Shown here: positions 1 to 64,000 of the stretch, one piece after another
How the letters are laid out: each line of letters starts with the position of its first letter
Numbering within the stretch: position 1 is the stretch's first letter
DNA from: Enterobacteria phage ATK47
Sequence record: NC_055708.1
Direction: 5' to 3' (one strand)
Length of the DNA: 64,000 nucleotides
Made by a program: the position numbers and the translations under genes
The notes under the pieces: model-generated
Database searches by the model: none
The model's input: the letters and a program-made list of their open reading frames with translations, nothing else
What the model was told of the DNA's origin: nothing

Positions 1-70
1 GTGTGGCCTTGAAGCTCTTCGTGAAGTTCGTGATGGGTATCGTCGTGACATCGAAGAAATGTCAAAATAA

Positions 71-108
71 GTGTACAAACTGATAGGACTATGTTATAGT
101 AGTCCTAT
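71..108 (+). promoter_or_regulatory. Early-type promoter (GTGTAC -35, TATAGT -10) inside an inverted repeat (ataggact/agtcctat)
   Basis: Hexamers 17-18 bp apart; inverted repeat read directly; SD GAGGAG and ATG at 129 follow. Confidence 0.5.
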
Positions 109-128
109 TAAAACATGAGGAGAATATT

Positions 129-434
129 ATGAAATTAGGCGAAACCAACCGAATTGGTCTTTTAACAATATTTGTATCACTTTTTTACGCAGCTCTTTCT
201 GTTGCAGTATTACAAAAGGCTTACAGTATGGATGGTGTTCCTGGTTTTGTATTCTTATCGCCGTTTTTGCTATTCGTTGGAGCATTGTTATTATATGCCA
301 CGACTAGTTTCGACCATAACGTCTGGGTCAATTATAAATGTAAATTGTCTGAAGAAGAACACGCAGAAGCTCGTAAAAAAGCTATTGAATCTACCAATCT
401 AGAAAATTTCATTAAAGAATGTCGAGGAAAATAA
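129..434 (+). CDS. Hypothetical small membrane protein
   Basis: ORF with SD; two hydrophobic segments. Confidence 0.5.
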   Translation: MKLGETNRIGLLTIFVSLFYAALSVAVLQKAYSMDGVPGFVFLSPFLLFVGALLLYATTSFDHNVWVNYKCKLSEEEHAEARKKAIESTNLENFIKECRGK

Positions 435-435
435 T

Positions 436-1122
436 ATGAATAGTTCTAAAGTGTTTAATAGTCAAGCTCGTGCAGTAGGTGGTTTTGCTCATGCGATTAA
501 AAATGACCAGATTAAAAACGAGCCTATGTTCTTTAATTGCGATTTGAATTTTGCTTTTGATAACGGCGGTCCAATTACTCGTAGCTTTATCCAAAATCTC
601 CCTGACGATTGGAAAGACTCGGATGTAGTATTTGATTCACGAGTCCATATGCTGATGCCTGGTTGGTATCCTGCTATTCCTGGTTATCACCATGATGACG
701 TACCACGCCCGGATATTCCGGTTGGTCAACATTTTATTACTGCAGGACAACCTGACTATGACAATCCTCGCTATTTGTCTGAACATATTCTTGGTCTTGT
801 TAACGCTGATGTGTGTCCTACTCATTTTGCAACAGGAACTGCAGAGTTCAGTCAGATTCCTGATGGCGAACTTATCTATCGCCAGTGTCACAAAGAAGTC
901 CTCGAAAAAATTGAAAAAGGTGAACTAGAGAAATGGGAAGCTCCAGATCGTACTCTTCTTCAGTTTGATTGGCAAACATGGCACACTGGTTCTCGTGCAA
1001 TTAGTAATGGATGGCGTTGGTTCGGACGTGTATCTCGTAATACAGACCGAGTTAAAAAGATTACCAATGAAATTCGTGTCAATGCTCAAGTTTATCTGGA
1101 ATTCCCTATGGAAGGCTGGTAA
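436..1122 (+). CDS. Hypothetical protein, 228 aa
   Basis: ORF with SD AGGAAAA; His/Asp-rich segment (GYHHDD...PTHF) hints at a metal-binding fold, unverified. Confidence 0.5.
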   Translation: MNSSKVFNSQARAVGGFAHAIKNDQIKNEPMFFNCDLNFAFDNGGPITRSFIQNLPDDWKDSDVVFDSRVHMLMPGWYPAIPGYHHDDVPRPDIPVGQHFITAGQPDYDNPRYLSEHILGLVNADVCPTHFATGTAEFSQIPDGELIYRQCHKEVLEKIEKGELEKWEAPDRTLLQFDWQTWHTGSRAISNGWRWFGRVSRNTDRVKKITNEIRVNAQVYLEFPMEGW

Positions 1123-1613
1123 TGATTAACAAAACATATTGGTCTAATATAGACGATGGCAACGAAGGTATTTCGTACTATTCAGTGGATTGGACAGGAT
1201 GTCCATCCTACTTAGTGAAACGTATTTGCCAAGAATTTAAAATCGACCAGCCAGCAGGTATTATCGTGAACAGATACATTAATGGATATCAACCTATCGA
1301 TGAAGTAATACGAACAACTCAAGCTGAGCTTGAAAAGTTTTTCAATAAGTGCCAATGGATAACAGGATGGATTATATTTGTACCGTCGGTATGGTTTTTC
1401 AGTACTAAGGTGAGTTCTTTCGGATTTGTTGATATTATTGCTATCTTATTAGCATCTAGTATCGTAAGTGTTGTTGGTGGCATCATTGGCGGCGGTACCG
1501 CCGCCATCATTATTAATCTTATTAAAAGTAGTTTACAAGAACATAAAGACAAGATAAAAGCCAAGAATAATGAAGTTGAACGTTTTATTACCGAATGCAG
1601 GAATTTGAGATGA
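1122..1613 (+). CDS. Hypothetical membrane protein with Gly-rich transmembrane segment
   Basis: ATGA start/stop overlap with upstream ORF. Confidence 0.45.
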   Translation: MINKTYWSNIDDGNEGISYYSVDWTGCPSYLVKRICQEFKIDQPAGIIVNRYINGYQPIDEVIRTTQAELEKFFNKCQWITGWIIFVPSVWFFSTKVSSFGFVDIIAILLASSIVSVVGGIIGGGTAAIIINLIKSSLQEHKDKIKAKNNEVERFITECRNLR

Positions 1614-1846
1614 GTATAGCAATTTACATTAAATCAGAATCATGTGATAGTTATCTGTACACATATGATAAAGATGTGTCAGAAGAAAAAATCAAAGACG
1701 ACCTTAATACGGACCTTGATATGTTCTGTCCTATTGCAGATTACAAACTTGCGGTCTCTAATAGTGAAAGTCCATCTAAAGAAACGCGCATTGAAGAATT
1801 TATGTCTGAATTAATGGCCAAATCATGGGACCGAGATGATGAGTAA
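1610..1846 (+). CDS. Hypothetical acidic protein
   Basis: ATGA overlap start at 1610; ORF. Confidence 0.4.
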   Translation: MSIAIYIKSESCDSYLYTYDKDVSEEKIKDDLNTDLDMFCPIADYKLAVSNSESPSKETRIEEFMSELMAKSWDRDDE

Positions 1847-2294
1847 GAAAAATAAAGTGAAAGAGCTATCAGCCGGTATTATTTTCCTTACCGAAGATAA
1901 AGAGTTATTCATGGGGCGTGTAACTGGTTCTCGTCCTAAAGGTGCATTAACTCATCGGTGGGATATTCCTAAAGGCCGTGTCGAACCTGGCGAATCTCCT
2001 ATTGAAGCCGCTATTCGTGAATGCGAAGAAGAAACTGGGTTTACACAATATGACCCTGCCTTCCTGAAAGACCTAGGTGAACATCATTACTCAGACAATA
2101 AGAATATTCATCTGTTCCTATATACCATCCCTGTAGAGCACGAGCAATTCAGAAACAGTGTTTGTAATTCCTATCATACATTCCAAGACGGACGACAGAT
2201 TCCTGAATTTGATGCATTCGCTTTAATTAAACCTTCTCAATGGGAATATGTAATGGGCAAATCGTTATATAAGGTGCTCACTACCCTCCTATAA
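1836..2294 (+). CDS. nudE: Nudix hydrolase NudE (T4 e.1 homolog)
   Basis: Nudix box GESPIEAAIRECEEETGF; sits immediately upstream of e as in T4. Confidence 0.85.
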   Translation: MMSKKNKVKELSAGIIFLTEDKELFMGRVTGSRPKGALTHRWDIPKGRVEPGESPIEAAIRECEEETGFTQYDPAFLKDLGEHHYSDNKNIHLFLYTIPVEHEQFRNSVCNSYHTFQDGRQIPEFDAFALIKPSQWEYVMGKSLYKVLTTLL

Positions 2295-2300
2295 GTAATA

Positions 2301-2328
2301 AATACCTCCTATAAACGTGGGAGGTATT
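2301..2328 (+). promoter_or_regulatory. Hairpin sequestering the lysozyme SD (arms aatacctcc/ggaggtatt) with TATAAA-like late-promoter motif in the loop
   Basis: Perfect 9-bp inverted repeat read from sequence; 3' arm contains GGAGG just upstream of ATG 2329. Confidence 0.6.
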
Positions 2329-2817
2329 ATGAATATATTTGAAATGCTTCGTAATGACGAAGGTCTTAGACTGACTTTATACAAAGACACTGAAGGCTTT
2401 TGGACGATTGGCATAGGCCATTTAGTAACAAAGAACCCGTCTTTAGCCGTAGCTAAAGCTGAACTTGACAGAATGATCGGCCGTAAATGCAACGGTACAA
2501 TTACCCTTGATGAGGCTGAAAAGCTATTTAATGAAGACGTTGATAAAGCTGTCCGCGGAATCTTGGGTAATGCTAAACTTAAACCGGTATATGATTCTTT
2601 AGATGCAGTTCGTCGGTGTGCATTGGTCAATATGGTCTTCCAAATGGGTGTAGCAGGAGTCGCCGGTTTTACTAATTCTCTTCGTATGCTTAAACAGAAA
2701 CGTTGGGATGAAGCGGCAGTAAATCTAGCTCAATCTAAATGGTATCGTCAGACACCTAATCGCGCGAAACGCGTAATCTCAACATTTAAAACAGGAACTT
2801 GGAAAGCGTATATATGA
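2329..2817 (+). CDS. e: Endolysin (T4 lysozyme, gene e)
   Basis: MNIFEMLR...[22 protein letters not shown] closely matches T4 lysozyme as recalled; the six-frame ORF begins 12 nt upstream. Confidence 0.95.
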
Positions 2818-3095
2818 AAACATATAGTGAATTTTTATCAGAATCTATTCTTAACGAAGCTACTGACACATTTGCAACTAAGCTAGGTGCAGCTTTGGTT
2901 GAAGCTGAAAGTCTATTAGCACGTATTTCTGAACTTGCTAGTAAGATAGATACTCGCAAATTTGAACGTACCAGCGATATCGCTAAGCTTGAAGCCTTGT
3001 TGCGTATGTGCGATAAACCAGAAGAAATCGCTAAGAACGGCTCGCTGATGAAACAACGTCTTGAAAAATATATTTCAGGCGCTTCAGAAAAATAG
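2814..3095 (+). CDS. Internal (capsid-injected) protein with N-terminal capsid targeting sequence
   Basis: Starts [10 protein letters not shown], the T4 IP capsid-targeting sequence pattern with an L-x-E prohead-protease site; ATGA overlap with e stop. Confidence 0.65.
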
Positions 3096-3096
3096 T

Positions 3097-3150
3097 GTTT
3101 ACTTCCTCCAAGGGTTTTGATACTATACATTCATCAACTACTTGGAGGAA
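3097..3150 (+). promoter_or_regulatory. Early promoter (GTTTAC, TACTAT) with inverted repeat cttcctccaag/cttggaggaa covering the denV SD
   Basis: Read directly; 18-bp spacer. Confidence 0.5.
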
Positions 3151-3153
3151 ATT

Positions 3154-3567
3154 ATGACTCGTATCAATTTAACACTTGTTTCTGAACTGTCCGACCAACA
3201 TCTTATGGCTGAGTATCGTGAATTACCACGCGTATTTGGTGCAGTCCGTAAACATGTTCAAAACGGTAAACGTGTAAAGGATTTTAAAATCTCTCCAACA
3301 TTTATCTTAGGCACAGGTCACGTAACATTCTTTTACGACAAACTCGAATTTTTACGTTTACGTCAAATCGAGCTAATCGCTGAATGTTTGAAACGTGGTT
3401 TCAAAATCAAGGACACGACAGTCCAGGATATTTCCGACATCCCTGCCGAATTTCGTAATAATTATGTCCCGTCCGAAGCGTCCATTGCGATAAGTCAAGC
3501 ACGCTTAGATGAAAAAATTGCTCAACGTCCGACTTGGTACAAATACTATGGTAAATCAATTTACTAA
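3154..3567 (+). CDS. denV: Endonuclease V, pyrimidine-dimer DNA glycosylase
   Basis: [12 protein letters not shown]...[16 protein letters not shown] matches T4 endonuclease V as recalled. Confidence 0.95.
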
Positions 3568-3574
3568 GGAAAAA

Positions 3575-3904
3575 ATGAAAACATATCAAGAGTTTATCAC
3601 TGAAGTTACATTATCTGCGGAACAGAAAGCTGCTATCGAAGAAAGTAAAAATCCCAAAGTAACATATAAAGTAAATAGTAAAGGCGTTTTTGATGGCTTG
3701 GTTCAAGACCCTGAATTGAAAAAAGCTCTTTCTAAAACTAATGCGTACTTTGCTCCTAAATTTAACACAGCCGGTGTACTTATTGGATTGGATGTATTCA
3801 ACTCTAAAGGTGTTCTATCTAATGCCTTTGGCTATGCCGCTAACAAAATTACCAAAGCCGCATGGGAATCCAATACCAAACAAGCTCAAAAGCCTAGAGT
3901 ATAA
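3575..3904 (+). CDS. Internal protein (IPII/IPIII-like) with capsid targeting sequence
   Basis: Starts MKTYQEFITE (capsid-targeting sequence); start overlaps denV stop. Confidence 0.7.
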   Translation: MKTYQEFITEVTLSAEQKAAIEESKNPKVTYKVNSKGVFDGLVQDPELKKALSKTNAYFAPKFNTAGVLIGLDVFNSKGVLSNAFGYAANKITKAAWESNTKQAQKPRV

Positions 3905-4076
3905 TTCTTGTCTAATAAAGGGAAACGCAACCTCTCCTTATGAACGTCGAGTCCTCTGAGTGATGTACCTTTTCCAACCTGTAATAAGGTCGAGCGCAAT
4001 GCGGTAATGGGTTTACATAGCGAGTCGAAGGACCTAACATGTGCCACGGAATGGCCCAAACCTTAAGAGAAATAAT

Positions 4077-4616
4077 ATGAGAACATTTTTAACTGGACCT
4101 TATCTATCCCTGATGAATGCTTTTACACACCATTCTGATGCTAGAGTAGAAGAAATTTGTAAGAACGGTTATATCCCACCATTTGAAGACGTACTCAAGC
4201 AGTACTGTACACTTCGTTTAGACGGCGGCAGACAATCAGGTAAATCAATTGCTGTGACTAACTTTGCTGCTAATTGGCTGTACGATGGTGGAACAGTTAT
4301 TATTCTTTCTAATACTTCAGCTTATGCTAAAATTTCTGCTGGCAACATTGAAAAAGAATTTTCTCGTTATTCTAGCGACAATATTCGATTCCGTTTATTT
4401 ACTGATTCTGTCCGTAGTTTTATTGGCAATGAAGGTTCTAAATTCCGTGGATTAACGCTTTCTCGTATTCTGTATATAATTGACGAGCCTATTAAAGCTC
4501 CTGATATGGATAAGATTTACAATGTCCATATTAAAACAGTACAGTACTGCTGCAAAAGCAAATATTGCATCGGCGGTAATTCTCGTCCTCAATTTTTTGT
4601 GATTGGAATGCAATGA
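4077..4616 (+). CDS. Hypothetical protein (positional equivalent of the T4 vs.8-vs.3 block)
   Basis: ORF with SD; start taken at internal ATG 4077. Confidence 0.45.
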   Translation: MRTFLTGPYLSLMNAFTHHSDARVEEICKNGYIPPFEDVLKQYCTLRLDGGRQSGKSIAVTNFAANWLYDGGTVIILSNTSAYAKISAGNIEKEFSRYSSDNIRFRLFTDSVRSFIGNEGSKFRGLTLSRILYIIDEPIKAPDMDKIYNVHIKTVQYCCKSKYCIGGNSRPQFFVIGMQ

Positions 4617-4921
4617 TGACCACTATTGAAGTTTTTGAATATTGTTATAACAGCCCAGTATGCAATAAAAGGGCTCTTGTAGAAAATTATGAGATTTACC
4701 ATTTTAAACCTAAACGATATCGTTTGACTAAAGGCCCGTTCGCAGGGCAGCAGGTTCTTTGTACTGCTCCTAATGCACGGTTGATGACTAGTATTCCGCA
4801 TTTCAAAATGGAATTTATTGATGGGCCATTTAAGGGATTAATCACTCAAAGTTTAATGGCGTTTAATTCCGACCCATTTTTGATTAAAGAAAAATCTTGG
4901 ATAAATTTATTTTCTAATTGA
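4613..4921 (+). CDS. Hypothetical protein
   Basis: ATGA overlap; ORF. Confidence 0.45.
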   Translation: MMTTIEVFEYCYNSPVCNKRALVENYEIYHFKPKRYRLTKGPFAGQQVLCTAPNARLMTSIPHFKMEFIDGPFKGLITQSLMAFNSDPFLIKEKSWINLFSN

Positions 4922-4927
4922 GGTTAT

Positions 4928-5290
4928 ATGAAAGCATATCAAATTCTTGAAGGTGAACATAAAGGCACTATTTATTTTGAAGACTGTACTCAAGCCCGGA
5001 TTATTGTCTCTAAGACTTTTAAAGAAGACGCTATTGTAGATCCAGAAATTTTCTACGGTTTGAATGCTCGTGAAATTGAAATTGAACATCAACCTAAAGT
5101 TAAAATTGAAGGTGGTCAACACCTGAACGTTAACGTTCTGCGTCGCGAAACTCTGGAAGATGCAGTTAAGCATCCAGAAAAATATCCGCAGCTGACCATC
5201 CGTGTATCCGGTTATGCAGTTCGCTTTAACTCTCTGACTCCGGAACAGCAGCGCGACGTTATCGCTCGTACCTTTACCGAGAGTCTATAA
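4928..5290 (+). CDS. grcA: Autonomous glycyl-radical cofactor (GrcA/YfiD-like; T4 Y06I-type)
   Basis: C-terminal RVSGYAVRF glycine-radical motif; C-terminal ~60 aa match E. coli GrcA as I recall it. Confidence 0.9.
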
Positions 5291-5514
5291 TGGCTAAATT
5301 GATTATAGAAGGGTCTGAAGATGTTTTAAAATGTTTTGCCGCCTGGTTTAGTTGCTCAGGCGAGCAATCATTCATTGAAGCATTTAGAATGGGTGATATT
5401 ACTGGAAACTATCCGACAACTGATATCACTGTACGTGGATATGGTATTAATGAGCCTATCCAATTGGTCGAATATGACCTTGCCACAGATGAGGAAATTC
5501 CTTATGTCGATTGA
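5290..5514 (+). CDS. Hypothetical protein, 74 aa
   Basis: TAATG overlap start. Confidence 0.4.
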   Translation: MAKLIIEGSEDVLKCFAAWFSCSGEQSFIEAFRMGDITGNYPTTDITVRGYGINEPIQLVEYDLATDEEIPYVD

Positions 5515-5770
5515 AGATATTAAAGGCTACAAGCCACATACCGACGATAAAATCAGTAAAGTGAACGCTATTAAAGATGCAGAAGTCCGTCTTGGATTGA
5601 TGTTTGATGCTCTGATTGAAGAAGCATATATCTTAAAAGAAAATGAAACAGAGCAACAAACCAAAGAAGATATGGATGCAGTGCAGGCTCTTAAGTATGC
5701 TAAGCAACATCTAAAAGAAGCTAGTATGTGGGCTTGTCGTGCGGTATTTCAACCAGAGGAAAAATACTAA
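5504..5770 (+). CDS. Hypothetical helical protein, 88 aa (sits where T4 vs.4 would be)
   Basis: Internal ATG 5504 with SD GAGGAA; position two genes upstream of regB. Confidence 0.4.
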
Positions 5771-6069
5771 TGGCTCAAATCCTATCAGGCTTTGGAACTC
5801 ATTATGAAGCATCTCGACGCATAACTGAAAGCAATCCTTTTGGCCTTGTTCCGAAGCACAAGAAAATTCAAAGCCTTGATGACTTTGAGAATCGCCTATG
5901 GGCCCTCTTTAATGAGTACAAGGCATATCTGAAAGAAGACGCTGACGATTGTCTTGAAGAAGATGAGATTGCGTATTACGAACAACGCCTTGAACAGCTC
6001 AAGAACTTCCACCAGGTTCGTGACGAAGTATCTAAAGCAGTTAAAAAGTTAATTCCTTTCAAAGAGTAG
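5770..6069 (+). CDS. Hypothetical protein, 99 aa
   Basis: ORF, ATG 5770. Confidence 0.45.
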
Positions 6070-6117
6070 TTTACTTCTCCTCTAGTTGTGTTACTATAGA
6101 CCTGTCAACTAGAGGAG
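6069..6117 (+). promoter_or_regulatory. Early promoter-stem-loop element (GTTTAC, TACTAT; inverted repeat ctcctctagttg/caactagaggag)
   Basis: 12-bp perfect inverted repeat; 3' arm carries the regB SD. Confidence 0.6.
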
Positions 6118-6125
6118 AAATCAAA

Positions 6126-6584
6126 ATGACTATCAATTCAGACGTTTTTATCCGCCGCAATAAACTCCGTCGAATCTTTGAAACGGAGTTCCGCAAAATA
6201 AATGCCAGTATAAAAGATGCTGCAAAGTCTCTTGGACTACCAGGCTTTCATATCAAGTATTCTCAACATCTCTTAGATCGTGCCATCCAGAGAGAAATAG
6301 ATGAGAATTACGTTTTTGAATTATTTCGTAAAGTAAAAAATCATGTTAAAGAAGTTGCAGAATTTTTATCAATGCCGGCACGTCCAGATGTTGATGAAGA
6401 TTTTGTCGAAGGTGTAGAATATCGCCCAGGCCGTTTAGAAATAACTGATGGAAATCTTTGGTTAGGACTTACAGTTTGTCGCGAAAATCCGGCATTCAAA
6501 ATGAAGACTCTTCAATGCAGAATGGCTATTATTAACAATAAACGACTACCAGGAAAAGCTTCTAAAGCAGTGATTAAAATCTAG
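6126..6584 (+). CDS. regB: RegB sequence-specific endoribonuclease
   Basis: Strong match to T4 RegB as recalled (MTIN..VFIRRNKLRR..., YSQHLLDRAIQREIDE). Confidence 0.9.
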   Translation: MTINSDVFIRRNKLRRIFETEFRKINASIKDAAKSLGLPGFHIKYSQHLLDRAIQREIDENYVFELFRKVKNHVKEVAEFLSMPARPDVDEDFVEGVEYRPGRLEITDGNLWLGLTVCRENPAFKMKTLQCRMAIINNKRLPGKASKAVIKI

Positions 6585-6592
6585 AGGTAAAC

Positions 6593-7135
6593 ATGAGAAA
6601 AGCACTACTCGCTGGTCTATTTGCTCTTTCATTATCAGCACATAGCTCCGAGCATACTTTTAGTAATGTCCAACTCGATAACTTGAATTATGCTTATCAG
6701 TTTGGGGAACAGTTTTCTAAGGATGGAAAATTTAAAACGCATGAAAATATGCATAAGAAAGGACTTGGATACATAATGGCCGCAATACTATGGCAGGAAT
6801 CATCTGCTGGTATTAATCTTAAAGATAAGAAAGGTCACCATGCGTATGGAATGTTCCAAAATTATCTACCAACAATGAGGGCAAGAATTAACCAGCTTGG
6901 TTATAATATGACTGATGCCCAAATTAAGAAAATGCTATCTAAGCGGTCTAATTCAACCAGATGGGCTTATATCGAATTTTCTTATTGGTTAAATATACAT
7001 AATGGGGATATAAGAAAAGCTATATCCTCATACAATGCGGGATGGAAGACAAGTGCTGGAAGTAAATATGCTTCTGAAGTCCTAGAAAAGGCTAATTACC
7101 TTAAATCAAATAAACTACTGGAAATAAAAGAATGA
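6593..7135 (+). CDS. Secreted lytic-transglycosylase-like protein (SLT domain)
   Basis: Signal peptide; E-S ... GMFQ ... YNAG motifs typical of lytic transglycosylases. Confidence 0.55.
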   Translation: MRKALLAGLFALSLSAHSSEHTFSNVQLDNLNYAYQFGEQFSKDGKFKTHENMHKKGLGYIMAAILWQESSAGINLKDKKGHHAYGMFQNYLPTMRARINQLGYNMTDAQIKKMLSKRSNSTRWAYIEFSYWLNIHNGDIRKAISSYNAGWKTSAGSKYASEVLEKANYLKSNKLLEIKE

Positions 7136-7479
7136 CCAAAATGTTAGCTTTAATAGTTGGCTTGGTTTCATTTAACGCTCTTGCTAATACTACATATACT
7201 GATGTAACGGAGTATACAAACAGAACGGCGTCTGATTATTGTGGTAAAAGTCAAGAGTGTAAAGTAGATTTTTCACAAAAATTGTTATATGCGTATAAAG
7301 ACGGAGAAAAAGATGGGGCGTCTAGTAGGTTCAAGGCGTCTACCTTAATTAAAAGATACTATAAAAAATGGCAAATATTAGAATGCTCGGTGGCGGAACC
7401 TAAAGATAAGGCAGCATGCAATTCTATGGTGGACCGCCTAGTTGACTCTTATACTAGAGGACTTGCAGCAAGTGATTAA
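7132..7479 (+). CDS. Hypothetical secreted protein, 115 aa
   Basis: N-terminal signal-like segment; ATGA overlap. Confidence 0.45.
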   Translation: MTKMLALIVGLVSFNALANTTYTDVTEYTNRTASDYCGKSQECKVDFSQKLLYAYKDGEKDGASSRFKASTLIKRYYKKWQILECSVAEPKDKAACNSMVDRLVDSYTRGLAASD

Positions 7480-7939
7480 AAACTATATCAAGGGCGATAT
7501 TGTCGCCCTGTTTTCTAAAGGTAATAATATTGCTCATGGGTGTAATTGTTTTCATACAATGGGCGCCGGTGTGGCAGGACAATTAGCAAAGGCTTATCCA
7601 AAAATTCTGGAAGCCGATAAACTTCAAACCGAATTCGGAGACGAGTCTAAACTCGGGACTTATTCGGTTTATGAAAAATATTTTAAGACCCATAAAGCTT
7701 ATTGCTTTAATCTTTATACGCAGTTTGAGCCGGGACCTAATTTTGAGTACTCTGCTTTAATGAATTGTATAATAGAATTAAATGAATTTGGAAAGAATAA
7801 GATAACAAAGCCTGTAATTTATATGCCAAGAATTGGTGCAGGTATTGGTGGTGGAAACTGGGATGTCATCGAAGAGATTTTAGATACGTATTCCACTAAA
7901 CTAGAAATTGTGATTGTTGATTGGGAACCGTTATTATGA
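7472..7939 (+). CDS. Macro-domain protein (ADP-ribose binding/hydrolase fold)
   Basis: Motifs HGCNCFHTMGAGVAGQLAKAYP and IGAGIGGGNW resemble macro-domain signature regions; start uncertain (GTG 7472 overlapping the upstream stop, or TTG 7442). Confidence 0.6.
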   Translation: MIKNYIKGDIVALFSKGNNIAHGCNCFHTMGAGVAGQLAKAYPKILEADKLQTEFGDESKLGTYSVYEKYFKTHKAYCFNLYTQFEPGPNFEYSALMNCIIELNEFGKNKITKPVIYMPRIGAGIGGGNWDVIEEILDTYSTKLEIVIVDWEPLL

Positions 7940-8148
7940 ATATACATTATCCACATCCATATGATCCAAAGAATAAGGCAGTAATTATTCGTCAATGGGA
8001 ACGCATTTGTCGTACTAAATGTCCAATTAATAGTCCACATGATGTAGATAAAGACTACATCGGAACATTCGTTGAATATACCTTTATTGATAAGAAAGGC
8101 CGTAAACAACATGTAGAAGAATATTGCTTAAAGGTGACATGGCTATGA
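7921..8148 (+). CDS. Hypothetical protein, 75 aa
   Basis: ORF. Confidence 0.35.
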   Translation: MGTVIMNIHYPHPYDPKNKAVIIRQWERICRTKCPINSPHDVDKDYIGTFVEYTFIDKKGRKQHVEEYCLKVTWL

Positions 8149-8351
8149 GTCAAACAAAAATTCTTACAGGTGCTAAATGCGAAAAATGCGAATGGCCTGT
8201 AGTTTTTGCTTTATGCAATGACGAAATGGCTTGTGATTTTGATTATTGGTGTTACTGTTCGAACAAAGGTTGTAGCAATCATAAAGGTGAAGGGTTTTAC
8301 TCAGGATTTTACCCTTACCCAGATTTCGTTAAAGAAGGTGAACCTAAATGA
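8145..8351 (+). CDS. Cys-rich small protein (possible zinc binding)
   Basis: CEKCEW...CNDEMACDFDYWCYCSNKGC. Confidence 0.4.
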   Translation: MSQTKILTGAKCEKCEWPVVFALCNDEMACDFDYWCYCSNKGCSNHKGEGFYSGFYPYPDFVKEGEPK

Positions 8352-8530
8352 AATTGACTAAAGAAGAGAAAACTAAACTGTTTGAACTTATCCATGACCT
8401 ATTGGATGAGCAAGCAGCCACCAATGCGTATGATGAATATGCTCCTTTGACGGACGAAGAATATCAAGCATTGTTGGAATCATTTGACAGGAAAGAACAA
8501 GAACTCATTGACTACGTGAATTCGTTATGA
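8348..8530 (+). CDS. Hypothetical acidic protein
   Basis: ORF, ATGA overlap. Confidence 0.4.
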   Translation: MKLTKEEKTKLFELIHDLLDEQAATNAYDEYAPLTDEEYQALLESFDRKEQELIDYVNSL

Positions 8531-8712
8531 TTACTCGCCAACAGAAAGAAGAAATAATTTATTTGTCTAATGAAATACGGTTAGCAGAACAAGCTTATGA
8601 ATGGGAACATTCATCGTATTTCTCGTCTAAACTGGCAAAACAACTTGCAACACAAGAATTGGAAGATGCTCAAAAAGCATTGGATGATTATTTAGAACGA
8701 ATTACCGAATAA
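8527..8712 (+). CDS. Hypothetical protein
   Basis: ORF, ATGA overlap. Confidence 0.4.
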   Translation: MITRQQKEEIIYLSNEIRLAEQAYEWEHSSYFSSKLAKQLATQELEDAQKALDDYLERITE

Positions 8713-8720
8713 GGACTCTT

Positions 8721-9302
8721 ATGGCTAGTTTAATTTTTACATATGCCGCTATGAACGCTGGTAAGTCTGCTTCATTACTTACTGCTGCACATAACTATAA
8801 AGAACGTGGCATGGGTGTATTAGTTCTTAAACCGGCTATTGATACTCGTGATTCAAAAGGTGAAATAGTCTCTCGTATTGGTATTCGTCAGGATGCCAAT
8901 ATAATTACAAAAGACATGGATATCTTTGAATTCTATAAATGGGCTGCAGCACAAAAGGATATTCACTGTGTATTTGTTGACGAAGCTCAGTTCTTAACTA
9001 CTGAAAAGGTGTATCAACTTAGTCGTATTGTTGACGTATACAATGTGCCGGTAATGGCATATGGACTACGAACAGATTTTAAAGGTAATCTATTTGAAGG
9101 TTCTCAAGCATTAATGGCTATTGCCGATAAGCTTGTTGAACTTAAAGGTGTCTGTCATTGCGGTAAAAAGGCCACAATGGTAGCTAGAGTCACGGAAGAC
9201 GGACTTCCAATTACAGATGGCAGTCAAATTGAAATTGGTGATACCGATAGATACGTGTCATTATGCCGGAAGCATTGGAATGATTTGACAGGGTTGTTAT
9301 AA
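8721..9302 (+). CDS. tk: Thymidine kinase
   Basis: P-loop NAGKSASLL; strong similarity to T4 Tk as recalled. Confidence 0.95.
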   Translation: MASLIFTYAAMNAGKSASLLTAAHNYKERGMGVLVLKPAIDTRDSKGEIVSRIGIRQDANIITKDMDIFEFYKWAAAQKDIHCVFVDEAQFLTTEKVYQLSRIVDVYNVPVMAYGLRTDFKGNLFEGSQALMAIADKLVELKGVCHCGKKATMVARVTEDGLPITDGSQIEIGDTDRYVSLCRKHWNDLTGLL

Positions 9303-9329
9303 ATACTAATATCTAACCAAGAGGTATAT

Positions 9330-9542
9330 ATGCAGCAATTAAACGAAAGACAACTTCGTAATCTTACTGTAACCCAATTGGATGAAATCCGAAGAGAATT
9401 AGGACATTCTATTTCTCATTTAAACGAGGATATCCGTCAAACTGGTTCTAAAGCTGATTATACACGCAAGCGCAAGCTGGAAAAATACCTCGCAGATGTT
9501 AAGGCCGTCCAAAGGCGAAAAATAAATACTGGCCAAAATTAA
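9330..9542 (+). CDS. Hypothetical basic protein
   Basis: ORF with SD. Confidence 0.4.
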
Positions 9543-9554
9543 CAGGAGGCCTAT

Positions 9555-9857
9555 ATGGCCTTAAGAGCGATAGCTGTCATGGCGATGCTGGGGTTTTTTG
9601 CAGCAACAACTCCTATCGTTGGTACTGCACATATTGACCCATATTTTGATAACTTTATGGAATCAGGGATTAAAAACGTATATACTTTGTTTGAAATTCA
9701 AAATGTCGAGAATTCTGAAAAATTCTATAAGTATATGGCAAAGCATTACAAAAATAGCCCCTGTGATGATGCATTTGAATGTCATGAACAAGGCATAAAA
9801 ACTGCCAGACAATTTGCTGAGTTCATGAAAATAAAATTAGAGCCTACATCTATCTAA
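9555..9857 (+). CDS. rI: RI antiholin (lysis inhibition)
   Basis: Signal-anchor N-terminus; DPYFDNFMESGI...YTLFE similar to T4 RI as recalled. Confidence 0.8.
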   Translation: MALRAIAVMAMLGFFAATTPIVGTAHIDPYFDNFMESGIKNVYTLFEIQNVENSEKFYKYMAKHYKNSPCDDAFECHEQGIKTARQFAEFMKIKLEPTSI

Positions 9858-9863
9858 TTTACT

Positions 9864-9891
9864 AGCCCCTTCCTTATGGTTGGGGCTTTTT
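9864..9891 (+). terminator. Rho-independent terminator
   Basis: agcccc...ggggct stem followed by T-run. Confidence 0.6.
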
Positions 9892-9902
9892 GGCATTTAA
9901 CA

Positions 9903-9953
9903 GTTTACTTCTCCTTGAGATGTGTTATAGTAGTCCTTACTTACTAGAGGAGA
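9903..9953 (+). promoter_or_regulatory. Early promoter (GTTTAC, TATAGT) with TATAGTAGTCCT box
   Basis: 17-bp spacing. Confidence 0.5.
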
Positions 9954-9958
9954 ACGTT

Positions 9959-10138
9959 ATGACACGTAAAGAAAAGATTTCTAAGTTGATGTTTTTGATT
10001 GAAGAGTACGCTAATGCGGTATCTGATTGGGAAAATGCTCATGGTTGCGAAGATGGAGACATCGACATTAACAGAGCTATGAAAAAGATGGCCGACGCTC
10101 ACACCGAATTGCAAATGTATGTTAACGAGATTATGTGA
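9959..10138 (+). CDS. Hypothetical small protein
   Basis: ATG after SD GAGGAG. Confidence 0.35.
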   Translation: MTRKEKISKLMFLIEEYANAVSDWENAHGCEDGDIDINRAMKKMADAHTELQMYVNEIM

Positions 10139-10145
10139 GGATATT

Positions 10146-10352
10146 ATGCTTTACGATTATACTGGAAAATCTGAAGACGGTGTGCTTGAACTTTTACCTG
10201 AAAGCGCTGAAGATGATGATATGGTGGCAATGTTTTGTAAAAATGGTCCTGGGGATAAGGGATGGATTTATCTTCGCCAAGAAAATGACCTAATTGTTTT
10301 AGACCCAAAACAAGTTGAAGAACTTTATCAACATTTAAAACACAATCGGTAG
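10146..10352 (+). CDS. Hypothetical acidic small protein
   Basis: ORF. Confidence 0.35.
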   Translation: MLYDYTGKSEDGVLELLPESAEDDDMVAMFCKNGPGDKGWIYLRQENDLIVLDPKQVEELYQHLKHNR

Positions 10353-10390
10353 TTTACATCTTGGTAGGACTATGTTATAGTAGTCCTACC
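10352..10390 (+). promoter_or_regulatory. Early promoter-stem-loop (GTTTAC; inverted repeat ggtaggactat/atagtagtcctacc)
   Basis: Read directly. Confidence 0.55.
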
Positions 10391-10516
10391 AAAACAAACG
10401 GAGAACAAAATGAAACTTTTGCTTATCGCTTATGTTGTAGTACAATACAATTATCCGATGTTTACTTATAACATGGTAAACGGCATAGTGAATCTTATTG
10501 AAACGAGTATGGTAAA

Positions 10517-10696
10517 ATGACCCGTGAACAAGCTAATAAATTGATGGACCTTATCCGTGACCTACGTGAAGCCGATTCAGATTTGAATGATGTAGCTTAT
10601 CACGCGGTAAATGATAACGGAGACTTTTATGAAAATCAGGTTGATGCGTGCCAGAATGCTTTGGTGAATTTTGTTGAAACTTTAATTGGTGAATAA
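10517..10696 (+). CDS. Hypothetical small acidic protein
   Basis: 59-aa ORF, ATGA overlap with a 36-aa ORF (10410-10520). Confidence 0.3.
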   Translation: MTREQANKLMDLIRDLREADSDLNDVAYHAVNDNGDFYENQVDACQNALVNFVETLIGE

Positions 10697-10697
10697 T

Positions 10698-11228
10698 ATG
10701 AAAATTGTAATTGAAACAACCGAGTTGTTTGGTGATTTATGTATCGAAAAACGTGGTTATGCTTACGTTCTGACACAAGAAGATGATTCTGTTACTATTC
10801 TTCCTATGGAACTGGACAAGATTTTGAAACTCAATCCGCCAGGCCATGCATCTGTAATTAACATCGATGAAGACCTTCAAGTTCGTTTTTATCACGGTCT
10901 TTATAGTGGGGTTAATATCGAAACAGAAGATGAATGCCTTTCTATCAATAATTGGAAAACATTCGTCACTAAGGTGAAAGAATTAATGGAATCTGAAATA
11001 GCCAAAAAGGCCAAACTTCAATGGGCTAAATGCCGTAATGCTTTTATTACAAATCAGGACCGCCCTGACTATACAACGGTCCTAGGCGTTAATCCTTCTT
11101 ATGAAGATGGCGATGTTGTAGTTATTCGTCAAATTGATGACCTTCGTCAACATATCGTTACATTAGACAAAGATGAAGCAGTTGCTCTTAAAGCTTATCT
11201 CGATTCTATTATCCCAACTTTGAAATAA
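10698..11228 (+). CDS. Hypothetical protein, 176 aa
   Basis: ORF. Confidence 0.45.
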   Translation: MKIVIETTELFGDLCIEKRGYAYVLTQEDDSVTILPMELDKILKLNPPGHASVINIDEDLQVRFYHGLYSGVNIETEDECLSINNWKTFVTKVKELMESEIAKKAKLQWAKCRNAFITNQDRPDYTTVLGVNPSYEDGDVVVIRQIDDLRQHIVTLDKDEAVALKAYLDSIIPTLK

Positions 11229-11237
11229 GGAATTATT

Positions 11238-11711
11238 ATGATTATCAATGAAAACTCTTGGCACTTTAAAATTTATGCCGCGTTCAATAGTACATGGAAT
11301 CGTCCGAAAACGTTGTGTGCTTATTTTTGGAAAACGTTAATCCCGGTATTGGCTGTTTCAATTATTGGATTTGCGATTTTAGCAGCAGTCACAATCATTG
11401 GCCAGGAAATTTTAACTAAATTCTTTGTTTTTAGCAGTCTATGGACATTAGTTCCAGCCTCAATTGGTGTAGGCATTTTAATTGTAGCAGTCATGGCTTT
11501 TATTGCTACCGGGTTAGTAATTGGTCCGTCTTGGTTGTTAGACAAATATAACGACAGAAAATATTATAAAGAAATTGAGCTCATTGCGCAAAACCAAGAA
11601 CGAATTAAAAATGGACTTGAGCCTATTGAACGTAAGAAATCATTAATAGGTGAATACCTTAAAGCTCGTAAAGAAAAAGTCTGTCCTACTCTTGAATATA
11701 AGGCTAAATGA
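11238..11711 (+). CDS. Hypothetical integral membrane protein
   Basis: Multiple hydrophobic helices. Confidence 0.45.
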   Translation: MIINENSWHFKIYAAFNSTWNRPKTLCAYFWKTLIPVLAVSIIGFAILAAVTIIGQEILTKFFVFSSLWTLVPASIGVGILIVAVMAFIATGLVIGPSWLLDKYNDRKYYKEIELIAQNQERIKNGLEPIERKKSLIGEYLKARKEKVCPTLEYKAK

Positions 11712-12697
11712 TGAAAACAATTATGAAAGGCTACTTTGGTAGCCACCTTTATGGAACGTCTACTCCTGAATCTGACGTCGATTTTAAAGAAATTTATGTC
11801 CCTCATGCTCGTGATATTTTGACCGGTAACGTTAAAGAACATATGAGCAAGAACACGAATAACACATCTTCTAAGAACACAAAAGACGACGTAGACCATG
11901 AGTTGTATAGTCTAAAATATTTCTTTAAACTAGCTGCGGATGGTGAAACCGTCGCATTAGATATGCTTCATACTCCACCAAGTCTAGTAGTTAAATCTGA
12001 TTTGCCTGATGTATGGAAGTATATTCAAGATAACAGGTCTCGTTTCTATACCACTAACATGAAATCTTATTTAGGGTACGTCCGTAAGCAAGCTTCTAAA
12101 TACGGTGTCAAGGGTTCTCGACTGGCTGTTCTTCGTCAAGCCCTTAAACGTTCTAATGAATGGGGACAATACTTTGATAATGGTGCAGTAATTCGTTTAT
12201 CACATATGAAGAATGTTCTACCTGTAGGTGAATTTGCTTCATGGGTTGAAACCGAAAACGAGAAAACAGGTAAGCAAACATTCTATAGTCTGTTAGACCG
12301 TAAATTCCAAGACACGTTAACCAATAAAGAGTTCAATGCTATCCTGGTTAAACTGGAAGAGAACTATGGTGAACGTGCTCGTAAAGCAGAAGCTAACGAA
12401 GGTATTGACTGGAAAGCATTGAGTCATGCATGTCGTGGTGGACTTCAATTATTGGAAATTTACAAAACCGGCGACCTGGTTTACCCACTTCAGGATGCTC
12501 CATTTATTCTCGATGTTAAGCTTGGTAAACATACGTTTAAAACTGTACAAGAATTCCTAGAAGATATCGTTGACCAAGTTGAACATGCGTCAGAACAAGC
12601 TGCCAAGAATGGTATGCAACAAAAAGTAGATACGAGTTTCTGGGATGATTTCCTTGAGCAAGTCTATCTCGAAAATCATAATTCTTACTATAAATAA
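11708..12697 (+). CDS. Pol-beta-superfamily nucleotidyltransferase-like protein
   Basis: N-terminal G-S-x-x-Y-G-x(6)-S-D-V-D motif (GSHLYGTSTPESDVDF). Confidence 0.5.
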   Translation: MMKTIMKGYFGSHLYGTSTPESDVDFKEIYVPHARDILTGNVKEHMSKNTNNTSSKNTKDDVDHELYSLKYFFKLAADGETVALDMLHTPPSLVVKSDLPDVWKYIQDNRSRFYTTNMKSYLGYVRKQASKYGVKGSRLAVLRQALKRSNEWGQYFDNGAVIRLSHMKNVLPVGEFASWVETENEKTGKQTFYSLLDRKFQDTLTNKEFNAILVKLEENYGERARKAEANEGIDWKALSHACRGGLQLLEIYKTGDLVYPLQDAPFILDVKLGKHTFKTVQEFLEDIVDQVEHASEQAAKNGMQQKVDTSFWDDFLEQVYLENHNSYYK

Positions 12698-12728
12698 GTA
12701 GATAAATAACCCTTAACTTGAGGTAAAT

Positions 12729-12989
12729 ATGAAAAAATTAGCAATTGGTTTATTCGCAGTAATGATGGCATTCTCTGTTGGTGCTACCACAGGAGCTGGT
12801 GGTAACCAGTCTTCTGGGCCTTCCAACGGTTCGGTAAATGCATCACATTCTCAGGGTATTGAGAATATCAAATCGAGCTATATTAATAGCACTGCCGGAC
12901 AAGCAACTGAAGCATGGTCAAAGGGTCGAGTAGTTACACGCTCCGTATTCTGTGATATGCCTAATTATGTTGCTAAGTGCGATAAGTAA
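12729..12989 (+). CDS. Small secreted protein
   Basis: Signal peptide MKKLAIGLFAVMMAFSVGA. Confidence 0.45.
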   Translation: MKKLAIGLFAVMMAFSVGATTGAGGNQSSGPSNGSVNASHSQGIENIKSSYINSTAGQATEAWSKGRVVTRSVFCDMPNYVAKCDK

Positions 12990-12994
12990 ATGTG

Positions 12995-13014
12995 GGGACC
13001 TTCGGGTCCCTTTA
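12995..13014 (+). terminator. Rho-independent terminator (UUCG tetraloop)
   Basis: gggacc-ttcg-ggtccc + TTT. Confidence 0.7.
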
Positions 13015-13040
13015 GGGGGTCAAAATATTTTTAAAAAGTA

Positions 13041-13069
13041 GTGTACATGCTTTTAGGATATGATACTAT
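13041..13069 (+). promoter_or_regulatory. Early promoter (GTGTAC, TACTAT) with TATAGACCTATC box
   Basis: 17-bp spacing. Confidence 0.5.
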
Positions 13070-13086
13070 AGACCTATCGAAACGAA

Positions 13087-14088
13087 ATGAGTAAATTGGA
13101 GAATAAAATGTTCAACGTTCAAATCAAAAAAGGTATCTATCGTAATAACGAAATCTCTGGTTCTTATGTTGCCACAAAGACATGGTTCCCGGCAAAGCTT
13201 AATCCTGAATGTTCCCACTTAGGTGATGGTAAAATTTTCGTTATGATTGATGGTTCTGAACGTGGAGTATGGGTCTTCAAATCAGACATCGTAATGGAAG
13301 GAGTTGAGACGTCACCAGTTGCAGTTGTTGAAAGCACTGAAGATATGAAAACTCGTATCAACAAACGCTTTAAAGTAATGAACATGATGACGAATGGCAT
13401 TATTGATGGCAAAATTCGTTCACTCATTATTTCAGGTGCAGCTGGTATTGGTAAGACGTATTCTCTGGATAAAGCACTTAATAATGCTAATGATAATGGT
13501 TTCATCAAATACAAAAGCATTAATGGTAAAATCTCCGGTATTGGCCTTTACGAACAACTTTGGCTCAACCGTGATGAAGACAGCGTTCTCTTAATCGATG
13601 ACGTTGACGTATTCTCAGATATGGACATCCTGAACCTTCTTAAAGCAGCATTAGATACCGGAGATAAACGCAAAGTTTGTTGGAGCACTGCGTCATCTTA
13701 TCTCGAGGATAAGGGTATTGATAAAGAATTTGAGTTTGAAGGTACTATCGTTTTCATTACAAACGTTGATATCGATAAAGAGTTAGAACGGGGTTCGAAA
13801 CTTGCTCCACACCTTCAAGCTTTAGTATCTCGTTCAGTGTATCTCGACCTTGGAGTACACTCTAATGAAGAGATTATGGTTCGAGTTGAAGATGTAATAT
13901 TATCTACTGATATGATGCAGAAACGTGGCTTGACTGATGCTGAAACGTATAAAGCATTGTCCTGGATGAAGGCTAATGTATCTCGTCTTCGCAATGTATC
14001 ATTACGTACGGCTCTTTATGTAGCAGATTTTATTTCAACCGATAAAGATGGTTGGGAGGAAATCTCCGAAGTAACTTTACTGAAATAA
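13087..14088 (+). CDS. P-loop NTPase (AAA-like ATPase)
   Basis: Walker A GAAGIGKT and Walker B LLIDDVD. Confidence 0.55.
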   Translation: MSKLENKMFNVQIKKGIYRNNEISGSYVATKTWFPAKLNPECSHLGDGKIFVMIDGSERGVWVFKSDIVMEGVETSPVAVVESTEDMKTRINKRFKVMNMMTNGIIDGKIRSLIISGAAGIGKTYSLDKALNNANDNGFIKYKSINGKISGIGLYEQLWLNRDEDSVLLIDDVDVFSDMDILNLLKAALDTGDKRKVCWSTASSYLEDKGIDKEFEFEGTIVFITNVDIDKELERGSKLAPHLQALVSRSVYLDLGVHSNEEIMVRVEDVILSTDMMQKRGLTDAETYKALSWMKANVSRLRNVSLRTALYVADFISTDKDGWEEISEVTLLK

Positions 14089-14225
14089 GCTTATAGGAAG
14101 TTCTGAGGTAACAAAAGCCATAAAGATGAATAATCATATGGCTTACCTCAAAGAAGGACACCAGGAACCTACTGAGGGCATAGAAATATTTAAAATAATG
14201 ATGTACAAATCAAAGAGGATATGTT

Positions 14226-14513
14226 ATGGATTTTATGCAAAAAATTAAAGCCGCAGTCGAACTCTATGCTCATCGTATGGTTAGTTCTACGATGCAATAT
14301 AGCGAGGAGGTTCGCCAGGACTCTTCCTTGAAAGGAAAAACTAAAGCCTTAATTACCTTAGATCGTTTGCAAAAGAATGCCATAGAGATGCTCCAGTACG
14401 ACAAGGGTGTATATAAGAAAGAACAGGAAGAGAAACTTAAATCTGAAAAATTACAAAAAATCCCGAAGTCGGTTTGGTTCAGTGGAAAAAATACCGAAAA
14501 AAGTTTCTTTTAG
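14226..14513 (+). CDS. Hypothetical protein
   Basis: ORF. Confidence 0.4.
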   Translation: MDFMQKIKAAVELYAHRMVSSTMQYSEEVRQDSSLKGKTKALITLDRLQKNAIEMLQYDKGVYKKEQEEKLKSEKLQKIPKSVWFSGKNTEKSFF

Positions 14514-14515
14514 TT

Positions 14516-14549
14516 GTTTACAAGGTCTATGGTTATGTTATTATAGACC
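14516..14549 (+). promoter_or_regulatory. Early promoter-stem-loop (GTTTAC, TATTAT; inverted repeat aggtctat/atagacct)
   Basis: Read directly. Confidence 0.55.
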
Positions 14550-14571
14550 TATCAACTACTGGAGGTAAAAC

Positions 14572-15099
14572 ATGAACGCTAAAGATATTTTCAACCTGGT
14601 AAATTATAACGACGGTAAATTTAAATCTGAAGCACAAAGCAAGTTCTTTAATGACGTTGCTTATGGTAACGAGATTACCGTAGATGGAGGTCAGATTTTC
14701 AAATCTCGCTGGAATTGGATTGTTATCATCGATTCAGTTGGAATTGTGGAAGTCTACAAAAACACTAACAAAAACCGTACATTATTCTGGTCTCGTGAAA
14801 CTAACGAGCAGTACAAAAAGGATAAAGCATCTCGTTTATCCAAAGTAACCCAGGAAGATATCGAGTTTATTAAGAAAGATATCGAGATGTACGAAAATTT
14901 AATCGCTGAAGACCAGGCAGTACTCGATAAGTTTGATGAAATTAAAGCTTCTCGTGAAATCCCTGACTTCATGAAAGAAACAGTAAACGAACGATACGCT
15001 CTCACTTCAGAACGTATTGCAAACTATACAAAACAGAAAGCAGAACGTATTAGTACTCTTCGGAAATTTGAAGAACGTTTAAAGACGGTTCACGCATAA
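14572..15099 (+). CDS. Hypothetical protein, 175 aa
   Basis: ORF with SD. Confidence 0.45.
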   Translation: MNAKDIFNLVNYNDGKFKSEAQSKFFNDVAYGNEITVDGGQIFKSRWNWIVIIDSVGIVEVYKNTNKNRTLFWSRETNEQYKKDKASRLSKVTQEDIEFIKKDIEMYENLIAEDQAVLDKFDEIKASREIPDFMKETVNERYALTSERIANYTKQKAERISTLRKFEERLKTVHA

Positions 15100-15161
15100 A
15101 CGCTTTACCCAAGGACGGGTTATAATGGTTTTGAGTTCCAATTCAATCTGAGGAAATAGTT

Positions 15162-16157
15162 ATGAGCATTACATCTGATGCGATAAAACATGAAATTAAC
15201 GGTTTATGTGCTTCACAGATTAAAGTGTGGTTTAAAGACCATAATGATCGCAGAGCGCTTAATTATGAACGAATTGCTATCCAAGTTCATCAATTACTGG
15301 TTAGTAAATTTGATTTTCATATGCCGTCTGAAATCTATACTAATCTACCGCGAGCGCTTATTAAAGCGTGTAAAGGCTACGGAAAATCAATGGCTGACGG
15401 AATCTTCAGCGCGCTGAATAAACTTAACGTTCTGTCGATGATTAACTCTAACAATATCCTGCGTAATCTAGGACGTACTGATTTGTTCGGTCGTGAACAG
15501 TGTAAAATGCCTTTGAAACGGATTGTTGCTCATCTTAACGAGAACCAAACACGTTTTATGGCCGTAACAGCACGTTTACAAATGGGCCTAGATCGTCAGA
15601 TGAACTTTAAAACTCATCCACGTTATTCAGGTTCAACAGACTTTTATAAATGTGAGCTTCAAAAGGTTGGTGGTAAAACTGTCTTAGTAGTTCGTGTAAC
15701 GTTTGAAGGACGACGTCAAGGATATTTTGACATAATCGGCTCTGGTCTTAAACATTGTGGATTTATCGACGAAGTTGATATCAAGCGAGACGGCATTGGA
15801 TACCGTATTGGGTATGTTTGTACTCTTAAAGAAGAGATTTCAGGACCAGCTCCAGGACTAAAAGACGTTAGATATAAAGACGAGCTCGTTGAAGAAATAA
15901 AAGAAGTTGAATATGATATCAACCAAGAAGATGCTCTTAAAGACCTTATTGATGAACTGAACCAAGATGTTATTCCTGTTCAGAAATTTGAATCAAAACA
16001 TGCTGAGCAAATCAAATACTTTGAAGCTTTGATTAACGAACTTAATGTAACTATTCAACAGACTGACGATGAAATCTCACGATTAGCAGGCTTAAACGGT
16101 AAAAATAAAACAGAACGAGCTAATCTTATTCAAGTAGTAAAACTTCTTAAGGAATGA
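15162..16157 (+). CDS. Hypothetical protein with C-terminal coiled coil
   Basis: ORF; heptad-like C-terminal ~80 aa. Confidence 0.5.
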   Translation: MSITSDAIKHEINGLCASQIKVWFKDHNDRRALNYERIAIQVHQLLVSKFDFHMPSEIYTNLPRALIKACKGYGKSMADGIFSALNKLNVLSMINSNNILRNLGRTDLFGREQCKMPLKRIVAHLNENQTRFMAVTARLQMGLDRQMNFKTHPRYSGSTDFYKCELQKVGGKTVLVVRVTFEGRRQGYFDIIGSGLKHCGFIDEVDIKRDGIGYRIGYVCTLKEEISGPAPGLKDVRYKDELVEEIKEVEYDINQEDALKDLIDELNQDVIPVQKFESKHAEQIKYFEALINELNVTIQQTDDEISRLAGLNGKNKTERANLIQVVKLLKE

Positions 16158-16186
16158 TGTACAACCAAGGATGGTTGGAGTATAAT
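16157..16186 (+). promoter_or_regulatory. Conserved early promoter copy (aTGTACaaccaaggatggttggagTATAAT)
   Basis: Near-identical 30-bp unit also at 17177, 59176, 59733. Confidence 0.6.
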
Positions 16187-16212
16187 AAATTTTTCAACAT
16201 GAGGAATATAAA

Positions 16213-17172
16213 ATGGCTTTTATTACACGTAGAGAACTTATCAAAGAATTTACCTCGAACGCATATACTCCAGGACCTAATCCTATCCGTATGCCTGTAA
16301 AGACTCCTGAAGAGATTGAGGAAATCTGTTCATATTATGGGATTACTTCTCGTATGTTTACCCAATTTGAATGCGTTACTAACACACCCGTTAAAGAGTT
16401 CATTAAAAATGGTGAGTTCAGCCGTTTATTGGCCAAACAGAAACTTCGTAATTTTTGTATTGGCGGTGAAGGTCAATATTTCGCTAAGCAGTTCCGGAAT
16501 AACCTTAACAATCTGATGGCCATTGCTTCTCGTATTCGTCCTCAAGCAATTAACATGAAACATTTGAAATATACTTACGATAAGTTAGAAATCATGGTTA
16601 TCAGTGAGAACGAGTTCACTCTTACGTATAAACCTAAGAATGATAACGTTGCTCGTGTATTCCACCAAGCGTTGGAAGTTTTAGGTGATAATATCCACCA
16701 GATTAAAGCAATTTATTCTCGTGAGCTTAATATTATCGACCCTATCAAGAATAAGGGCCATATCGCTATCCAGGCTCGTGTATCTATTGGTAAAAAGGTT
16801 CCTGCACCATGGTGGCACAAAGACTCTGAATATTATCAAAATCTTAAAAAGGAAAATGCAACATTTGAAGCGTCAATTACTGCAACCCCAATTGGTAATG
16901 CTGAAGTTCTAGGTTCATATTCTACTTCGGGTAAATCAATGTTTAAAGGTTTGCCAAATGTGTGCAAACTGTCTGCAGTAAAACTAAATGTTTCTAATGA
17001 CCTTCTTCCGGTCGAAGATTACCATTACAATCAAATCAAGGCCACTATGGACCAACTGTCTGTTGAACTTGACAAAGCACAAGCTAAGCTTCGTGATGCT
17101 CAAAGTGTTGTAACGAATCTCCAGTTGCAGTACTCTAAACTTTTTAACGCAATGAATGCATTAAAATCATAA
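16213..17172 (+). CDS. Hypothetical protein with C-terminal coiled coil
   Basis: ORF. Confidence 0.5.
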   Translation: MAFITRRELIKEFTSNAYTPGPNPIRMPVKTPEEIEEICSYYGITSRMFTQFECVTNTPVKEFIKNGEFSRLLAKQKLRNFCIGGEGQYFAKQFRNNLNNLMAIASRIRPQAINMKHLKYTYDKLEIMVISENEFTLTYKPKNDNVARVFHQALEVLGDNIHQIKAIYSRELNIIDPIKNKGHIAIQARVSIGKKVPAPWWHKDSEYYQNLKKENATFEASITATPIGNAEVLGSYSTSGKSMFKGLPNVCKLSAVKLNVSNDLLPVEDYHYNQIKATMDQLSVELDKAQAKLRDAQSVVTNLQLQYSKLFNAMNALKS

Positions 17173-17176
17173 AACG

Positions 17177-17206
17177 GTTTACAACCAAGGACGGTTGGAG
17201 TATAAT
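17177..17206 (+). promoter_or_regulatory. Conserved early promoter copy (GTTTACaaccaaggacggttggagTATAAT)
   Basis: Read directly. Confidence 0.6.
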
Positions 17207-17234
17207 GAATCTATCTTAACGAGAGGAAAATATT

Positions 17235-18185
17235 ATGACACGTTCACATTACATTGAATACTTTGCCGGGCTTATCGCTAACGTTCATGCTCAGCGCGCT
17301 ACTGGTGCACTAGGATTTGATGTTCCACACCGAGATGTAGTAAGTGGTATTCTTCGCGATTTTGGTACATACACAGGCCAAGAAAATCATATCTGTAAAG
17401 ATACTCAAAATGCATATTCTCATTCATTAGGGACGCTGCTTCAATGGTTCAAACGTTCTCGTTTATTATCTTCTACTGTAGCTCGCGATAACATTAAAAA
17501 CTTTATGAAGCCGAGCTTTATTAAATCTGTGACATCTAAAACCGATTTGGTTGAATTCACTATTGTTAATGATGTTAAAAAGACTCATTTGGCTGATTGG
17601 TTATCTACCATTCCTGAAACTAAATTTGCTGATAAATTTGCTTGTGAATTCAATAACCAAGTGAATATGCTTTTTAAACATTCTCGTAAATTATTCACGG
17701 GCGGTGATGGTCGTACAAATAAAGTTCATGTTAAAGATTGGGTTACTGCAGTATTCAAACCGACCGGTAATGGTAACGCATCATTATCAATTGATATCCA
17801 GGTTCCTTATTACTACTCACGTAATCTCGGTACCATGAAAGCCGAAGAAATTAATAAGCACAACAAAACCGTTCGTTCATTGTCTTATAAACTTATTACA
17901 TTGTTAGAGACTATGGATGTTGTTGAAACGTTCGACGAATCCGAAGATAACGGTTCAATGTTATACAGTTCTCGTACCAGAATTAAGCTGAAGAACCCTA
18001 ACGAGTATAAACTTAAGACTATTAAAGAACCTAAAGTAGAAAAAGTTGACAACTTGAGCGAAGAACGTGAATACCTCAAATCTCGTCTGAAAGAAGTCGA
18101 AGCCCAGATTAAAGAACAAACTAAATCGTTAAAAGCTCTTAATGCGAAAGCGGATGGTTTACGAAATGCCATTGAGGTTTTATAA
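17235..18185 (+). CDS. Hypothetical protein with C-terminal coiled coil
   Basis: ORF. Confidence 0.5.
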   Translation: MTRSHYIEYFAGLIANVHAQRATGALGFDVPHRDVVSGILRDFGTYTGQENHICKDTQNAYSHSLGTLLQWFKRSRLLSSTVARDNIKNFMKPSFIKSVTSKTDLVEFTIVNDVKKTHLADWLSTIPETKFADKFACEFNNQVNMLFKHSRKLFTGGDGRTNKVHVKDWVTAVFKPTGNGNASLSIDIQVPYYYSRNLGTMKAEEINKHNKTVRSLSYKLITLLETMDVVETFDESEDNGSMLYSSRTRIKLKNPNEYKLKTIKEPKVEKVDNLSEEREYLKSRLKEVEAQIKEQTKSLKALNAKADGLRNAIEVL

Positions 18186-18490
18186 TGAAACTACGTCTTT
18201 TAGAGGATATTGATATGAACACTAATCACAGCTTGGTTAAGTTTATTGACGATAGTTCAAAGATTGAATTTGTTCAGCGAGATAAAATCCACGGTGAAGA
18301 AGAGTTCGTTCCTCCAGCATGGAACGAAATCATGAAAATGGTTGAACGACGTGAAAATGCTGCCAAATCGGCAGCAAAACACCCATGTCCGGAATGTGGA
18401 ACTATCCAAGTCCAACTGGTTAACTGGACCACTGATAACTTGAAATTGAAATGCCGTAAATGCTTCCACAATTTTGAGAGAACATTATAA
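18185..18490 (+). CDS. Zinc-ribbon protein
   Basis: CPECG...CRKC pairs. Confidence 0.45.
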   Translation: MKLRLLEDIDMNTNHSLVKFIDDSSKIEFVQRDKIHGEEEFVPPAWNEIMKMVERRENAAKSAAKHPCPECGTIQVQLVNWTTDNLKLKCRKCFHNFERTL

Positions 18491-18903
18491 TGAGATATAG
18501 CCTTCGTTGTTTTATCGCAGCTTTAGTTTTTGCTATTATTCCATTCATTTGGAACAGCCAGAATACTTACATGGAAACTAAAGTAATTCCTGTGGAGGTA
18601 GTGGAATTAATCTCAGGACAATCTACAGGAAAATATTCTAAATTGGAATTTATTGCAGTCTATAAAGATGAGCAAGGACGAGTTTTTGACAGGCGTGTAT
18701 CGCCATCGTTTTATACGCTTCTGAATAAAGGTGATACGATAGCTATAGAAATTCGTGAGATGGATATCAAACAAACTACTAAAGATAACTTGATTTGGTT
18801 CTTTGGTACAGTGTTGTTGGTTTCTATCTGTATCACAGGTTTTATTACATGTATTGTATTTGGCGTTGCATATTTAATCGATGAAAGGAAAAATAATGTT
18901 TAA
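18490..18903 (+). CDS. Hypothetical membrane protein
   Basis: Hydrophobic N- and C-terminal helices. Confidence 0.4.
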   Translation: MRYSLRCFIAALVFAIIPFIWNSQNTYMETKVIPVEVVELISGQSTGKYSKLEFIAVYKDEQGRVFDRRVSPSFYTLLNKGDTIAIEIREMDIKQTTKDNLIWFFGTVLLVSICITGFITCIVFGVAYLIDERKNNV

Positions 18904-19159
18904 AGTGTACGGGTACGACTCTACTATTCATAAATGCATTTATTGCGATAATGCGAAACGATTGCTGACTGTTAAGAAACAGCCATTCGAATTCATTAAT
19001 GTTATGCCGGAAAAAGGTGTTTTTGATGATGAGAAAATTGCTGAGCTTCTGGCTAAGCTTGGACGTGAAACACATGTTGGATTGACGATGCCTCAGGTGT
19101 TTGCTCCTGACGGAAGTCACATTGGTGGATTTGACCAACTACGAGAATATTTTAAATGA
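18896..19159 (+). CDS. nrdC: Glutaredoxin/thioredoxin NrdC
   Basis: MFKVYGYDS..HKC.YCDNAKRLL matches T4 NrdC as recalled. Confidence 0.95.
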   Translation: MFKVYGYDSTIHKCIYCDNAKRLLTVKKQPFEFINVMPEKGVFDDEKIAELLAKLGRETHVGLTMPQVFAPDGSHIGGFDQLREYFK

Positions 19160-19452
19160 GTATTGATTTAACTTTCCCTGGCCCTTATGACCAGGGTGAA
19201 TTAGAAGCTTTATTATATCAAGAAATGTGCTCTCGTGCCAAGAACGATATTCAGTATGCTATCGATAATCCATGGGGCGAATTTCGAGTAATGATGGGTA
19301 ATCGAATCATCGGTGTCCAATGGCGATTCGTTGGCCTTGAGCCTGAGGACTATGAAGAAAACGAGCACGGTGACTGGATTCCCGTTGGTGAATATCACTG
19401 GGAATACGGTGGTCCTGATTTTGAAGTCTCTTGTTCATGGGTAGAACAATAA
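19156..19452 (+). CDS. Hypothetical protein
   Basis: ORF. Confidence 0.4.
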   Translation: MSIDLTFPGPYDQGELEALLYQEMCSRAKNDIQYAIDNPWGEFRVMMGNRIIGVQWRFVGLEPEDYEENEHGDWIPVGEYHWEYGGPDFEVSCSWVEQ

Positions 19453-19470
19453 CCTGCGAGAAAATTTTAA

Positions 19471-19827
19471 ATGACATATTCATTAAATCTTAAAGATTTC
19501 CAGGATGTATACGAAGTTTGTGCCAATGAACTTGGTCCTGATGCTCCAACTATTATTGAAGTTTTAAATGTGCTACCTTCAACATTAGCTTACGAAGCCA
19601 AATCATGGGGATGGAACGACACTGTCGTTCGTGATGACCTTTACATCCTGATGAACGATATGATTGTTAAAAAGGCAGAACCGGTTGCACCAATGGTTAC
19701 CATTACCGTTGAAGAATATAATCGCCTGCAAGCCATTGAAGAGCTTCTGTGGAACATTGAATGTGACCTGCCGTCAGGGCTAGAATCCTGGATTGATTAT
19801 GAAGAGCTCAATAAACTCCGGGGTTAA
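19471..19827 (+). CDS. Hypothetical protein
   Basis: ORF. Confidence 0.45.
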   Translation: MTYSLNLKDFQDVYEVCANELGPDAPTIIEVLNVLPSTLAYEAKSWGWNDTVVRDDLYILMNDMIVKKAEPVAPMVTITVEEYNRLQAIEELLWNIECDLPSGLESWIDYEELNKLRG

Positions 19828-19955
19828 ACCGTGGTATTCTGCTCGATGGGAGACTGTCGAGCCAGACGTTGAAACGGTTTACAACGACGAAGAACCATGT
19901 TATGATGAACCTTCAATAAATGAATTAATTGATATGGAAATGGGAAGAGATTATT

Positions 19956-20126
19956 ATGCAAGTTAAATTATTGTACCGTTTATTAAAAAACGGCAAACAT
20001 GATTGGTATTTGCTTATTAAAACCGATCCGAATTTTTTCTCTGGACAACCATTTACAGTTCGTCCTACTAAACGTCAGCTTCGCAAAGCTAAACGTTCTC
20101 ATCGTAACTTTTATAGAGAATATTGA
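19956..20126 (+). CDS. Small basic protein, paralog A
   Basis: C-terminal RPTKRQLRKAKRSHRNFYREY; paralogous to 20551-20730. Confidence 0.35.
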   Translation: MQVKLLYRLLKNGKHDWYLLIKTDPNFFSGQPFTVRPTKRQLRKAKRSHRNFYREY

Positions 20127-20127
20127 T

Positions 20128-20541
20128 ATGAATATTTCTGAAACTCGCGGTAAATGGTTCAAGATTGTTAAAGAAGATGAAGAACTACAAGTCAAGTTTC
20201 CTGAATTAAAGAAAGGAACAATCATCAAGGTAATTGGTACTACTACCGAAGATGGTTATGGCGACCATGGCATTATCGAAGTGATGTTGAACACAGGTGA
20301 GAAACTTTGCATCTATGACCGTGATACTTCTCTTTGGTGCTTCTGGGAATCCCATTCAATAGATGAACTCGAAGAAATTGACCAAGTAGTTTGTGATGGT
20401 GGACTTGGCGAATTCGAAGGTGAACGTATTTCTTATGCTTTAGCTAAATTAGCTGGTCAAGAAAATAATGACGGTTATGAAGGTAATCTGATGCAAGCCG
20501 CAGCGGAATACATTGAATACTTAGAAAGACGTTTAAGTTAA
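20128..20541 (+). CDS. Hypothetical acidic protein, 137 aa
   Basis: ORF. Confidence 0.45.
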   Translation: MNISETRGKWFKIVKEDEELQVKFPELKKGTIIKVIGTTTEDGYGDHGIIEVMLNTGEKLCIYDRDTSLWCFWESHSIDELEEIDQVVCDGGLGEFEGERISYALAKLAGQENNDGYEGNLMQAAAEYIEYLERRLS

Positions 20542-20550
20542 AGGTTTATT

Positions 20551-20730
20551 ATGAAAACTGAACTATTTTATGGTGAAAGAAAAAATGGGCAAAAATCCTG
20601 GAAATTTATTATGATTGGGGCCCCAAACAATCCAAATATGAGGACTTCAATTATTTCAGAAACTCGTCCTACTAAAAGAATGATTCGTCAGTATAAGCGT
20701 TTCCATCGAGACTTTTATAACGTTTACTAA
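20551..20730 (+). CDS. Small basic protein, paralog B
   Basis: C-terminal RPTKRMIRQYKRFHRDFYNVY; 59 aa, not in ORF track. Confidence 0.35.
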   Translation: MKTELFYGERKNGQKSWKFIMIGAPNNPNMRTSIISETRPTKRMIRQYKRFHRDFYNVY

Positions 20731-20732
20731 AT

Positions 20733-20764
20733 TATAAATACCCTTATCTATTTAAGGTAAGGGT
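20733..20764 (+). promoter_or_regulatory. Late-promoter consensus TATAAATA followed by hairpin accctta/taagggt upstream of gene 49
   Basis: Exact TATAAATA at 20733-20740. Confidence 0.5.
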
Positions 20765-20769
20765 TTATC

Positions 20770-21243
20770 ATGTTATTATCAGGCGCAAAATATAAAGAAG
20801 AAAAACAAAAATTTTATGATGCACAGAACGGTAAGTGTCCTATTTGCCACCGTGAATTAGACCCTGATGTTCAAGGTAACCATCTTGACCATGACCACGA
20901 ATTAAAAGGGCCAAAAGCCGGTAGAGTTCGTGGTTTACTATGTAACCTGTGCAATGCAGCAGAAGGTCAAATGAAGCATAAGTTCAACCGTTCCGGTTTG
21001 AAAGGTCAAAACGTTGACTACTTAGAATGGCTTGAAGCTCTTCTTGCTTATTTGAAACAAGATTATTCTGATAATAATATCCATCCTAATTTTGTTCCGG
21101 ATAAAACTAAAGAGTTCTCAAGACTAGGTAAAGAGGAAATGATGACCGAGATGCTTCAAAGAGGATTTGAATATAATGAATCTGATACTAAAACACAATT
21201 AATAGCTTCATTCAAAAAGCAGCTTAGAAAGAGTTTAAAATGA
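20770..21243 (+). CDS. 49: Endonuclease VII (Holliday junction resolvase)
   Basis: Near-identical to T4 gp49 as recalled (CPICHRELDPDVQGNHLDHDHEL...). Confidence 0.95.
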   Translation: MLLSGAKYKEEKQKFYDAQNGKCPICHRELDPDVQGNHLDHDHELKGPKAGRVRGLLCNLCNAAEGQMKHKFNRSGLKGQNVDYLEWLEALLAYLKQDYSDNNIHPNFVPDKTKEFSRLGKEEMMTEMLQRGFEYNESDTKTQLIASFKKQLRKSLK

Positions 21244-23057
21244 AAATTGAAAAAGAAATTGAAGGATTAATTTATAAAACTAATAAAGATCTTTTGAACG
21301 AGAATGCTAATAAAGATTCTCGTGTTTTTCCAACTCAACGGGACCTTATGGCTGGTATTGTGTCTAAGCACATTGCCAAAAATATGGTCCCGTCTTTTAT
21401 TATGAATGCGCATGAAAGCGGAATCATTCATATGCATGATATTGATTATTCTCCTGCTCTTCCATTTACTAATTGCTGTTTAGTCGATTTAAAGGGGATG
21501 CTTGAGAATGGATTTAAATTAGGCAATGCTCAAATTGAAACGCCTAAATCGATTGGTGTTGCTACTGCAATTATGGCACAAATTACTGCACAAGTTGCTT
21601 CCCATCAATACGGCGGAACGACTTTTGCTAATGTAGATAAAGTACTTTCTCCTTATGTTAAACGCACCTATGCAAAACATATTGAGGATGCAGAAAAATG
21701 GCAAATCGCTGATGCGTTGAATTATGCTCAATCCAAAACAGAAAAAGATGTCTATGACGCATTCCAAGCTTATGAATATGAAGTAAATACTCTCTTTAGT
21801 TCAAACGGACAAACGCCTTTTGTAACAATTACATTTGGTACTGGAACTGATTGGACCGAACGAATGATTCAGAAGGCAATTCTTAAAAACCGCATTAAAG
21901 GTCTTGGTCGTGATGGAATAACTCCTATTTTCCCTAAACTTGTTATGTTTGTCGAAGAGGGTGTTAATCTTTATAAAGACGATCCGAACTATGATATTAA
22001 GCAACTCGCTCTAGAGTGTGCAAGCAAAAGAATGTATCCTGACATTATTTCTGTTAAGAATAATAAAGCTATTACCGGTTCTTCAGTTCCAGTTTCTCCA
22101 ATGGGTTGCCGTAGTTTCTTGAGCGTATGGAAAGATTCGACCGGTAATGAAATTCTTGATGGACGTAATAATCTCGGTGTTGTAACACTGAATCTTCCTC
22201 GTATCGCATTAGATTCTTATATTGGAACACAGTTCAATGAACAGAAATTTGTTGAATTATTCAACGAACGAATGGATCTGTGCTTTGAAGCTTTGATGTG
22301 TAGAATTAGTTCCTTAAAAGGAGTTAAAGCGACTGTTGCTCCTATTCTTTACCAAGAAGGTGCATTCGGGGTTCGTCTTAAACCTGACGACGATATAATT
22401 GAGTTATTTAAAAACGGTAGAAGTTCAGTGTCTTTAGGATACATTGGTATTCATGAATTGAATATTCTTGTTGGCCGTGATATTGGACAAGAAATTTTAA
22501 CTAAGATGAATGCTCATCTTAAACAGTGGACTGAAAGAACTGGATTTGCTTTTAGCTTGTATTCTACACCTGCTGAAAACCTTTGTTATCGTTTCTGTAA
22601 ACTCGACACAGAAAAATACGGAAGTGTAAAGGATGTCACTGATAAAGGCTGGTACACTAATAGTTTCCATGTTTCAGTAGAAGAAAATATTACTCCGTTT
22701 GAAAAGATTTCTCGTGAAGCGCCATATCATTTCATTGCGACAGGTGGTCACATTTCTTATGTTGAACTTCCAGATATGAAAAACAATTTAAAGGGACTTG
22801 AGGCTGTCTGGGATTATGCTGCACAACATTTAGATTATTTTGGTGTTAATATGCCAGTAGATAAGTGTTTTACATGCGGAAGCACCCATGAAATGACTCC
22901 TACTGAAAACGGATTTGTTTGTTCAGTTTGCGGAGAAACTGATCCTAAAAAGATGAACACTATAAGAAGGACCTGCGGTTATTTGGGAAATCCGAACGAG
23001 CGCGGATTTAATCTAGGCAAAAATAAAGAAATCATGCATAGGGTTAAACACCAATGA
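21240..23057 (+). CDS. nrdD: Anaerobic ribonucleoside-triphosphate reductase NrdD
   Basis: 605 aa; C-terminal glycyl radical motif RRTCGYLG; uninterrupted (no intron). Confidence 0.95.
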   Translation: MKIEKEIEGLIYKTNKDLLNENANKDSRVFPTQRDLMAGIVSKHIAKNMVPSFIMNAHESGIIHMHDIDYSPALPFTNCCLVDLKGMLENGFKLGNAQIETPKSIGVATAIMAQITAQVASHQYGGTTFANVDKVLSPYVKRTYAKHIEDAEKWQIADALNYAQSKTEKDVYDAFQAYEYEVNTLFSSNGQTPFVTITFGTGTDWTERMIQKAILKNRIKGLGRDGITPIFPKLVMFVEEGVNLYKDDPNYDIKQLALECASKRMYPDIISVKNNKAITGSSVPVSPMGCRSFLSVWKDSTGNEILDGRNNLGVVTLNLPRIALDSYIGTQFNEQKFVELFNERMDLCFEALMCRISSLKGVKATVAPILYQEGAFGVRLKPDDDIIELFKNGRSSVSLGYIGIHELNILVGRDIGQEILTKMNAHLKQWTERTGFAFSLYSTPAENLCYRFCKLDTEKYGSVKDVTDKGWYTNSFHVSVEENITPFEKISREAPYHFIATGGHISYVELPDMKNNLKGLEAVWDYAAQHLDYFGVNMPVDKCFTCGSTHEMTPTENGFVCSVCGETDPKKMNTIRRTCGYLGNPNERGFNLGKNKEIMHRVKHQ

Positions 23058-23524
23058 ATTATGATAGATTTTATCCTTGCGATTTTGTGAATGGCCCTGG
23101 TTGTAGGGTCGTTCTTTTCGTTACAGGGTGTTTGCATAAATGCGAAGGGTGTTATAATAAATCAACATGGAATGCTAGAAATGGTGTTCCATTCACTGGT
23201 GAAACACTAGAACAATTAATTGAATGTTTGAATAATGATTATATAGAAGGATTAACTATAACCGGAGGTGACCCTCTCTATCCTGATAACCGAGATGTTA
23301 TTCATTGCATTGTTCAAACAGTAAAAAATCTTTATCCTAATAAAAGCATTTGGTTGTGGACAGGATATACGTTTGAAGATATTAAACAACTAGAAATGCT
23401 TAAATATGTTGATGTTATTATTGATGGGAAGTATGAGAAAAATCTTCCGACCAAAAAACTGTGGCGAGGATCAGATAATCAGCGACTTTGGTCAAATACC
23501 GATGGGGTGTGGAAACATGATTAA
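23054..23524 (+). CDS. nrdG: Anaerobic RNR activating enzyme NrdG (radical SAM)
   Basis: CxxxCxxC-type cluster (CLHKCEGCYN); follows nrdD. Confidence 0.95.
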   Translation: MNYDRFYPCDFVNGPGCRVVLFVTGCLHKCEGCYNKSTWNARNGVPFTGETLEQLIECLNNDYIEGLTITGGDPLYPDNRDVIHCIVQTVKNLYPNKSIWLWTGYTFEDIKQLEMLKYVDVIIDGKYEKNLPTKKLWRGSDNQRLWSNTDGVWKHD

Positions 23525-23635
23525 ATTGAACTACATTATGGATACTATAAATGATATGATTTTTCATTTTGGTCCAGAATTTTATTCGCAATATGGTTTG
23601 CTTATCAACGCTTGGTTAATTAATTAAGGGTAAAT

Positions 23636-23851
23636 ATGTATAAATTTCGTAAAGGTTTAGCTGATTTTCTTACAACTGTAACATTCTTTCTGTTTATGGC
23701 AGTTGGAGCTATTTTTCTTATTCCTTTTACTGGTGTATTTTTCGTGATTAGTTTAATTTCTCCGGAAAAGGGTTTATCCTCCAGCGAATTCAATGAACGT
23801 TTGGATAAAATTACTAACAAACTGAATTCTGTTCTTGATAAAAAGGCTTAA
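23636..23851 (+). CDS. Small membrane protein
   Basis: Two hydrophobic helices. Confidence 0.4.
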   Translation: MYKFRKGLADFLTTVTFFLFMAVGAIFLIPFTGVFFVISLISPEKGLSSSEFNERLDKITNKLNSVLDKKA

Positions 23852-23853
23852 TT

Positions 23854-24165
23854 ATGATTAGTTTTGAGCGGTACGTGGTAGAGAGTTGGAAGGGTTTTGA
23901 CATGTTCGGTAATGACTATTATTTCTATGAATGTAGTCTGAACCCAAGCTTCTGGGCTGGACGTGAACAAGACCTCGAAGAAATCAACGCTCGTGCCGAT
24001 TTGTTAGGTGAACTGCCTACTACTTATTTCACCTTTGATGAATCCGGCTTCGTTATCCAGGTTTATTTCCCTGAAGAAAATTCTGGTGATGATTCTGTTA
24101 ATCCTCCTTATTGGGCTTACCAAGGAATTATTTCTCGTGGAACAAAACTCGAACTTAAAGAATAA
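23854..24165 (+). CDS. Hypothetical acidic protein
   Basis: ORF. Confidence 0.4.
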   Translation: MISFERYVVESWKGFDMFGNDYYFYECSLNPSFWAGREQDLEEINARADLLGELPTTYFTFDESGFVIQVYFPEENSGDDSVNPPYWAYQGIISRGTKLELKE

Positions 24166-24166
24166 G

Positions 24167-24460
24167 ATTGAAGTCTATGGCATCCCTGAAGAAGTTGGAC
24201 GTTGTCCAGGATGTTATACCGTTACAAAACTTTTAAAGGAGCTCAATGCTCCTTATACATTTTATAAAGTCCTCACTAATAATGGTAAGATTGAATATGA
24301 TCGTCCTTTAATCGTATCTCTTGCTAAACGTGCAGGATTCACTTCACTTAATATTCGTTATCCTGTCATATTTTTAAATGATAAGAAACAAAAGAATATT
24401 GCAGAGTTTAAAAAGTCCTTGATTTCATTAGGATACGACTCTGATATCATAGAAGATTGA
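24167..24460 (+). CDS. Glutaredoxin-like redoxin (NrdH-like), start codon unclear
   Basis: CPGC active-site motif in thioredoxin-fold context; no in-frame ATG/GTG/TTG near the N-terminus. Confidence 0.45.
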   Translation: MEVYGIPEEVGRCPGCYTVTKLLKELNAPYTFYKVLTNNGKIEYDRPLIVSLAKRAGFTSLNIRYPVIFLNDKKQKNIAEFKKSLISLGYDSDIIED

Positions 24461-24484
24461 CCAGGTGCCGCCTGGTCTTCTTTA
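24460..24484 (+). terminator. Rho-independent terminator
   Basis: ccagg-tgccg-cctgg + U-rich tail. Confidence 0.55.
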
Positions 24485-24568
24485 TCCTATTTCTAATATA
24501 ATCCATTAGAATCTTCACTTCACTATCTCCTTGTGCCCCTCTCAAATCAAAAATATTTTCATAAAACA

Positions 24569-24617
24569 GTTTACATCCTCAATAGATGTGTTAAGATTAA
24601 ACCATCTGCTATAGAGG
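24569..24617 (+). promoter_or_regulatory. Early promoter (GTTTAC) with partial inverted repeat over the SD
   Basis: Read directly; -10 weak. Confidence 0.4.
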
Positions 24618-24626
24618 AAAACAAAA

Positions 24627-24808
24627 TGAAAATTGAAGATAAAGAAATTAAGGTTGACCAGTATTATTCTGTCAATGGTAATGCAGTACGGATAACCAGA
24701 ATTTCAAGCCTGGATGTTTGGTATCGTTCAATCAAATATCCAGAAATTGGTGAAATGCTTTGTGACCGTAGTATCTTCTGTTCAATTGCGAAGGAAATTA
24801 AGCCATGA
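24627..24808 (+). CDS. Hypothetical small protein
   Basis: ATG after SD. Confidence 0.3.
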
Positions 24809-25053
24809 TTAGTTTGGATTCAAAGAAGGTTGTTCTAACCCTTAAAGTTAATGATGAGCGACCGGTATTCGTTACCATTTCAGATTTGCATGTTGAAATT
24901 GCTAATGGCGTTCGTACTTATCAAACGTCTAAAACTCAATGGGACTATATCCCAATGTTGACGCTTACTCAGCGTTTAGAATCAATCGGTCTTAAAGACC
25001 TTTCAGTAAGTGAAGTGAATTTTATCAAACGCATTGTATCAATCAACCTCTGA
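24805..25053 (+). CDS. Hypothetical protein
   Basis: ATGA overlap. Confidence 0.4.
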   Translation: MISLDSKKVVLTLKVNDERPVFVTISDLHVEIANGVRTYQTSKTQWDYIPMLTLTQRLESIGLKDLSVSEVNFIKRIVSINL

Positions 25054-25060
25054 GGTACTT

Positions 25061-25354
25061 ATGGGTAAAACATATCGTCGTAAAGATTTGAAAGTTCGCG
25101 ATTACGACTATTTTGGTAAGCGTAAAGCTCCTGACGGTGTTAGCCACAAAGACATGGTTGAAAACATCTTCCGCTCAGATAAATGGAAACGTATGAAAGG
25201 TGTTGATTCTGAAGTCAAGAATGAAATGAATCGACAACTCCGCAAAGAGGTTCGTAAGTTGAAAAAAGATGTTTACAGTAAAGAAGAGTATGATTATAAT
25301 ACTTCTCATACTGAAGCCAAACGTAAAGCTAACGAATGTTATCGTTACAGTTGA
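25061..25354 (+). CDS. Hypothetical highly basic protein
   Basis: ORF. Confidence 0.4.
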   Translation: MGKTYRRKDLKVRDYDYFGKRKAPDGVSHKDMVENIFRSDKWKRMKGVDSEVKNEMNRQLRKEVRKLKKDVYSKEEYDYNTSHTEAKRKANECYRYS

Positions 25355-25492
25355 GGAAATTATGAATATTAAACGAATGCTTTTTAAGCAAGGATTATAT
25401 ACTTTAAATGTTAATCCAAAGGGTGATACAACTAAATGGTCTGTAAATGACTGGATTAAGTTCATCGATGAAAATGGGGCGTGGAATACAAA

Positions 25493-25693
25493 ATGAATCC
25501 TGAATCTATGTTATCGCAAAAGCTTCGTGAAGAACGTGCCGAATTCTTTGCCAATATGAAACTCAACGGCGTTGAGGATGAAGACTTCTTACGCTGGTTC
25601 TGGATTTACAAATACAAAGAATGCCAGCACGCTGTACTATTGACTTGTGCAGCTATGTACGAAGGCTGGAAAGGCGCTAAAAAGTTCGGTTAA
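25493..25693 (+). CDS. Hypothetical protein
   Basis: ATGA overlap with a 44-aa ORF (25362-25496). Confidence 0.35.
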   Translation: MNPESMLSQKLREERAEFFANMKLNGVEDEDFLRWFWIYKYKECQHAVLLTCAAMYEGWKGAKKFG

Positions 25694-25695
25694 CA

Positions 25696-25740
25696 ATGTA
25701 CAACGATAGGAAGACATGTTATTATCTTCCTATCGTCTTA
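25696..25740 (+). promoter_or_regulatory. Early promoter-stem-loop (aTGTAC, TATTAT; inverted repeat gataggaaga/tcttcctatc)
   Basis: 10-bp perfect inverted repeat. Confidence 0.55.
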
Positions 25741-25756
25741 AAATGAGGAAAATATC

Positions 25757-25996
25757 ATGGCCCAAGAATTAGATTTTATCAAATTCAAAAAACACCTCGA
25801 CGTTAAAATTGGGGATTCAATTGTTAGGATTGAGTATGACATTTTAACAGATGCTATTACTGTTAGTTGTGATGGAAATAGTTTCAGCTTCGATACAACC
25901 GAAAACAAATACCCAATCTATAAAGGTATCTTTGATATGGGTGTTGATATTACTCCACGTGATACAAATTACTTACTTTTCATGCTTAAAAAATAA
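25757..25996 (+). CDS. Hypothetical protein
   Basis: ORF. Confidence 0.4.
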   Translation: MAQELDFIKFKKHLDVKIGDSIVRIEYDILTDAITVSCDGNSFSFDTTENKYPIYKGIFDMGVDITPRDTNYLLFMLKK

Positions 25997-26062
25997 TATA
26001 CAAACTCTTGAGAGATGAGTATAATTCTCTCATCGGATAATAAAATAACCGAGGAAAATAAT

Positions 26063-26395
26063 ATGTCTACTAAAATCAAAAACGTAGTTAATTCTTTCGC
26101 TTTCGATAAAGTTGTTGCTCTTCTGGAATCCGGCAATATTGTTACTCCTCAAGTTCTTGACGCATGGGAATTCCGTCTTTATGAAATCATGCAAAAACAC
26201 GACCAGAAAATTGGACGTAATTCTATTCGTGAAATTCTAGTGCAATATATTCTTTCTGAATTTGACGTTGCTGCATTTGGTGTTGAATCTAAAGCTTATC
26301 AGAAACATGAAATCTCTGAAAAGACTATCCGTCGTATGAAAAATCAACGTAAGAAAAAATTCGTTGACCTGAAAATTGTTAAGGCGGTAAAATGA
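26063..26395 (+). CDS. Hypothetical protein
   Basis: ORF; start at internal ATG with SD. Confidence 0.4.
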   Translation: MSTKIKNVVNSFAFDKVVALLESGNIVTPQVLDAWEFRLYEIMQKHDQKIGRNSIREILVQYILSEFDVAAFGVESKAYQKHEISEKTIRRMKNQRKKKFVDLKIVKAVK

Positions 26396-26619
26396 GCGTA
26401 TTAACAGAAACTTTGATTAATGACCTGCGTCTAGCTGGTTACGAAGTTGGTACAAATAGTCTAGGTCTTCCTCAGATTGAAGGGCCTGGATTTATCCTAG
26501 AATATGAATTCAAACAATGGTGGTTATATGCTACGGTTGACGATGCGTTGAATATTGATTTCGTTGACCAATTTGATTCGTTGGATGCTGCTCTTGAAGC
26601 AGCAAAGGAACTAGAATGA
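26392..26619 (+). CDS. Hypothetical acidic protein
   Basis: ORF. Confidence 0.4.
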   Translation: MSVLTETLINDLRLAGYEVGTNSLGLPQIEGPGFILEYEFKQWWLYATVDDALNIDFVDQFDSLDAALEAAKELE

Positions 26620-26885
26620 AATTAACTCGAATCAGTATAACTGAAGAAAAGCTGGGCGAATTTTACATCGACAACTTTATGAAAGTCACGTATTTTCCAT
26701 TCGTTAAAGGTGTTGGTTTTTGGGAAACTCATGTATCTCAATTAAACGAAGGCGACTATAACGAAACACATGAGAACTTTTTAGATTTTCTTTATAACGC
26801 CGGTCTTACTGAGCTTTATATCGATATCCATGAGTTCAAACGTTTAATGGAAAAAGTGTTTCAGGCTTATTGTTTGCTCCGATAG
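26616..26885 (+). CDS. Hypothetical protein
   Basis: ORF. Confidence 0.4.
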   Translation: MKLTRISITEEKLGEFYIDNFMKVTYFPFVKGVGFWETHVSQLNEGDYNETHENFLDFLYNAGLTELYIDIHEFKRLMEKVFQAYCLLR

Positions 26886-26899
26886 TATCTCGTGCTTTA

Positions 26900-26935
26900 A
26901 GATAGGTCTCTAAATATTATGATATAATAGACCTA
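26900..26935 (+). promoter_or_regulatory. Promoter-like element with hairpin ataggtct/agacctat around TATAAT
   Basis: -35 hexamer unclear. Confidence 0.4.
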
Positions 26936-26957
26936 TGAATTGAGCCAAGAGGTACTT

Positions 26958-27515
26958 ATGACTGAACAAAAACCTAAAAATAACTATGTGAATAATAAAG
27001 AGCTTCTCGCTGCTATAATCGAGTGGAAAAAGGAGCTCTTAAATAATAAAGACCCAAACAAAATTATTCGTCAGAATGATACCATCGGTTTAGCAATTAT
27101 GCTTATCGCCGAAGGCCTGTCCAAACGTTTCAACTTTTCAGGATATACCCAGTCTTGGAAGCAGGAGATGATTGCAGATGGGATTGAAGCCTCTATTAAG
27201 GGACTTCATAATTTCGACGAAACTAAGTACAATAACCCACATGCATACATAACTCGAGCTTGTTTTAATGCTTTTGTCCAACGTATCAAAAAAGAACGTA
27301 AGGAAGTTGCAAAGAAATATAGTTACTTCGTTCATAACGTCTACGACAGTCATGACGATGATATGGTAGCGTTGGTAGATGAAACGTTTATTCAAGACAT
27401 CTACGATAAAATGACGCATTATGAAGAATCCGCTTATAAAGCTCCTGGGGCTGAAAAGAAGGAAGTTGTTAGCGATTCGCCTAGTTTGGATTTTTTATAT
27501 GAGGATGACAATTGA
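26958..27515 (+). CDS. 55: Late-transcription sigma factor gp55
   Basis: 185 aa; near-identical to T4 gp55 as recalled (NYVNNKELL...[24 protein letters not shown]). Confidence 0.95.
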
Positions 27516-27714
27516 TATCTCTAACTACTTAGAAGAACCTTTTGACGAAGCAATCCCTTATTTGGTAAAACTGTTGGGCCGAGAATTTAAAATTAATTTT
27601 GACATCGACCCTTTGAACCCACATGACGTGTCATTTTCGATAAATGGGACTCCAGTTGAGTACGAGTTCTGTATTGAAGAGGACGGACGTTTTTATTTTA
27701 ATTTAATGAGATAA
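27505..27714 (+). CDS. Hypothetical small protein
   Basis: ORF; start chosen to avoid overlap with gene 55. Confidence 0.3.
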
Positions 27715-27715
27715 T

Positions 27716-28039
27716 ATGACTACCGAGATTATTGAAAATAAAGAAGCAGAAGATGCAGTAGCTAAAATGCTACAAGAAATCCAAAAGAAAAACGAAGCTG
27801 AAGCACGTAAAAAATCCGAAAAGATTCTTAAAAAGAATCGTTTTGAACTAAACCGTCTTTATGCTCATGCTCAAGAAGCAGCAATTCAAAACAACTTCGA
27901 AGCTTACGAATACGCTATTAAGAAATCTCGGGATATTCTACGACAACCATATAATGACAAGTTAATTAAAATCCAGTGGGTTACTACTCGTCAGGCTATT
28001 GAGGACATCATTAATGGCGCTAGTTCAAACAAAGTTTAA
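27716..28039 (+). CDS. Hypothetical helical protein
   Basis: ORF. Confidence 0.4.
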   Translation: MTTEIIENKEAEDAVAKMLQEIQKKNEAEARKKSEKILKKNRFELNRLYAHAQEAAIQNNFEAYEYAIKKSRDILRQPYNDKLIKIQWVTTRQAIEDIINGASSNKV

Positions 28040-28220
28040 ACGTCTGAAGCTGAACGCAGGGTTCACCGTTAAATTGGGTGGTCCTCTTTGTGTTAAAATT
28101 TCTGAAAAGGAATATCACGACGGTTCTATTACAGAAATTTGTCCGCCTATTGTAAAGGCAGACCCAAAACAACTCGTGTGGGTTGATTCATTTCAAGTTA
28201 AGAAATGGTGGAAACGATGA
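28014..28220 (+). CDS. Hypothetical small protein
   Basis: ORF. Confidence 0.3.
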   Translation: MALVQTKFKRLKLNAGFTVKLGGPLCVKISEKEYHDGSITEICPPIVKADPKQLVWVDSFQVKKWWKR

Positions 28221-28432
28221 GAGAAATCGATTTAGGCATTTTCCGAGAGGTGCTTATGCATGATGAACATCCCGACTTCTGAAAATTTCGATAAAATCCG
28301 TAAAGGCAAAGCAGAAAGAATGAGACGTTTTAAAGAGTCTTATGATAAAGCTAAAGCCGAAGGAACTATTACGTACAAGCCCATTCGATTTAAAAGTCCA
28401 AATGAGCCTCTGTACGGTGTACTATGTGGATA

Positions 28433-28457
28433 GGAACTCTTCGGAGTTCCTTTTTTG
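28433..28457 (+). terminator. Rho-independent terminator (UUCG tetraloop)
   Basis: ggaactc-ttcg-gagttcc + TTTTTT. Confidence 0.75.
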
Positions 28458-28502
28458 CTTTATAAACGGATGATAGAATGAATTAACTAATGAGGAAATA
28501 AT

Positions 28503-29522
28503 ATGAAAATTTTGCACTTAGGAGACTTCCATATCGGAGTCAAACAAGATGACCCATGGGTTCAAGATATTCAACGTGATGGTATTCGTCAAGCAATTGA
28601 ATACTCTAAGAAACACGGGATTAAAACTTGGATTCAGTACGGTGATTGGTTCGACGTCCGTAAAGCAATAACACATCGTACAATGGAATTCAATCGTGAA
28701 ATCGTTGATATGATTTCTAAAGCAGGCATTCACGTTCATGTCACGATAGGAAACCATGACATGGCGTTTAAGAATACAATAACACCTAACACTGTTTCTG
28801 AATTGTTAACTCAATTTGAAAACTTTACTATTTACGAACATCCAACTACTGTAGATTTTGATGGATGTCTGATTGATATCGTTCCATGGATGTGTGAAGA
28901 AAATACAGGTGAAATCTTAGAGCATATCAAGACTTCTTCTGCTGCGTATTGTGTTGGGCACTGGGAACTGAATGGCTTTTATTTCTATAAAGGAATGAAG
29001 TCTCATGGGCTTGAACCTGATTTCTTAAAGACCTATAAACAAGTCTGGTCCGGCCACTTCCACACAATCTCTGAAGCTGCTAACGTCAAATATATTGGGA
29101 CACCATGGACCCTTACTGCAGGTGACGAGAACGACCCACGTGGATTCTGGGTATTTGACACTGATGTTGAACGTATGGAATTTATTCCTAATGAAACGAC
29201 ATGGCATCGACGAATCACTTATCCATTTAAAGGCAAAATCAATTATTCTGATTATACTAATCTAGCCGTACGTGTTATAGTATCAGAAATTGATTCAGAG
29301 TTGACTAAGTTTGAATCTGAACTTGAAAAAGTAGTTCACTCTCTTCGTATGGTTTCTAAAGTTGATAACAGTGTTGAATCTGATGACGACCAGGAAATCG
29401 AGATTAAATCACTTCAAGATATCATTAAAGAATATATTGACGCGATTCCAGATATCTCAGACGAAGACAGAGAAGCGCTGGTCAAATATTCCAACGAACT
29501 TTATATTGAGGCAACACAATGA
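28503..29522 (+). CDS. 47: Recombination nuclease subunit gp47 (Mre11-like)
   Basis: Phosphoesterase motifs (LHLGDFH, GNHD); T4 gp47-like. Confidence 0.95.
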   Translation: MKILHLGDFHIGVKQDDPWVQDIQRDGIRQAIEYSKKHGIKTWIQYGDWFDVRKAITHRTMEFNREIVDMISKAGIHVHVTIGNHDMAFKNTITPNTVSELLTQFENFTIYEHPTTVDFDGCLIDIVPWMCEENTGEILEHIKTSSAAYCVGHWELNGFYFYKGMKSHGLEPDFLKTYKQVWSGHFHTISEAANVKYIGTPWTLTAGDENDPRGFWVFDTDVERMEFIPNETTWHRRITYPFKGKINYSDYTNLAVRVIVSEIDSELTKFESELEKVVHSLRMVSKVDNSVESDDDQEIEIKSLQDIIKEYIDAIPDISDEDREALVKYSNELYIEATQ

Positions 29523-29776
29523 CTTTAGATGAATTTAACAATGCTGGGCTTGGGCTTGAAGTTGAAATAGACGTTAAAGATGATGATGGATTCGAGAACA
29601 CTATCAAGTATTGGATTGAGCCATTACGCGTTGAAGGCAATGAAGTTAAAGCCGTTCATGTCTGTACCGACTGGGCTATTGAATTTAGCTTTAATATAAT
29701 GGACAACGATACTCCTGGCTCTATTCTTAAAATGGCTGAAGCGTGTATTGAGGATGCGTATAATGACGAAGACTGA
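29519..29776 (+). CDS. Hypothetical protein
   Basis: ATGA overlap. Confidence 0.4.
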   Translation: MTLDEFNNAGLGLEVEIDVKDDDGFENTIKYWIEPLRVEGNEVKAVHVCTDWAIEFSFNIMDNDTPGSILKMAEACIEDAYNDED

Positions 29777-30002
29777 CTATGAAATCCATCGTCACGAATT
29801 TAGTATTGGTGACGGTTATATTGGTATCGTTGAATGGACTGAGAATTACGAGGAATCAACTCCTCGTTTCTTTGGAACAATGTATGTTACCTGTGAGTAC
29901 GCACCAGGTGTTGTTATGTATGCAGAACTAGATGAATATTTTGCTGATAGGGATGACATGTTAAAATATGTAGAGGACTTCATTCGAAGAGAATACATAT
30001 GA
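29763..30002 (+). CDS. Hypothetical protein
   Basis: ORF. Confidence 0.4.
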   Translation: MTKTDYEIHRHEFSIGDGYIGIVEWTENYEESTPRFFGTMYVTCEYAPGVVMYAELDEYFADRDDMLKYVEDFIRREYI

Positions 30003-31687
30003 AATCATTTAAATTAAATCGTGTTCGTTATCAAAACATCATGTCGGTAGGTGGGAATCCTATTGATATCCAATTAGATAAAGTCCAAAAGACATTAATC
30101 ACTGGTAAAAATGGTGGTGGTAAATCTACGATGTTAGAAGCCATTACTTTCGGACTTTTCGGTAAACCATTTCGTGATGTTAAGAAAGGACAAATCATTA
30201 ATAGCACGAACAAGAAAGAGCTCTTAGTTGAGCTTTGGATGGAATTCGATGATAAAAAATACTTCATTAAACGAGGCCAAAAGCCCAATATTTTCGAAAT
30301 CTCCGTTGACGGTGTTCGTCTTGATGAATCTGCCAGCAGTCGTGACTTCCAAGAAGAATTTGAACGTAGCATCGGAATGTCATACGCGTCTTTTAAACAG
30401 ATCGTTGTGCTTGGGACGGCAGGGTATACCCCTTTCATGGCTCTTAGCACCCCTGCTCGCAGAAAGCTTGTTGAAGACTTATTAGAAGTTGGAACACTAG
30501 CTGAAATGGATAAAATCAATAAGTCTCAAGTTCGAGAACTTAATTCCCAGGGACAAGTTCTCGATGCCAAGAAAGATGGTATTATCCAACAAATTAAGAT
30601 TTATAACGAGAATATCGAACGTCAAAAGAAATTATCTGGCGATAATGTAGCGCGTCTACAGAATATGTATGACGACCTAGCCAAAGAAGCTCGTTCATTA
30701 AAAGCAGAAATTGAAGAAGCTAACGAGCGTCTACTTAATATCGTTCTTGACGAAGACCCTACTGAGGCATTCAACAAGATCGGACAAGAAGCATTCTTGA
30801 TTAAATCTAAAATTGACTCATATAACAAAGTTATTAAGATGTATCATGATGGCGGTACATGTCCTACTTGCGCATCACAGTTGCACCAGGGTGACCCTAT
30901 TGTCTCTAAGATTACCGATAAGCTTCATGAATGTAATCACTCATTCGAGCAACTTACCTGCCACAGAGATAATCTGAGTGTCCTAGTGGACGAATATCGA
31001 GCTAATGTTAAGACTAAACAGGACCTTGCATCCGATATCCGTACCAAGAAACAAGCAATGATTGCCACTATTGATAAAGCTAAGAAAGTTAAAGCTGCAA
31101 TAGAGCAAGCCTCGGCGGAATTTATCGACCATGCCGATGAGATAGCTTTGCTTCAAAAAGAACTTGATAAAATCATTAAAACAAAATCAGATATCGTTCT
31201 TGAAAAATACCATCGTGGTATTATCACAGATATGTTAAAAGATTCTGGTATTAAAGGTGCTATCATTAAAAAATATGTGCCTCTGTTCAACAAGCAGATT
31301 AACCATTATCTTAAAATCATGGAAGCCGATTACGTGTTTTCTATTGATGAAGAATTCAATGAATCTATAAAATCACGTGGTCGTGAAGATTTTAGTTATG
31401 CTTCATTTAGTCAAGGTGAAAAGGCACGTATCGATATCGCATTGTTGTTTACATGGCGAGATATTGCTGAAAAGGTCTCTGGTGTTAGAATCAATACATT
31501 AATTATGGACGAAGTCATGGATTCCGCGACTGATTCTGAAGGTATTAAAGCTATTTCAACAATTCTTAACTCTCTAACCGATGCAAACGTGTTTATAATT
31601 AGTCACAGAGACCATGACCCACAAGCTTATGGACAACATCTTCAGATGAGTAAAGTTGGACGATTTACTGTAATGTCTGTTTCATAA
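29999..31687 (+). CDS. 46: Recombination ATPase gp46 (Rad50/SbcC-like)
   Basis: Walker A GKNGGGKST, coiled coil, CxxC hook, signature/Walker B region. Confidence 0.95.
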   Translation: MKSFKLNRVRYQNIMSVGGNPIDIQLDKVQKTLITGKNGGGKSTMLEAITFGLFGKPFRDVKKGQIINSTNKKELLVELWMEFDDKKYFIKRGQKPNIFEISVDGVRLDESASSRDFQEEFERSIGMSYASFKQIVVLGTAGYTPFMALSTPARRKLVEDLLEVGTLAEMDKINKSQVRELNSQGQVLDAKKDGIIQQIKIYNENIERQKKLSGDNVARLQNMYDDLAKEARSLKAEIEEANERLLNIVLDEDPTEAFNKIGQEAFLIKSKIDSYNKVIKMYHDGGTCPTCASQLHQGDPIVSKITDKLHECNHSFEQLTCHRDNLSVLVDEYRANVKTKQDLASDIRTKKQAMIATIDKAKKVKAAIEQASAEFIDHADEIALLQKELDKIIKTKSDIVLEKYHRGIITDMLKDSGIKGAIIKKYVPLFNKQINHYLKIMEADYVFSIDEEFNESIKSRGREDFSYASFSQGEKARIDIALLFTWRDIAEKVSGVRINTLIMDEVMDSATDSEGIKAISTILNSLTDANVFIISHRDHDPQAYGQHLQMSKVGRFTVMSVS

Positions 31688-31690
31688 ACG

Positions 31691-31722
31691 CTTTAACACG
31701 ATGTGGTTATAATGACCACATC
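31691..31722 (+). promoter_or_regulatory. Promoter with hairpin gatgtggt/accacatc flanking TATAAT
   Basis: Read directly. Confidence 0.45.
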
Positions 31723-31741
31723 AAATTAAATGGAGAACAAC

Positions 31742-31930
31742 ATGGAGTATTCAACCGGTCAACATCTTCTCGTTGTCCCTGAAATTAAAAAATATGTTTT
31801 GACCAATACGTTTTCAGGTGAAGAACATATTGTTACTGAACAAATGCTCAAATCTGCTTTTAAAGATGAGTATAATAAAATAATGTCTAATCGCAATTCC
31901 GCATGGACAGTTACTGACTTCTACGAATAA
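31742..31930 (+). CDS. Hypothetical small protein
   Basis: ORF with SD GGAGA. Confidence 0.35.
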   Translation: MEYSTGQHLLVVPEIKKYVLTNTFSGEEHIVTEQMLKSAFKDEYNKIMSNRNSAWTVTDFYE

Positions 31931-31942
31931 GAGAGAAATAAT

Positions 31943-32359
31943 ATGTTTACTACTGCTAAAGGTTTCACTGCTGCTGATCTGAAAGTTACTTCTATCCGTA
32001 CTGACGCTAACCCACATAACCATAATCGTGTTCGTAAAGCATGGGTCCTGCATTGTGATGACGCAAGTGCTAAAAAGCTTCAATCTTTGCCACAAGAAAC
32101 TCGTTTTATGATTTATGGTTTTATTGATAACGATGTATCTGATATGTGGATTCATCTGATGCGTAAGCACTATAAAGATTCTATTGAAGCTGGTGGAAAA
32201 ATCGTTCTTGATAAAGATGGTTCTGAGCGTCTGGAAGATTTCTACTGTGTTGATGCCGACGAACAATTAATTGCAGCCGGCGAAATTGTTGCTTCTAAAA
32301 TTCCAGAATATATTGAATCGCTGCCTGAAGCTATTAAAAAGCAGATGGTTGCTGCGTAA
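31943..32359 (+). CDS. Hypothetical protein (sits where T4 rpbA/45.2 would be)
   Basis: Position between 46 and 45 only. Confidence 0.4.
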   Translation: MFTTAKGFTAADLKVTSIRTDANPHNHNRVRKAWVLHCDDASAKKLQSLPQETRFMIYGFIDNDVSDMWIHLMRKHYKDSIEAGGKIVLDKDGSERLEDFYCVDADEQLIAAGEIVASKIPEYIESLPEAIKKQMVAA

Positions 32360-32399
32360 TAAATTTGTTATACTTTGAATTGTCTTGAAAGGAAATAAA

Positions 32400-33086
32400 A
32401 TGAAACTGTCTAAAGATACTATCGCTATTCTGAAAAACTTTGCCTCTATTAACTCCGGTATTCTGCTGAGTCAAGGTAAATTTATTATGACCCGTGCAGT
32501 TAATGGCACCACTTATGCGGAAGCAAATATCTCTGATGAAATTGATTTTGACGTAGCACTTTATGATTTGAATAGCTTCTTAAGCATTTTGAGTCTAGTG
32601 TCTGATGATGCTGAAATTTCAATGCACACTGATGGCAATATTAAAATTGCAGATACACGTTCCACAGTTTATTGGCCTGCTGCCGACAAGAGCACCATTG
32701 TTTTTCCTAATAAGCCAATTCAATTCCCAGTGGCTTCTGTGATTACTGAAATTAAAGCTGAAGACCTTCAACAATTGCTTCGAGTTTCACGTGGTCTCCA
32801 GATTGATACAATTGCTATTACAAATAAAGATGGTAAAATTGTTATCAATGGTTACAATAAAGTTGAAGATTCTGGCTTGACTCGTCCTAAGTATTCTTTG
32901 ACTCTTACCGATTATGATGGTTCTAACAACTTTAACTTCGTAATCAATATGGCTAATATGAAAATCCAGCCAGGTAACTATAAAGTAATGTTGTGGGGAG
33001 CTGGTGATAAAGTTGCAGCCAAGTTTGAAAGCTCTCAAGTAAGTTATGTTATTGCAATGGAAGCCGATTCTACTCACGACTTCTAA
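32400..33086 (+). CDS. 45: Sliding clamp gp45
   Basis: 228 aa; near-identical to T4 gp45 as recalled. Confidence 0.97.
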   Translation: MKLSKDTIAILKNFASINSGILLSQGKFIMTRAVNGTTYAEANISDEIDFDVALYDLNSFLSILSLVSDDAEISMHTDGNIKIADTRSTVYWPAADKSTIVFPNKPIQFPVASVITEIKAEDLQQLLRVSRGLQIDTIAITNKDGKIVINGYNKVEDSGLTRPKYSLTLTDYDGSNNFNFVINMANMKIQPGNYKVMLWGAGDKVAAKFESSQVSYVIAMEADSTHDF

Positions 33087-33119
33087 GTCAAAGCTTTACG
33101 TTTAATGTAGTACGATTAT

Positions 33120-33135
33120 GGAGGAGAAATCCTCC
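33120..33135 (+). promoter_or_regulatory. Stable hairpin ggagga-GAAA-tcctcc upstream of gene 44
   Basis: Perfect 6-bp stem with GNRA loop, no T-run. Confidence 0.4.
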
Positions 33136-33161
33136 AGATTAATGATAATGAGGAAAATTAC

Positions 33162-34124
33162 ATGATTACTATCAATTCCAAAGAACACATTCTAGAACAG
33201 AAATATCGTCCTTCTTCCATCGACGAATGTATTCTGCCTGCGTATGACCATGAAACATTCAAGTCTTTAGTATCTAAAGGAAAACTTCCTCATATTATTT
33301 TGCACTCTCCTTCTCCTGGTACAGGTAAAACAACCGTAGCAAAAGCATTATGTAATGATATCAATGCCGAAATGATGTTCGTCAACGGTTCTGATTGTAA
33401 GATTGATTTTGTGCGTGGTCCGTTAACTGCATTCGCTCGTTCAGTCTCAATGGAAGGCAAGCCTAAAGTTATTGTTATTGATGAATTTGACCGTAGTGGC
33501 CTCGCCGAATCACAACGTCACCTTCGTACGTTTATGGAAGAATTCTCTAGTAACTGCTCTATTATTATCACTGCTAACAATATTGATGGAATTATTGAAC
33601 CATTACGTAGTCGTTGTCGAGTTATCGAATTCGGTCGTCCGACTGAAGAAGATAAAATCTCGATGATGAAGAAAATGATTCATCGTATGGTTGAAATCTG
33701 TAAGAACGAAAATATCGAAATCGCTGATATGAAAGTTGTTGCAGCTCTGGTTAAAAAGAACTTCCCAGACTTTCGTCGTACAATTGGCCAATTAGACCAG
33801 TACTCGTCTAAAGGTGTTCTTGATGCAGGTATTCTGTCTATCGTAACTAATGACCGTGGCACAGTCTCTGATGTTATCGAAGCAATGAAGAACAAAGATA
33901 TCAAACAACTTCGTGCATTAGCTCCAAAATATGCTGCAGATTATTCATGGTTCATCGATAAATTAGTTTCAGAATGTTACGACCAAGTTGCACCTGGTAA
34001 AAGTATTATTTCGCTTTACGAAATTGCAGGCGAAAATAATAAGTTTCATGGACTAGCAAGTAATATTGAATTACATGTTATGTATATGCTTCTTCAACTG
34101 ACCTGTGAACTGACTTGGAAATAA
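33162..34124 (+). CDS. 44: Clamp loader large subunit gp44
   Basis: Walker [11 protein letters not shown]; T4 gp44-like. Confidence 0.95.
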
Positions 34125-34125
34125 T

Positions 34126-34689
34126 ATGAACTTATTCGATGATGACGTCCAGCTTAACGAGCACCAAATTGCATGGAAGTCTAATGACGCTGATGCGATT
34201 CAAAAATGTGCTGATATGTTTAAAGAAAAACCTGAGAATGAATTCTTTAAAATCATTAATGCTATTAATGAAAAGAAATCTATGTCAATTGCTCAGGTCG
34301 ACTACTCAAAATTTATGGTTGAGAACTCATTATCCCAGTTCCCAGAATGTATGCCAGCCGTTTACATGATGAACTTAGTCGGTTCTGAATTAAGTGATGA
34401 AGCGCACTTCAACTATATGATGGCGGCAATTCCACGTGGTCGTCGATTCTCTAAATGGGCTAAACTAGTCGAAGACACTTCAGAGTTACTAGTTATCAAA
34501 CTGTTGATGAAACATTACACAATCAACATGAACGATGCTACCGAGTATAAGCGGCTCCTTGAAAAAAATAACAAGTTGCCAATAGTCCTTAAAGAACTGA
34601 AGGCCATGGTCACTGATGAATTTCTCAAAGAAGTTACTAAAAACGTAAAAGAACAAAAACAATTTAAAAAATTAGCATTGGAATGGTAA
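34126..34689 (+). CDS. 62: Clamp loader small subunit gp62
   Basis: 187 aa; position and similarity to T4 gp62. Confidence 0.9.
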
Positions 34690-34691
34690 AA

Positions 34692-35060
34692 ATGATTGAA
34701 ATTAAATTGAAGAACCCTGAAGATTTTCTTAAAGTCAAAGAGACTTTGACCCGTATGGGCATCGCTAATAACAAAGATAAAGTCCTTTACCAGTCTTGTC
34801 ATATCCTCCAAAAGCAAGGTAAGTACTATATTGTCCACTTTAAAGAAATGTTGCGTATGGACGGACGTCAGGTTGATATTGATGGTGAAGACTATCAGCG
34901 ACGTGATTCGATTGCTCAGTTGCTTGAAGACTGGGGATTGATTGTTATTGAAGACTCTGCTCGTGAAGATCTGTTTGGCCTGACTAATAACTTCCGTGTT
35001 ATCTCTTTTAAACAGAAAGATGACTGGACTTTGAAAGCAAAATATACAATTGGTAATTAA
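34692..35060 (+). CDS. regA: Translational repressor RegA
   Basis: 122 aa; near-identical to T4 RegA as recalled. Confidence 0.95.
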   Translation: MIEIKLKNPEDFLKVKETLTRMGIANNKDKVLYQSCHILQKQGKYYIVHFKEMLRMDGRQVDIDGEDYQRRDSIAQLLEDWGLIVIEDSAREDLFGLTNNFRVISFKQKDDWTLKAKYTIGN

Positions 35061-35065
35061 AGCAA

Positions 35066-35094
35066 TGGGACTTCGGTCCCATTTGGAGTATAAT
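35066..35094 (+). terminator. Terminator hairpin (tgggac-ttcg-gtccca + TTT) immediately followed by a TATAAT -10 element
   Basis: Read directly; -10 at 35089-35094. Confidence 0.6.
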
Positions 35095-35141
35095 AAGTTC
35101 ATCAACAAACAAAAGACAATAACTCGTCTAAAGGAAATTAA

Positions 35142-37853
35142 ATGAAAGAATTTTACTTAACGGTTGAACAGATTGGTGATTCAATTTTTGAACGTTACAT
35201 CGATTCTAATGGCCGTGAACGTACTCGTGAAGTAGAATATAAACCATCACTGTTTGCTCATTGTCCAGAAAGTCAGGCTACTAAATATTTCGATATCTAC
35301 GGTAAACCTTGTACTCGTAAGTTGTTCGCTAATATGCGTGATGCCTCCCAATGGATTAAACGCATGGAAGATATCGGACTTGAAGCACTTGGCATGGACG
35401 ATTTCAAATTGGCGTATTTGTCTGACACTTATAACTATGAAATCAAATATGACCATACAAAAATTCGTGTGGCTAACTTCGACATCGAAGTAACATCCCC
35501 GGATGGGTTCCCTGAGCCGTCACAAGCAAAACATCCGATTGATGCTATCACCCATTATGACTCAATTGACGACAGGTTCTACGTATTTGATCTATTGAAT
35601 TCTCCATATGGCAATGTAGAAGAATGGTCTATCGAAATTGCGGCTAAGCTTCAAGAACAAGGTGGTGATGAAGTTCCATCTGAAATTATCGATAAAATCA
35701 TTTATATGCCGTTTGATAATGAAAAAGAATTATTGATGGAATATCTCAACTTCTGGCAACAGAAAACTCCTGTCATTTTGACTGGATGGAACGTTGAGTC
35801 ATTTGATATTCCATATGTGTATAATCGAATCAAGAATATTTTTGGTGAATCCACAGCAAAACGGTTGTCGCCACATCGTAAAACTCGTGTTAAAGTTATC
35901 GAAAACATGTATGGTTCTCGTGAAATCATTACATTGTTCGGTATCTCTGTTCTTGATTACATTGACCTTTACAAAAAATTCTCTTTCACAAACCAACCGT
36001 CGTATTCTCTGGATTACATTTCAGAATTTGAATTGAACGTTGGTAAACTGAAATATGACGGCCCTATTTCTAAGCTTCGTGAAAGCAATCACCAACGATA
36101 TATTTCTTATAACATTATCGACGTATATCGTGTATTGCAAATTGATGCTAAACGCCAGTTCATTAACTTGAGCTTGGACATGGGTTATTATGCTAAGATA
36201 CAGATTCAATCTGTGTTTAGCCCAATTAAAACATGGGATGCTATTATTTTTAATAGCCTTAAAGAGCAGAACAAGGTGATTCCACAAGGTCGTTCTCACC
36301 CGGTTCAACCTTATCCTGGCGCTTTTGTTAAGGAACCTATTCCAAATCGATACAAATATGTAATGAGTTTCGACCTTACATCTCTGTATCCAAGTATTAT
36401 TCGCCAAGTGAATATTAGCCCAGAAACAATAGCAGGAACGTTTAAAGTAGCTCCATTGCATGATTATATTAACGCAATCGCTGAACGTCCTTCAGATGTG
36501 TACAGTTGCTCTCCTAACGGCATGATGTATTATAAAGACCGTGACGGTGTAGTTCCAACTGAAATCACTAAGGTCTTTAATCAACGTAAAGAACATAAAG
36601 GTTATATGCTTGCGGCTCAACGTAATGGTGAAATAATTAAAGAGGCGTTGCATAATCCTAATCTTTCTGTTGACGAACCATTAGATGTTGATTATCGTTT
36701 CGACTTCACTGACGAGATTAAAGAAAAGATTAAAAAGTTGTCTGCTAAATCTCTTAATGAAATGTTGTTTAGAGCTCAACGTACTGAAGTTGCAGGTATG
36801 ACTGCACAAATTAACCGTAAATTGCTTATCAACTCGCTTTATGGTGCACTTGGTAACGTATGGTTCCGTTATTACGATTTGCGTAATGCTACTGCAATCA
36901 CAACATTCGGGCAAATGGCTTTACAGTGGATTGAACGTAAAGTTAATGAATATCTGAATGAAGTTTGTGGTACAGAAGGTGAAGCTTTCGTTCTTTATGG
37001 TGATACAGACTCTATTTACGTATCTGCTGATAAAATTATCGATAAGGTTGGTGAATCTAAATTCCGTGATACCAACCATTGGGTAGACTTCTTAGATAAG
37101 TTTGCACGTGAACGTATGGAACCAGCTATTGATAAAGGTTTCCGTGAAATGTGTGAATACATGAACAATAAACAACACTTAATGTTCATGGACCGAGAAG
37201 CTATCGCTGGTCCTCCGCTCGGTTCTAAAGGTATTGGTGGATTCTGGACCGGTAAGAAACGTTATGCATTAAACGTGTGGGATATGGAAGGAACTAGATA
37301 CGCTGAGCCTAAACTCAAAATCATGGGTCTCGAAACACAGAAATCTTCGACCCCTAAAGCAGTACAGAAAGCTCTTAAAGAATGTATTCGTCGTATGCTT
37401 CAAGAAGGTGAAGAATCATTACAAGAATATTTTAAAGAGTTTGAAAAAGAATTCCGTCAATTGAATTATATTAGCATCGCGTCAGTATCTTCTGCGAATA
37501 ACATTGCTAAATATGACGTTGGTGGATTCCCTGGTCCTAAATGCCCGTTCCATATTCGTGGAATTCTGACATATAACAGAGCTATCAAAGGTAATATTGA
37601 TGCTCCACAAGTTGTAGAAGGTGAAAAAGTATATGTTCTGCCTTTACGTGAAGGAAACCCATTCGGTGATAAATGTATCGCATGGCCTTCTGGTACTGAA
37701 ATCACAGATTTAATTAAAGACGACGTACTTCATTGGATGGACTACACTGTTCTCCTTGAGAAGACATTTATTAAACCACTTGAAGGATTCACATCAGCAG
37801 CGAAACTCGATTACGAGAAGAAAGCATCTCTGTTCGATATGTTCGATTTTTGA
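35142..37853 (+). CDS. 43: DNA polymerase gp43
   Basis: 903 aa; N-terminus matches RB69 gp43 as recalled; exo and pol motifs (FDIE, YGDTDS). Confidence 0.98.
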   Translation: MKEFYLTVEQIGDSIFERYIDSNGRERTREVEYKPSLFAHCPESQATKYFDIYGKPCTRKLFANMRDASQWIKRMEDIGLEALGMDDFKLAYLSDTYNYEIKYDHTKIRVANFDIEVTSPDGFPEPSQAKHPIDAITHYDSIDDRFYVFDLLNSPYGNVEEWSIEIAAKLQEQGGDEVPSEIIDKIIYMPFDNEKELLMEYLNFWQQKTPVILTGWNVESFDIPYVYNRIKNIFGESTAKRLSPHRKTRVKVIENMYGSREIITLFGISVLDYIDLYKKFSFTNQPSYSLDYISEFELNVGKLKYDGPISKLRESNHQRYISYNIIDVYRVLQIDAKRQFINLSLDMGYYAKIQIQSVFSPIKTWDAIIFNSLKEQNKVIPQGRSHPVQPYPGAFVKEPIPNRYKYVMSFDLTSLYPSIIRQVNISPETIAGTFKVAPLHDYINAIAERPSDVYSCSPNGMMYYKDRDGVVPTEITKVFNQRKEHKGYMLAAQRNGEIIKEALHNPNLSVDEPLDVDYRFDFTDEIKEKIKKLSAKSLNEMLFRAQRTEVAGMTAQINRKLLINSLYGALGNVWFRYYDLRNATAITTFGQMALQWIERKVNEYLNEVCGTEGEAFVLYGDTDSIYVSADKIIDKVGESKFRDTNHWVDFLDKFARERMEPAIDKGFREMCEYMNNKQHLMFMDREAIAGPPLGSKGIGGFWTGKKRYALNVWDMEGTRYAEPKLKIMGLETQKSSTPKAVQKALKECIRRMLQEGEESLQEYFKEFEKEFRQLNYISIASVSSANNIAKYDVGGFPGPKCPFHIRGILTYNRAIKGNIDAPQVVEGEKVYVLPLREGNPFGDKCIAWPSGTEITDLIKDDVLHWMDYTVLLEKTFIKPLEGFTSAAKLDYEKKASLFDMFDF

Positions 37854-37893
37854 TATAATGCCATGGACGGTAAACTAATTAAATGAGAGAAAT

Positions 37894-38529
37894 ATGAAAA
37901 CTACACCAATCACTATCGCTATTGACGCAATCGTAAAACAAGCTTCTTCTTTGGCTACTATGGCCAAAGTAATTAGTCAAAACCCTGCTCGTTATAATGC
38001 TATTCTAGAAACTCTTCGACGCCCAGGACTTAGTAATTATGAAAGCCGAGTAATTATTACAGGTGTTGGTAAGAATGCTAATATTGCAACTAAAGCTTCT
38101 GAGACATTTGCTTCACTCGGTATCCCAAGTATGTACTTGAACACCGGGCATTATTCTCACGGTGATGCAGGATTCATTGCGCCTAATGATGTGTTGATTC
38201 ATATTAGTCGTTCTGGTAAGACTGAAGAAATGATAGGTGTTGCTAAACATCTTCGTATGATTCGTCCTCAGGTTAAACAGATTCTGTTACATTGTAACCC
38301 TGACATTCCACAAGAATACGAAGCTCTTTTTGATTATACGTTCTGTACCGGTATCGCGGTAGAAGTTGACGAGAACTCTTTAGCTCCGACAATGTCCACT
38401 ACATTGTTGTTAGCGCTTATCGATACGTTCGCTATCAACCTTTCGTCTGAACGCGGATTTACCTCTAATGACTTCCTTAAGTTCCACCCTGGTGGTGCAC
38501 TAGGTGCCATGTTACGAGGCGAGCAATGA
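37894..38529 (+). CDS. SIS-domain sugar-phosphate isomerase (KdsD/GutQ-like arabinose-5-phosphate isomerase candidate)
   Basis: VIITGVGKNANIATKASETF...HISRSGKTEE SIS-type phosphosugar-binding motifs. Confidence 0.65.
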   Translation: MKTTPITIAIDAIVKQASSLATMAKVISQNPARYNAILETLRRPGLSNYESRVIITGVGKNANIATKASETFASLGIPSMYLNTGHYSHGDAGFIAPNDVLIHISRSGKTEEMIGVAKHLRMIRPQVKQILLHCNPDIPQEYEALFDYTFCTGIAVEVDENSLAPTMSTTLLLALIDTFAINLSSERGFTSNDFLKFHPGGALGAMLRGEQ

Positions 38530-38669
38530 AAGCAATAACAATAGGACTTTTACTATTGATGCTTGTCATGACTATCTACTGGAGCTTAACGGCTCCAGTA
38601 ATGATTCCGACTCTTATAATCGGATGGATTATGATTGGACTACAAGCAAAGTATGAATGCTTTAACTAG
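38526..38669 (+). CDS. Small hydrophobic protein, 47 aa
   Basis: ATGA overlap; single transmembrane-like segment; not in ORF track. Confidence 0.3.
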   Translation: MKAITIGLLLLMLVMTIYWSLTAPVMIPTLIIGWIMIGLQAKYECFN

Positions 38670-38710
38670 AATAGTGTACAATACACCTACTTACCAATGA
38701 GGACCACAAC

Positions 38711-40396
38711 ATGAAAAAAGCTGTTATTCTTGGTGCTGGACTGGCAACTCGTTTGTATCCAATAACGCATCATATTCCTAAGGTGCTTGTTAACTATAAA
38801 CAAGACACTATTCTGAGCAATTTGTATACAATTTATTCTGACCTTGGCGCAGATGAAATTATTGTAGTAGTTCATTCAAAATTTGCTGAAACTGTTCGAG
38901 CTTATTGCGAGCAAGAAGGGTTCAATGCGACTATTCGTACAGTTGATGAAGCGTATGGTTCTGCTTATGCTCTTGCTAAATTATACAAAGATTTAGATGG
39001 CCATAATGTAATTGTTAACTGGTGTGATATTATTCCTGATTTTGGTTCATGGTCTTGGAATGTTAACGCAATCTATGTTAAGGGTGATGAATGTCGATAT
39101 AATTTCGATGGTGAAAATATCACTAACGTAGGTTCAACAGGCGGTAATGTTGTAGGAATTTATCAGTTCAAAGACTGGGAATTCTACATGGGTTCTACTG
39201 ATGAGGAAATTCACGAATACTGCAAAGGACGTGATTTCGTAGAATTCCTTTACGGCAGTGCATTCAATAAATCAGAGCTTATGAATCTAATTGATTTAGG
39301 TGATATGCCTAAACTTGAAAAAGCTCATGAAGTTCGTGAACTTAATCGTAGTTTTAATGCAGTTGAAATTGGCGAAGAAACTGTAACTAAATTCGCGTTA
39401 ACCGAACAAGGTCGAGCTCTTCAGAAAGATGAGATTTCATGGTATTTGAAAGTGAAATCAGATTCAGTCCCTCAGTTAGTTTCTGTTAATGAAAATAACT
39501 TTGAAATGGAACGTATTAAAGGTAAGCCGGCATTTGAATATATTAAATCCAAATCAAGTCTTGCTCGTCCACAAATTGTTGATGCAATTTTAGATGCACT
39601 GAAATTCAGCACAGACACTTATTTTGTAAGTCCTGAAACTGTTCGCCGTGATTTCACTAAAGAGTTCTATACGAAAGTTATTGATCGTTGTGAAAGCATT
39701 CAGCCATTGATTGATTCATTTGGTAAAATCACACACGTGAACTACACTAAGATTGGACGTCTGAAGCCAATGTTGAAACAAGCTTTAGAACATCTTATTC
39801 GTTATCATAACCGTTCTCAGGGACAGTACTCTGTTATTCACGGTGATCCGAACTTCAGTAATACTATGATTACTGATAACGGCGAAGTCAAGTTTATCGA
39901 CCCTCGTGGATATTTTGGTGAAACCAAGATTTACGGACCAAAATTGTATGATGAAGCTAAAGTGCTTTATGCTGTTTCAGGTTATGATGAATTCAACGCT
40001 AATCCGACCTGGGGCCAGTTTATTATTGATGAAACAACTTGTAATGTGACTATTAACATCAATCCATTAGTTTACAAATATGGAAAGATGAGTTCGTTTA
40101 ACGAGTATCATCATTTGGCAGTAGCAATTATCTGGATTGCATTAGGTGGTTATTTCAAGAATAATCCACTTAAAGCGGTAGCCGCATATTATAAAGGTAT
40201 GGAACTTCTGACTAAGCAATTACGTAACATGGGCCGTGTACTTCAAGATGGCTCTATTAGTTATGACGTAGCAGAACCTGTAACGGCTACTCTGATTACA
40301 AAAAATCCTGGTAAATGGGTACTAACTGATAAAGAAACTGGTGTTTCCTATCGTCCAATCGGTGGCGATATCACTCATCAATGGGAACGAATCTAA
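38711..40396 (+). CDS. Bifunctional sugar-1-phosphate nucleotidyltransferase / APH-fold sugar kinase
   Basis: N-terminal ILGAGLATRLYPIT (RmlA/GlmU-type motif); C-terminal HGDPNFSNTMI...IDPRG (Brenner-type kinase motif). Confidence 0.65.
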   Translation: MKKAVILGAGLATRLYPITHHIPKVLVNYKQDTILSNLYTIYSDLGADEIIVVVHSKFAETVRAYCEQEGFNATIRTVDEAYGSAYALAKLYKDLDGHNVIVNWCDIIPDFGSWSWNVNAIYVKGDECRYNFDGENITNVGSTGGNVVGIYQFKDWEFYMGSTDEEIHEYCKGRDFVEFLYGSAFNKSELMNLIDLGDMPKLEKAHEVRELNRSFNAVEIGEETVTKFALTEQGRALQKDEISWYLKVKSDSVPQLVSVNENNFEMERIKGKPAFEYIKSKSSLARPQIVDAILDALKFSTDTYFVSPETVRRDFTKEFYTKVIDRCESIQPLIDSFGKITHVNYTKIGRLKPMLKQALEHLIRYHNRSQGQYSVIHGDPNFSNTMITDNGEVKFIDPRGYFGETKIYGPKLYDEAKVLYAVSGYDEFNANPTWGQFIIDETTCNVTININPLVYKYGKMSSFNEYHHLAVAIIWIALGGYFKNNPLKAVAAYYKGMELLTKQLRNMGRVLQDGSISYDVAEPVTATLITKNPGKWVLTDKETGVSYRPIGGDITHQWERI

Positions 40397-40782
40397 TGCA
40401 CCGTGTAGAAAACATGCTTAATCTTTGTTTTGATGTCGATGATTGTATAACAGAGTGGAATAACAATCGTGATTATGTGAACTTCAAACCAGACGTCGAA
40501 ATGGTGACCGCCATTAATGCCCTGTATGATGCAGGGCATACCATAACGCTTTACACTGCTCGTGGTATGAAGTCGGTAGGTCCTGGTCGTATAGCAATTG
40601 ACATTCTCCCAAGTCTGATTCAGAACTTGGAAAACATTGGTTTGAAGTACCATAATTTGCTAACACATAAACCAGTATATGATTGGATTATCGACGACAA
40701 AGCTATGCGTCCTGACGAATTCAAAGCTCTTATGAATAAAGGCGAATTCGAAACATTTAAATCGTATAAACCGAATCTATAA
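40396..40782 (+). CDS. HAD-like phosphatase candidate
   Basis: N-terminal FDVDDCIT (DxD motif); TAATG overlap with upstream gene. Confidence 0.45.
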   Translation: MHRVENMLNLCFDVDDCITEWNNNRDYVNFKPDVEMVTAINALYDAGHTITLYTARGMKSVGPGRIAIDILPSLIQNLENIGLKYHNLLTHKPVYDWIIDDKAMRPDEFKALMNKGEFETFKSYKPNL

Positions 40783-40833
40783 TAATTTAAGTAAGACCTG
40801 CAAAAAAAAACCCATCGCATCAATTAACGCGAG

Positions 40834-42003
40834 ATGCAAAAAATGAATACTTTTAAAATCGGAACGAATTTTGATTTAGCTCTTCTTGATAAAATCGTAG
40901 AGCTCAATAAAACTTATCCTAATAGCTTGATAAATGAAGTATACGGCTCTACAAGAGAAATGGCTTTTGTAGCAGCCAGACCTGATTTTAGGCTTCCTGA
41001 CGTTGACAAAAAGATGTTAGAAGACTACGTTAAACGTTGTAACGAATTAGGTATTTGCTTTAACTATACACTCAACACGATAAATCCTGGTTCAAAAAGA
41101 GAACTAGTTGAGTGGAAGAAGAAAGCTATTCAGGATTATGTTCAGTATCTTTGGTCAATAGGCGTATGGCGTATTACTATCGCTAACCCTGTTGTTATGG
41201 AAATTGTTCGTGAAGTCAATAAAGACATTGAGATTGAAGTTTCAACAATTCTACATGTTGATGCTGTAACTCAAATCAAATACTTGCACGACCAATATAA
41301 CATCAAAAAAGTCTGTTGCGGAATTCATAAGAACCGTTCAGTTTCTTTCCTGAAGCGTGCAGCAGAGTTTTGCAATAAGAACAATATAATATTTGAAGTT
41401 CTTGTAAATGAGTTCTGTTCTAATGCTGGTAAAGGGTATACAACACATTGTAGCTATCGTGACTCTTGCTATATTTTCCATAGTACTGATGTTACCGCTG
41501 ATGATGCTAAATCCTTAAATGGATATCCTATGCAGCACTGTATTAAAGCTCGTGATACAGACCCATTTAACTGGCTGAGAACTCGTTTTGTTCGTCCTCA
41601 AGATTTGAAACTTTATAATGATATTGGTATCACTCAATTCAAAGTTTCAGGACGTACAGGTAGCACAGACTACATTTTGAAAGTTCTTGAAGCATACGCT
41701 TCTGAAAAGTTTGAAGGTAATTTGTTAGAACTGTGGAAGCCTTTAGAGACTATTTTCACTCTTGAAAATGAGACTGAGTTTTCACATACAGTAAATATTG
41801 AAACCTCATTGTTAGACGGTTTTTTAGAAAAAAGGTGGTTCAGACATCCAGATTTCGATTGTGCTAATGAAATCTGCGGGACGACGTGTACATATTGTGA
41901 AAGATATTATAAACGTCAGTTATCTAAAAATGGGTTATCAGAAAACTCTATATCTATTATTGATATAACTAACTCTGATGACGCTTTGAGGTACCCGGAA
42001 TGA
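40834..42003 (+). CDS. U32-family (collagenase-like) protein, possible Fe-S enzyme
   Basis: Block similarity to U32 proteins (ANPVVMEIVREV..IEIEVS; FEVLVNEFCSNAGKGYTTHCSY); Cys cluster. Confidence 0.45.
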   Translation: MQKMNTFKIGTNFDLALLDKIVELNKTYPNSLINEVYGSTREMAFVAARPDFRLPDVDKKMLEDYVKRCNELGICFNYTLNTINPGSKRELVEWKKKAIQDYVQYLWSIGVWRITIANPVVMEIVREVNKDIEIEVSTILHVDAVTQIKYLHDQYNIKKVCCGIHKNRSVSFLKRAAEFCNKNNIIFEVLVNEFCSNAGKGYTTHCSYRDSCYIFHSTDVTADDAKSLNGYPMQHCIKARDTDPFNWLRTRFVRPQDLKLYNDIGITQFKVSGRTGSTDYILKVLEAYASEKFEGNLLELWKPLETIFTLENETEFSHTVNIETSLLDGFLEKRWFRHPDFDCANEICGTTCTYCERYYKRQLSKNGLSENSISIIDITNSDDALRYPE

Positions 42004-42239
42004 TTTCTAGAAAAACTTTTAACCACCAACTTAATGAAGAGATTTTGACTATAAAACTGAACACTAACGAACAAATTCTTAAAAAGGCCCTTATGGGCCT
42101 GTTTGAAACCAAAGCGGCTAAAGTGATTAAAGAACCTGTTCAATTGGAATACTACACTGATGCATTCCTTCATAGTGTTCTTGGAAGTATAGATTCTGAA
42201 GCTTTACGTTATATCAACATTGCCAAGAAATTCAAATAA
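42000..42239 (+). CDS. Hypothetical protein
   Basis: ATGA overlap. Confidence 0.35.
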   Translation: MISRKTFNHQLNEEILTIKLNTNEQILKKALMGLFETKAAKVIKEPVQLEYYTDAFLHSVLGSIDSEALRYINIAKKFK

Positions 42240-42281
42240 GCTTTACGAATTGAGTATATAATAAATTGTATTGAGGTAAAC

Positions 42282-42998
42282 ATGGGAAAACATAACACAA
42301 TGAAATATATCAAAGCCGCAGATTTTCAAGCCGCATTTAAAGCAGTCAATCGTGAAATTTTAGAAAATCCTGAATTCGTAACTGATTCTCGTATTGGACG
42401 TTGTAATGAAATCGGGTCCATGACAGTAGTTGTTGACAATCCATCATCATTCAAAATGACCGACCCACGTATTAACCGCATCTCTTATGAATATGCCGAA
42501 GACTTCTGGAAGTTTATGATTTCTGGTGGTACTGATGCAGAAGAAGCGTTTAAGGCATATCCTAATGTCGCTAAATTTATTTCTAAACCTAAATCAGACG
42601 CTTTGCCGGCGAACTTCAACACTTTCTATGGTCCTCGCATTGCGGCCCAATTACCAGCTCTTCTAAAAGAACTTAAAGAGAAACCTAACTCTCGAAGAGT
42701 TGTGTTCCAAATTCTAGAAAGTTCTGATCAGGCTTTGCTTGATTCGGACGAAACACTTGAATATCCATGTACTGACTCAGTGACTTATTATATTCGCGAT
42801 GGTAAGCTTTATACCCACTGTCATATGCGTTCTCAGAACTGTGCTGTTGTTATGCAGTTGGATTTTTATCTCCAAGGAAAATTACTTCATTATATCGCTA
42901 ACGAATGCGGCGTAGAAGTTGGTGATTATACTCATACCATGGTAAGTGCCCATGTGTTTGAACGTGATTTTGATTATGTTAAAGGATTCCTTGACTAA
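42282..42998 (+). CDS. 42: Thymidylate-synthase-fold pyrimidine hydroxymethylase (gp42-like dCMP hydroxymethylase, divergent)
   Basis: YPCTDSVTYYIRDGKLYTHCHMRSQNCAVVMQLDF resembles the catalytic Cys region of the TS/dCMP-hydroxymethylase family; position between 43 and uvsX. Confidence 0.6.
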   Translation: MGKHNTMKYIKAADFQAAFKAVNREILENPEFVTDSRIGRCNEIGSMTVVVDNPSSFKMTDPRINRISYEYAEDFWKFMISGGTDAEEAFKAYPNVAKFISKPKSDALPANFNTFYGPRIAAQLPALLKELKEKPNSRRVVFQILESSDQALLDSDETLEYPCTDSVTYYIRDGKLYTHCHMRSQNCAVVMQLDFYLQGKLLHYIANECGVEVGDYTHTMVSAHVFERDFDYVKGFLD

Positions 42999-43897
42999 TG
43001 GCTATTTTCCGCGTACCAATCTTGAGTATGCGGTCTTATGAAACTGGACAGTATGCTATCCTTAAGGATGGCAACTTCCAACTTCATTTGCACCGTGCTA
43101 ATCCAGGTGATGTGATTACATATCCACGTAATGCATCTGATATTAAAGAATGTGAACGTCTTTTCCCGGAATTTAAGTTTGTTCCATTATGGTATAAAGA
43201 TAACGCGTATAACACTCGTAAATATTTCTGGTCTGAAAATGAATTTGTGGTTGATTCATTAATTGCTTATTATGATTGTGATTTTCTAATAACAGATATC
43301 ACTGGATATGACGGCGCTTTTGATGTAGAATTCAATTTCAATATCACTGCAGACCCTAATAAACCACGTTTTTATATTGATGAATTCTTAAAAACCGATA
43401 TGTTGTCGGTTAATCGTTCACTTCAAACTACTGTGTTGAATGAACGTCAAAAAGAAGTGCTGGTTAACGCCGGTGCAGATGGTAATAAGATTATCGTAAC
43501 GCAGAAAGTTATACGTCCTTCCATCATGCAGCGTCTTGTAGGTGATTTGGCTCCTATTCATGTAGATGGTATTTTTCATCCATTTCGAATTAGTGATCCG
43601 TGTTATCATTTTGAACAAGTGGTTGAATGTGCAATTCAATTAGGTCAACCGCTTTATATAACTGATCCAAATAATAGCTTTGACAGAAATAAGTATCCTG
43701 AAGAAGCGCTGATTCGAATTTTTAAACCAACTAAAACTGAGTACTATCAAATTCTTAAAGGACGTCCGAAGATTCAATATTTCGAAAATCCTGAAGAAGT
43801 ATTCCATCCAGGTCTTGGTGAGTTCATCTACTTTAATGCTTTAATTTCTTCGCCGTATAATATACCTAAATACGAAGATGTCGTAATCGAGGAATAA
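42998..43897 (+). CDS. Hypothetical protein, 299 aa (occupies the T4 beta-gt position)
   Basis: ATGA overlap with the gp42-like gene; no recognisable motif. Confidence 0.4.
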   Translation: MAIFRVPILSMRSYETGQYAILKDGNFQLHLHRANPGDVITYPRNASDIKECERLFPEFKFVPLWYKDNAYNTRKYFWSENEFVVDSLIAYYDCDFLITDITGYDGAFDVEFNFNITADPNKPRFYIDEFLKTDMLSVNRSLQTTVLNERQKEVLVNAGADGNKIIVTQKVIRPSIMQRLVGDLAPIHVDGIFHPFRISDPCYHFEQVVECAIQLGQPLYITDPNNSFDRNKYPEEALIRIFKPTKTEYYQILKGRPKIQYFENPEEVFHPGLGEFIYFNALISSPYNIPKYEDVVIEE

Positions 43898-43898
43898 A

Positions 43899-44447
43899 AT
43901 GGCTAAAATTATTTTAGTAGATGGCCCAGATAATGCTGGTAAAACAACTTTCATTAATGACATAATGGAAATTAGTGAAAGATATGTAAAGATTGATTTC
44001 CCTAAACGAACAGTTGATGGACGTTTCGATGTTAAGTCTCGAAATGAAGTTGGCTGTTTCGAAACGATGTTGAATTATTTAGACCCTACTAAGATTTATC
44101 TGTTAGACCGTGGATATATTAGTAACTGGGTTTATGGACGTATTCGACAAGATGCGGACTCGGTTCTTGACGTTTATGAACAGGACTATGTTCGTCTTTG
44201 CCAAAACCATGATGTGTTCACAATTATTTTAACACGTAACGAAATGACTGAAAGTTTTGAAGACGACCTTATTACTTTGTCTTCATTCGGTTTTAATACA
44301 GTCATTTCACATTTTGAAGAGTTTGCAATTCATAACAAAATCCAAACGTATCAATTACTTAATCATGATGGTGCTAACAAAGTTATAGGATTTAATGCAA
44401 GCGAACGTAATTATTTGATTACAGAAATTATCAAATGGGCTCGTTAA
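43899..44447 (+). CDS. P-loop nucleotide/nucleoside kinase-like protein
   Basis: Walker A GPDNAGKTT; DRGY motif. Confidence 0.5.
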   Translation: MAKIILVDGPDNAGKTTFINDIMEISERYVKIDFPKRTVDGRFDVKSRNEVGCFETMLNYLDPTKIYLLDRGYISNWVYGRIRQDADSVLDVYEQDYVRLCQNHDVFTIILTRNEMTESFEDDLITLSSFGFNTVISHFEEFAIHNKIQTYQLLNHDGANKVIGFNASERNYLITEIIKWAR

Positions 44448-44545
44448 GAGCCATTTAAAGTTTTAAATGCTGTATAACCATTAGTATATAATTGTCTTAT
44501 CTTTTAAACATGAGTAAAATATAATGATGCCTATGGAAAAATACA

Positions 44546-45718
44546 ATGTCTGATTTAAAATCTCGTCTGATTAAAGCTTCTACTTCTAAAATGACTGCCG
44601 ACTTGACCAAGTCTAAGCTCTTTAATAATCGTGATGAAGTCCCTACTCGTATTCCGATGTTGAATATTGCACTAGGTGGTGCTCTGAATGCAGGATTGCA
44701 ATCAGGCTTGACTATTTTTGCTGCACCTTCTAAACACTTTAAAACATTGTTTGGGCTGACTATGGTTGCAGCGTATATGAAGAAATATAAAGATGCAATC
44801 TGTTTGTTTTATGACTCGGAATTTGGTGCTTCAGAATCTTATTTTCGTTCAATGGGTGTTGATTTAGACCGTGTAGTTCACACACCAATTCAGTCCGTCG
44901 AACAACTTAAAGTTGATATGACTAATCAGCTTGACGCTATTGAACGCGGTGATAAAGTTATTATCTTTATCGATTCAATCGGTAATACTGCATCTAAGAA
45001 AGAAACCGAAGATGCATTGAACGAGAAAGTTGTAGGTGATATGTCTCGTGCTAAGGCACTTAAATCTCTGTTCCGTATTGTGACTCCTTATCTGACTATT
45101 AAAGATATTCCGTGTGTTGCAATCAACCATACAGCAATGGAAATCGGCGGACTATATCCTAAAGAGATTATGGGCGGTGGTACAGGTATTCTTTACTCTG
45201 CTAACACTGTATTCTTTATCTCTAAACGTCAGGTTAAAGAAGGTACAGAATTGACAGGTTATGACTTCACGTTGAAAGCAGAAAAATCTCGTACTGTTAA
45301 AGAAAAATCTACTTTCCCGATCACGGTTAATTTTGATGGCGGTATTGATCCATTCAGTGGCTTGTTAGAAATGGCAACTGAAATTGGATTTGTTGTTAAG
45401 CCTAAAGCTGGTTGGTATGCTCGTGAATTCCTTGACGAAGAAACAGGCGAAATGATTCGTGAAGAAAAATCATGGCGTGCTAAAGCTACTGATTGTGTAG
45501 AATTCTGGGGGCCGTTGTTTAAACACAAACCTTTCCGAGATGCAATTGAAACTAAATATAAACTAGGTGCTATCTCTTCTATTAAAGAAGTTGATGACGC
45601 TGTTAACGACCTTATTAATTGCAAAGCAACAACTAAAGTTCCGGTTAAAGCTTCTGATGCTCCGTCTGCAGCAGATATAGAAAACGACCTTGACGAAATG
45701 GAAGATTTCGATGAATAA
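44546..45718 (+). CDS. uvsX: Recombinase UvsX (RecA-like)
   Basis: 390 aa; near-identical to T4 UvsX as recalled. Confidence 0.97.
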   Translation: MSDLKSRLIKASTSKMTADLTKSKLFNNRDEVPTRIPMLNIALGGALNAGLQSGLTIFAAPSKHFKTLFGLTMVAAYMKKYKDAICLFYDSEFGASESYFRSMGVDLDRVVHTPIQSVEQLKVDMTNQLDAIERGDKVIIFIDSIGNTASKKETEDALNEKVVGDMSRAKALKSLFRIVTPYLTIKDIPCVAINHTAMEIGGLYPKEIMGGGTGILYSANTVFFISKRQVKEGTELTGYDFTLKAEKSRTVKEKSTFPITVNFDGGIDPFSGLLEMATEIGFVVKPKAGWYAREFLDEETGEMIREEKSWRAKATDCVEFWGPLFKHKPFRDAIETKYKLGAISSIKEVDDAVNDLINCKATTKVPVKASDAPSAADIENDLDEMEDFDE

Positions 45719-46052
45719 TCTTGATGATTTAAATCTAGAAATCGTTGATGAATCCCCTTCTTCGGAAGGGGAAGACATTCGCAAAGAACGAGTGTTTAAT
45801 GAATCTCTTAAAATTATCCGTTCAGCAATGGAAAATGTCATTCAAGAGATTCTGATTACACTTGAAGACGGTTCTCATCATATAGTCTATATTACAAAAC
45901 TAGACTGGGTTGATGGTAAAATCGTAATGGACTTTGCAGTTCTTGACCAGGACAGAAAAGCAGAACTTGCACCGCATGTTGAAAAATGTGTTACAATGCA
46001 GGTACAACAAGCTTTTAATGAACGAACCAAGAAAAAATTTAAATTCTTTTAA
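45711..46052 (+). CDS. 40: gp40-like protein (positional)
   Basis: 113 aa ORF between uvsX and 41. Confidence 0.55.
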   Translation: MNNLDDLNLEIVDESPSSEGEDIRKERVFNESLKIIRSAMENVIQEILITLEDGSHHIVYITKLDWVDGKIVMDFAVLDQDRKAELAPHVEKCVTMQVQQAFNERTKKKFKFF

Positions 46053-46061
46053 GGAGTTATC

Positions 46062-47504
46062 GTGGTAGAAATTATTTTGTCTCATCTAGTATATGACCAG
46101 GCTTATTTTTCTAAGGTCTGGCCTTATATGGATTCTGAGTATTTTGAGCGTGGACCGGCAAAAAACGTCTTTAAAATTATAAAGAACCACGTTAACGAAT
46201 ATAATGCAATGCCATCTATCAATGCATTAAAGGTGGCTTTAGATAACAGTTCTTTAACTGAAGCCGAATATAAAGGAACTTCAGACCTAATTGAAAAATT
46301 GGCTGACACTCCTGAAGACCACGAATGGTTGGTTAAAGAAACTGAGAAATATGTCCAGCAAAAAGCGATGTATAATGCTACGTCCAAAATCATTGAGATT
46401 CAGACTAATGCTGAACTACCTCCAGAACAACGTAACAAGAAAATGCCTGACGTAGGAGCTATTCCTGATATTATGCGTCAAGCACTTTCAATTTCGTTTG
46501 ATAGTTATGTTGGTCATGACTGGATGGAAGACTATGAAGCACGCTGGCTTTCTTATCTAAATAAAGCACGTAAGGTCCCGTTCAAATTAAACATTCTGAA
46601 TAAAATCACCAAAGGTGGTGCAGAAACAGGTACACTGAACGTTTTAATGGCCGGTGTTAACGTTGGTAAATCTTTAGGCCTTTGTTCACTTGCTGCAGAT
46701 TATCTTCAAACAGGACATAATGTTCTTTATATTTCCATGGAAATGGCTGAAGAAGTTTGTGCTAAGCGTATAGACGCAAACATGCTTGACGTATCACTCG
46801 ATGATATCGACGATGGTAACGTATCTTATGCTGAATATAAAGCCAAGATGGAAAAATGGCGTTCAAAAACAACATTAGGACGTTTAGTAGTTAAACAGTA
46901 TCCTACTGGTGGAGCTAATGCTAATACATTTCGTGCATTGCTTAATGAGTTAAAACTTAAGAAGAACTTTGTGCCATCTGTAATCATGGTTGATTACTTA
47001 GGTATTTGTGGGTCTTGTCGTATCAGAGTTTACACTGAAAATAGCTACACATTAGTTAAAGCTATCGCAGAAGAACTTCGTGCATTAGCAGTAGAATCTG
47101 AAACAGTTCTATGGACTGCAGCTCAAGTAGGACGTGCAGCCTGGGATGCTTCAGACATGAACATGAGTGATATCGCAGAATCAGCAGGTTTACCAGCAAC
47201 AGCAGATTTCATGTTGGCCGTAATTGAAACCGAAGAACTTGCACAAGCTGAACAACAACTTATCAAACAAATCAAATCACGATACGGTGATAAGAATAAG
47301 TGGAATAAATTCCTGATGGGTGTACGTAAAGGCAATCAGAAATGGGTTGAGATTGAGCAAGAAGGCATGAACACACCTAACACAGTAAATGAAAACGCAG
47401 GTGCTCAGATGCGTCAGGCAGAGGTGAATCGCACGGAACGCGTAGGTAAAGCCAAAGCAACACGTGCTGACCTAGATAGCTTAGCCAATGAGTTAAAATT
47501 TTAA
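46062..47504 (+). CDS. 41: Replicative DNA helicase gp41
   Basis: 480 aa; near-identical to T4 gp41 as recalled; GTG start. Confidence 0.97.
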   Translation: MVEIILSHLVYDQAYFSKVWPYMDSEYFERGPAKNVFKIIKNHVNEYNAMPSINALKVALDNSSLTEAEYKGTSDLIEKLADTPEDHEWLVKETEKYVQQKAMYNATSKIIEIQTNAELPPEQRNKKMPDVGAIPDIMRQALSISFDSYVGHDWMEDYEARWLSYLNKARKVPFKLNILNKITKGGAETGTLNVLMAGVNVGKSLGLCSLAADYLQTGHNVLYISMEMAEEVCAKRIDANMLDVSLDDIDDGNVSYAEYKAKMEKWRSKTTLGRLVVKQYPTGGANANTFRALLNELKLKKNFVPSVIMVDYLGICGSCRIRVYTENSYTLVKAIAEELRALAVESETVLWTAAQVGRAAWDASDMNMSDIAESAGLPATADFMLAVIETEELAQAEQQLIKQIKSRYGDKNKWNKFLMGVRKGNQKWVEIEQEGMNTPNTVNENAGAQMRQAEVNRTERVGKAKATRADLDSLANELKF

Positions 47505-47511
47505 TAAAAAA

Positions 47512-47531
47512 GGAGACTTCGGTCTCCTTTC
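47512..47531 (+). terminator. Rho-independent terminator (UUCG tetraloop)
   Basis: ggagac-ttcg-gtctcc + TTT. Confidence 0.75.
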
Positions 47532-47534
47532 GGG

Positions 47535-47564
47535 GTTTACATCTTCCTCTAGGCATGATATGAT
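47535..47564 (+). promoter_or_regulatory. Early promoter (GTTTAC, TATGAT)
   Basis: 18-bp spacing. Confidence 0.45.
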
Positions 47565-47593
47565 GTACTTACACCAACCAAGAGGAAAACATT

Positions 47594-47968
47594 ATGAATA
47601 TGTCTCAAGCAATTTTTACTGCAATCACCGAAAACACAACTGTTGAAGTAGTTTCTCCGCTGGCAACCTACGTTATTCTTGCTCCTAAATCTATTGTATC
47701 TCGTATGGAAAACATGGGCAAACGTATCGTACAAATCGTTGGAGCCGGAAATCAAAAACTTGATTATCTGCGAACCATCAAAGCTTATGAACATTTCCAA
47801 CTCGAAAAAGGTTCTCCTATCCAGGTAGAACTCGTAAATGGTGATATCGTTCGAGCAATGTTCCATCATTTCTATGCATTGAATGACCCATCTAAAGCGG
47901 TTCGTTTAATTGCATACGACGCAAACCAAAACGAAATCAACGCAGATATATCTAAATTACGTTTTTAA
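47594..47968 (+). CDS. Hypothetical protein
   Basis: ORF with SD. Confidence 0.45.
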   Translation: MNMSQAIFTAITENTTVEVVSPLATYVILAPKSIVSRMENMGKRIVQIVGAGNQKLDYLRTIKAYEHFQLEKGSPIQVELVNGDIVRAMFHHFYALNDPSKAVRLIAYDANQNEINADISKLRF

Positions 47969-48017
47969 GTTTACTTCTCCAGTAGTTGTGTTATTATAGA
48001 CCTATCAACTACTGGAG
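47969..48017 (+). promoter_or_regulatory. Early promoter-stem-loop (GTTTAC, TATTAT; inverted repeat ctccagtagttg/caactactggag)
   Basis: 12-bp perfect inverted repeat; 3' arm includes SD. Confidence 0.6.
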
Positions 48018-48023
48018 AACAAA

Positions 48024-48341
48024 ATGAAAACCATCGATTGTAAAGCAGAATTTAAGATTTTTTATCACGGTTCAAGTAGTTCAGCTAACATCGAAAACAT
48101 GCTTTGTCCTCCTGAAGAAACAGGAGTTCTGTCTGAAACTGGACGTAAGAAAAACTTGAATCGTGTATTCTTTACTGAAGATATCGGTTTAGCAAAGATT
48201 TATGCAGGACGAGCAGCACGCTCTTATGGAGGTGAACCACGTCTCTATCGAGTAATTTCTCCGGTAGACGTAGTTCAAATGAATAATACTAAAGGTGCTA
48301 CAGTTTATCACGCTGAATGGGCATTTTGCGAGGAAATATGA
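48024..48341 (+). CDS. Hypothetical protein
   Basis: ORF. Confidence 0.4.
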   Translation: MKTIDCKAEFKIFYHGSSSSANIENMLCPPEETGVLSETGRKKNLNRVFFTEDIGLAKIYAGRAARSYGGEPRLYRVISPVDVVQMNNTKGATVYHAEWAFCEEI

Positions 48342-48526
48342 GCAAATTAACTAAAGTTACTTTTATCGGTTGGTTTAAAAGCGGCGAGATGTTCACTAAA
48401 GATATCATGCTATCAGGTGATCGCGAAGAAATCGAGTGGGTTACGGTACAACTTGCTGAAGTGAACAATGCATTAGTTAAAGCATTTATTAATGACGAGA
48501 AAGTTTTCGAAGCAGATTTTCGATAA
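48338..48526 (+). CDS. Hypothetical small protein
   Basis: ATGA overlap. Confidence 0.35.
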   Translation: MSKLTKVTFIGWFKSGEMFTKDIMLSGDREEIEWVTVQLAEVNNALVKAFINDEKVFEADFR

Positions 48527-48539
48527 TTTTAAAATAACT

Positions 48540-48569
48540 GTTTACAAGCACCACATACTGTGTTACTAT
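48540..48569 (+). promoter_or_regulatory. Early promoter (GTTTAC, TACTAT)
   Basis: 18-bp spacing. Confidence 0.5.
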
Positions 48570-48597
48570 CTTTCTATCAACTACAGAGGAAATTGAA

Positions 48598-48966
48598 ATG
48601 AAAAAATTAATCGCTTTAGCAATGGTATTTGGATTAACCGGATGTGGTGCCCATGGCTTTATCCCTAATAACGTCGGCCAATTGATTTACAATCCGAATG
48701 TTAAACAGTACGACCAACCTAAAGTTGAAGTGGAAGACCCGGTTACTGTAGGTAATCGAATGATTCAAGCTGATGCCCATGCTCAACGTTATCGTGATTC
48801 TGATACTGTAGCATTGTCAAAAGAACAACGCGTTAAAGAACATTGCTTACAGGCTACTGAAATCGCATTCATTCGCTATGTTGAAACAACTGGTAAAGAG
48901 CCTTCCCAGAAACAAATCGCGAATAACTACGTCCAGTGTATTGAACGTTTAAACAAATTTAATTAA
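48598..48966 (+). CDS. Lipoprotein
   Basis: Lipobox LTGC after signal peptide. Confidence 0.5.
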   Translation: MKKLIALAMVFGLTGCGAHGFIPNNVGQLIYNPNVKQYDQPKVEVEDPVTVGNRMIQADAHAQRYRDSDTVALSKEQRVKEHCLQATEIAFIRYVETTGKEPSQKQIANNYVQCIERLNKFN

Positions 48967-48969
48967 TTG

Positions 48970-48999
48970 GTTTACACCAAAGTTAAAATAAGATACTAT
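48970..48999 (+). promoter_or_regulatory. Early promoter (GTTTAC, TACTAT)
   Basis: 18-bp spacing. Confidence 0.5.
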
Positions 49000-49027
49000 A
49001 AACATAACAAATCAAGAGGAAATTAAC

Positions 49028-49276
49028 ATGGAATTATTCGTAGCTAGTTCAGTAGCAGTTTTAATCGCAGGTATTGGTTCAATCATCATTTACATGTTGC
49101 CTTGGGTAATCGCACTTATTCGTGGCACAAAAAGCACAACAGCAATCTTCTTTGTATCTTTGCTCTTTAACTGGACGATGGTTGGTTGGATTGGAACTTT
49201 AATTTGGTCTATCGTTGCCGAAAAGAAATCTGCTCAGCAGCCTCAACAAGTAATTATTATTCGCGAAAAAGAATAA
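49028..49276 (+). CDS. Small two-helix membrane protein
   Basis: Two transmembrane segments. Confidence 0.45.
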   Translation: MELFVASSVAVLIAGIGSIIIYMLPWVIALIRGTKSTTAIFFVSLLFNWTMVGWIGTLIWSIVAEKKSAQQPQQVIIIREKE

Positions 49277-49280
49277 ACTT

Positions 49281-49318
49281 GTTTACATTATAGATGGACT
49301 ATAGTATAGTAGTCCTAT
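49281..49318 (+). promoter_or_regulatory. Early promoter-stem-loop (GTTTAC, TATAGT doubled; TATAGTAGTCCTATC box)
   Basis: Read directly. Confidence 0.5.
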
Positions 49319-49339
49319 CAAATCAACTAAGGAGTTAAA

Positions 49340-49633
49340 ATGAAAAAGTTATCATTGGCAGCAATCTTACTCGCAGTATCATGTGCACCAGCTCCAGTTA
49401 CAGCAGGTTATGATAAAGACCTCTGTGAGTGGTCAATGACTGCAAATCAAGAAGATGTTGAACATCAAATCTTCGCTGATATCATGAACATTACTAAACG
49501 AGACCGTCCTAATATGGTTAATAAAGTTGTTGAACAACTTAAGTCTGGCGGTATCATGCAGTACAACTATGTTTTGTATTGTGACCCTAATTTCGATAAC
49601 AAAGATATCGTAACCGAAATCACAGGTGAATAA
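49340..49633 (+). CDS. sp: Spackle (Sp) periplasmic protein
   Basis: 97 aa; signal peptide; GYDKDLCEWSMTA...IMQYNYVLYCD matches T4 Sp as recalled. Confidence 0.85.
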   Translation: MKKLSLAAILLAVSCAPAPVTAGYDKDLCEWSMTANQEDVEHQIFADIMNITKRDRPNMVNKVVEQLKSGGIMQYNYVLYCDPNFDNKDIVTEITGE

Positions 49634-50285
49634 TATGATTTATTACATGCACAAAAACGCGCCATTTAAATATGGTAAATTTCCTAATGCACAATGTTAT
49701 AATATAACGCCGAATGAAAATAATAATGGATACCATATTGGTGTAATTTTTGTAATTGTTAAAGATAACGAAATCGTTGCATGGGCAGATTTTAAAGGTA
49801 CAACGTATGACGTTAATCCAGTTCCGTTCACATATTATAATTTAATGGATTTAGCATACGACTATAATTGGTTTACTCATGATACTCTAGCACATGTTGA
49901 AGGCGTAGGATTTGACATCTCTTATTCTAGTTATTCATTATGTCCTATGAGCCGAGCTCACGGTAAAGATGTATCATATCTTTCAATTCGGAAACGTGTA
50001 AACTTTAAACGTAGTACAGAGTATGTTGGTGGACTCTTTGTTAAAGATAATAAAATAACTCGTATTAGTTATCCTTTAAGTGTAGGTCAAAAAGATGTTG
50101 ATGTTGATTTAGACTTAACTGAAAGTAACATTAATCGTATTGCTTCTGTATATTTTGATATCGATGAAAAAATTGTAGTGTGTGGATACGAATTACCACC
50201 TGAAGAAAAGGCTGAAACAATTGAAGTCGAATTAGAAATTTCTGTTGATGACCAAATATTTAATGCATTTATGAATCGAGGTTAA
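49626..50285 (+). CDS. Hypothetical protein, 219 aa (61.x region)
   Basis: ORF. Confidence 0.45.
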   Translation: MNNMIYYMHKNAPFKYGKFPNAQCYNITPNENNNGYHIGVIFVIVKDNEIVAWADFKGTTYDVNPVPFTYYNLMDLAYDYNWFTHDTLAHVEGVGFDISYSSYSLCPMSRAHGKDVSYLSIRKRVNFKRSTEYVGGLFVKDNKITRISYPLSVGQKDVDVDLDLTESNINRIASVYFDIDEKIVVCGYELPPEEKAETIEVELEISVDDQIFNAFMNRG

Positions 50286-50286
50286 A

Positions 50287-50484
50287 ATGACTACTGCAAT
50301 TTGCACTGGTTCTAAAATTAGTGTTTTTACAAGTTTTGAAGATTATGAAGTTGTTTCAAAACACCAATGCCATATTAGCGTAAAAGCTAATGATGGCGTA
50401 ATTTGGAATATTCCACACTATGAAGACACTACATATGAAGTCACAGATGCGAACGGTGATAAAGCGATCTTTGTGATTGATTAA
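50287..50484 (+). CDS. Hypothetical small protein
   Basis: ORF. Confidence 0.35.
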   Translation: MTTAICTGSKISVFTSFEDYEVVSKHQCHISVKANDGVIWNIPHYEDTTYEVTDANGDKAIFVID

Positions 50485-50503
50485 ATATACTCAGGAGGTA
50501 CCT

Positions 50504-50971
50504 ATGGGTATTATTAACACTGCAATAGATTCAGTTTATGCATATAAGTTTATTCGACTAATGCAAAAACCTTTTACCGAATGGAAAGCGTACGAAGCCA
50601 AAATCATCGACGAACGTGGAAGTGTTCTTAAACGTCCTTCCACTCCTGAAGAGAAAGCGGCTTATACACCTTTTCATGCTTCAGTTCGTTCAATGAAGCG
50701 AATGATGAGCACTGTTCCGGGTCTTAATGGAATGGCCTCAATGATGTCTGCCTGGAGTGCTGTAGCATCCCGCTATAACATTACAGAAGAACAACAGAAA
50801 GAAATATTTAAAGAACTCCCTTTATTTGAGGATATGGTTGCTGGTGATTCAGGTGGCAGCCCTCAAGCTATTGCATCAGGAACAACTACAGGTGCAGTCG
50901 TAAATAAAGGTCCAGAACAAATTCCTTCCAAGAAAAGAAAGCGAATTAAAGTAAATATTAATAAGTTGTGA
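50504..50971 (+). CDS. Hypothetical protein
   Basis: ATG after SD AGGAGG. Confidence 0.4.
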   Translation: MGIINTAIDSVYAYKFIRLMQKPFTEWKAYEAKIIDERGSVLKRPSTPEEKAAYTPFHASVRSMKRMMSTVPGLNGMASMMSAWSAVASRYNITEEQQKEIFKELPLFEDMVAGDSGGSPQAIASGTTTGAVVNKGPEQIPSKKRKRIKVNINKL

Positions 50972-51010
50972 TATGATGGCCTTATTAATTTAAGGCCTCT
51001 GGAGAATACT

Positions 51011-52033
51011 ATGGCTGAATGGATAGATAATGAATTTGCTTATCGTGCGTTTTCTCACCTCCCTCGTTTTAGACAAATCAATAATTCAAGCACATTTAAA
51101 TTAACGTTTCGTTGTCCAGTTTGTGGCGACTCTCAGACAGATGCAATGAAAGCCCGCGGATGGTATTATGGTGGTACTCCAGGTAATGTGCATTGCTATA
51201 ACTGTCAGTATCATAATACAATTTCCGGATACTTAAAAGAGTATGATGAAGAGCTTTATCGCGAGTATCTAATGGAAGTTCGTAAAGAAAAAGTTAGAAT
51301 GGAACCAAAGATTGAAAAGGTTCCTGAACATAAACCAGAACCGGAGAAAAAGACTATAAATTCTTTGCCGTCTTGTTCTCGTCTGGACAAGCTGCCTGAA
51401 GAGCATCCTATTGTGAAATATGTTAAGTCTCGGTGTATTCCTAAAGAATCGTGGAACAGATTATGGTTCACATTAGAATGGCCTAAATTGGTCAACAAGA
51501 TTCAACCTGGTACGTATAAGAAAGAGATTCCCGAGCCACGTTTAGTGATTCCTATTTTTAATAAAGATGGGAAGGCCGAGTCATTCCAAGGACGTGCACT
51601 TCGTAAAGATGCTCCTCAGAAATATATCACTATTAAAGCGTTTGAGTCTGCAACAAAAATTTATGGTGTTGAACGTGTTAAGGAAGGAGACGTCTGGGTA
51701 ATGGAAGGCCCTATTGATAGTTTATTCATACCCAATGCAATCGCTATTACAGGCGGCTCAATAGATTTAGATGTGGTACCATTTAAAGAACGTCGGGTAT
51801 GGGTAATGGATAATGAACCTAGGCATCCAGATACTATAGCTCGCATGAAGCGATTAGTTGATGCAGGCGAACGTGTCATGTTCTGGGACCGAGCTCCGTG
51901 GAGTTCAAAGGATGTGAATGATATGGTAATGAAAGAAAATGCAACACCACAAGAAATTTTAGAATATATGAAACAGAATATTTCAAGTGGGTTGCATGCT
52001 AAAATGAGATTATCTCGTTATTCGAAGATTTAA
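51011..52033 (+). CDS. 61: DNA primase gp61
   Basis: Zinc ribbon CPVCGDS...CYNC; strong similarity to T4 gp61 as recalled. Confidence 0.95.
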   Translation: MAEWIDNEFAYRAFSHLPRFRQINNSSTFKLTFRCPVCGDSQTDAMKARGWYYGGTPGNVHCYNCQYHNTISGYLKEYDEELYREYLMEVRKEKVRMEPKIEKVPEHKPEPEKKTINSLPSCSRLDKLPEEHPIVKYVKSRCIPKESWNRLWFTLEWPKLVNKIQPGTYKKEIPEPRLVIPIFNKDGKAESFQGRALRKDAPQKYITIKAFESATKIYGVERVKEGDVWVMEGPIDSLFIPNAIAITGGSIDLDVVPFKERRVWVMDNEPRHPDTIARMKRLVDAGERVMFWDRAPWSSKDVNDMVMKENATPQEILEYMKQNISSGLHAKMRLSRYSKI

Positions 52034-52227
52034 ACAAGCCCTATAATAGCAAAGGCCAAATCAACTACAGTATCCAACGGAACAGAAGGAACTATAATAC
52101 CATGGGCAACTAACAACGGTGCAATCCCGAAGTTCCATGAAATAATGCCACCTACAACTATTGCGGCGATAGCAGTTTTCTTTTTATTGCCTTTAATAGC
52201 GTTGATTAACGATGGAAGTTTAAACAT
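52030..52227 (-). CDS. Small membrane protein on the minus strand
   Basis: Minus-strand ORF preceded by AAGGAG 7 nt before its ATG; hydrophobic; convergent with gene 61. Confidence 0.4.
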   Translation of the reverse strand: MFKLPSLINAIKGNKKKTAIAAIVVGGIISWNFGIAPLLVAHGIIVPSVPLDTVVDLAFAIIGLV

Positions 52228-52315
52228 AATATCTCCTTGGTTACCTATTATTTATTACGCTTTATAAAATTAATGTTAGAATTAACTCTCTTATACTGAA
52301 TTGAAAGGAAAAATA

Positions 52316-52837
52316 ATGGCACACTTTAATGAATGTTCACAACTTATTTCTGGTGTTGATAAAGCAGAAGAAGCTTATTTTAATGCTCTGATTCACGAAG
52401 ATAAAGACCCACTGCAGGTAATGCTTGATATGCAGAAATCTTTACAGGTTCGTCTGGCAAATGACAAGCCTGAACATAACAAACATCCTGATGAATTGGC
52501 CACTGCTGGTGATGTTGTTGATTGGCTGCGTAATCAGAAAGATTATATTGATGATGAATTCCGTGAACTGTTGACTTCACTTGGTGGTATGAGCAATGGT
52601 GAAAAAGCCGCCAGCAGTGTATGGAAGCCATGGAAAGCACAACATGCTGAATATCGAAATCGTCGTATCGATGAACTGTCTCCTGAAGACCAGCTTGAAA
52701 TTAAATTTGAAATGATTGATATTCTGCATTTCGTTCTAAATATGTTCCAAGGTCTAGGTCTTTCGGCTGAAGAAATCTTTAAACTTTACTACTTGAAAAA
52801 CCAACACAACTTTGAACGTCAGGATAATGGTTACTAA
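52316..52837 (+). CDS. 56: dCTPase-dUTPase gp56 (MazG-like)
   Basis: MAHFNEC...DPLQVMLDMQ...ETAGDVV.WLR matches T4 gp56 as recalled. Confidence 0.95.
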   Translation: MAHFNECSQLISGVDKAEEAYFNALIHEDKDPLQVMLDMQKSLQVRLANDKPEHNKHPDELATAGDVVDWLRNQKDYIDDEFRELLTSLGGMSNGEKAASSVWKPWKAQHAEYRNRRIDELSPEDQLEIKFEMIDILHFVLNMFQGLGLSAEEIFKLYYLKNQHNFERQDNGY

Positions 52838-52843
52838 TTAAGT

Positions 52844-52851
52844 TATAAATA
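52844..52851 (+). promoter_or_regulatory. Late promoter TATAAATA upstream of soc
   Basis: Exact consensus octamer about 30 nt upstream of the soc ATG. Confidence 0.6.
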
Positions 52852-52882
52852 CACCTGTAATTAAACAACAAAGGAGTTAATT

Positions 52883-53119
52883 ATGGGTGGTTATGTAAAC
52901 ATCAAAACCTTTACGCATCCTGCTGGTGAAGGCAAAGAAGTTAAAGGTATGGAAGTTTCTGTTCCGTTTGAGATTTATTCAAACGAACATCGGATTGCAG
53001 ATTCTCATTACCAAATCTTTCCATCAGAAAAGGCAGCTTATTCTGATGTCGTTTCTGATGCAGCAACTTGGAAAACTAAGAACGCTGCAATGTTTACCCC
53101 TACGCCAGTAAGTGGTTAA
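52883..53119 (+). CDS. soc: Small outer capsid protein Soc
   Basis: YVNIKTF...HYQIFPSEKAAYS matches T4 Soc as recalled. Confidence 0.9.
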   Translation: MGGYVNIKTFTHPAGEGKEVKGMEVSVPFEIYSNEHRIADSHYQIFPSEKAAYSDVVSDAATWKTKNAAMFTPTPVSG

Positions 53120-53128
53120 ATAATTTAA

Positions 53129-53152
53129 GGAATCCTTCGGGATTCCTTTTTT
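53129..53152 (+). terminator. Rho-independent terminator (UUCG tetraloop)
   Basis: ggaatcc-ttcg-ggattcc + TTTTTT. Confidence 0.8.
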
Positions 53153-53162
53153 CGTTTCTAGA

Positions 53163-53192
53163 GTTTACATCCACTAAAAACTATGTTAAGAT
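53163..53192 (+). promoter_or_regulatory. Early promoter (GTTTAC, TAAGAT)
   Basis: Read directly. Confidence 0.4.
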
Positions 53193-53220
53193 ATTCTTAC
53201 TTACTCAAGAGGAGAACAAT

Positions 53221-53448
53221 ATGTTAAATCGTTGGATTAAACCTAATAACACATTAGGTGCTTTGATTGCTCAAGAAGTTTCGTTGAAATACGGTCTTGG
53301 ATATTACGATGATGTAGTCGTACACTCATTCATGATGGATGGTGAAGACGTCAAATTTAATGCCGAAATCCGCTGGGATGATGGTGGCGTTCGTTTTGTT
53401 CGAGGAACAATTAATGCTTACGATGCTAAAGAAGTTATTTGCTGTTAA
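53221..53448 (+). CDS. Hypothetical protein
   Basis: ORF with SD. Confidence 0.4.
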   Translation: MLNRWIKPNNTLGALIAQEVSLKYGLGYYDDVVVHSFMMDGEDVKFNAEIRWDDGGVRFVRGTINAYDAKEVICC

Positions 53449-53658
53449 ACCAGGCGAAGGTATGATGCCTATTCCTGATACACACGAAAAAAGTTGGGAA
53501 TATATCGGTGACGGAATGATGGAAGAAGTTGTTCGTCCAAAAACAAAACAGGTTAATGCTTCAAGCTCTTCAAGTTATAATCATTCATACGTATCGTCTT
53601 GGCCTGGTGATTCCGGGTCAAGTTATTCTGATTGTGGTTCAAGCTCAGGGAGCTGCGA

Positions 53659-53838
53659 ATGAACAAGATAGTTAAATGGTTTAAAAGCTGGGACGATGGT
53701 GTCGGTCCAGAAGATTGGCTGGATGTTCTTGAAGAGAATATGGCTAAAGAATTCCAGAAACATGAAGAAAAGCTCGTCGAAGATGAAGGCGAACGTATTG
53801 TAAAACTTTATATGGGTGAACCATCGAGGAAATTATAA
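53659..53838 (+). CDS. Hypothetical small protein
   Basis: ORF. Confidence 0.3.
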   Translation: MNKIVKWFKSWDDGVGPEDWLDVLEENMAKEFQKHEEKLVEDEGERIVKLYMGEPSRKL

Positions 53839-54302
53839 TGGATGCTATGTTATTTAAAATGTATTTGCTTGAAGCCAAGTCATTTAAACATATACCAGTA
53901 GAAGATAAGACTCCACTAGAAATAGCTATTCTCATTAACAAAAGTCTAAATAATCCGCAATATATCGTAGAAGAATTCTGTAAATTGCAGATTCCTAAAG
54001 GTTACAAAATTCGTGTAGAACGAGTTGGAGCTATTACTCATTCTAAAAATTCTCCGTTTAGTCTTGAAGAAGGCATAAAGGATTTAGGGTACGAATCTAC
54101 AGAAAATGCTGTTTATTTGAATCCTGAAAAGCGTTTAGACTTGTTTGAAAAGCGAGACCATACGTATTTTGCCAAAAAATACTTTATTACATCATTAGCA
54201 GATTTAATCCATTTGCAACGAGCTATTTGGAAATTTTTTAAGACAAAAGGTGTAGCACTAGAAACATTTTCTGAACCGGCTAGTTTTTATCTCGGTGAAT
54301 AA
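53838..54302 (+). CDS. Hypothetical protein, 154 aa
   Basis: ORF. Confidence 0.4.
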   Translation: MDAMLFKMYLLEAKSFKHIPVEDKTPLEIAILINKSLNNPQYIVEEFCKLQIPKGYKIRVERVGAITHSKNSPFSLEEGIKDLGYESTENAVYLNPEKRLDLFEKRDHTYFAKKYFITSLADLIHLQRAIWKFFKTKGVALETFSEPASFYLGE

Positions 54303-54303
54303 T

Positions 54304-54483
54304 ATGGACTTGATGAGTATGTTTGATGAGCCTGAAGTTGAGGCTCCTAAAGTTCATCGTAGTGAACTTGTTGATGAACTAGATAGTATTATACAACGAC
54401 ACGGCTTTAGTTTACCTGTCGAAGCCCTGAAAGACCTTGCCTCTTATTATGACGACCCACCACCATGGAGTCCTTGGAAATGA
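54304..54483 (+). CDS. Hypothetical small acidic protein
   Basis: ORF. Confidence 0.3.
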   Translation: MDLMSMFDEPEVEAPKVHRSELVDELDSIIQRHGFSLPVEALKDLASYYDDPPPWSPWK

Positions 54484-54656
54484 AAGAGAAATTTAAAGAG
54501 AAATTCTTACTAGAAATCAAGGAAAAAGACTTTGAGACATGGTATCGAATGGTGAAAGGGTTGACATTGCTTTTTAAAGCGTCCTTATTCATGTTAGGAC
54601 AACCTGGCCCAGATGGTCCTTTAGTAGGAAAGCTTAAAAATAGTTTACAAAAGTAG
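54480..54656 (+). CDS. Hypothetical small protein
   Basis: ORF. Confidence 0.3.
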   Translation: MKEKFKEKFLLEIKEKDFETWYRMVKGLTLLFKASLFMLGQPGPDGPLVGKLKNSLQK

Positions 54657-54684
54657 TTTACATTCCCTCCTCTCGTGTTATGAT
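54656..54684 (+). promoter_or_regulatory. Early promoter (tandem GTTTAC hexamers, TATGAT)
   Basis: Two GTTTAC copies 12 bp apart. Confidence 0.45.
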
Positions 54685-54711
54685 AGGCTTATCTTTAAAT
54701 GGAGGTCTATC

Positions 54712-55293
54712 ATGACATGTCAATCTGAACTTCAAGAACGCGAATACCTAACAAATCTGATTGATAGCAAATTCACCCGCCAAGAACAAAACATTCTCTG
54801 GGCTTGCACCGATTCTAAGGAAGACCCAGATTTCCACTATGAATTAGACCGTCTTGTTCGTAAGCATATGACTTCTACAGTACCAGTAGAACTCTACCGT
54901 GGTGTAACTCCAGAAGAAGTAGAACGTCTTTCCCTTCTTTCTGTTGGATGCCATTGGTCTCCTGGACGAGTAACATCGTTCACAACTGATTTCGGTACAG
55001 CTCGTCAATTCTCTGGGAGATGGGAATATCAGACGTACACTATTCTTAGTCTCAGGAATGCTCCATTCATTTTTGATTACTACCAAAACATGGTTAACAT
55101 TGTACTTGCCGGAAAGAATCCTAAGCATGTTATGGAAGAAACGCGTGTTGACGTCCTAGATATGATTGAATCTGAACAAGAATACATGGTCTCAGGTATC
55201 TCTAGATTTGAGATTGTGGAAATTGAAGACTTAGAATATGACCCTTTATCTCGACTATACAAAATCATTCATTTAAAAATGTTGAATTTTTAG
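54712..55293 (+). CDS. modB: ADP-ribosyltransferase, ModB-like
   Basis: YRG (Arg), S-x-T region and E-Q-E motif; paralog of next gene; position soc-side of dda. Confidence 0.65.
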   Translation: MTCQSELQEREYLTNLIDSKFTRQEQNILWACTDSKEDPDFHYELDRLVRKHMTSTVPVELYRGVTPEEVERLSLLSVGCHWSPGRVTSFTTDFGTARQFSGRWEYQTYTILSLRNAPFIFDYYQNMVNIVLAGKNPKHVMEETRVDVLDMIESEQEYMVSGISRFEIVEIEDLEYDPLSRLYKIIHLKMLNF

Positions 55294-55322
55294 TGTACAA
55301 ACTCTACCGACGATGATACTAT
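55294..55322 (+). promoter_or_regulatory. Early promoter (GTGTAC, TACTAT)
   Basis: 17-bp spacing. Confidence 0.5.
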
Positions 55323-55350
55323 ACCTTTATCAACCACAGGAGAAACCTAA

Positions 55351-55959
55351 ATGTTTATGCCGTATAATGAATGTGAAATTGAGGAAATGGTTCGCCGTGC
55401 CCAATGCCCTGAATATCAAGATGAATTGCAGTACGAAATTGATAGTCAATTCAACGATAATGAACAAAGCATCCTTTGGCAGTGTATGGAAAACAAGCCA
55501 GACTGTATTCAACAGGAGTTAAGTTCAATCGTTCGTAGAAATTGGACGTCTTCAGTTCCTGAGACAATGTATCGTGGAATCTCTAAGAAAACTATGGCCA
55601 CACTCGATGATAAAGGCATTGGTAGTATTATTAAATTTGACAGAGTAATGAGCTTTAGTCCGGTGTTTGGTGTAGCACGTAACTTCGCTTCATATAATTT
55701 TTATGGAACATTTAATATGTTCTGCATCAAAGATGCACCATTTGCTTTCAACTTCCGTGAACATATGCTTAACATGATTCTGGCTGCGCCATCTTGTGAG
55801 TTCAATGGAGCTTTCCCTGAAGCGACAAGACGGTCTAATGCTAGACTTATATCTGACGAATGTGAATTTATGCTCCCTATAGGGACTACACTGCGTGTAG
55901 ATTCTATTATTCAAGATGGACGTTATACAATCTGGAATCTGTCTATTGTCGGTTACTGA
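55351..55959 (+). CDS. modA: ADP-ribosyltransferase, ModA-like
   Basis: YRG, MSFSP, E-C-E motifs; paralog of upstream gene. Confidence 0.65.
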   Translation: MFMPYNECEIEEMVRRAQCPEYQDELQYEIDSQFNDNEQSILWQCMENKPDCIQQELSSIVRRNWTSSVPETMYRGISKKTMATLDDKGIGSIIKFDRVMSFSPVFGVARNFASYNFYGTFNMFCIKDAPFAFNFREHMLNMILAAPSCEFNGAFPEATRRSNARLISDECEFMLPIGTTLRVDSIIQDGRYTIWNLSIVGY

Positions 55960-56033
55960 CTGGATTGGAATAACCAGATGGAACTCAGAACCATTATAAC
56001 ACATAAAAAATTAAAGCATTTTATGAAAAAAGA

Positions 56034-56062
56034 GTGTACACTACCTGAGGGCATGATATTAT
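56034..56062 (+). promoter_or_regulatory. Early promoter (GTGTAC, TATTAT)
   Basis: 17-bp spacing. Confidence 0.5.
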
Positions 56063-56112
56063 AAGCTTATCAGCTAAATGACCTTAACGTCCGTAAGACA
56101 GAGGAAAATATT

Positions 56113-56859
56113 ATGTTATCAAATAATAAAATTAACAAAATCAATCGTCGTCTTGACCACACTAGAGCTTCTGCGAAGAGACGCTCTAAGGATTTTAACT
56201 TAGACTTTAATTACCTTAAAAACGTTCTTGATCAAAAGGTCTGCGCTTACTCAGGTGAATCTTTCAATAACTCTGTTGAAGGTGAGAAATTATCCTTAGA
56301 ACGTTTTAATAACGATATAGGCTACATTAAAGGTAATGTTATCCCAGTTAAGAAAAAATATAACACGGCTCGTTCTGATTTAACATTAGAAGAACTTATT
56401 GAGAAACGTGATGCCATTGCAAGACGTATCGCTAATCCTTCTGTCCGTAAAGTAGAGAAACTTAATCTCGACGAGAAGAAATGGGCCCAAATCAAAAAGG
56501 TTTATGATACTATTTTAAAAATCCGAGCAAAACGTGAAAATCGTGTTAAGCATATGGCGAACATGATGAAAAATCAACCTTTATCTAACGAATCTAAACT
56601 TAGAATTGTTGCTTTGAAAGCACGCATTAATGGCTCACACCAAGCAGAAGGCCATGAACTTACTAAACTCAACGTTCTTCTTAAAGGCTCTGACTGGAAA
56701 ACTAAAACTAAATTAACTGATGCTGAATCGCTTTTCGATACATATGATAAAGTTATCCAAGGTCTGCGACGTTTTGAAAAGATTGGTTTCATTGGTAAAT
56801 TAAAATTGAAACGTGGCCTACCACTTAGCGCATCATTATTCCAACTGATTAAAGGTTAA
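56113..56859 (+). CDS. Hypothetical basic protein (sits where T4 srd would be)
   Basis: 248 aa ORF between modA-like and dda.1-like. Confidence 0.4.
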   Translation: MLSNNKINKINRRLDHTRASAKRRSKDFNLDFNYLKNVLDQKVCAYSGESFNNSVEGEKLSLERFNNDIGYIKGNVIPVKKKYNTARSDLTLEELIEKRDAIARRIANPSVRKVEKLNLDEKKWAQIKKVYDTILKIRAKRENRVKHMANMMKNQPLSNESKLRIVALKARINGSHQAEGHELTKLNVLLKGSDWKTKTKLTDAESLFDTYDKVIQGLRRFEKIGFIGKLKLKRGLPLSASLFQLIKG

Positions 56860-56861
56860 TT

Positions 56862-57173
56862 ATGGTTTATGTATATGCAATAGTTTATCGAGATATGGAA
56901 GGATTTACTGTCCCGGTTCCACTTGATGAGCATCGTCCTGCAGTATTTTTTAGAAAGGATATTGCAGATAAAGTTTTCGATACTTTGAAAACACAGTATA
57001 AAACAGATTTAAAAATGGGAGTTCTAAGAATGGTCGAAACTCCGCGTAAGTTCTGGTTTAATAAGCTTGAAATGAAACACGTTAAACTAGATGCGGAGAC
57101 GCAAAGATTGTATCAACGAATTCTGGACACAGGCCGTATTGTTAGTATTCCAATTGCAGGGACTTTACGATGA
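56862..57173 (+). CDS. Hypothetical protein (Dda.1 position)
   Basis: ORF overlapping dda start. Confidence 0.4.
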   Translation: MVYVYAIVYRDMEGFTVPVPLDEHRPAVFFRKDIADKVFDTLKTQYKTDLKMGVLRMVETPRKFWFNKLEMKHVKLDAETQRLYQRILDTGRIVSIPIAGTLR

Positions 57174-58483
57174 CATTTGATGATTTGACTGAAGGCCAGA
57201 AAAACGCCTTCAACGTTGTTATGAAAGCTATTAAAGAAAAGAAACATCACGTAACTATTAATGGGCCTGCTGGTACAGGTAAAACAACCCTTACTAGATT
57301 CATCGTTGAAGCCCTTATTTCTTCTGGAGAATCAGGTATTATTTTAGCAGCCCCTACACATGCTGCTAAAAAGGTTCTAAGCAAACTTGCAGGTCAAGAA
57401 GCATCGACTATTCATAGCATTCTTAAAATCAACCCAACTACATACGAAGAAAACGTATTGTTTGAACAGAAAAAGGTTCCCGACTTAGCCTTGTGTCGTG
57501 TACTGTTATTTGATGAAGCATCAATGTGCGACCGTTCTCTGTTTAAAATAATGTTAGCTAGTATCCCTAAATGGTGTACAGTAATTGGAATTGGTGACCG
57601 ATGTCAGATTCGACCTGTAGACCCAGGCGAATCCACTGCGTATCTAAGTCCTTTCTTCACTCATAAAGACTTCGTGCAATGCAACCTTACAGAAGTTAAA
57701 CGTAGCAATGCACCAATTATTGATGTTGCGACTGATATTCGTAATGGCAAATGGATTTATGATAAAGTAGTTGATGGGCACGGTGTTCATGGATATACAG
57801 ACCTTAAATCATATATGATGAACTATTTTAATGTCGTTAAAACTCCTGAAGACCTTTTCGAAAATCGAATGATGGCATTCACAAATAAGTCGGTGGACAA
57901 GTTAAATTCAATTATTCGCCGAAAACTTCTCGAAACAGAAAAGCCATTTATTAAAGACGAGGTCATTGTTCTACAAGAGCCGTTTACCAAGACGTATAAG
58001 CTAGATGGCAAAAATATGTCTGAAATGCTTTTCAATAACGGGCAATTCGTTCGTATTCGAGATGCCGTAGAAACGTCTACATTTGTTAAAGCACGTGGTG
58101 TTTCAGGCGAATATATGATACGATACTGGAATCTTACAGTAGAAACATATGGCGATGATGAAGAATACGTCCGCGAAGATATAAAGGTTATTTCTTCTGA
58201 AGAAGAGCTTTATAAATTCAATTTGTTTTTGGCTAAGACTGCAGAAACATACAAATTCTGGAATAAAGGTGGTAAAGCTCCATGGAGCGAATTCTGGGAT
58301 GCTAAACGCATGTTCACTAAGGTGAAGGCACTACCAGTATCAACCTTCCATAAGGCCCAGGGCATGTCTGTTGACACAGCCTTTGTTTATACACCGTGTA
58401 TCCATTATGCCGATTCAGAATTAGCTAAACAGTTATTGTATGTCGGCACGACTCGTGGTCGGTTTGACGTCCATTTTATTTGA
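57170..58483 (+). CDS. dda: Dda DNA helicase (SF1)
   Basis: Near-identical N-terminus to T4 Dda as recalled; Walker A GPAGTGKTT. Confidence 0.97.
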   Translation: MTFDDLTEGQKNAFNVVMKAIKEKKHHVTINGPAGTGKTTLTRFIVEALISSGESGIILAAPTHAAKKVLSKLAGQEASTIHSILKINPTTYEENVLFEQKKVPDLALCRVLLFDEASMCDRSLFKIMLASIPKWCTVIGIGDRCQIRPVDPGESTAYLSPFFTHKDFVQCNLTEVKRSNAPIIDVATDIRNGKWIYDKVVDGHGVHGYTDLKSYMMNYFNVVKTPEDLFENRMMAFTNKSVDKLNSIIRRKLLETEKPFIKDEVIVLQEPFTKTYKLDGKNMSEMLFNNGQFVRIRDAVETSTFVKARGVSGEYMIRYWNLTVETYGDDEEYVREDIKVISSEEELYKFNLFLAKTAETYKFWNKGGKAPWSEFWDAKRMFTKVKALPVSTFHKAQGMSVDTAFVYTPCIHYADSELAKQLLYVGTTRGRFDVHFI

Positions 58484-58492
58484 GAGAAAATT

Positions 58493-59170
58493 ATGAGCAC
58501 TGATGTTATTATAGATTTTGAAACATTCGGCAATACGTCAAAAGCTGCTGTTATTGACCTTGCGGTTATTGCATATAATTCGGACCCTGATGTTGTTGAA
58601 ACATTTGAAGAACTTGTTCAACGAGGTAAGCGAATTAAATTTAATTTAGCTTCTCAAAAAGGGAAGCGAGTTTTCGCTAAATCCACTATGAAATGGTGGA
58701 AAGAACAATCAGCAGAAGCACGTAAAAACCTGGCCCCGTCTGAAGACGATGTCACTACGCTTGAAGGCATTAAAATCTTTTTAGATTATTGTCGAGCTAA
58801 TAAAGTTGACCAATGGAAATCACAGATGTGGTGCCGTGGTATGAGCTTTGACTTCCCTATCTTGGTCGATTTGATTCGTGACCTCTATCGTGATGAAGGT
58901 GTTCTTGAACCAGATATTGATACCGATAAATTAGAACCTGTTAAATTCTGGGCTCAACGTGATATTCGTACGGCAATCGAAGCTTACTCGTTGACACGAG
59001 GATTAAGTATGTGTCCATTACCGATGGGTACGCTAAAAGGATTCGTTGCCCATGATAGTATTCACGATTGTGCTAAAGATATTTTGATGTTAAAATATGC
59101 TCAGCGTTATGCGCTTGGCCTTGAAGATGTCCCTGAGAATCCTGACCCGTTAAGTGTAAAACAGCGATAA
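58493..59170 (+). CDS. dexA: Exonuclease A (DnaQ-like 3'-5' exonuclease)
   Basis: IIDFETFGN exo I motif; position next to dda. Confidence 0.85.
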   Translation: MSTDVIIDFETFGNTSKAAVIDLAVIAYNSDPDVVETFEELVQRGKRIKFNLASQKGKRVFAKSTMKWWKEQSAEARKNLAPSEDDVTTLEGIKIFLDYCRANKVDQWKSQMWCRGMSFDFPILVDLIRDLYRDEGVLEPDIDTDKLEPVKFWAQRDIRTAIEAYSLTRGLSMCPLPMGTLKGFVAHDSIHDCAKDILMLKYAQRYALGLEDVPENPDPLSVKQR

Positions 59171-59175
59171 AACCA

Positions 59176-59205
59176 GTTTACAACCAAGGATGGTTGGAGT
59201 ATAAT
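59176..59205 (+). promoter_or_regulatory. Conserved early promoter copy (GTTTACaaccaaggatggttggagTATAAT)
   Basis: Identical to the 16157 copy. Confidence 0.6.
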
Positions 59206-59235
59206 CTTTCTATCTTAACCAAACAGGAAAACATT

Positions 59236-59730
59236 ATGAATATCAATACCACGGCTACTTACATCCTGAAAGATGAAAAACAAATCAACTGGTACGGTGC
59301 TTCAGTGCGAGCTTATGAAAAGTTTTGTGAAATTTTAGGTGCCACTCAAGGTAATAGTTTCACTATTGTTAACTTCATCAAACAAGTTGAAGGCCCTTGG
59401 TTATTCTTAGAAATTAAAAATTCATATGGTACAATTTCTACTACCGCCCTTCCAAGCACCGACTTTGAACTGTTGATTGAAGAAGTAGAACCTGTTAAAG
59501 ACATCTGTATTGATATGGATATCGCTTGTATGTATGGTACTCTGATTAAGCCTATTGAGCCTACTGATTTGTTGTGTAAATATGTTTCAATTCGACGACC
59601 ATTCGCTGGTCCAGTAAATGGATGGGTAACTGATCAGTGGATTGAAGACGGTGTTGAACTTCTGAACGTTGTTCATGCAGGTGATTTTAGTGTAGTTCCA
59701 CGTAGTGCTGTGGTTAATATCCTTAATTAA
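59236..59730 (+). CDS. Paralog family member 1
   Basis: Shares C-terminal W(V/I)EDG..L.N.V..G.F.VV with the next two genes. Confidence 0.45.
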   Translation: MNINTTATYILKDEKQINWYGASVRAYEKFCEILGATQGNSFTIVNFIKQVEGPWLFLEIKNSYGTISTTALPSTDFELLIEEVEPVKDICIDMDIACMYGTLIKPIEPTDLLCKYVSIRRPFAGPVNGWVTDQWIEDGVELLNVVHAGDFSVVPRSAVVNILN

Positions 59731-59732
59731 TG

Positions 59733-59762
59733 TTGTACATCCAAGGACGGATGGAGTATAAT
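59733..59762 (+). promoter_or_regulatory. Conserved early promoter copy (TTGTACatccaaggacggatggagTATAAT)
   Basis: Variant of the 30-bp unit. Confidence 0.55.
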
Positions 59763-59792
59763 GAATTCAACTTAAACAAAGAGAGAGAAATT

Positions 59793-60248
59793 ATGATTAC
59801 TATTGGTGAAATTAAGCGTGTATCGTCTGCATCTCGTTCTAAAGCTGCAGGTCGTCTAGTTGAAGTGGTAGGACTTCGTACTAATGGTACTGGTCGTGTT
59901 AAAGAAGTTAAAGTTCGAATCATTCCTAGTTCTGGAAAAACTGAAACTCAGTACGCTTACGTAAGTCCTAAATTCTTGGAAACTCATGTGAGCGCTCATT
60001 TTGCTTCTACTGAACCCAATGTACAGTTCAAATGGGCCCTTTGCAAAGGTGTTGAATTCCAGACTGATAAAGAATTTGACTTCATCGATGAATACGGTTA
60101 TCCAAACAAAACTGATATTATGTGTGGCTTCATTAGTGACCAATGGGTTGAAGATGGTGAAAAGTTATACAATATCGTATTCTTAGGTGACTTCCGAGTT
60201 GTTAAAGAATCTGAAATCACTCGCTATGTATCTCCTCGTAAAGCTTAA
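59793..60248 (+). CDS. Paralog family member 2
   Basis: SASRSKAAGRLVEV...FISDQWVEDGEKLYNIVFLGDF. Confidence 0.45.
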   Translation: MITIGEIKRVSSASRSKAAGRLVEVVGLRTNGTGRVKEVKVRIIPSSGKTETQYAYVSPKFLETHVSAHFASTEPNVQFKWALCKGVEFQTDKEFDFIDEYGYPNKTDIMCGFISDQWVEDGEKLYNIVFLGDFRVVKESEITRYVSPRKA

Positions 60249-60257
60249 GGAATTATT

Positions 60258-60677
60258 ATGAATATTGTAAATCTCTCTATTGGTGATTACGTACACGTAT
60301 CGGATGCTTCTCGCTCTAAAGTTGCTGGTAAGTTGGTTGAAGTTCTTTATGTAAGTGATCCTGCTTTTGGTCGCAATGAAGTTAAAGTTCGTGATGCTGA
60401 TGGCAACATTGGTTACGTTAAAAGCCAATTCATTGAACCAGAAGAAAAAGCGTTCAAATGGAAACTATGCAGGTCTGTTTTAGTTGTAAAAGACCATGAA
60501 TTTACTATTGATGCTGCAACTGATGGAACGCCATGGAAAACTAAGCAAATAGCCGGATTTATTAGCGACCGTTGGGTAGAAGATGGTGTTAAGCTTTATA
60601 ACATCGTTTTCGCTGGACAGTTCATGGTAGTTCCTGAGTTCCAAATCAAAAAATATTGTCCAGCATCTTTTGCATAA
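60258..60677 (+). CDS. Paralog family member 3
   Basis: ASRSKVAGKLVEV...FISDRWVEDGVKLYNIVFAGQF. Confidence 0.45.
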   Translation: MNIVNLSIGDYVHVSDASRSKVAGKLVEVLYVSDPAFGRNEVKVRDADGNIGYVKSQFIEPEEKAFKWKLCRSVLVVKDHEFTIDAATDGTPWKTKQIAGFISDRWVEDGVKLYNIVFAGQFMVVPEFQIKKYCPASFA

Positions 60678-60681
60678 AGTT

Positions 60682-60730
60682 GTTTACTTCTCCTCTGTTT
60701 TTGATATTATAACCATATCAACCAGAGGAG
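60682..60730 (+). promoter_or_regulatory. Early promoter-stem-loop (GTTTAC, TATTAT; inverted repeat ctcctctg/cagaggag)
   Basis: 3' arm carries the SD. Confidence 0.55.
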
Positions 60731-60736
60731 AATAAT

Positions 60737-61261
60737 ATGTTAGTTTACCGCGTAGAACGTAGTTTTTGCACTCAACGTGAATCTTTACCAGGAGTTGCTA
60801 TCGAAGATGGTAAAGCCGTCAGAATTTGGGAAACCTCTTGGAATAAAGAACCTCGTTCGCCATACGGTTGGTCGGGCACCGACAACTCTGAAGAAACATG
60901 GGAGTTCCTTGATAAGCATGGAATACTCTCAGGTAACTTCTACCATCACGGCGACAACTATAATGTCCCTAATCGTCCTACAGTAAATGAAGACAAACTC
61001 CTTGAACAAAATATCTTAAGATACTATAGAATTGAGCACACATTTGAATTGAACGAAGATTGGGCTCAAGGGTTCTATTTTGGATTTGAAAGTGTTGACG
61101 CGGTTTATGCATGGTTTGATGACCAGGTAGATGTTGAACTCTTGAAAGCTAAAGGATACTACATCGCGGTCTATGAAGCACCTGATTTCATCCTCGGAAG
61201 TTGTCAATTAATGTTCAGACGTTCATTGGCAGAACAAGTTGATTTTATTTTGCTAAAATGA
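60737..61261 (+). CDS. Hypothetical protein, 174 aa
   Basis: ORF. Confidence 0.4.
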   Translation: MLVYRVERSFCTQRESLPGVAIEDGKAVRIWETSWNKEPRSPYGWSGTDNSEETWEFLDKHGILSGNFYHHGDNYNVPNRPTVNEDKLLEQNILRYYRIEHTFELNEDWAQGFYFGFESVDAVYAWFDDQVDVELLKAKGYYIAVYEAPDFILGSCQLMFRRSLAEQVDFILLK

Positions 61262-61290
61262 TGTACAACAACTATGGGCTATGATACTAT
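61261..61290 (+). promoter_or_regulatory. Early promoter (aTGTAC, TACTAT) with TATAGACCTATC box
   Basis: 18-bp spacing. Confidence 0.5.
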
Positions 61291-61318
61291 AGACCTATCA
61301 AAACAAGAGGAGAATATT

Positions 61319-61546
61319 ATGAAACGTCAAATCATTAAAAACGTAACTACTGATTCAAACATCGACGAGTTTGAAGATGTTCTGTTTAATCCTGATTTAG
61401 TTGTTGTACAGAAAAACTGGACCGGATTTTTATGCTACACCGAAGTGGTTTACGTTTACGAAAAACTCGGTGATGAAATGCCTATCTACGGTATCTTCCG
61501 TGAAATCACTGAAAACGGTACAACTTATTGGAAGGAAACTTACTAA
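61319..61546 (+). CDS. Hypothetical small protein
   Basis: ATG after SD GAGGAG. Confidence 0.35.
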
Positions 61547-61956
61547 TGGCTAATAAATTCCGCGTTAACTCATGGTACCAATTTAAAGATAAACGTGCCC
61601 AAGAAGAGTTTATTAAAGACCATACTGATAATGGGATTTATGCACGACGTCTTGGCATGGAACCATTTAAAGTATTAGATGTTGACCATCTTGGACGTCC
61701 TACTAAAATTGTGACATCTACTGGCATGGTTGGATACGCGACAGGTGGTGATATCCTTGATGAAAACTTTATCTGGCTCTCCACGAATGAAGCAGAGTTC
61801 TTTGACGAAGTTGGAAATCCGTATCAAGAGTCTGAAGAGCAAGATTCTAGTGAACTTGACGAATTGTCTGAATTTCCGGTGATGACGATTACTATCAAAA
61901 ATAACGACCAGGCGTGGTCTTTGTATCAAATGTTGAAAGCACATTTTAAGGAATAA
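61546..61956 (+). CDS. Hypothetical acidic protein
   Basis: ORF. Confidence 0.4.
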
Positions 61957-61958
61957 TA

Positions 61959-62138
61959 ATGCCGTTATACGACTATAAATGTCAATCTGAAGATTGTGGT
62001 CATGAATATGAAAAAATTAAAAGGATTTCTGAACGAGAAAACGATGTTTGCCCTGAATGTCATCGTCTGTCTACTCGTCGGGTTTCTGCTCCTAAACATG
62101 TGAATGGTGGTTTTTACGACTTACTTAAGAAGGGATAA
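61959..62138 (+). CDS. Zinc-ribbon small protein
   Basis: CQSEDCGH...CPECH; 59 aa, not in ORF track. Confidence 0.4.
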   Translation: MPLYDYKCQSEDCGHEYEKIKRISERENDVCPECHRLSTRRVSAPKHVNGGFYDLLKKG

Positions 62139-62140
62139 TT

Positions 62141-62563
62141 ATGGCTTTTAAAGGTTTTGAAGTTGGTAAGAAATATCGTATTATCAAAGGTCAAGAAGAT
62201 AATTTCTTGAGAATTCTTAATACAACTGGTAAACGTCTTAACACTACTCTGCATACAGTTTTATTATCAAGAGATTTTATTGTAGAAGAGATGATTGGCT
62301 ACGGTGTTTCAATGATTGCCGCTGAAACCGATGGACCTGGACGTACAATCATTAGTATGCAAGGTGATATTCTGCTTTATGGTGCAGAATTTAAATTCTT
62401 TGAAGAAGTTCAGGAACCAGATACAGCTGTCGATTTCAAAAAAGGCTCTATAGAATTTGTTGATGGTTCGGTGATCGTATCAGGCGATGTGGTCATTACA
62501 GTTAAAAGTGAACAAGGGCGTTTGGCTGCAATTGATGCACTTCAGAAAATTAAATTTAAATAA
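62141..62563 (+). CDS. Hypothetical protein, 140 aa
   Basis: ORF followed by terminator. Confidence 0.45.
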   Translation: MAFKGFEVGKKYRIIKGQEDNFLRILNTTGKRLNTTLHTVLLSRDFIVEEMIGYGVSMIAAETDGPGRTIISMQGDILLYGAEFKFFEEVQEPDTAVDFKKGSIEFVDGSVIVSGDVVITVKSEQGRLAAIDALQKIKFK

Positions 62564-62581
62564 GGGCTTCGGCCCTTTTTG
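62564..62581 (+). terminator. Rho-independent terminator (UUCG tetraloop)
   Basis: gggc-ttcg-gccc + TTTTT. Confidence 0.75.
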
Positions 62582-62626
62582 CTTTAGATTTCGGATGATA
62601 GAATACCTTCATAACGAGGAGACAAC

Positions 62627-64000
62627 ATGATTAAAAATGAAATTAAGGTATTGTCAGATGTAGAACATATTAAGAAACGTAGTGGCATGTATATTGGTTC
62701 TTCTGCTAAAGAAGCCCACGAGCGTTTTTTGTTTGGTAAATATCAACAAGTTGAATATGTTCCTGGTCTGGTTAAATTAATCGATGAGATTATTGACAAC
62801 TCGGTTGATGAAGCTATTCGTACATCATTTAAGTTTGCAAATAAAATTGATGTGCAAATTAAAAATAATCAAGTTTCGGTGGAAGATAACGGACGTGGTA
62901 TTCCTCAAGGTTTAGTTACCGACCAAACGGGTGAACAAATTCCTGGTCCTGTAGCAGCCTGGACTATTCCAAAGGCCGGTGGTAACTTTGGTGATGATTC
63001 TGAACGCAAGACTGGTGGTATGAACGGCGTCGGGAGTAGTTTAACTAATATCTTCTCTACGTTGTTTACAGGCATCACGTCAGATGGCGAAAATGAAATC
63101 ACTGTTAACTGTTCAAACGGAATGGAAAACAAATCATGGTCTTCTAAGAAATCTAAAGGTAAAGGCACTAAAGTAATCTTCACTCCTGATTTCTCTTCAT
63201 TTGAAGAGCATAATTTATCTCAAATTTATTTAGATATTACTTTAGACCGACTTCAAACATTGGCAGTCGTTTATCCTGATATCAAGTTCACATTTAATGG
63301 TAAAAAGGTCGATGGTAATTTTAAACGATTTGCTAAACAATTTGGTGAAGATAACATCATTCAAGAAAATGATAAAGTCTCTATAGCATTCACAACATCA
63401 CCAGATGGCTTCCGTCATTTAACTTATGTGAATAACATCCATACTAAAAATGGTGGTCATCATGTTGAATGTGTAATGGATGATATCTGCGAACATCTTT
63501 TGCCGGGTATTAAAAAGAAATATAAGGGTATTGAAGTCACTAAAGCTCGTGTTAAAGAATGCCTCACAATGTTGATGTTTATTAGAGACATGAGCAACAT
63601 GCGTTTTGATTCTCAGACTAAAGAACGTTTAACGTCAACATATGGTGATATTCGTAATCATATCCAATTAGATGCTAAGAAAATTGCTCAAGCACTTCTT
63701 AAAAACGAAGCCTTGATTATGCCTATTGTTGAAGCAGCATTAGCTCGTAAATTGGCAGCAGAAAAGGCTGCAGAAACTAAAGCAGCTAAAAAGGCAACTA
63801 AAGCTAAGGTTCATAAGCATATTAAAGCTAACCAATGTGGTAAAGATGCAGATACGACATTGTTCTTAACAGAAGGTGATTCGGCAATTGGATATCTCAT
63901 TGATGTTCGTGACCGTGAACTACATGGTGGATTCCCATTACGTGGTAAGGTAATGAATAGCTGGGGTATGTCATATGCCGATATGATGAAGAACAAAGAG
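62627..64000 (+). CDS. 39: DNA topoisomerase II large subunit gp39 (partial, continues beyond the window)
   Basis: MIKNEIKVLSDVEHIKKRSGMYIGS... matches T4 gp39 N-terminus as recalled; GHKL ATPase motifs; no stop in window. Confidence 0.95.
   Translation, partial: MIKNEIKVLSDVEHIKKRSGMYIGSSAKEAHERFLFGKYQQVEYVPGLVKLIDEIIDNSVDEAIRTSFKFANKIDVQIKNNQVSVEDNGRGIPQGLVTDQTGEQIPGPVAAWTIPKAGGNFGDDSERKTGGMNGVGSSLTNIFSTLFTGITSDGENEITVNCSNGMENKSWSSKKSKGKGTKVIFTPDFSSFEEHNLSQIYLDITLDRLQTLAVVYPDIKFTFNGKKVDGNFKRFAKQFGEDNIIQENDKVSIAFTTSPDGFRHLTYVNNIHTKNGGHHVECVMDDICEHLLPGIKKKYKGIEVTKARVKECLTMLMFIRDMSNMRFDSQTKERLTSTYGDIRNHIQLDAKKIAQALLKNEALIMPIVEAALARKLAAEKAAETKAAKKATKAKVHKHIKANQCGKDADTTLFLTEGDSAIGYLIDVRDRELHGGFPLRGKVMNSWGMSYADMMKNKE

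Follow-up and report, generated by a model that had tools for sequence, protein, structure and literature searches.

In the window analysed here, the whole stretch of 64,000 nucleotides from Enterobacteria phage ATK47, two adjacent open reading frames code for proteins which resemble ModB and ModA of phage T4. The question raised by this locus is threefold: whether both frames encode complete ADP-ribosyltransferases, how far the T4 names, and the substrates attached to them, can be carried over to the pair, and whether a macro-domain gene located elsewhere in the window has any part in the modification which the pair is predicted to carry out.

The gene pair and its relatives

The positions of the two genes, of their ribosome-binding and promoter sites and of the other features discussed have been collected in Table 1. 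The 2.9-kb stretch around the pair shows 100% DNA identity to phage ATK48 (KT184310.1), an RB69-like Mosigvirus in which each coordinate is that of the window plus 34,524; another 137 records, with an identity of 95-99%, come without exception from Escherichia, Shigella or Salmonella phages. The two proteins are 100% identical to ANZ51279 and ANZ51280 of ATK48, which are labelled 'modB: NAD--protein ADP-ribosyltransferase' (upstream) and 'RNA polymerase ADP-ribosylase' (downstream), while in RB69, where the labels are modB and modA, the counterparts are 98% (ModB, AAP75921) and 94% (ModA, AAP75920) identical and are found in the same position and order, with the same three early promoters. The gene order 56-soc-mrh-modA.2-modB-modA-srd-dda.1-dda-dexA is that of T4, and the order of the genes flanking the mod pair is also that of RB69; by means of Pfam and PHROGs, the neighbours were recognised as gp56 dCTPase, Mrh, ModA.2, Srd, Dda.1 (Phage_Y01A), the Dda helicase and DexA. 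The modB/modA pair is, in fact, already known: its annotation dates back to the genome record of RB69 (AY303349), and its T4 counterparts have been characterised biochemically.

Judged by their sequences, the upstream and downstream proteins are true paralogs, with 35% identity over 147 residues in BLASTP (E 9e-29) and 32% in the 22-sequence alignment described below. When the ORFs in the six reading frames of the window were searched with a family HMM, no third Mod paralog was found, the next best match having an E-value of 0.18.

Table 1. Features of the window discussed in the text, in order of position.
Feature	Position	Strand	Basis or description
Macro-domain ORF (T4 Tk.4 ortholog)	7472-7939	+	155 aa; Pfam Macro 28.3 bits vs cutoff 22, 1.9e-6
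ModA.2 homologue	54295-54483	+	PHROG 1647
Small ORF 5' of the modB promoter	54465-54656	+	94% identical to RB69ORF020c; PHROG 5790 at 4.6e-22
GTTTACA, first copy	54643-54649	+	
GTTTACA, second copy	54656-54662	+	13 nt from the first copy
Predicted modB-position promoter (T4-type early)	54657-54684	+	(G)TTTACA-16-TATGAT, extended -10 TG; scanner, 10/12
RBS GGAGG of the upstream gene	54701-54705	+	6 nt 5' of ATG
Upstream ADP-ribosyltransferase gene (modB position)	54712-55293	+	ORF, 193 aa plus stop
Predicted modA-position promoter (early)	55294-55322	+	TGTACA-17-TACTAT, TG at 55314-55315; sequence reading, 8/12
RBS AGGAG of the downstream gene	55338-55342	+	8 nt 5' of ATG
Downstream ADP-ribosyltransferase gene (modA position)	55351-55959	+	ORF, 202 aa plus stop
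Predicted srd promoter	56035-56062	+	TGTACA-16-TATTAT; scanner
Srd family match	56113-56859	+	
Dda.1 homologue	56862-57173	+	Pfam Phage_Y01A 2.7e-24

Catalytic residues and family membership

The first-pass annotation had read the two genes as tandem paralogous ADP-ribosyltransferases of the ModB/ModA kind, on the grounds of a shared N-terminal Q-x-I-L-W-x-C motif and of YRG, Ser and E-x-E (EQE / ECE) elements, and coordinates, paralogy, T4 homology, synteny, catalytic residues and predicted fold all agree with that reading. The N-terminal motif is present as EQNILWAC in the upstream protein and as EQSILWQC in the downstream one, and every catalytic element is found in both, the Arg motif as Y62-R63-G64 and Y74-R75-G76, the Ser motif as V-T-S89-F-T and V-M-S101-F-S, and the E-x-E motif as E155-Q-E157 and E170-C-E172, respectively. 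Alignments of 6, 22, 23 and 33 homologues were compared, that of 22 sequences consisting of Mod proteins from 15 phages, which represent about ten genera, and those of 23 and 33 sequences being drawn from a large protein collection. Since the R, the G, the S and both glutamates do not vary in any of them, these residues are to be regarded as family-defining and not as chance occurrences. This includes the two glutamates of E-x-E, one of the points at which the earlier reading had been declared open to refutation.

The alignment with T4 ModA and ModB, which had been proposed as a check, brought the catalytic residues into register with significant homology, R63 of the upstream and R75 of the downstream protein being aligned with R73 of T4 ModB (all other T4 residue numbers are those of the alignment made here). 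In T4, both ModA and ModB carry R-S-EXE, and the R73A/G74A form of ModB is catalytically inactive, the burst size of the T4 mutant being reduced (PMC10468400). Moreover, both proteins matched PHROG 832, 'RNA polymerase ADP-ribosylase' (2.7e-37 for the upstream and 5e-38 for the downstream protein), and tblastn against T4-type phages gave E-values of 7e-20 to 1e-25 for Mod proteins. By tblastn, 996 and 1,077 phage records were found to contain homologues of the two Mod proteins, and almost all of these records are of T4-like phages with Enterobacterales hosts. Profile scans of Pfam-A and NCBIfam returned no match for either Mod protein; the Mod homologues bear the precomputed label PF26816.1. 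By homology, by catalytic residues, by location in the early gene cluster and by the fold of the predicted models, both proteins are members of the T4-type Mod family.

Within the R-S-E clade, the E-x-E form of the last motif, as opposed to Q-x-E, predicts arginine as the acceptor. Arginine is the acceptor predicted here from the E-x-E form, in agreement with the fact that the T4 Mod marks are arginine N-glycosides which can be removed by ARH1 (PMC10468400), and the sequences predict NAD-dependent arginine ADP-ribosylation of host proteins by both enzymes.

Predicted fold

The PDB contains no Mod structure, and a sequence search of it with both Mod proteins retrieved no relative; the fold was therefore examined on predicted models. 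The matches to nucleophosmin (E 0.06) and trigger factor (E 1) in that search were rejected as weak and spurious. The AlphaFold models reached a pLDDT of 89.7 for the upstream and 94.2 for the downstream protein. When they were compared with the PDB by Foldseek, the best 50 matches for each model were all R-S-E ADP-ribosyltransferases (E about 1e-5, prob 1.00), including Certhrax, CDTa, iota toxin Ia, C3 exoenzyme, HopU1, VIP2, Vis and the toxin chains 6drh/6dre, while comparison of the upstream model with the predicted phage ModB/ModA structures of a viral model set gave TM values of 0.8-0.92. On the basis of these models, both proteins are confidently predicted to adopt the ADP-ribosyltransferase fold. 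The bacterial R-S-E toxins (C3, iota Ia, CDTa, Certhrax, HopU1) resemble the Mod pair in the catalytic fold and in the R / S-T-S / E-x-E logic, but the sequence identity is 10-17% and the TM value 0.4-0.55; in addition, the Mod proteins have an N-terminal helical bundle of their own and are intracellular early proteins of a phage, whereas the bacterial toxins are secreted.

Predicted early promoters

The promoter scanner returned 23 consensus matches, where 23.4 were expected by chance; as such matches do no better than chance, the promoter sites were judged by their conservation. At the modB position, with a predicted transcription start near 54691, GTTTAC and TGnTATnAT are kept in ATK48, RB69, IME08, VR5, VR26 and T4, while the flanking bases diverge. 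The modA-position site, which begins at the final base of the modB stop codon and has its predicted transcription start near 55329, was omitted by the scanner because its agreement with the consensus falls below the threshold. Among six phages of Mosigvirus, Dhakavirus and Gaprivervirus, its GTnTAC and G-n-TA..AT elements are invariant, whereas the spacer diverges.

In RB69, early promoters have been predicted at Pe:13466, Pe:12829 and Pe:12088 (Nolan et al. 2006; PMC1524935, Additional File 3), and these correspond to the sites in front of modB, modA and srd, respectively. Since the hexamers are conserved and the published RB69 site coincides with the one found here, the downstream gene very probably has an early promoter of its own, as the first-pass annotation had claimed. 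The situation is different in T4: there, a 4-nt overlap between modB and modA leaves no room for a separate modA promoter, and this site is absent. At the level of sequence, the sites point to early expression of the pair from T4-type early promoters recognised by sigma-70.

Near the modB promoter, GTTTACA occurs twice, and a 12-nt stretch with the first copy is missing in RB69, which indicates a short duplication in ATK48; save for this, no substantive difference between ATK48 and RB69 was found at the locus.

Proposed function of the pair

The two ORFs are very likely to be the early genes modB and modA of a Mosigvirus, each coding for an arginine-specific mono-ADP-ribosyltransferase of the R-S-ExE clade of roughly 200 aa. 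According to this model, each gene would be transcribed soon after infection, from its own T4-type early promoter, by the unmodified sigma-70 RNA polymerase of the host. NAD+ would be bound through the YRG arginine and the serine of S-F-T/S, and the glutamates of E-x-E would serve for the transfer of ADP-ribose to arginine side chains of host proteins. By analogy with T4, Arg265 of the RNA polymerase alpha subunit would be the most likely target of the downstream enzyme, and S1, EF-Tu and trigger factor those of the upstream enzyme, which, by the same analogy, might also attach NAD-capped RNA (RNAylation).

How far the ModA and ModB names carry over

The likeness to the T4 proteins on which such substrate assignments are built is not the same at all levels. 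T4 ModA (NP_049635) is encoded in the same slot, directly 5' of srd, carries the same R-S-ExE and has 200 aa against 202 aa here; its target for ADP-ribosylation is Arg265 in the alpha subunits of RNA polymerase. Nevertheless, the downstream protein is only 30% identical to it (75.5 bits in BLASTP) and is closer to T4 ModB (105 bits), and the T4 modA gene lacks the promoter predicted for the downstream gene. T4 ModB (NP_049636) is likewise encoded in the same slot, after modA.2 and behind the same conserved early promoter, and it shares with the upstream protein both R-S-ExE and an N-terminal E-Q-x-x-L-W-x-C helix; among its targets, both for ADP-ribosylation and for RNAylation, is ribosomal protein S1. 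The identity of the upstream protein to it, however, is 31% in the 22-sequence alignment and 38% over the 160 residues aligned by BLASTP, whereas the upstream protein is 45-46% identical to the single-copy Mods found in Ursula and STP4-a, phages of other genera. The corresponding BLASTP scores are 92 bits for T4 ModB, 93.6 for its own paralog and 161-163 for the single-copy Mods.

The slot is occupied by one Mod gene in many genera, among them Karamvirus, Winklervirus, Gelderlandvirus, Jiaodavirus, Marfavirus and Krischvirus, whereas Tequatrovirus, Mosigvirus, Dhakavirus and Gaprivervirus carry a pair. At 167 aa, the Krischvirus Mod is shorter, the N-terminal helices being absent from it. In a neighbour-joining tree with 200 bootstraps, the downstream copies of Mosigvirus, Dhakavirus and Gaprivervirus form one clade (100%), which T4 ModA joins at only 32%. 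The best BLASTP matches of T4 ModA are also downstream copies (76-86 bits), and it gave no BLASTP match to upstream copies of the RB69/JS98 type. Because T4 ModA prefers the downstream clade, the simplest reading is that the downstream gene and T4 modA are true orthologs, evolving fast; with a node of only 32% bootstrap, substrate assignments are, for their part, transferred by position. The upstream copies, on the other hand, fall in three separate groups of the tree: the one described here clusters with those of Dhakavirus (100%), and the copies of Gaprivervirus make up the third group. Those of VR26 and MN01 are placed with single-copy genes of Klebsiella phages (68%). The branching looked equally star-like in clade-specific HMM scores and in an all-against-all BLASTP comparison.

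In this context, an alternative has to be weighed, possible but tentative, namely that the upstream 'ModB' is not the equivalent of T4 ModB but an active enzyme which belongs to another lineage of Mod proteins and has targets of its own. The upstream slot would then have been occupied or reshaped in different ways in Tequatrovirus, in Mosigvirus together with Dhakavirus, and in Gaprivervirus, and neither S1 modification nor RNAylation should be assumed for the upstream protein. The scores and identities given above speak for it, as the protein is about as distant from T4 ModB (31%) as from its own paralog (32%), and so does the scatter of the upstream copies, with its Klebsiella-phage affinity, beside the single clade of the downstream ones. 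In addition, T4 ModB is the only one of the three enzymes that RNAylates efficiently, for a reason that is not understood (PMC10468400). Against it, gene position, promoter and catalytic motif are as in T4 modB, and the deep nodes of the tree have bootstraps of 1-51%, those at T4 ModB of 1-16%. With nodes as weak as these, an old duplication with fast divergence and repeated duplication or replacement fit the tree equally well.

The assignment of the pair to modB and modA is preferred, with a restriction as to what the names imply. In the comparisons made, the upstream copy and T4 ModB did not form a group separate from the other Mods, and only position and promoter are common to the two in particular. 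'ModB' is here a positional name, since the upstream copy resembles its paralog no less than it resembles T4 ModB, and, as far as the sequences go, the names ModB and ModA appear to be mainly positional. One could go further and suppose that the T-even 'ModB' slot is occupied by Mod proteins of three or more lineages that are not equivalent (the T4, RB69/JS98 and VR26 types), each with host targets of its own. This broader proposal seems rather unlikely; if true, the upstream enzyme of RB69 and ATK48 might modify proteins other than those modified by T4 ModB, or might be an anti-defence factor instead of an S1 RNAylase. According to a 2025 preprint, T4 Alt plays a part in evading Mokosh type I, and a ModA ortholog is labelled in the screen concerned.

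The value of these results lies in a caution on annotation transfer: outside Tequatrovirus, the ModA and ModB labels rest on gene position, and for this reason claims on RNA polymerase alpha, S1 and RNAylation in RB69-like phages need direct tests. As a discovery, the pair carries little weight, the genes having long been annotated and their T4 counterparts biochemically characterised, and the residual points, the targets of the RB69-type enzymes and the history of the duplication, are modest.

The macro-domain gene and the question of a catalytically dead paralog

The first-pass annotation had added that the window encodes both writers and, in the macro-domain gene, a possible reader or eraser of ADP-ribosylation. 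This is literally true, the macro domain being genuine: besides the Pfam match (28.3 bits), the ORF matches PHROG 335, the PDB macrodomain chains 2fg1 and 2afc (6.5e-11) and the DarG macrodomain (NCBIfam, 8.2e-8). What finds no support is the implied erasing of the Mod marks. That the Mod enzymes and the macro-domain protein form a writer/eraser pair, in which the latter reverses or limits ADP-ribosylation by the former, might be thought of because macrodomains as a class strip ADP-ribose from macromolecules (PMC9503650). However, the gene, some 47 kb away from modB/modA, is situated between vs and tk.3 in the vs-tk cluster (in the ATK48 GenBank record it is unannotated, in the vs-tk.3 gap), and its product is 85% identical to T4 Tk.4. 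Homologues of the macro-domain protein were found in 2,798 phage records, from many unrelated groups including Pseudomonas, Vibrio and Felixounavirus phages, against about 1,000 records, nearly all of Enterobacterales phages, for Mod, so that the Mod and macrodomain genes were found to be neither adjacent nor co-distributed. Furthermore, the Mod marks are arginine-linked, and ADP-ribose in this linkage is not among the known substrates of macrodomains. According to a 2025 preprint, tk.4 is the one gene that T4 needs for growth on cells expressing DarTG2, to which its knockout sensitises the phage; it has been renamed adfM, and the removal of ADP-ribose from DNA has been proposed as the anti-DarTG2 activity of AdfM (10.1101/2025.11.20.689424). 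Considering the anti-DarTG2 role of Tk.4/AdfM, the distant locus, the wide distribution and the arginine linkage of the Mod marks, a role of this protein as their eraser is unlikely, and the writer/eraser pair is highly improbable. The macro-domain gene probably belongs to a different conflict, that of counter-defence against DNA ADP-ribosylation by DarT.

Finally, that one of the paralogs could be a catalytically dead pseudo-enzyme retained for binding or regulation, as might be suspected of copies which have strongly diverged (32-35% identity to each other), activity being sometimes lost in duplicated enzymes, is hardly credible in view of the invariance of R, S and both Glu in the two copies and in all 22 sequences, of the intact state of both copies across about 150 Mosigvirus genomes (90-100% protein identity) and of the confident models with complete ADP-ribosyltransferase folds.

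Annotation of the neighbouring genes

In ATK48 and many of its relatives, the ModA.2 homologue is labelled 'molybdenum ABC transporter periplasmic molybdenum-binding protein', which looks like an error of name propagation from the unrelated modA of E. coli. The small ORF that follows it ends right before the modB promoter and is without annotation in ATK48, and the Dda.1 homologue is also missing from the annotation of that phage, in the gap between srd and dda. As regards Srd, its N-terminal ~100-150 residues match PHROG endonuclease families (HNH endonuclease, endonuclease VII) at 1e-10 to 8e-18, and one relative carries the annotation 'HNH endonuclease'.

Follow-up and report, generated by a model that had tools for sequence, protein, structure and literature searches.

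A second motB copy and a domain-sharing motB.1 neighbour in a probable early-gene block of an RB69-like phage

Background

The closest described counterparts of the genes analysed here are motB and motB.1 of phage T4. T4 MotB is an early protein, toxic in E. coli, which binds modified as well as unmodified DNA without sequence specificity and co-purifies with H-NS and StpA, and for which a doubled burst size was reported (Patterson-West et al. 2018, PMC6070864). It is predicted to combine a KOW N-terminal domain with an OB-fold C-terminal domain, it alters the H-NS footprint at proV, and 75 host genes are up-regulated on motB expression (Patterson-West et al. 2021, PMC7827196). The same study reported that MotB and MotB.1 have a common C-terminal domain and different N-terminal domains, and that RB69 contains two motB genes, one motB.1 gene and one 29-aa peptide or remnant (PMC7827196). 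The N-terminal domain of MotB.1 has since been placed in an LSm-like fold family together with GoF and Frd.2, and no phenotype was found for a motB.1 deletion (Kim et al. 2025, PMC12152347).

The two-motB arrangement, the gene family, its domain structure and the relation between MotB and MotB.1 are already published, and since the arrangement is described in PMC7827196, the finding presented below is a rediscovery: it is real but ordinary, and its discovery value is small. What we add is that the second motB copy is constrained and has spread between phage genera, and that copy number shifts through recombination at identifiable repeats, with no evidence of pervasive positive selection.

Results and discussion

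Identity and gene order of the locus

The locus lies in a window (the whole stretch of DNA that was analysed) of 64 kb. Region 58400-61300 of this window matched Enterobacteria phage ATK48 with 100% identity and RB69 (AY303349) with 95.7% nucleotide identity, and 144 phage records covered at least 80% of it. Judged by these matches, the source phage is a Mosigvirus (RB69-like), that is, a T4-type phage of E. coli. All genes discussed here are on the plus strand. Behind dda (57170-58483) follows dexA, encoding exonuclease A (58493-59170), which is annotated at the matching position in ATK48 and RB69, encodes a protein with 68% amino acid identity to T4 DexA, and serves as the upstream synteny anchor. 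Directly after dexA come three open reading frames whose outer limits, 59236-60677, had been given exactly by a previous sequence-only reading of this DNA: ORF1 (59236-59730), a full-length MotB.1-family protein of 164 aa, ORF2 (59793-60248), a MotB ortholog of 151 aa, and ORF3 (60258-60677), a second and shorter MotB copy of 139 aa that equals RB69ORF010c. For ORF2 we take the start at 59793, the program-listed start at 59730 being over-extended. ORF4 (60737-61261), a homolog of T4 motB.2, is followed by cef and then goF.

The RB69 record names ORF1 as motB.1 (which is split there), ORF2 as motB, ORF3 as "similar to motB" and ORF4 as motB.2, so that its series of motB.1, RB69ORF012c, motB, RB69ORF010c and motB.2 agrees with the window in both genes and order. 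The order in T4 is dexA-motB.2-motB.1-motB-cef, whereas here it is dexA-motB.1-motB-motB'-motB.2-cef; the two share the neighbourhood of dexA, cef and goF and the position of an early-type promoter. The genes thus sit in the dexA-cef block of the Tevenvirinae, in synteny with RB69 and T4, which is the early-gene setting of the MotB family, with early timing being a prediction. Taken together, we are confident that the locus is the motB.1 - motB - second-motB early-gene block of an RB69-like T4-type phage.

Given its name, ORF4 was considered as a fourth paralog and rejected, as it gave no PF17613 match and no tblastn similarity to ORF1-3. It shares 34% identity with T4 MotB.2 (E 6e-16) and matches phrog_1106, and by sequence it is unrelated to MotB despite the motB.2 designation. 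A search of the full 64 kb of the window for extra copies of either MotB domain found none.

ORF2 and ORF3 are full-length MotB paralogs

The alignment of ORF2 with ORF3 spans both proteins in full, with 66 identities in 146 positions (45%, E 6e-32), and the two have in common the segments SASRSK.AG.LVEV and FKW.LC as well as a C-terminal block. Both match PF17613 (motB) and phrog_1671. Against a gathering cut-off of 25 bits, ORF2 scores 131.3 bits with PF17613, over profile positions 2-157 of 162, and ORF3 82.6 bits (E 3.7e-23), the profile being matched along the full length as it is by T4 MotB, to which ORF2 is 48% and ORF3 39% identical. Each displays the complete two-domain architecture of MotB, with a KOW-like N-terminal domain carrying SRSK.AG.LVEV and a beta-rich C-terminal domain carrying FKW...DQWVEDG.KLYN.VF, another point of likeness with the T4 protein. 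An AF2 model of ORF2 (mean pLDDT 78.6) predicts two all-beta domains, at residues ~7-57 and 86-146, with a disordered linker (66-81) between them; a Foldseek comparison with viral models (BFVD) returned MotB.1 and MotB proteins, one KOW-domain protein and, weakly, GoF, and a sequence search of the PDB with ORF2 gave no significant match (best E 0.7) and hence no experimental structure of a relative.

In a neighbour-joining tree the ORF3 clade was monophyletic in 100 of 100 bootstraps, and it was the exclusive sister of Mosigvirus ORF2 in 94 of 100, apart from the T4-type and JS98-type MotB proteins. This topology fits an origin of ORF3 by tandem duplication of ORF2, at a time when Mosigvirus-type MotB had already separated from the T4 and JS98 types, followed by faster change in ORF3, although gene conversion between the adjacent copies could inflate the sister grouping. 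The two copies differ in two conspicuous respects. ORF3 lacks about 20 linker residues compared with ORF2 and with T4 MotB, and its N-terminal domain is not basic: the net charge of this domain is +8 in ORF2 and +5 in T4 MotB, as opposed to -1 in ORF3. After the duplication, ORF3 would accordingly have shed most of the interdomain linker together with the positive charge of its N-terminal domain.

A duplicated promoter and leader

The sequence-only reading had assigned a conserved promoter of their own to the first two ORFs, and this assignment is borne out as a prediction by a 64-nt direct repeat comprising a -35/-10 pair, a leader and a ribosome binding site, of which copy 1 (59179-59242, plus strand) and copy 2 (59736-59799, plus strand) are 75% identical. 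The predicted site before ORF1, TTTACA-17-TATAAT, of sigma-70/T4-early type (59177-59205, plus strand), falls in the gap between dexA and ORF1 and was the best in our scan, with 11 of 12 consensus positions. The promoter-like site before ORF2, TGTACA-17-TATAAT (59734-59762, plus strand), scored 10 of 12; it is near-identical in RB69, and its position is conserved upstream of T4 motB. The scan also proposed a TG-extended site before ORF4, TTTACT-16-TATTAT (60683-60710, plus strand), in the gap between ORF3 and ORF4. Across the whole region the scan yielded 18 sites compared with 13.8 +/- 3.0 in shuffled sequences, which is no enrichment, and the promoter reading therefore draws on the two top-scoring sites, consensus matches that fall between genes as well as within the 64-nt repeat.

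No separate promoter precedes ORF3, which starts 9 nt past the stop codon of ORF2 with a Shine-Dalgarno sequence that overlaps this stop, so that ORF2 and ORF3 are probably co-transcribed. In terms of expression, ORF1 would be read from its own promoter of sigma-70/T4-early type, and ORF2 and ORF3 would be transcribed jointly from the second, duplicated one.

ORF1 shares a single C-terminal module with its neighbours

ORF1 belongs to the MotB.1 family: it matches phrog_2333 end to end (residues 1-164, E 1.7e-82) and is 37% identical to T4 MotB.1 (E 2e-27). Its match to PF17613 reaches 35.1 bits, above the cut-off of 25, and is limited to residues 84-159 (profile positions 78-153). In BLASTP comparisons with ORF2 and ORF3 we obtained C-terminal matches only, in which 16 of 29 and 16 of 36 residues were identical (E 2e-10 and 3e-10), corresponding to the block GW/F(V/I)(T/S)DQW(I/V)EDG..L.N(I/V)V..G.F.VV that is common to the three proteins and nearly invariant. 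A comparison of family profiles with hhalign, using a 27-sequence alignment for MotB and a 10-sequence alignment for MotB.1, gave the same picture: 37 columns aligned with a probability of 97.7% (E 2.2e-12), and the N-terminal halves of the two profiles gave no alignment. Of the three motifs that had been attributed to all three ORFs, the C-terminal block is thus present throughout, but the SRSK/LVEV segment and W-K-L-C are confined to ORF2 and ORF3; ORF1 lacks the S-A-S-R-S-K segment altogether, and just L-C-K remains of W-K-L-C.

The AF2 model of ORF1 (pLDDT 78.4) predicts an N-terminal barrel plus helix at residues 8-83, the barrel being a small five-strand beta-barrel, then a disordered linker at 86-108, which contains the motif DMDIACMYGTLIKPI, and a C-terminal beta domain at 116-163. 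Structure prediction, which had been proposed as a check, thus gave for ORF1 and ORF2 alike models with pLDDT ~78 and two beta domains on either side of a disordered linker. ORF1 is acidic overall (pI 4.5), as is T4 MotB.1, from which it differs by a length of 164 aa with an extra linker insertion of about 20 residues (DMDIACMYGTLIKPI) and a complete C-terminal module. According to these data ORF1 would carry the ~37-residue C-terminal module of its neighbours behind a small N-terminal beta-barrel of another kind, one that has been published as LSm-like.

These results bear directly on the proposal that the three genes constitute a tandem triplication. The significance of the underlying alignments holds for ORF2 and ORF3, which are paralogs over their full length, and for the C-terminal end of ORF1 (E ~1e-10), but not for the N-terminal half of ORF1, which remains unaligned. 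One could nevertheless imagine a single whole-gene ancestor for all three, with the N-terminal half of ORF1 having diverged beyond recognition. In keeping with such an origin, the three N-terminal domains are all predicted to be small beta-barrels of the SH3-like superfold, the 64-nt repeat stands ahead of both ORF1 and ORF2, as expected if a promoter had been duplicated along with its gene, and in four proteins of Klebsiella and Enterobacter phages (P0160, P0165, P0167 and P0192) a KOW-type N-terminus resembling that of MotB is joined to a C-terminus of the MotB.1 type. Against this, profile-profile similarity does not extend beyond the last 37 columns, the published relatives of the MotB.1 N-terminal domain are GoF and Frd.2 rather than MotB (PMC12152347), and at least four different N-terminal architectures are found joined to a MotB.1-type C-terminal module, the proteins measuring 143-252 aa, which is a signature of module shuffling. 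We therefore regard a true triplication as very unlikely. Since the similarity of ORF1 is confined to its last ~37 residues, the locus is better described as a duplication with a domain-sharing neighbour, in which ORF1 is, on the sequence comparisons, a MotB.1 protein sharing one domain and not a third whole-gene copy.

Variation of the cluster by recombination

In a tblastn search, ORF3 matched 776 phage records, every one from a T4-type phage of enterobacteria. An ORF3-type gene (at least 80% identity) was present in 206 of these, while the other 570 contained only a distant MotB (<60%), with no record falling in between. The region had been called hypervariable, and the gene content of its relatives agrees with this. 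Phage NHEP36 has no ORF1, phage F2 has no ORF4, and Salmonella phage F13076 retains the last 25 codons of ORF1 beside a T4-type motB and an ORF3-type gene. At the dexA-motB junction of NHEP36 the two 64-nt repeats are joined precisely into one hybrid, its upstream half coming from copy 1 and its downstream half from copy 2, which identifies a crossover between the promoter repeats as the route by which ORF1 was lost. Hybrid genes are also found: the metagenomic protein P0027, encoded by a single gene directly before cef, consists of the N-terminal half of ORF2 and the C-terminal half of ORF3, and in P0029 a T4-type N-terminal half is joined to an ORF3-type C-terminal half. Finally, the Tequatrovirus phages RB9 and Manna carry ORF2-/ORF3-type genes with 85-88% amino acid identity to those of the window, whereas their dexA (67%), cef and motB.1 are only 48-67% identical. 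That these genes are far closer than their neighbours indicates that the cassette has moved between genera. Variation in the cluster thus stems mostly from homologous recombination, through crossovers at the promoter repeats or from ORF2 to ORF3 and through cassette exchange across genera.

Relaxed purifying selection on the cluster genes

To compare constraint between genes, we calculated pooled Nei-Gojobori dN/dS values from up to 10 Mosigvirus loci per gene, which should be read as rough pairwise estimates on recombining sequences. The values were 0.04 for dexA, 0.05 for cef, 0.08 for ORF4, 0.14 for goF, 0.16 for ORF1, 0.18 for ORF3 and 0.19 for ORF2, so that ORF1-3 are at 2-4 times the level of dexA, cef and ORF4, and well below 1. 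The three genes are under relaxed purifying selection, and positive selection is not demonstrated.

The suggestion that the paralogs are diversifying in an arms race, with positive selection tuning each of them to a different host target or defence variant, is thus not substantiated by the dN/dS analysis that had been put forward as its check (0.16-0.19, against 0.04-0.08 in dexA, cef and ORF4). Several features do point in its direction: among Mosigvirus relatives ORF2 is 80-99% and ORF3 86-94% identical, compared with 96-100% for dexA, ORF4 and cef; the dN of the cluster genes is 6-16 times that of the flanking genes; copy number differs between phages; and T4 MotB is toxic to its host and acts on H-NS-bound DNA (PMC6070864, PMC7827196). 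However, apart from the low overall ratios, the only 20-codon block with a dN/dS above 1 was one in ORF1 where synonymous changes are almost absent (pS 0.018), and the shared C-terminal block is nearly invariant. Moreover, dS runs parallel to dN, being 0.27-0.28 in ORF2 and ORF3 compared with 0.08-0.13 in the other genes, or 2-3 times the flanks. This joint rise argues for old alleles shuffled by recombination rather than for fast adaptive change, and such alleles explain the excess divergence. An arms race is, on balance, an unlikely account of the cluster.

One could also speculate that ORF3 is a duplicate without function that is decaying and will eventually disappear, given its short length (139 aa), the missing linker, the loss of basic charge from its N-terminal domain, the absence of a separate promoter and its position in a region that T4 can do without. 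Yet the gene was intact in all 12 of the loci that we fetched, invariably with 139 codons and with zero frameshifts, its orthologs occur in 206 records, its dN/dS of 0.18 signifies constraint, and it has spread into Tequatrovirus backgrounds, all of which makes decay extremely improbable. The reading we retain is that of a constrained second motB copy under relaxed purifying selection.

Possible roles of the three proteins

Based on the published work on T4 MotB (PMC7827196, PMC6070864), a host-linked role for the cluster is plausible, and the block would be a set of "host-takeover" genes, early and non-essential. From T4 MotB, with which the Mosigvirus copies share no more than 39-48% identity, we infer by homology that ORF2 binds DNA in the same manner; it would be an abundant early protein that coats DNA non-specifically through its basic KOW-like domain and, if T4 is a guide, changes the placement of H-NS on the DNA such that some host genes are derepressed and the burst size is modestly raised. 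The charge pattern fits DNA binding of the T4-MotB type for ORF2 (+8), but not for ORF3 (-1). That the N-terminal domain of ORF3 is neutral and ORF1 acidic argues against assuming the activity of MotB for either of them; ORF3 and ORF1 have probably shifted in function, with DNA binding unlike that of ORF2, and it is most likely the C-terminal module common to all three through which they act.

As for the module itself, its near-invariance and its presence in acidic as well as basic proteins make it more likely to be a protein-interaction or structural element than a DNA-binding surface. It might even be an interface for homo- or hetero-oligomerisation that brings ORF1-3 into mixed complexes, in which ORF3 and/or ORF1 tune or detoxify the DNA coating and H-NS displacement by MotB, but this is a long shot. 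If it were true, such complexes would consist of a KOW-type DNA binder with basic charge, a neutral variant of the same type and an acidic LSm-like protein that possibly binds RNA, and the phage would carry combinatorial, copy-number-variable subunits for nucleoid remodelling rather than three independent genes.

Reading frames of motB.1 and annotation

In the window and in seven other relatives, motB.1 is intact as one open reading frame of 164-165 aa, unlike in the RB69 record of 2003, where two single-base insertions split it into ORFs of 132 aa and 29 aa. In a similar way, motB.1 of the T4 reference (NC_000866) contains one G more (TGGATTGGAAGATGG) than two newer T4 records, and as a consequence the reference MotB.1 is 119 aa long, compared with 143 aa in the newer records. 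Programmed frameshifting in T4 motB.1 was considered as an explanation for the 29 conserved codons that lie out of frame, and was rejected, since this additional G is simply not there in the two other T4 records. In addition to the intact MotB.1 of 164 aa, the present comparison thus adds that single-base differences, missing from newer records, gave rise to both the 29-aa peptide described for RB69 and the 119-aa form of T4, which matters to anyone who expresses "T4 MotB.1" from the reference sequence. As a further point of annotation, the ATK48 record leaves out an intact motB gene.

Gene content and recombination in the motB block

Phage NHEP36 (L004, PQ511151.1) lacks ORF1, the gene for the MotB.1-family protein, and the two 64-nt promoter repeats that in our phage precede ORF1 and the motB ortholog ORF2 form a single clean hybrid at its junction (2058-2124, compared with 59170-59242 and 59731-59799 of the window), from which we conclude that ORF1 was lost via homologous recombination between the repeats. 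A further presence/absence polymorphism of the block is found in phage F2 (L007, NC_054913.1, 3020-3082), where the second motB copy is followed directly by cef and the motB.2 homolog, ORF4, is absent; the record is filed as Tequatrovirus, yet the region is Mosigvirus-like, with a dexA that is 98.7% identical. Hybrid genes also occur: MotB proteins P0027 (L017, 1373-1894), P0029 and P0031 join an ORF2-type or T4-type N-terminal half to a C-terminal half of the type found in ORF3, the second motB copy. P0027 is encoded by one gene immediately upstream of cef, an arrangement as expected from unequal crossover between tandem motB copies.

The ORF3-type gene is present in the Tequatrovirus-type phages RB9 (L005), Manna (L014) and F13076 (L011), at 2601-3020 in each, with an amino acid identity of 88%, as against 67% for the dexA of the same three phages, and RB9 and Manna carry in addition an ORF2-type motB at 85-86% identity. 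The motB cassette has thus been exchanged between phage genera.

Reading frames and start sites of motB.1 and motB

Relative to the window, motB.1 in the 2003 RB69 record (L001, AY303349.1, 3337-3836) contains two single-base insertions, which break it in two: one part is an ORF of 132 aa, the other encodes the 29-aa peptide “RB69ORF012c” that is discussed in the literature. The gene is a single intact ORF of 164-165 aa in the seven other relatives that we fetched (six Mosigvirus records and phage F2, filed as Tequatrovirus), and the split in RB69 probably stems from sequencing errors or a mutation in the stock.

A frame difference is also seen in T4 motB.1, which lies on the minus strand of the reference (L003, NC_000866.4, about 722-1151). 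The reference reads TGGATTGGAAGATGG where two newer T4 records, OZ035787.1 (L015) and MZ375356.1 (L016), read TGGATTGAAGATGG, and the extra G cuts the reference protein to 119 aa (13.8 kDa). In both newer records and in protein P0113, which is found on 256 contigs and shows identity throughout its first 115 aa, MotB.1 has 143 aa, with a complete MotB-type C-terminal block. The truncated form may have been the one used in published studies of “T4 MotB.1, 13.8 kDa”.

For motB itself, the ATK48 GenBank record (L002, KT184310.1, 3832-4358) is identical to the window at ORF2 (59793-60248), and the intact gene has no annotated CDS there. Several other records place the start of ORF2 at an upstream in-frame ATG (59730, giving 172 aa), which is located upstream of the predicted -10 element.

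Genes downstream of the block and a linker motif in ORF1

Near-identical 20-nt translation-initiation regions, AACCAGAGGAGAATAATATG and AACAAGAGGAGAATATTATG, are found before ORF4 (60720-60739) and before an internal ATG of cef (61302-61321). Because this ORF4-like region precedes the ATG at 61319, it suggests that cef starts there (75 aa, matching the RB69 annotation) and not at 61274.

Two genes downstream of goF (61546-61956) lies RB69ORF005c (62141-62563), whose 140-aa product matches phrog_622 (E 2.6e-19), the same PHROG as the GoF of this phage, and has a weak match to the MotB.1 PHROG (E 0.005). The two genes appear to be local paralogs, the second such pair here, and to belong to the LSm-like fold family described in the literature.

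Finally, the disordered linker of ORF1 (59500-59560, residues ~90-108) contains the short motif DMDIACMYGTLIKPI. Related forms recur at varying places in the family, at the N-terminus of ~180-aa proteins, between the domains of ~250-aa proteins and in the KOW-type proteins of Klebsiella phages, and the motif could be a short linear interaction motif.
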